A DNA stretch of 24,785 nt, taken from contig CAZEZQ010000002.1 of assembly GCA_964516245.1 (NCBI GenBank), positions 1,678 through 26,462 on the forward strand, read 5' to 3'. A program made the translations under genes and the position numbers. Shown here piece by piece: positions 1 to 24,785 of this stretch. Positions within the stretch are counted from its first letter, which is position 1. Every line of letters begins with the position of its first letter. The notes below the pieces were generated by a model. The model saw only the letters and a list, made by a program, of their open reading frames with translations. It did no database searches and was not told where the DNA came from. The stretch is from an uncultured bacterium (GTDB lineage Bacteria > Hinthialibacterota > Hinthialibacteria > Hinthialibacterales > Hinthialibacteraceae).

Positions 1-5406: not shown

Positions 5407-8400
5407 ATGATGAAAACAATACGCCAAATCTTTAAGATCTATGAGGATGAAGGCTATAAAGTTGCCTTGTTCTCAATTACTGGAACCCTGTTGTTTGCCG
5501 GCGTAGCAATTGGAAATGTTGCTGCCGATTCTCTTTTTATTGCTCGAGTTGGTGCTTCCCACTACCCCACCATCTATATGATTCTGCCCTTTGTCATGTT
5601 GGCGGTGACTCCGTTGATTGCTTTTATAACAAAAAAATTTGGTGTATACCGCCTTCAATTGATTATGCTTGCTTCCTTGATTGTCTTCGGACTCTTGATC
5701 CGGGGGATTTTGGTTTTGCCTTTTGGAAACGAATATAACCTGCTGTATTTGTACTATGCGATCAAACTGTATGCCAACGTCTGGTTTATTGTTTCGTTTA
5801 CAGCTTTTTGGAATTTTGCGGATGCGTATTTCGATATAATTAGTGCAAAACGGCTGTTTGCTGTATTGAGCGGCGCCAGTTCACTGGGCACGATGTTGGG
5901 GAGTTCTTTGGTGTTACTAGCCACTCAGATGAATATAAATTCCAGTGAACTGTTTTCCATTTGGTCATTTCTGGCGGTTCTCAATATCATTCCTGTTGTG
6001 AAAATTCGATATCATTTTCGCCAAACCGAAGAAGAGATCGATCAAACTCTGACACCCATAAAACAATGGCGTGAATTTTTTAACACCCAATTGGGATCAA
6101 ATTATGTCCGGTTGTTGATGTTGATCGCATTTTTTATTATGTTTATCTCACATTTTTGTGAATTTCAATATATGGTCATATTTGACGATTGGAGTGATGA
6201 TGTCTCTTCACTAGCTGGATTGTTTGGAAATCTATATTTTTCGGTCAGCATATTTAACGCCTTGGTTACTTTTTTTGTTTACAATCGGCTGGTGATCTGG
6301 CTTGGTGTGCGTAATGTTGCCCTGGTTCAGCCTTCCGTGTATCTGTTGACTTTTTTGTTTTTTGTAATTTTCATCGATTCTACTTATTATTTATTTGGAG
6401 TTGCTGTTTTCGCCTTTTTTACCTATCAAGGGGTGCAAGCAGCGGTTGAATACAACAACTGGAATTTGGTTTTGAACGCATTGCCGCAAAATCAAAAATA
6501 TTCCATCCGTACATTTATTGAAGGAATGATCGATCCACTTGGAGGCGCTTTGGCAGGAGGAACTCTGCTCATTTTAGACCGGCATTTTGAATTCCCTTCG
6601 ATTCATGTAGCATTGATCAGTCTTGGTTTGGCTGCAATCTATTTAATTCTTATTTTGTTTCTTCGTCCTTTGTATTTGAAATCAATGATCCACAACTTGC
6701 GGATGGAGTGGTTAGACTTCTTTCAATCGGATCAAAATGTTTTGGGGAAACTTTCCCCACAGGTGTTACACAATCTTACACGCGCTCCTCTCACGAAAGA
6801 TACAGTCAAAACTGTTTGTTCGATTCTATGGTTGAACAACCGCCGTTTGTCAGTCGATACAATGTTTCAATATTTGGAACATAAGCCGCCTTCTGAATGG
6901 CAGCCGGTTCGGGAATTTGTTGAAAAACGAAATTTGATGCAAGATGAAGACGTATCATTTTCTATAAAAAATAAAGTGTTGGGGTATTCCAAACAGTTTC
7001 GAAATACGATCCTCAATCAGTTGCATTGGCATCAAATATTCCCCCTGTTTGATCGTGCTTCAGACGATACGTTTTTCGCCCACACAACTCATTTGTGGAA
7101 ACAAGGGGATCTGAGAGATATAAAAAAAATAGTGAGCAACTCTTTAGAAAAACTTGAGGGGACTGATGAAGACAAACAGTGGGCCCTTTCTGTGATTCAA
7201 CAAACGAACCATCAACCGTTTTGCAAAACGGTTGTTCGTTATTTGAATGATCCCAATTCTCAAGTGCGGCAAGCCGCTCTAAATTGTTTGTGTCAATTAA
7301 CCGGACCCGGCGCCTCTGCATTGATTCCTTACTTAATAGAAAATTTACACCAAGGTTCAAGCGAACAAAATGTTCAAATCCTTATTGCTCTTAGAAAGAT
7401 AGGGGATTCAAATTGCCTTGCTCCATTGCTGCAAAAAGCAGAATCTTTTTCACCAAATGAATTGCGACAGATTTCTCAATTGCTCATTGAGATTGGAACT
7501 CGAAGCCTCCCTACCTGTGTAGAAGTGGTTCAAAATCCTGAATATCCTTATGCAGGCCGTTCATTGGCGGCGAGAACCATCTCAAAGATCGCGCTGCCCC
7601 AATTGCAATCCATGTGCAAAGAATTGCTTTATCGTGAAATTGAAGCGGGCTACAAGAGTCTTTATTTTCAACATCAAATCCAATACCATGCGCATCACTC
7701 TTCCGGCTTACGTGTGCTGGCAAAATATTATAAAGACCGATATAACAGTTCTTTCGAATTTATTATTAATGTGTTAGCTCTCGCCGGCCAGTTGCCAAAT
7801 TATGAATCTCTTATCGCGGCTCTGCGTTCCAATAGCCCCAAGATGAAAGGCAATGCGATTGAAACTTTGGAACAGGCAGTGAGTCAGTCGATATTCAAAA
7901 AAATTCTGCCGGTGTTTGATGGACGGTCTGGAAGCCAGCAGATCGAATTTTTTCAAAAGCATTTTTCTGCAGAAGTGTGGTCGATTCCTCAAATTGTCGA
8001 ACGGGCACAGAATAGCCGAATCGATTTAGAACGGGCGGCTGCCATTCAAGCCTATTGGGATATGAATCAAAAAATTTCCATAAATCAACTTCAAAGGGGG
8101 GTCAACAAAGTTCAAGAAGGGAATTCTCATGAGAAAAGATATCTTCAAACAAATCACTGGATATCGAAAAAAACTATATTGACTCTGATGGAACAAAACA
8201 ATTCAGGAATAAGCCAAGACTCTCCTATCGAAATTATCGATGTGTGTATACGTTCGATAGTATTTTCCCACTTGGCTATTAACGATCTCATTCTACTGCT
8301 GCATCATGTTTCTACAATTGAATTGAATGAAGGTGAGAAATTATCAGGGTTTGATCCCCAAAATCCTTGTGTTCATGTAGTCAAAAGAGGACTTATGTAT

Positions 8401-8628
8401 TCTCTAGATAATGAAGAGGATCAACGTCACGAAGGCGAGTCGATTGGGGAATCTTGTTTGGTGGATACTCATCCGATGGTTTCAGACTTTGTTGCAAAAA
8501 CACCGGCACGGCTCTATAAATTTCAAAAAGCGGACATACTTCAGCAGGCGAATCGGAATTCCCATCTTGCACGTATGCTGCTTGAAGCAAAAATCGCAGG
8601 AATTTTCTCTAATGGAAAAACAACATAA
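5407..8628 (+). CDS. Large multidomain membrane protein: N-terminal TLC/NTT-family (ATP:ADP antiporter-like, MFS-clan) transporter domain, then HEAT (PBS-lyase-type) repeats and a C-terminal cyclic-nucleotide-binding (CAP-effector) domain
   Basis: 1073 aa. The N-terminal ~440 aa are polytopic and similar to TLC-family motifs (DSLFIARVGASHYPTIYMILP...; FWNFADAYFDIISAKRLFAVLSGASSLG vs the Rickettsia Tlc '[28 protein letters not shown]'). The middle has HEAT-like repeats (LNDPNSQVRQAALNCLCQL..., NSPKMKGNAIETLEQ). The C-terminus 'LNEGEKLSGFDPQNPCVHVVKRGLMY...EGESIGESCL...ARLYKF' resembles a cNMP-binding beta-roll. Confidence 0.8.
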   Translation: MMKTIRQIFKIYEDEGYKVALFSITGTLLFAGVAIGNVAADSLFIARVGASHYPTIYMILPFVMLAVTPLIAFITKKFGVYRLQLIMLASLIVFGLLIRGILVLPFGNEYNLLYLYYAIKLYANVWFIVSFTAFWNFADAYFDIISAKRLFAVLSGASSLGTMLGSSLVLLATQMNINSSELFSIWSFLAVLNIIPVVKIRYHFRQTEEEIDQTLTPIKQWREFFNTQLGSNYVRLLMLIAFFIMFISHFCEFQYMVIFDDWSDDVSSLAGLFGNLYFSVSIFNALVTFFVYNRLVIWLGVRNVALVQPSVYLLTFLFFVIFIDSTYYLFGVAVFAFFTYQGVQAAVEYNNWNLVLNALPQNQKYSIRTFIEGMIDPLGGALAGGTLLILDRHFEFPSIHVALISLGLAAIYLILILFLRPLYLKSMIHNLRMEWLDFFQSDQNVLGKLSPQVLHNLTRAPLTKDTVKTVCSILWLNNRRLSVDTMFQYLEHKPPSEWQPVREFVEKRNLMQDEDVSFSIKNKVLGYSKQFRNTILNQLHWHQIFPLFDRASDDTFFAHTTHLWKQGDLRDIKKIVSNSLEKLEGTDEDKQWALSVIQQTNHQPFCKTVVRYLNDPNSQVRQAALNCLCQLTGPGASALIPYLIENLHQGSSEQNVQILIALRKIGDSNCLAPLLQKAESFSPNELRQISQLLIEIGTRSLPTCVEVVQNPEYPYAGRSLAARTISKIALPQLQSMCKELLYREIEAGYKSLYFQHQIQYHAHHSSGLRVLAKYYKDRYNSSFEFIINVLALAGQLPNYESLIAALRSNSPKMKGNAIETLEQAVSQSIFKKILPVFDGRSGSQQIEFFQKHFSAEVWSIPQIVERAQNSRIDLERAAAIQAYWDMNQKISINQLQRGVNKVQEGNSHEKRYLQTNHWISKKTILTLMEQNNSGISQDSPIEIIDVCIRSIVFSHLAINDLILLLHHVSTIELNEGEKLSGFDPQNPCVHVVKRGLMYSLDNEEDQRHEGESIGESCLVDTHPMVSDFVAKTPARLYKFQKADILQQANRNSHLARMLLEAKIAGIFSNGKTT

Positions 8629-10894
8629 AAGAAGCCTATCATTGCTTTCACTTTCTATGCTTTTTTTACTTCCCATTTTTTTTGTTGGGGTTTTCATCTT
8701 AAGTCTGCAAACCGGCCAGCGTATTTATCGGATGATTGAGAAAGGATTTGACCGGAAATTAAACGCGATTAGCACATCCGTCAGCCATTTTATTGATGGA
8801 CACGTAATGGTAAATGATATTTTCACTTCATACAACATCACTGGACTCACATTCGATACCCACCGAAAGCATTTTTGGGGGATTGACCAAAAATCGGACC
8901 GTCTTTGCATGATTCATCCAGAGCATGGTGGGGTGGAGCATGTTATTCCCGGTCAACATGGGCTGATTGACTTGGATTATCATTCTCCATCCAAAACTCT
9001 GTTTGGAGTAAAAGCATCCGGTGAAATTTGGGCTGCCAGTTCTTCTAATTTTAAGAAGATGACCTATATCGCTTCCACTGATCTTGAATGCCGGGGCATT
9101 GCCGTTGATCCAAATCAAGAGCGGATGTATCTCATTGGTGAAAAATTGGCAGCTTACAATTTTTCTCAAGAAAAGTTGTATATTATAGACGCCCGCTCAT
9201 TTTCTCACTGCACCGGCTTGGCATACAATTCAACAGAAAATTTTCTGTATACATTTGATAACAAGAATAAACGTTTGTTGAAACTTGACCCTTGCCAAGG
9301 GACCATTCAAACCGAAACAGAGATTGCCTACATTAAAAAAACTTCTCTGGATTTGGAATTCAACAAATCTTTGGATGAGCGACAATTTAAAGAAGCCTTG
9401 TATTATGACCGTATTCGCAAGACTGGAGATGCAGAATTACGCGATCGTAGTTGGAAGTATTTAAACATCCTTACGAAACAGATATATCATCAAATTCAAA
9501 ATCGGGAAACTCAAATAACGCAATTGAATGGGATTGCCTGCAATGGCTTGGCATTCGGACCTGATTCTCAAACATTGTATAGCGCTGCCAATCAGTTAAT
9601 TCAAATTGATCCCGAAGATAGAGCAATCTCACCTGTTGGGTGGGCACCGAACTTTCGCAGCCATACGAGCAGTTCTTATTTGAGCTACGTACTGCCCATG
9701 AGACGAATTAAACAGAAATTGGATATCACTTATCTTTATACATTTATCCGGCCAGAGAATGAATCGATTGACTCAATCGCTTATGTGTTGGATGCGAATG
9801 TAGATGACAACCATTCTATGATTGGCGATCGAGATTCATTTCCCTCCGGCGCGGGACAGGACATCTATGGAACTGTCCAAGTTGGGGGGCTAAAACAAAC
9901 CCAACCCATTTATTGGGAACAGTGGGGATGGATCAAAACCGCGTATGCCCCCATTTACGATTCATCCAACGAAGTACGCGGAGTTATGGGAACGGATATC
10001 AACGTGTCTGTCATTAATTCAAAAACAAGAAACGCCACGATACGAACCGTTGTTATTGGTTTTACAGCTTTTGTCTTATCGTGCTTTTTGGTGTACATCG
10101 TGTGTTTGGCTATAATTCGTCCAATTCAACATCTTCGCGAAAAAATGTTTATTGTGGCCTCAGGTCAATATGGAGAAGAAGCCCATGTTCAAGGTTCGCG
10201 GGAACTACGGCAAATGGCGGAAGCCTTTAATCAAATGAGCCGCTCGCTACACACCTTTTTTGAAAACCAATCTCAATCCCTTCAAACATTGCAAGAGCGA
10301 ATTGCTACAATGCGCTTGCGCCATAGACTTACCCGCGCGATTGTGCATCGCGTTGAAAGTGATTGCTATTCTATTCAAATCTATCAAGATTGTACCGGCC
10401 AACAATCAAACCTATCGGGATGCATCCAGCACGAGAATCATCTCTTGCTGTGGCTTGGGAACCAAATGGATTCTCCAGAAGGGCGTGAAATGCTTAACCA
10501 TCAAATTTCGACCTTCTGCCATCATATACTATCTCTGCCAACCCTCCCTAAGGAAAGATTGGAGATATCTCTGCCTTATTGGTTTAAGTCTGGGGTCACA
10601 GCCTTTCTTTGGATAGAGAATAATAGCGGATCATTTTGGATACATACAAAGGAAACTCTTTCTTGTATCTTACTGGATAGTAAGGAAGAGTGGAACAAAT
10701 TGATTCAGTTAAACAACCGTGATTCGATTCTTTCCAGTAAGGAATGGGTGTTTGGATATGAACAAAATATGAAATGGCTATTAAACCAGCCATGGTTTCA
10801 AGTGGATTCCCATCAAAACAGTAGGCAAGTAAAAAAACAATTGGAAGAAAGACCCCCGGCGCCGCCTATTGTTTATTTGGAGAAGAAGCCATGA
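8612..10894 (+). CDS. Membrane-anchored sensor protein: N-terminal TM, extracytoplasmic NHL/YWTD-like beta-propeller region and Cache-like domain, second TM, HAMP domain, C-terminal ~230-aa domain of unrecognised type
   Basis: The ORF track starts at 8411, but that would overlap the previous gene by 217 nt. ATG 8612 (MEKQHKRSLSLLSLSMLFLLPIFFVGVFIL, a TM/signal) is in the same frame and overlaps the upstream stop by only 17 nt. Cache signature 'TAYAPIYDSSNEVRGVMGTDINVSVI'. TM 'TVVIGFTAFVLSCFLVYIVCLAII'. HAMP 'RPIQHLREKMFIVASGQYGEEAHVQGSRELRQMAEAFNQMSRSL'. No kinase, GGDEF/EAL, MCP or cyclase motifs are recognisable after HAMP. Confidence 0.7.
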   Translation: MEKQHKRSLSLLSLSMLFLLPIFFVGVFILSLQTGQRIYRMIEKGFDRKLNAISTSVSHFIDGHVMVNDIFTSYNITGLTFDTHRKHFWGIDQKSDRLCMIHPEHGGVEHVIPGQHGLIDLDYHSPSKTLFGVKASGEIWAASSSNFKKMTYIASTDLECRGIAVDPNQERMYLIGEKLAAYNFSQEKLYIIDARSFSHCTGLAYNSTENFLYTFDNKNKRLLKLDPCQGTIQTETEIAYIKKTSLDLEFNKSLDERQFKEALYYDRIRKTGDAELRDRSWKYLNILTKQIYHQIQNRETQITQLNGIACNGLAFGPDSQTLYSAANQLIQIDPEDRAISPVGWAPNFRSHTSSSYLSYVLPMRRIKQKLDITYLYTFIRPENESIDSIAYVLDANVDDNHSMIGDRDSFPSGAGQDIYGTVQVGGLKQTQPIYWEQWGWIKTAYAPIYDSSNEVRGVMGTDINVSVINSKTRNATIRTVVIGFTAFVLSCFLVYIVCLAIIRPIQHLREKMFIVASGQYGEEAHVQGSRELRQMAEAFNQMSRSLHTFFENQSQSLQTLQERIATMRLRHRLTRAIVHRVESDCYSIQIYQDCTGQQSNLSGCIQHENHLLLWLGNQMDSPEGREMLNHQISTFCHHILSLPTLPKERLEISLPYWFKSGVTAFLWIENNSGSFWIHTKETLSCILLDSKEEWNKLIQLNNRDSILSSKEWVFGYEQNMKWLLNQPWFQVDSHQNSRQVKKQLEERPPAPPIVYLEKKP

Positions 10895-11289
10895 TGGACA
10901 CGATGGATAATTTTTTTGTTTTAAAACAAATTCAGCCTTTCGACCGGCTGCACGATCTCGAATTGTATATATTGGCTTCTGCAACTGACCGAGTTGAATA
11001 TACTCCCAATTTGCTGATCGCTGCCAAAGACAATTTTTTGCACCATTTGTATGTTGTGTTGGAGGGTGAATTGATACGAAGCGACAAACATTCACTCCCA
11101 TCCATTGTTGGATTGGGATCACTCCTTTACGATTGGCCGTTGAAATATGACCTTCTTGCGTCGGCCAGTGGAGCTGTATGTCTTAAAATCGGGAAGTCTC
11201 ATTTCATTACCTTGATTTATGAATGCCCCCATTTTACGACTGCACTTTTGCAGCATGCTGGTGAAGAAACCTATTACAATCAGGAGTAG
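10891..11289 (+). CDS. Stand-alone cyclic-nucleotide-binding (CAP effector-like) domain protein
   Basis: 132 aa. The ATGA start/stop overlap with the upstream sensor gene suggests translational coupling. The sequence 'FDRLHDLELYILASATDRVEYTPNLLIAAKDNFLHHLYVVLEGEL...GLGSLLYDWPLKYDLLASASGAVCLKIGKSHFITLI' follows the cNMP-binding domain pattern (F..L....L..L...........G..I...GD....LYVVL.G.......G..ALL...R.A...A...). Confidence 0.6.
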   Translation: MMDTMDNFFVLKQIQPFDRLHDLELYILASATDRVEYTPNLLIAAKDNFLHHLYVVLEGELIRSDKHSLPSIVGLGSLLYDWPLKYDLLASASGAVCLKIGKSHFITLIYECPHFTTALLQHAGEETYYNQE

Positions 11290-11299
11290 AGCTGATTTA

Positions 11300-12685
11300 A
11301 TGCGTCTCCAAATTCAAATTATTCTCTTGTTTGTTCCTATTTTTTTGGCCATGATTGTAACAACGGGAATCAGTCAATATTACACCGAGCGTGATGAACT
11401 CCGGTGGGGAGCCAAAGAGGAAATTATGGCATTTGCGATTTCAATCGCAGAATTTGTTGATCCAGCTTTGTTCTCAGAAAATATTCACTCCTCTACTTCA
11501 TCTACCTCACTTTCGAAGTTCAAGGCTCCCCTTCAACAAATTTTTTCTCATGGTCTGATTCGACATTTAGCATTTTATCCCAAAAATTCCAACGTTTCCT
11601 GTTTTGAGCTGGGTGAAGATCCAGTTGTTCCAATTAACTCGTTTTTATCCGACTATCGTGGGAAAATTCAGCAAGATATCGATTCTAACAAACATTCCAA
11701 TCACACCATAGTAAGTGATTTTCATACAGCAAATTCACCCAATTTTCCAGATACTCTCTATGCCATAGCCCCAGTTACTGATGGAGTAGGAAATCTATTG
11801 GGCATCGTGGCACTGGAAAAAGATATTTCATATATCAGTCAAGAACTGTTTCATATTATGGAACTTATGATTGTAGATGGAATTGTATTGATATGTTTGG
11901 GAATTTTGGTATTGGTTCTTTTGTCCAATCTCATTGACCGTTCTATTCGAAGGCTTACTACAACCTTTTCTAATTCAACTCCTGAAGGTGAAATGACATA
12001 TATCGAATCAATGCCGATTCGTGAATTTCATGAATTAGGCCAAGCGTATAATATAATGTCTGATGTTTTGGAAGAGCAAAAAAAGCGCAAAACCGAAACA
12101 AACTTCATGATTTCTCCGTATTTATCTTCTGAGTATGAGTATACTAAATATTTTCAAGAATATTGGAAACCAATCCACATTACTTATCATCCTTTCAGAA
12201 TTGCAGGATGCATGATAGGTTTTCCAAAAGATCATTTTTTTACAATCATTCAAACTAAAAGCGTGTCGCGCTGTATCGCCGGCCAGCTCGACTGGCATAC
12301 CAGCGATTCCCTCAATGCCCTGATGAATACCTCCAGCCTGAATACTTTTTTACATTCTTATTTGAAAGAAAATGCAATTCCAGATGTTTATTCTTACCTA
12401 ATAGATATTACACAAGTAAAGCAATTTCAAGGTGTTGAAATAGGATATCCGATTGAAACTTCCAAAAAATATTCTATGGAACCTGATTCACCCCCCTTCT
12501 TGAAAGAATCGTTTTTGCAAATAGATTCGGAACCTTATTTTTTTCACACATTTTCAGCGGAATATACTGAAATATTTAAAATGTTTCTCCAACATGAACT
12601 TAATATGAAATCGAAATTGGAGATTTCTACTTTGTGTGATGCTTTTTCAGAGGAGATTGAAGGTTCACTTGTTATTCTGCAGTAG
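11300..12685 (+). CDS. Second membrane sensor: TM - extracytoplasmic Cache-like domain - TM - HAMP-like domain - C-terminal ~230-aa domain of unrecognised type
   Basis: The ORF track starts at 11219, inside the previous gene. ATG 11300 (MRLQIQIILLFVPIFLAMIVTTG) has an AGGAG at 11283-11287 and begins with a TM. Cache-like 'LYAIAPVTDGVGNLLGIVALEKDISYI'. Second TM 'IVDGIVLICLGILVLVLLSNLI'. HAMP-like 'DRSIRRLTTTFSNSTPEGEMTYIESMPIREFHELGQAYNIMSDVLEEQ'. The C-terminal region matches no domain I recognise and is not similar to the C-terminus of the first sensor. Confidence 0.65.
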   Translation: MRLQIQIILLFVPIFLAMIVTTGISQYYTERDELRWGAKEEIMAFAISIAEFVDPALFSENIHSSTSSTSLSKFKAPLQQIFSHGLIRHLAFYPKNSNVSCFELGEDPVVPINSFLSDYRGKIQQDIDSNKHSNHTIVSDFHTANSPNFPDTLYAIAPVTDGVGNLLGIVALEKDISYISQELFHIMELMIVDGIVLICLGILVLVLLSNLIDRSIRRLTTTFSNSTPEGEMTYIESMPIREFHELGQAYNIMSDVLEEQKKRKTETNFMISPYLSSEYEYTKYFQEYWKPIHITYHPFRIAGCMIGFPKDHFFTIIQTKSVSRCIAGQLDWHTSDSLNALMNTSSLNTFLHSYLKENAIPDVYSYLIDITQVKQFQGVEIGYPIETSKKYSMEPDSPPFLKESFLQIDSEPYFFHTFSAEYTEIFKMFLQHELNMKSKLEISTLCDAFSEEIEGSLVILQ

Positions 12686-12742
12686 TGAGTATAAAATATT
12701 TTCTTTCCCATTCCCCCCATTGAAATGGGGGAGGTTAAGAGG

Positions 12743-12898
12743 CAATGTCATTAACTTAAGAAAAACTTGGGGAGTGTCATCGGGAGGGCGAATCTCCTGA
12801 TGAGCCGGTTTCTTCCAATACTTTCGATTCACCAGCCAAGGCTCGGCGTGAGCCTCGCCCTCCCGAAACTTGCCCACACGCTTAAGTTAATGACATTG
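12743..12898. mobile_element. Second copy of the TIR-flanked ~150-bp element: 18-bp perfect terminal inverted repeats CAATGTCATTAACTTAAG (12743-12760) / CTTAAGTTAATGACATTG (12881-12898), with the conserved core in the opposite orientation to the 561-690 copy
   Basis: Seen directly. The TIR sequence is shared with the 561-690 element. Core segments are shared with the reverse complement of 590-650: 'TCTCCTGATGAGCCG', 'GGCTCGGC', 'GAGCCTCGCCCTCC'. In this copy GGGAGGGCGA (12783-12792) can also pair with TCGCCCTCCC (12855-12864). A C6/G5 palindrome lies just outside at 12714-12731. Confidence 0.5.
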
Positions 12899-12983
12899 GT
12901 TTAGGAGGAGGTCAAAATGGACTATCCCTAACCTTCATTTAACAATGAGAGACAGATTCTGAAAATTTACGCGTAAGAATCTA

Positions 12984-13012
12984 ATATTCTTTTTGACAAG
13001 ATGGCTACACTA
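12984..13012 (+). promoter_or_regulatory. Candidate sigma-70-type promoter (TTGACA - 16/17 nt - TTATAT/TATATC) upstream of the SPFH gene
   Basis: Seen directly: 'TTGACAagatggctacactatatTATATC'. Spacing and the -10 hexamer are ambiguous, and the organism's promoter consensus is unknown. Confidence 0.25.
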
Positions 13013-13235
13013 TATTATATCAGAATAAAACAATATTTTTTTAATCACTTGTCATTCATTGTAAATTCATGCAATACTTTTGAGGACAATATTACAATGT
13101 GCGGTTATTTCTATATCAAGTATTGGGCGTGTGGGTGAAAATCTTATTATGTATTTCTTGTACTCTCCAATACTGATGAGAATTATAAACGATTTGAAAT
13201 TTATACTTGATGAGAGCAGTTGAGGAAGGGATTCA

Positions 13236-14345
13236 ATGAATCAAGAGAATCACAAAGATTATTCAAACAACACATCGGAAGAATTTCACGATGCAAGTTC
13301 AGAAGGACAATCAGAGTCTAAGAATAAAAATTCAGGTAAAAAAAAGATCGGAAAACATTCTCAATCATCCTGGTGGGCCAAGACACGACTCTATCTGGAG
13401 TTATTCCTTTTCCTTATGGTTCTAATAATTATCGTGTTTTGGAATCGCATCTTCATTGTTATCCATTCGGGAGAATTGGGCGTTTTTTACAGAACGTTTT
13501 ATCAAGGAACAGTGTTGGACAAACCTCCACGAGGTGAAGGATTGAACATAATCTTTCCATGGAATCGCATATACATTTATAATATTCGTGAACAACAAGT
13601 CACGCATCTGTTTCATGTTCTTACACGGGAAGGATTGAATGTATCTATTGAAATATCAATACGTTACCACCCAAAACGTGACGGCTTTCATTTAAACTAT
13701 TTGCATAAAGAATTTGGACCTAATTACTTAGATGTCGTTATTATCCCTGAAGTCCAATCCGCATTGCGGTTCATCATCGGAAAGTATGAACCCCAGGAAC
13801 TTTATCAAGCCGATTATGGTTTGTTGGATGCAGCCCTGAGTGAATCTTTGTTACAACTCACTGAATCTTATGTGGAGCTGGTGGATTTGCTGGTGATGAA
13901 AATCGAGTTGCCGCCTTTGGTGAAGAATGCGATCGAAGAAAAGTTGATGGAAGAACACAATGCAGAAAAATATGCCTATCTATTGATACAAGCCCAACAA
14001 GAAGCGAAACGGAAAGCGATATTGGCACAAGGGATTCGAGATTTTCAAGATATTGTGGCAGAGGGAATATCAAATGAACTGCTTCGTTGGCGTGGGATTG
14101 AAGCCACCTTGGAACTTGCCCGCTCACCCAACTCCAAAATTGTCGTGATAGGAGGGGCGGATGGCCTTCCACTAATTTTGAATACCGACACTGCGAGTCT
14201 ATCGGGAAAAAACGTGATGAATGCTTCAAACATCAATAACGCGACTTCATCATATTATGGATCCGATCCCGGATTTAGTCCGGGGTCGTCGGCCTCGTTT
14301 TACGAACCAACTTCCTCAATTTTAAAGACTTCACCAACACAGTAA
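13236..14345 (+). CDS. SPFH/band-7 (prohibitin/HflC-like) family membrane protein
   Basis: 369 aa. An N-terminal low-complexity cytoplasmic tail is followed by one TM (LYLELFLFLMVLIIIVFW) and an SPFH domain (GELGVFYRTFYQGT...LTREGLNVSIEISIRYHP...VIIPEVQSALRFIIGKYEPQELYQ). There is a coiled-coil region and a Ser-rich C-terminal tail. Good RBS (GAGGAAGGGA) upstream. Confidence 0.85.
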   Translation: MNQENHKDYSNNTSEEFHDASSEGQSESKNKNSGKKKIGKHSQSSWWAKTRLYLELFLFLMVLIIIVFWNRIFIVIHSGELGVFYRTFYQGTVLDKPPRGEGLNIIFPWNRIYIYNIREQQVTHLFHVLTREGLNVSIEISIRYHPKRDGFHLNYLHKEFGPNYLDVVIIPEVQSALRFIIGKYEPQELYQADYGLLDAALSESLLQLTESYVELVDLLVMKIELPPLVKNAIEEKLMEEHNAEKYAYLLIQAQQEAKRKAILAQGIRDFQDIVAEGISNELLRWRGIEATLELARSPNSKIVVIGGADGLPLILNTDTASLSGKNVMNASNINNATSSYYGSDPGFSPGSSASFYEPTSSILKTSPTQ

Positions 14346-15850
14346 TGTTGTGGAAAACACTCTTGTTTGCTTTTAGCGAAATTCTAAAAGCATACAAACA
14401 CGAAGGGAAAACGGTTATGAAAGATTCTTTGGTGGAGTGTATGAATTTGTTTTTTCATTTGTGTATTCTTTTGTGCCTGTATTTATTCATACCGGCAATG
14501 GATTGCCTTGGACAAGCTTCACAAGACAATATCACTTTGCGTGTTTGCGCTTATGAAGGATATACAGAACCTTTTGTCGATGATTTTGCCAAACGAATTC
14601 AAAAACAATTCAATGTGAATGTTGATTTTGAAATCACCATAGCTCCTAATCCAGACGTAATGTTTTATAGGGCATTTGATAGAAAAGCGGATTTGATCAC
14701 GCCTACCCACAATCTATACAAAAGCAAGGTCTGGCCATTTATAGAGAATAGAGTCGTTCACCCAATCAATCTTAGCCAAATTGAAAATTATAAACATGTG
14801 CTGCCCGTGTTTCAAAAAAATTCTTATGTAACTCAAAATGATAATGTGTATGGAACCCCACTTGCGGCAGGATATTATGCTTTGGCTTACAACGCAGACA
14901 AACTAAATGAGCCCCCCACGAGTTGGGATGTACTATGGAATAGTGATTTTAAAAATCAATATTCGATTTCAGAAGATTATTTTGATTGCAATATTTATAT
15001 TACAGCCTTATCGATGGGAGTACCCTATGAAAATCTCTATAATCCAGGCGCCATTTTTCAGGAAATTCCACTCCACCGGCTTCGTGGACGGCTCAATCAA
15101 TTGGCGAGCAATGCATTTTCATTCTGGGAAAGCACACCCAATGTGGAAGAGATGAAAGAATTATCACTGGTGACTACATGGGGATACGCAGTGGTCCAAG
15201 CCAATAAGCAGGGAATGAACTGGAAAATGGCGTCTCCAAAAGAAGGTACTACAGCCTGGTTTGACCACTGGTCTATCACTCATGCGGTCGAAGCCGATTC
15301 TTTAAAATATCAAATATGTATGGAATGGTTGAATTACGCACTATCCAAAAAAGTGCAAGAGCAAGCCGTTCGACTGTGGGGCAACACACCCGTTACGACA
15401 AATGTATTGGATTTATTCAATGAGGAGGAAATTGACACGTACAAGATTGCGAACAATGAATACTGGTCGCAAATTTCGTTTTGGGAAGTGATGGATGCCA
15501 ATACCATTCGAGTGGGGCAAGCTTTGTGGCGTTATGCGATGGCTCAAAAGACATCTCAAGATCGAATGGAAGAATATTTTCAAGATGTACGGCAAACAAT
15601 TGAAAGCCAAGTCATGCCGCAACGATCCAAACATTTAGGGCAACTTGATTTTTCCCGCAACGGTGAAAACGGACAACCAACTGGTTTGGAAGCGAATCAA
15701 GCGGAATTTTCAGCACAAATTGCCGACGATCTTTTGCACCGTATGCGTGTAATGGCCATTAAACGACGCACAACTATGAACGAACTCTTGGAAGAAGCAA
15801 TATTCGATTACTTGAAAAAGAATAATGAATTGCCTGCCAGTCGGCGCTAG
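14345..15850 (+). CDS. Extracellular solute-binding protein (PotD/PotF-like, family-1 ABC substrate-binding protein) with an unusual ~90-aa C-terminal extension
   Basis: The PotD-like core shows 'ITLRVCAYEGYTEPFVDDFAKRIQKQFNVNVDFEI...DLITPTHN...'. The N-terminus has a hydrophobic segment (MNLFFHLCILLCLYLFIPAMDC), so the true start may be ATG 14417 or 14441 rather than 14345 (TAATG overlap with the upstream stop). The C-terminal tail 'DDLLHRMRVMAIKRRTTMNELLEEAIFDYLKKNN' resembles a ribbon-helix-helix motif. Confidence 0.65.
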   Translation: MLWKTLLFAFSEILKAYKHEGKTVMKDSLVECMNLFFHLCILLCLYLFIPAMDCLGQASQDNITLRVCAYEGYTEPFVDDFAKRIQKQFNVNVDFEITIAPNPDVMFYRAFDRKADLITPTHNLYKSKVWPFIENRVVHPINLSQIENYKHVLPVFQKNSYVTQNDNVYGTPLAAGYYALAYNADKLNEPPTSWDVLWNSDFKNQYSISEDYFDCNIYITALSMGVPYENLYNPGAIFQEIPLHRLRGRLNQLASNAFSFWESTPNVEEMKELSLVTTWGYAVVQANKQGMNWKMASPKEGTTAWFDHWSITHAVEADSLKYQICMEWLNYALSKKVQEQAVRLWGNTPVTTNVLDLFNEEEIDTYKIANNEYWSQISFWEVMDANTIRVGQALWRYAMAQKTSQDRMEEYFQDVRQTIESQVMPQRSKHLGQLDFSRNGENGQPTGLEANQAEFSAQIADDLLHRMRVMAIKRRTTMNELLEEAIFDYLKKNNELPASRR

Positions 15851-15866
15851 AACCAGTGAAAAGAGA

Positions 15867-16709
15867 TTACAGTTGGCCATGCAAAATTGTAAGATTGGGT
15901 TTTGGATGTAATGGTTTTGACCAAGATAGCATAGAAATCAGTTCTTGAAGATGGTGCGTGGATAGCACACCGGCGTTCAAGAACAACAATGACTTCCATC
16001 CCCTTTTTTGGGCTTGCTGTATGATTTGACGATGTACGCCAACCGGATCATCCAAAGGAAATGTGGCGCTTCTTGGTAACGCCTGGTAATGGAGACTTGG
16101 ACGCGTGGAATCATAAACCATCGATTCGTCACCCCATGGTGGATCACCAAAGATGAGATCCGGTTCATAGGTTTCTGGAAGCGAGCGAAACAAATCACTC
16201 TCAACAATTTGAATGTCAACCTTATGCAAGTTCACATTCGTTTGGGCTAAAACAATGGCAGCTGAATCAATTTCTACTGATACAATTTGAACCTGATCTT
16301 TGAGGTCTTTCTTCAATGAGATTGCCAAAGCGCCACAGCCCAATCCCACTTCAAGCACTTGAAACGATCTTTTATCATAGGGTGATTGTGAATGGATGTA
16401 CTCTATGATGGCATCAATCATATAACTGGTTTCTGGGTCGGTGATGTATGCCCGGCGGTCAATAAGAAATTCATTACCTCGAAATTTCAATTTGCCTATG
16501 ATATAAGCGAGAGGATCTCCCATGAGACGGCGTTTGATAGCTCGCCGCAGCTTTTCTGAATCGTTTCCCATGGTTTGCCAAAGAATTTTCATTTCACTCA
16601 TAAGAAGATTCATATCGAAATCAACAAATTGATGAAAATCGTTTTGGACTTGCTGAAGTTGCTCTTTTAAGAAAACTTCTATATCCATTATATATCCCAT
16701 TCGTATCAA
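15867..16709 (-). CDS. Class I SAM-dependent methyltransferase related to HemK/PrmC (N5-glutamine/N6-adenine type, DPPW motif)
   Basis: 280 aa. It has 'PLAYIIGKLKFRGNEFLIDRRAYITDPETS' (HemK-like 'PxxYIxGxxxFxGxxFxVxxxVLIPRPETE'), SAM-binding 'VLEVGLGCGALAISL', and 'DLIFGDPPW' in place of (N/D)PP(Y/F). It is convergent with the solute-binding-protein gene, with a 16-nt gap. Confidence 0.7.
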   Translation of the reverse strand: MIRMGYIMDIEVFLKEQLQQVQNDFHQFVDFDMNLLMSEMKILWQTMGNDSEKLRRAIKRRLMGDPLAYIIGKLKFRGNEFLIDRRAYITDPETSYMIDAIIEYIHSQSPYDKRSFQVLEVGLGCGALAISLKKDLKDQVQIVSVEIDSAAIVLAQTNVNLHKVDIQIVESDLFRSLPETYEPDLIFGDPPWGDESMVYDSTRPSLHYQALPRSATFPLDDPVGVHRQIIQQAQKRGWKSLLFLNAGVLSTHHLQELISMLSWSKPLHPKPNLTILHGQL

Positions 16710-16759
16710 ATTCTCTGAACTGTGATGTCATGGTAGATGGTACTGTAAATGATGTTCTG

Positions 16760-16816
16760 GCAAAAAGTCTTTACTTGTGATGCAGACATCTTGTCTGCAT
16801 CAACATATAGTGCAGG
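16760..16816 (+). repeat. Copy C of the hairpin motif: GCAAAAAG-TCTTTACTTGTGA-[TGCAGACA tct TGTCTGCA]-TCAACATATAGTGCAGG
   Basis: Seen directly. The flanks are conserved with copies A and B (GCAAAAAGTCTTT... and ...ATATAGTGCAGG). The stem sequence is entirely different but still perfectly self-complementary (8 bp). It lies in the 424-bp divergent intergenic region upstream of the plus-strand lipoprotein gene. Confidence 0.45.
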
Positions 16817-17132
16817 CAAGATGCCCGCACCACAATATAGATATCCTCACAAATCTTACTTAATTACTCTTTTTGCCGAAACGTCTATAAATGAGATTAT
16901 CGTTGCACAGATATTTATGTTGCAATTGCTGTTGACAAGTGAAATGAGAACGATTTACGAAAGTGATAACATCATTATATTATTCAAATCAATTAATATT
17001 AAACCATGAAAATCATAAATCCAATCCATATTGTCAAATTTAGTAGCAAAATATAGCGAAAGAAAATTGACATGGATACTTTTTTCTAATATAGTACAAT
17101 CTCTCTTTTCATAAGTACCAAACTTGTGCTAA

Positions 17133-18383
17133 ATGCTTCGAATTGGATTTTTTGAAATGATGAACCACCAAAATGCTTTTCTTGCGATAGGCCGTACGAT
17201 TTTACTCTATTCATTTTCTCTTATTATCGGTGTTATTTTTTCAGGATGCGCAATGCGGTCTATGCACTACAAATCGTTTTTGGAATTGCACGAAGAAGCT
17301 ACTGAAAACTATACTTCACAGGTTTTTAACACTCTCGTAATGATGTGGGAAGATGGTGAACTCCCCATCTTATTCAATATCGAAGCTGGAGCCTCCTTAT
17401 GGACACCAGGATACTCTTTGACTATAAGCGGCTTGGTACTACCTTTATTTGATGCAGACCAATCCAGCCTGACAACCACCGCAGCGGGAAATGAAACGGT
17501 TACCAATCAAATTCAATTTAATGATTTTGGTTCGGATGCAATGTTGCGAACCACCATGATATACGGTTATTTGTGTTTTCCAATCGATTTTGGAGATGGA
17601 TTGATATTGCCCAATGGCTCACTTTATACGATAGTGGATATTCGTGATACGCCGGAAGGTTTATCCAAATGGCGAAAGTTGAAAGACAATCGTTATATGG
17701 GTGTACCTGAAGAAAAGCAAGAAGATTTTGTCCGTTTCGCTCGAGACATTGTGTATTGGACACGAAACGCAGATCCCAATCCAAAAGATCTCATTTCGAT
17801 TCCTGGAAGTTTGTATCGTTTTTCTGTAACATATTCTTCATCGATAAAAGAACTGGCTCAAGCGGTATTATCCTATGAAGAAGCGAAGAAGGGATTGAAG
17901 AATGCCCAAGAAACAGTACAGCAAGTTCAAACTGAATTTGACCAATTAAAGCAGGAAGCGAAGACCACCCAAACAAATCCTGCGATCATGCAAACCCTTC
18001 TTCAAATCAAGCAAGAGGATGTTCAAACCAAACAACAGCAATTGGCTTCGTTAAGTTCACAAATCATGCAAGCGGAGAGTAAGATAAACCAAAAAAGTTC
18101 AGAATTGAATTTATTGGTGGCGTCAATTGTTGGAAGCCTGAATAAAGTAGAGAAATACGATCCCGAAGTTGCAAATGAAACCATACAAAATATCATCAAC
18201 TTGTTTAATGAACCGGTCGAAAAGATATTGCATGGGGATGACAAGGCATTAAAGAAATATAGCAACATGCTGGCTGAACCTTCAGCACTCGATGCAAAAG
18301 AATCAGTAGATGATCTCTACCGGGAAAGATTCGAATCGCTGCCACTTCAATTTAATCCAGCTGCTGGCCAAGCCCTGCAATAA
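17133..18383 (+). CDS. Hypothetical lipoprotein with C-terminal coiled-coil region
   Basis: 416 aa. N-terminal signal with a lipobox-like 'IFSGC|A'. The C-terminal half is Q/K/E-rich with heptad-like periodicity (…LKNAQETVQQVQTEFDQLKQEAKTTQ…QQQLASLSSQIMQAESKINQKSSELNLL). No recognisable enzymatic motif. The start could be the internal MMNHQ Met. Confidence 0.55.
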   Translation: MLRIGFFEMMNHQNAFLAIGRTILLYSFSLIIGVIFSGCAMRSMHYKSFLELHEEATENYTSQVFNTLVMMWEDGELPILFNIEAGASLWTPGYSLTISGLVLPLFDADQSSLTTTAAGNETVTNQIQFNDFGSDAMLRTTMIYGYLCFPIDFGDGLILPNGSLYTIVDIRDTPEGLSKWRKLKDNRYMGVPEEKQEDFVRFARDIVYWTRNADPNPKDLISIPGSLYRFSVTYSSSIKELAQAVLSYEEAKKGLKNAQETVQQVQTEFDQLKQEAKTTQTNPAIMQTLLQIKQEDVQTKQQQLASLSSQIMQAESKINQKSSELNLLVASIVGSLNKVEKYDPEVANETIQNIINLFNEPVEKILHGDDKALKKYSNMLAEPSALDAKESVDDLYRERFESLPLQFNPAAGQALQ

Positions 18384-18405
18384 ATGTATTGTCCAAATCT
18401 ATAAA

Positions 18406-19611
18406 ATGAGAATGGAGTCCATTATGCGGAAATTGCTTATTGTTTGTTTGCATATATTTCTTGTTTCCCCTTTATTGCATGGACAAACTTTACCTCTTCC
18501 TGAGCTAACAGGTCCCCATCCAGTTGGCACCACAATCCGTCACTTTATTGATGATTCTCGGGAAAACACGTTTACGGATGATCCAGATGATGCACGAGAA
18601 TTGGTGGTTCAAATTTGGTACCCCACCATATCTGGAAATACCGCGCCGTTAGTATACATGCCGGATGCGGATGTCATCGGTCCTCAGGCGCGATCCATTG
18701 GCTTTCCATTTCCGCAAGAGTTGGAAGATTATTATCAAGTTTTGGATAGCCACTCAGTTGTAGACGCTCCTGTTGCTATCAATGAAAGCGGCTACCCATT
18801 GCTTATATTTTCGCATGCCTGCTCGGCCATGAAAACACAAAATGTGTATCAAATGGAAGAATTGGCAAGCCATGGATACATTGTGGCAGCCATTGCCCAT
18901 ACTTATAATAGTCTGGCGGTTCGATTCCCCGACGAACGAGTGATCAATTGGGTGGCAGAATCAACTATCAAAAACGATGAATTTTTTCGCCATACAGATG
19001 ACGTAGACTTTGTTCTCGACCGCTTAACCGACCTCAATTCAGACGACCTTTCAGGATTGTTCACCAACCGCTTAAATTTAGACCGAGTAGGCGTATTCGG
19101 GATGTCAGTGGGGGGAGCCGTAGCTGCATTGGCAACCATATCCGACCCACGAGTTGACGCCGGGATCAATATGGACGGAACTCTTTGTTTTTTGGATGTT
19201 GAAGGAGTGCCTGATTTTACCGAAATCTGCGATCAAGGCATTGATGATCCCTTCATGATTATGTTGCATGATGGACATCTATTGGAAGATGAAAACACGG
19301 ATCCCAATACGGTTCTTCGTGGAGGGGGAAATGTAGTAACAATTTCAGATACAGCACATTTCGATTTTTCAGAAATCCCTATGGTTTGGAACCTTGCTGG
19401 TTTGGATGGTGTGTATCCTGCCGCACAAAGCGAAGATCCAGTACGGGTGGTTCGAATCTTTACAGATTATTCTCTTGCATTTTTTAATCAACATTTAAAA
19501 GATATACCCGAACCAATTCTTATGGGAGATTCGCCCAGTTATCCTGAAGTGGCTATGGAAGTGTTTGCTCCCCAAACCAGTTCGGTCCCGTTTTATTCGG
19601 CGTATGAATAA
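18406..19611 (+). CDS. Secreted alpha/beta hydrolase, PAF-acetylhydrolase-like lipase/esterase family
   Basis: ORF track start 18310 overlaps the previous gene. The in-frame ATGs at 18406 and 18424 (MRKLLIVCLHIFLVSPLLHG, a signal peptide, with GGAG 6 nt upstream) are more plausible. Nucleophile elbow 'GMSVGG' (GxSxG) in 'VGVFGMSVGGAVAAL'; 'LLIFSHAC' oxyanion region. Overall similarity is to PAF-AH/dienelactone-hydrolase-like proteins. Confidence 0.7.
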   Translation: MRMESIMRKLLIVCLHIFLVSPLLHGQTLPLPELTGPHPVGTTIRHFIDDSRENTFTDDPDDARELVVQIWYPTISGNTAPLVYMPDADVIGPQARSIGFPFPQELEDYYQVLDSHSVVDAPVAINESGYPLLIFSHACSAMKTQNVYQMEELASHGYIVAAIAHTYNSLAVRFPDERVINWVAESTIKNDEFFRHTDDVDFVLDRLTDLNSDDLSGLFTNRLNLDRVGVFGMSVGGAVAALATISDPRVDAGINMDGTLCFLDVEGVPDFTEICDQGIDDPFMIMLHDGHLLEDENTDPNTVLRGGGNVVTISDTAHFDFSEIPMVWNLAGLDGVYPAAQSEDPVRVVRIFTDYSLAFFNQHLKDIPEPILMGDSPSYPEVAMEVFAPQTSSVPFYSAYE

Positions 19612-19703
19612 TCGAATCTCAGTATAATACAAACTATTTTTGTTCGAATGAAACGTATAAACATTAAAAACAACTTTCAGTAAGAAATGAGAAATAATCG
19701 TAT

Positions 19704-21509
19704 ATGAACAAAGTGAGTTCGATAGCCGCCCGCTCCAATACGCTCATTGATTTGCTCCGGCTTCGCTCAGAAGAACATCCAAACCGGCTGGCCTATATAT
19801 TTCTAAACAACAATGAGAGCCAGAACAATTCCACGTTAACGTTTGGTGAATTGTTTCAAAGGGCTCAAGCGATAGCATCCAGACTGCAATCTTTGGAGAT
19901 GGAAGGAGAAAGAGCCATGCTCTTTTACCCTTCGTGTATGGAATATCTGGAAGCATTTTGGGGATGTATTCTAGCCGGTGTAATAGCTGTACCTCTATAT
20001 CCACCTCGTCCCAACCGGAGTTTCGACCGCTTTTTAAACGTAGTGAGAAACGCGGATGCTCGAGTCGCCTTAACGACCACTAACGTGATTAAAGAATACA
20101 AATCTCGGTTCGATCATGAAAGTCATGTAGCCAAAATGACATGGATTGCGTCTGATGATGTGAGTACATGTGAATGCACTCATTGGCAACCACCATCTAT
20201 ATCGCGTGAATCAATTGCTTACCTCCAATATACATCCGGTTCAACATCGACACCCCGTGGAGTTATTGTAAGCCATGAAAATTTACTGGTTCACAATCAG
20301 TTGATGAAAGAATTATTGGGCCATCCAGAAGGCTCAACTATGGGCGCATGGCTTCCGCTCCATCACGATATGGGTTTGGTTGGTTTCGGCATTCAAGGTC
20401 CATATATTGGAGGGCCAGTGTATTGGCAAACTCCATTCGATTTCTTAAAAAAACCGATTCGATGGTTAAAAATGTTATCCGACCATCAAGTCTACACGAC
20501 AGCGGCACCAAATTTTGCGTATGAAATCTGTGCCGCCAAAACCACATTGGAACAACGGGAAGGATTGGATTTGAGCCATTTGAAAATAGCGTACAACGGT
20601 TCCGAACATATACGGGCCAGCACTTGTGAACGTTTTATTTGTGAATTTGAACCGTATGGATTTGATCCCAAATCCCTGGTTGGGGCTTATGGTATGGCGG
20701 AATTTTCTCTGATGGCGACCTGTGGACACATAGAGAAAATGCAATCTTTTGTTGTGGTGAACCGTGAAGCGCTGGATTTTTCTGAAGTCCAAGTTGCTTC
20801 TGAAAATTCCATGAAATCTGTAAAACTCATGAGCAGCGGCCGGATCGCGGACGAAGTTAACTTGCGGATTGTCGATCCTTGGGCACTCACAGTACTTCCA
20901 TCTAACCGAATTGGAGAAATATGGCTCTCGCATGGCAGTGTAGCCAAAGGATATTGGGATGACGGCCAAGCTACACAAGACACGTTTCATGCTTATATTG
21001 CTGATACAGGTGAAGGGCCTTACCTGCGAACTGGAGACTTGGGATTTGTGTTTGAAAACGAGCTGTATGTAACCGGCCGCTTAAAAGAAGTGATTATAAT
21101 AGAAGGCCGCAATCATTATCCCCAAGATATTGAGCAAACAGTGGAACAAATCCATCCTGCCATCCGAACAACAGGTTGCGCTGCCTTTTCGATTACAGAA
21201 AATGATGAAGAAAAACTTGTTGTTTTAGCTGAACTGGACCATCGCTGGAAGCAAGTCGACACATATTCTTCTCCTTTTCAAAATGAACATTTATCAGAGC
21301 GAGTTATTCATCTGCCCACACTGCGAAAAGAAATACGAAAAGCCATTTCAGAAGTACATGATGTACGTCTACACAAAATTGTGTTCTTGAAGTTTGGCCA
21401 AGTCTTAAAGACCACCAGTGGTAAAACCCAAAGAACTGCATGCCGCAATGCGTATTTGTCTGGATTGTTGGAGACGGTTGAAGAATTGTCTAATTTAAAT
21501 GTAGGCTAA
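19704..21509 (+). CDS. Fatty acyl-AMP ligase (FAAL; FadD32/acyl-adenylate-forming starter enzyme of PKS/NRPS lipid loading)
   Basis: 601 aa. AMP-binding core 'YLQYTSGSTSTPRGVIVSHENL'; 'YGMAEF', 'LRTGDLGFV...GRLKEVIIIEGRNHYPQDIE', 'SGKTQR'. The N-terminal 'RLAYIFL' and overall pattern are typical of FAALs that sit next to an ACP-KS PKS. Confidence 0.85.
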   Translation: MNKVSSIAARSNTLIDLLRLRSEEHPNRLAYIFLNNNESQNNSTLTFGELFQRAQAIASRLQSLEMEGERAMLFYPSCMEYLEAFWGCILAGVIAVPLYPPRPNRSFDRFLNVVRNADARVALTTTNVIKEYKSRFDHESHVAKMTWIASDDVSTCECTHWQPPSISRESIAYLQYTSGSTSTPRGVIVSHENLLVHNQLMKELLGHPEGSTMGAWLPLHHDMGLVGFGIQGPYIGGPVYWQTPFDFLKKPIRWLKMLSDHQVYTTAAPNFAYEICAAKTTLEQREGLDLSHLKIAYNGSEHIRASTCERFICEFEPYGFDPKSLVGAYGMAEFSLMATCGHIEKMQSFVVVNREALDFSEVQVASENSMKSVKLMSSGRIADEVNLRIVDPWALTVLPSNRIGEIWLSHGSVAKGYWDDGQATQDTFHAYIADTGEGPYLRTGDLGFVFENELYVTGRLKEVIIIEGRNHYPQDIEQTVEQIHPAIRTTGCAAFSITENDEEKLVVLAELDHRWKQVDTYSSPFQNEHLSERVIHLPTLRKEIRKAISEVHDVRLHKIVFLKFGQVLKTTSGKTQRTACRNAYLSGLLETVEELSNLNVG

Positions 21510-22234
21510 TCTTTTGTCGTACGGCTTTGAACGGAAAATATACGTAATTCGATTTCTTTCACAATCTCTAATTCATGCGGAATGATGAAAAAGTGATCGC
21601 CTGGATAAAATTTTGAAAAAAAATAATTGGCCGTATGCTGTTTCCATTCTTGCAGATCGTGTGGTGATACAAAGGGGTCTTCCAATCCCCCAAAAGCCGT
21701 GATTGGGTAAGGACAGGGGTCTTCTTCTTGGTATAGGTATGTCTCACACAGGGTGAAATCTGCACGCAAAATTGGTAATACAATTTGCAAGAGTTCTGGA
21801 TGGGTAAAAACTTCATCTGGCGTGCCTTGCTTTTTCTGTATCTCTAATTGAAATTCCCTGTCTGGCAAAAGATGCAAAAGCTGATCGCGTTCACAAATAT
21901 GAGGTGCTTGTCTTCCTGATACGAAAAGATGATCGGGCAAGGGCAAATTTTGTCTTCTCAATTCTCGTGACACTTCATACGCCACTAATGCACCCATGCT
22001 ATGGCCATAAAAGACAAATGGAGGGTGGAATAAAGGTCGGTATTCGTTTATTACATACTTCAACATCGAACTCATCTCAGTGAATGGCCGATCTTTTAAC
22101 TTCGATTCTCTGCCGGGATATTGTATTGGCACGACATGAATGGAATGATGTGTCAATGATTTCCACTTGTGAAAGATGGACGAACCTTTTCCAGCAAAGG
22201 GAAAACAGAACAATCGGATTTCATCGATAGACAT
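21506..22234 (-). CDS. Type II thioesterase (editing TE of PKS/NRPS clusters)
   Basis: 242 aa. 'LFCFPFAGKGSSIF' (the 'FCFPxAGG' motif) and 'GHSMGALVAYEV' (GxSxG) are diagnostic of GrsT/RifR-like TEII. It is convergent with the FAAL gene, with a 4-nt stop overlap. Confidence 0.85.
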   Translation of the reverse strand: MSIDEIRLFCFPFAGKGSSIFHKWKSLTHHSIHVVPIQYPGRESKLKDRPFTEMSSMLKYVINEYRPLFHPPFVFYGHSMGALVAYEVSRELRRQNLPLPDHLFVSGRQAPHICERDQLLHLLPDREFQLEIQKKQGTPDEVFTHPELLQIVLPILRADFTLCETYLYQEEDPCPYPITAFGGLEDPFVSPHDLQEWKQHTANYFFSKFYPGDHFFIIPHELEIVKEIELRIFSVQSRTTKD

Positions 22235-22307
22235 ATTGAATAGTTCTAATGTAACATGTGCTTCATTACTTTGGTAATTGCATGTAACAAAATTATATAT
22301 CTGCTAA

Positions 22308-22547
22308 TTATTCAGAATTTTTAATGTTCTGTTCCATATGTTTTCTAAGACTCAGCGGCCTCATATCGCTCCAAACTTCTTCAATATAATCAAGACATTC
22401 CTGTTTCGTTCCAGATTTTCCAACATCGCTCCAACCCAATGGATTATCCCGATCGGCTGGCCAAATCGAATATTGCTCTTCGTGGTTAATCACAACTTTA
22501 TAAATGATATTTTCATTGGTTTCTTCAGCAACCATAAACAACTCCAT
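22308..22547 (-). CDS. MbtH-like protein (adenylation-domain chaperone)
   Basis: 79 aa. '[52 protein letters not shown]' matches the MbtH signature (NxExQxSxWP...PxGW...LxYIxxxWTDxRP). Confidence 0.85.
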
Positions 22548-22966
22548 CTCTATGTAAAATATTTTTACAATTAAAATTAAATATTGGTTTCAAATACTTA
22601 AAAAAAGTCGTACGCGTAGAGATCTATAAATCAATAACGCCTAATTAAATTCTTATGAAAGGATATTACAAATAGAACGAAAAATCAAAGGTTTAAGTCC
22701 AGAGAAAAACTTTTACACATAAACAGAAAATCGTCAATGTCCAAGTCTACATAGTATACATTGGAAACAAATTTTTCTAAAAAGACTGTGAGTTTACCAT
22801 TGTTTTTCATGCAAATTATATCATAATTGACACGTTCAAATCACAATTCTTTATTATTTGAATTTTCGTTTGCGGAAGTGTACTAAAAAAACTATTGTCA
22901 ATTAGAGCAATCTTAAACGAATACTTATAGAGTATTAAAAATTATATATAAATAGCGCAATTTACC

Positions 22967-24785: not shown

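Follow-up and report, generated by a model that had tools for sequence, protein, structure and literature searches.

A conserved four-gene cassette of an NTT-HEAT protein, a cNBD-like protein and two HAMP sensors with probable pseudophosphatase outputs

Four chained genes and their products

Four plus-strand genes, here called G1 to G4, occupy the centre of interest in the window, the whole 24.8 kb stretch of DNA that was analysed (Table 1). Their chaining by start and stop overlaps, proposed in the original prediction, was confirmed by the ORF coordinates. The ATG of G2 at 8612 indeed lies 17 nt within the 3′ end of G1, and the G3 start shares an ATGA with the G2 stop (10891/10894), as first read. 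G3 ends in a TAG at 11287–11289 and the ATG of G4 follows at 11300, with an AGGAG upstream; the close spacing of this last pair stands, with the gap corrected from 11 to 10 nt. All four products are present in a public protein collection at exactly 1073, 760, 132 and 461 aa, and translation from 8612 and 11300 yields N-terminal TM helices, as in orthologues. For these two reasons, the longer ORFs that begin at 8411 and 11219 were rejected as gene models.

Table 1. Features of the locus, in window coordinates
Feature	Position	Strand	Length	Domains or basis
SET-domain protein, divergent neighbour	4378-4815	-		Pfam
AdoMet_dc-type decarboxylase, divergent neighbour	4812-5228	-		Pfam
G1	5407-8628	+	1073 aa	NTT/MFS-like multi-TM aa 1-430; HEAT aa 587-652 (Pfam); degenerate C-terminal cNMP-binding-like aa ~938-1060
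G2	8612-10894	+	760 aa	TM1 aa 11-29; beta-propeller inserted in Cache-like domain aa ~70-475, periplasmic; TM2 484-502; HAMP 500-547; predicted PP2C-like pseudophosphatase aa ~595-760
G2 C-terminal PP2C/RsbU-type fold, predicted, without metal-binding aspartates	10394-10891	+
G3	10891-11289	+	132 aa
G4	11300-12685	+	461 aa	TM1 aa 7-25; periplasmic PDC/single-Cache-like aa ~30-176; TM2 189-207; HAMP-like linker ~208-262; probable degenerate PP2C-like domain aa ~290-461
MTS-type SAM methyltransferase	15867-16709	-		Pfam MTS, 37.9 bits

Judged by its sequence, G1 belongs to the published NTT-HEAT-cNBD clade. It shares 35% identity with the NTT-HEAT protein of Sphingomonas wittichii (BLASTP, E=4e-71), a match that supports the NTT-like 12-TM domain originally assigned, and also matches the C. 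trachomatis NTT-HEAT protein (BLASTP, E=1e-21). About 10–11 hydrophobic segments fall within aa 1–420. A Pfam search with the window protein returned no TLC match; its orthologues reach 25.7 bits for TLC, 33 bits for MFS_1 and 34–44 bits for cNMP_binding. HEAT repeats (HEAT_2, 36.6 bits; HEAT, 27.7 bits) lie C-terminal to the TM domain. The cNMP_binding match of the window protein scores 18 bits, under the Pfam cut-off of 27.5, and in an alignment its phosphate-binding cassette has the Arg replaced (PMVSD). The G1 proteins of Alphaproteobacteria are missing the cNBD altogether.

The fusion architecture had been read as one of no established function. It has a precedent, since NTT-HEAT-cNBD fusions were described in 2017 by Major et al., and the parts of that paper devoted to them leave them functionally uncharacterised, with transport demonstrated for no NTT-HEAT protein (PMC5381601). 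The three-part architecture there is the same as in G1, whose TM domain aligns with members of their data set. Separate cNBD genes adjoining NTT-HEAT genes were also noted. Unlike the locus described here, the passages of that paper on HEAT and cyclic nucleotides carry no mention of two HAMP sensors or of a neighbourhood of partner-switch, cyclase, SET and decarboxylase genes, and they do not separate the G3 family from the G1 cNBD.

G2 and G4 are Cache/PDC-HAMP receptors, each with two TM helices around a periplasmic PDC/Cache fold and a HAMP region thereafter. The HAMP domain of G2 scores 32.9 bits in Pfam, where dCache and DUF6923 (propeller) matches are weak; a PDB profile search identified the propeller as YWTD/LRP/YncE-like, with E about 1e-8. 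A word-indexed search returned 12 homologues of G2. The same type of search with G4 returned only G4 itself, and a four-sequence profile added only two more relatives; G3 and G4 have no Pfam match. We regard the fold of the G4 periplasmic domain as established. Pfam, profile and orthologue matches thus uphold the first reading where it assigned propeller, Cache, HAMP and cNMP-like domains.

The outputs of both sensors had been taken for unrecognisable, new domains, and a known output family there was named as the finding that would speak against this view. Structure prediction found just such a family in G2, a degenerate PP2C. Its C-terminus adopts a PPM fold, with helices on either side of a central beta-sandwich, in a model of moderate confidence (pLDDT 66), with no Asp conserved among 21 sequences; the window protein carries SGC, LGN and GYE where the metal-ligand motifs (GGD.., GDVSGHG, TDG, DD) would fall. 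The output end of G2 is thus probably an inactive copy of the PP2C/RsbU-type phosphatase fold. Sequence profiles were less informative. The G2 C-terminus has no Pfam or NCBIfam match; its hhalign comparison with SpoIIE domains was in the right register and not significant (E=0.063), and a SpoIIE profile gave no significant hmmsearch hit in G2 or G4. Searches of the PDB with both proteins and their C-termini (phmmer and profiles) returned chance-level matches for the C-termini (CutA, a GAF fragment).

The C-terminus of G4 is probably a degenerate PP2C-like domain as well. Its structural model is unusable (pLDDT about 30) because it was built from an alignment of three sequences. The order of secondary structures and the motif remnants (G.F, iGR, LLHT and a final G) are compatible with PPM, and hhalign detects a weak relationship with the G2 C-terminus, collinear across 86 columns (E=0.0022); the comparison with SpoIIE was again in register and not significant (E=0.059). 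Across 56 sequences, the residues conserved are G, F, G, A, A and G; none is an acidic ligand. That G2 and G4 are without the canonical Asp does not establish that all activity is lost. Alphaproteobacterial G2 proteins have lost most of the PP2C-like domain, so this domain is dispensable for the cassette.

From its profile matches, G3 is a small cytoplasmic homologue of cNMP-binding domains. Its orthologues align with Pfam cNMP_binding over profile positions 2–86 at E of about 3e-3 to 5e-3, under the gathering score. HMMs of G3 and of the G1 cNBD match each other reciprocally, and a chlamydial cNBD protein of 136 aa matches both at about 1e-13. The consensus vFG..SLLF....d..A is without the Glu and Arg of the phosphate-binding cassette in 60 sequences from all lineages. 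The family has 154 representatives among 1.84 billion proteins. Four proteins fuse G2 to G3 (P0104, P0118, P0136 and P0160), and GAF-G3 fusions also occur; G3 probably serves G2 as an adaptor or output partner.

Conservation and neighbourhood of the cassette

The G1-G2-G3-G4 order, with the same tight junctions, is kept in 55/55 genome loci, an arrangement that therefore exceeds chance. The comparison covered sufficiently long related loci from 55 species genomes as well as metagenome contigs, and the order is also present in L001, L003, L004, L005 and L007. Alphaproteobacteria, Acidobacteriota, Verrucomicrobiota, spirochaetes and others are represented, so that gene order, proposed as a check of the first reading, proved to be conserved across several phyla. 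Together with the junctions, this conservation far outside the source genome bears out the view of one operon-like functional unit. Alphaproteobacteria account for 46 of the 55 genome loci (Sphingomonadales, Phenylobacterium, Azospirillaceae and unclassified alphaproteobacterial MAGs), and neighbourhood counts consequently overstate the number of independent events.

Genes of two signalling types adjoin the cassette elsewhere. A fifth gene for an active HAMP-PP2C protein (HAMP-SpoIIE) does so in 38–39 loci, its SpoIIE domain retaining GGDLYD, GDVSGKG, TDG and DD, and STAS and HATPase_c_2 (RsbW-like) genes in 37; the trio is found beside the cassette in 37–38 of 60 related loci. A HAMP-cyclase adjoins it in 7 loci. 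Pfam and seeded neighbour searches detected no PP2C, STAS, RsbW or cyclase gene in the window. Going by gene content, partner-switch membership holds for the cassette in genomes bearing PP2C, STAS and RsbW, and is unproven for the source genome.

Neighbour counts come from single-pass searches seeded with Pfam-verified sequences. Iterated HMMs and a first clustering were rejected; they lumped together ORFs for SET proteins, methyltransferases and decarboxylases, and gave spurious in-cassette matches in high-GC genomes. Also rejected was a hammerhead-like reading of CTGATGAG...GAAAC at 12790–12870, where the pairing topology is unfit and Rfam finds nothing.

A proposed co-receptor mechanism and its alternatives

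The best explanation of these data, to which we give roughly even odds (about 0.5), is that the four genes form a single unit, a conserved inner-membrane signalling cassette acting as a multi-input co-receptor module that feeds a partner switch or a cyclase. G2, through its propeller and Cache domain, and G4, through its PDC/Cache domain, would sense the periplasm, each via a HAMP that leads into a cytoplasmic RsbU/SpoIIE-like PP2C-type domain without catalytic metal ligands. Both would be pseudophosphatase co-receptors rather than enzymes, and G3, itself without nucleotide-binding residues, would serve G2 in the cytoplasm as a partner or an output piece. G1 could be the regulated target, as a transporter, or a scaffold via its HEAT repeats. 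An outside ligand would change the conformation of HAMP and linker, and through it the binding of the dead PP2C domains and of G3 to G1 and to either an active HAMP-PP2C, accompanied by STAS and RsbW-like proteins, or a HAMP-cyclase. This active enzyme is encoded beside the cassette in most other genomes and would have to lie elsewhere in the source genome. We infer all protein–protein contacts, the direction of signal flow and the assignment of the G4 output to PP2C.

A second explanation starts from the enzymes around the cassette. A decarboxylase, a SET protein and SAM methyltransferases might make or modify an amine, a polyamine or a SAM-derived compound, or they might methylate a protein; the compound would cross the membrane through G1, and the periplasmic sensors G2 and G4 would detect it in an autocrine or feedback manner. 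SET genes occur in 36/60 loci and ODC-like PLP decarboxylases in 38/60, from Alphaproteobacteria, Verrucomicrobiota and Schekmanbacteria, though related Alphaproteobacteria dominate these counts. In the window and in L001, SET and an AdoMet_dc decarboxylase, which is non-homologous to the ODC-like enzyme, adjoin G1, and in Opitutaceae G1 has an ODC-methyltransferase fusion 16 nt upstream; the window pair, however, sits on the opposite strand from the cassette. Homologues of the MTS methyltransferase recur near non-alphaproteobacterial cassettes (L001, L025, L040, L056, L058 and L061), a tentative association, and a PotD/PotF-like solute-binding protein of SBP_bac_6/8 type (Pfam) lies downstream in the window. 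Against this explanation, SET, decarboxylase and methyltransferase are all missing from the cyclase-type loci (Acidobacteriota, spirochaetes, L004, L005 and L007). We consider it unlikely. It is compatible with the pseudophosphatase co-receptor explanation and not exclusive of it.

A broader proposal, which we hold to be quite unlikely, would make the cassette the sensory core of an unrecognised multi-phylum supermodule. In it, a partner switch or a cyclase would be governed by a transporter-like NTT-HEAT protein together with two pseudophosphatase co-receptors and an adaptor derived from a cNBD, responding to, or itself controlling, an amine or SAM-derived compound from the co-localised decarboxylase, SET and methyltransferase enzymes.

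According to the original prediction, HAMP domains relay outside signals to effectors of a new type, and cNMP binding by G1 and G3 gates a nucleotide antiporter. The G1 TM domain does fall in the NTT clade, some G1 orthologues have a bona fide cNMP_binding domain (up to 44 bits), and Pfam and NCBIfam show no output domain in the sensors. The cyclase neighbours sustain a cyclic-nucleotide link in some lineages. Gating is doubtful in the window, where the G1 cNBD is without its Arg and no cyclase is encoded; G3 is without Glu and Arg in every lineage, and Alphaproteobacteria dispense with the G1 cNBD. With a PP2C fold at the G2 output, and transport demonstrated for no NTT-HEAT protein in the relevant parts of PMC5381601, this account appears very unlikely.

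Least probable, and highly improbable in our view, is that G2 and G4 are active, RsbU-like non-canonical phosphatases or hydrolases that use other catalytic residues on a STAS protein encoded elsewhere, given that no acidic motif column is conserved (21 G2 and 56 G4 sequences), that the C-terminal domains share 11–18% identity with the window sequence, unlike a selected active site, and that most genomes co-encode an intact HAMP-SpoIIE.

Related systems and significance

The closest parallel to the proposed co-receptors is in the Rsb partner-switching system of Chlamydia, where the sensor RsbU (CT588) has a catalytically dead paralogue, CT589/CTL0852 (PMC4552016, PMC5177608), which is without metal-coordinating residues and still uncharacterised (PMC4552016, PMC5177608, PMC13463777). 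In both systems two sensors stand side by side as inner-membrane proteins; each joins a Cache-type periplasmic sensor through HAMP to a cytoplasmic domain that is PP2C-like, in G4 probably so, and CT589 is without metal ligands as are G2 and G4. In contrast to the chlamydial pair, both sensors here are probably catalytically dead, G2 carries an inserted beta-propeller, and the two are set among genes for an NTT-HEAT-cNBD protein and a small cNBD-like protein. No sequence similarity was detectable in PDB profile searches with G2 and G4, which found no chlamydial or RsbU-named entry. A C. trachomatis-like contig has an NTT-HEAT gene followed by a cNBD gene only, with no sensors; with G1 nearer to a Sphingomonas protein, the window was rejected as a Chlamydiaceae RsbU/CT589 locus.

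Other systems share single features. HAMP-PP2C sensor phosphatases of partner-switching systems, such as B. subtilis RsbU/RsbP, P. aeruginosa SiaA and a Synechocystis HAMP-PPM, differ from G2 and G4, which are without the catalytic Asp; beside the cassette in other genomes a separate fifth gene encodes the active enzyme, and this gene is missing from the window. RssB is a pseudophosphatase, and crossing linkers of HAMP and further sensor domains drive PPM dimers (PMC12143880). RssB is a response regulator that uses a C-terminal PP2C pseudophosphatase domain as an adaptor; unlike G2 and G4, it is soluble and receiver-driven, delivers sigma-S to ClpXP, and is without a membrane sensor, HAMP or transporter-like partner. 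A Cache_heme-HAMP receptor without an output acts on a co-encoded Ser/Thr kinase (bioRxiv 10.64898/2026.05.25.727664). Signalling in trans with no enzymatic output of its own, it resembles the short alphaproteobacterial G2 and the role proposed for G2 and G4; it differs in its PknB-like kinase partner with helical repeat modules, in its Cache subtype, and in being without PP2C- or cNBD-like parts.

The component parts are thus known; the cassette, and its tie to an uncharacterised transporter-like family, seem to be undescribed. What looked like unknown outputs is, in G2 and probably in G4, a known fold missed by sequence profiles, which corrects the first reading. NTT-HEAT(-cNBD) proteins are widespread, in cyanobacteria, Chlamydia and oomycetes, and have been without functional context since 2017; dead RsbU paralogues such as CT589 are likewise unexplained. 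Two HAMP sensors and an adaptor of cNBD-like type always accompany one NTT-HEAT subclade, which usually has either a cyclase or a whole partner switch with it as well; the longer forms of its sensors end in a probable pseudo-PP2C. Both questions become testable in this subclade, in culturable strains of Sphingomonas, Phenylobacterium and Niveispirillum. If it exists, the supermodule would for the first time place the NTT-HEAT family, with the uncharacterised C. trachomatis protein among its members, in a functional context.

The cassette and its distribution

The cassette comprises four consecutive plus-strand genes: G1, an NTT-HEAT-cNBD protein; G2 and G4, HAMP sensors; and G3, a small homologue of cNMP-binding domains. 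The open reading frames bear out the start/stop junctions of the original prediction in all but one detail. The G2 ATG sits 17 nt within the 3′ end of G1, and the G3 ATG shares ATGA with the G2 stop. The short gap between G3 and G4 also holds, but the G4 ATG, which has AGGAG upstream, is spaced 10 nt from the G3 stop rather than 11. A mechanical ORF list begins G2 at 8411 and G4 at 11219. The shorter starts (8612 and 11300) are correct because they align the N-terminal transmembrane helices with those of orthologues and because a public protein collection holds exact products of all four tabulated lengths.

Contigs carrying the few G2 homologues have the identical four genes in identical order, at GC contents of 40–69%. 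A genome scan with the conserved G2 Cache motif as query, covering one genome per species for 185,579 species, returned 55 loci, and HMMs of the four proteins placed G1-G2-G3-G4 on one strand in every sufficiently long locus. The neighbourhood is thus conserved beyond this genome and across several phyla. Carriers belong to Sphingomonadales, Phenylobacterium, Azospirillaceae, Acidobacteriota, Opitutaceae/Verrucomicrobia, Leptospiraceae, Spirochaetaceae, Longimicrobiales and Schekmanbacteria, along with an uncultured low-GC bacterium that is nearest to the window. Sphingomonas sp. Root720, Sphingopyxis witflariensis, Phenylobacterium kunshanense and Niveispirillum irakense are examples of carriers that can be cultured. 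Overlaps of 4 nt recur at G2/G3 and G3/G4 in related loci. The cassette is co-inherited and apparently co-transcribed; three of its products are membrane proteins and the fourth is small and cytoplasmic.

A 4.7-Mb assembly (GCA_964656755.1; locus L002) carries G2 and G3 only, with a TIR_2-domain protein (89 bits) in the place of G4 and no G1 upstream of G2. In the window, the 550-nt gap downstream of G4 holds a 155-nt near-perfect palindrome, whose region folds at −89.9 kcal/mol over 211 nt (z = −6.2 versus shuffles) and which no Rfam family matches. Its 17-nt arm, AATGTCATTAACTTAAG, occurs again at 561–577 and, with 2 mismatches, at 673–689, a pattern suggestive of a small MITE/REP-like palindromic repeat element. 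A short G-rich hairpin just before the palindrome may be the operon terminator.

Coordinates of cassette genes, neighbouring genes and other features (window positions unless a related locus, L, is named)
Feature	Position	Strand	Description
G1	5407-8628	+	1073 aa ORF
G2	8612-10894	+	760 aa ORF
G3	10891-11289	+	132 aa ORF
G4	11300-12685	+	461 aa ORF
SET and AdoMet_dc genes	4378-5228	-	
MTS methyltransferase	15867-16709	-	
Other window genes	1582-2202, 2750-4393, 13236-15850		T2S pseudopilin (N_methyl/T2SSG), ABC ATPase-type protein, Band_7/SPFH, then SBP_bac_6/8
G-rich hairpin	12714-12731		
Palindrome	12743-12897		
HAMP-SpoIIE/STAS/RsbW-like example	L012:10451-11302, L012:3636-5243		
SET/decarboxylase/methyltransferase neighbours	L012:11346-13017; L056:2029-3984; L058:1807-3774		
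Outer-membrane barrel examples	L001:3214-3999; L003:5905-6627; L004:13949-14758; L034:1578-2516		
G2 and G3 only	L002:10001-12960		
NTT-HEAT gene with separate cNBD gene	L063:10022-13214		

The four proteins

In the window G1, which has ∼10–11 hydrophobic segments within its first 420 residues, Pfam detects HEAT repeats at 36.6 bits, and its cNMP-binding model scores 18 bits, short of the 27.5-bit cut-off. G1 orthologues clear the cNMP_binding threshold (34–44 bits) and that of HEAT_2, with borderline matches to MFS_1 and TLC. The N-terminal domain of the window G1 is 35% identical to an NTT-HEAT protein of Sphingomonas wittichii (E = 4e-71) and 22% identical to that of C. trachomatis (E = 1e-21); Major et al. 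2017 is the source of both sequences. The G1 architecture had been described as one with no established function. The passages of PMC5381601 that treat NTT-HEAT and NTT-HEAT-cNBD fusions present them as a monophyletic, widespread and functionally uncharacterised clade, so the architecture has a precedent. By homology, G1 is assigned to this clade. The window G1 cNBD lacks the Arg of the phosphate-binding cassette, and alphaproteobacterial G1 lacks the cNBD altogether.

L063, a contig whose match to the NTT-HEAT protein of C. trachomatis is 94% identical, encodes an NTT-HEAT product of 920 aa. A separate 136 aa protein starts 20 nt past this gene, contains a canonical cNMP_binding domain (57 bits) and matches the G3 and G1-cNBD HMMs at ∼1e-13 each. 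Only this true cNBD gene follows NTT-HEAT, with no sensors beside it, and the pair amounts to a split G1 that lacks the sensors.

G2 and G4 each have two hydrophobic helices either side of a periplasmic part, and NCBIfam matches on the window proteins cover only sensor-TM-HAMP portions, either of histidine kinases or of SiaA, a HAMP-PP2C protein. In the window G2, Pfam scores HAMP at 32.9 bits, and its dCache and propeller-type matches are weak. The NHL/YWTD-like propeller first proposed for this sensor is real, since the family profile matches YWTD/LRP and YncE beta-propellers (E about 1e-8); HAMP-containing receptors are matched too. Alphaproteobacterial G2 has no propeller and is missing most of the C-terminal domain described next.

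The sensors had been thought to end in output domains of no recognisable kind, a view that, for G2, does not survive structural comparison. An AlphaFold2 model of G2 residues 560–760, built from 11 homologues (pLDDT 66 overall, about 80 in the core), resembles the RsbU domain of Rv1364c (tabulated value 10.1), SpoIIE (9.6), Stp1 (9.2), the RssB pseudophosphatase domain (8.3), SiaA (7.6) and RsbX (7.5). As an independent check, Foldseek ranked the Rv1364c RsbU domain (E = 4e-4), RsbX, RssB and SpoIIE at the top. The four PPM metal-aspartate motifs are unconserved in 21 G2 C-termini, with no acidic column at the motif positions and just one Gly and one Trp (nearly) invariant; true SpoIIE domains adjoining the cassette in other genomes retain GGDLYD, GDVSGKG, TDG and DD. 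The modelled G2 C-terminus is thus fairly securely a PP2C-type pseudophosphatase domain. A rival explanation is that G2 and G4 retain residual non-canonical activity.

A pseudophosphatase end is also probable for G4, on weaker evidence than for G2. Pfam gave no match on the window G3 or G4, and the G4 structure model, drawing on three usable sequences from a word-indexed search, is unusable beyond residue 257 (pLDDT about 30). The predicted strand/helix order nonetheless fits an RsbU-type PP2C skeleton without its ligands, and the remnants of motifs seen among 56 orthologues (G-x-F, i-G-R/Q, L-L-H-T and a final G) fit it too. Profile-profile comparison aligned the G4 and G2 C-termini over 86 collinear columns (E = 0.0022); comparisons with true SpoIIE domains fell in the right register but were not significant (E about 0.06).

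G3 had been read as a free cNMP-binding protein. Its cNBD homology stands: orthologues match the cNMP_binding profile over their whole length, sub-threshold, and the G3 and G1-cNBD HMMs match reciprocally. The Glu and Arg of the phosphate-binding cassette are missing from 60/60 G3 sequences, whose best-conserved stretch, K-x-H-F-F-T-I-x-x-E-C-P, lies close to the C-terminus. Across 1.84 billion representatives, exhaustive searching with HMMER yielded only 154 relatives, of which 57 reach E ≤ 1e-10; almost all of the 154 are stand-alone proteins of 124–145 aa. Four are Cache-TM-HAMP sensors of the G2 type in which a C-terminal G3 replaces the PP2C-like domain, and two (P0055 and P0060) are GAF-G3 fusions of 300–309 aa. 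Such fusions indicate that a G3-type domain can take its input from a cytoplasmic GAF sensor or from Cache-HAMP sensors. On this evidence, G3 works within sensor modules as a partner or output domain rather than as a conventional free second-messenger receptor.

Genomic neighbours

A fifth HAMP protein adjoins the cassette in most loci. Among 60 loci, with counts inflated by many related Alphaproteobacteria, 38–39 (Alphaproteobacteria and some Opitutaceae) have a genuine HAMP-SpoIIE phosphatase (147–174 bits) in this position and 7 (Acidobacteriota-type contigs, L007 and spirochaetes) have a HAMP-class III (adenylate/guanylate) cyclase. STAS and RsbW-like HATPase_c_2 proteins lie downstream of G4 in 37 loci; with HAMP-SpoIIE they make up a complete partner switch flanking the cassette. 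Genes for PP2C, STAS, RsbW and cyclase proteins are all absent from the window.

SET-domain proteins, decarboxylases and SAM methyltransferases are neighbours of the cassette in several phyla: 38 loci have an ornithine/arginine-decarboxylase-like PLP enzyme and 36 have a SET-domain protein. In Opitutaceae, the gap between G1 and an upstream ODC-like decarboxylase fused to a methyltransferase is 16 nt. L001, the nearest relative of the window, and the window itself encode an AdoMet_dc-type (pyruvoyl) decarboxylase instead, along with SET and MTS methyltransferase genes. A metabolite loop with these decarboxylase, SET and methyltransferase genes is another rival explanation. Next to the cassette in 26/60 loci, drawn from several phyla, is an outer-membrane beta-barrel gene of Gcw_chp type (BBP2 in L007); the window yielded none. 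The ABC, Band_7 and SBP trio of the window is syntenic with L001.

A proposed co-receptor model and its precedents

We propose that G2 and G4 would act as co-receptors with periplasmic sensing, whose dead PP2C domains, together with G3, would pass a HAMP-driven conformational change on by protein–protein contact. The receiver could be G1, through transport or through scaffolding by its HEAT repeats, or alternatively the active HAMP-PP2C or cyclase. We give this model roughly even odds (about 50%). PPM dimerisation via switch helices under crossing-linker control is an established mechanism, and RssB illustrates that a dead PPM domain is able to serve as an adaptor (PMC12143880). Chlamydial CT589 is a dead RsbU paralogue for which binding to RsbU or RsbV has been proposed (PMC5177608), and one Cache-HAMP receptor that has no output has been shown to act on a co-encoded kinase (bioRxiv 10.64898/2026.05.25.727664). 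The cNMP-gated transporter with new output domains, as first envisaged, is a further and less likely rival; the window G1 cNBD lacks the cassette Arg and G3 lacks both Glu and Arg.

The original prediction was therefore sound in its observation but not in its headline reading of unknown outputs and an unprecedented G1. Every cassette part belongs to a known family, and literature searches found no paper combining these components. What appears undescribed is a cassette that joins the NTT-HEAT(-cNBD) clade with a cNBD-derived adaptor and a pair of HAMP sensors, the longer forms of which end in pseudophosphatase domains, together with its spread over several phyla and its usual position beside a partner switch or a cyclase.
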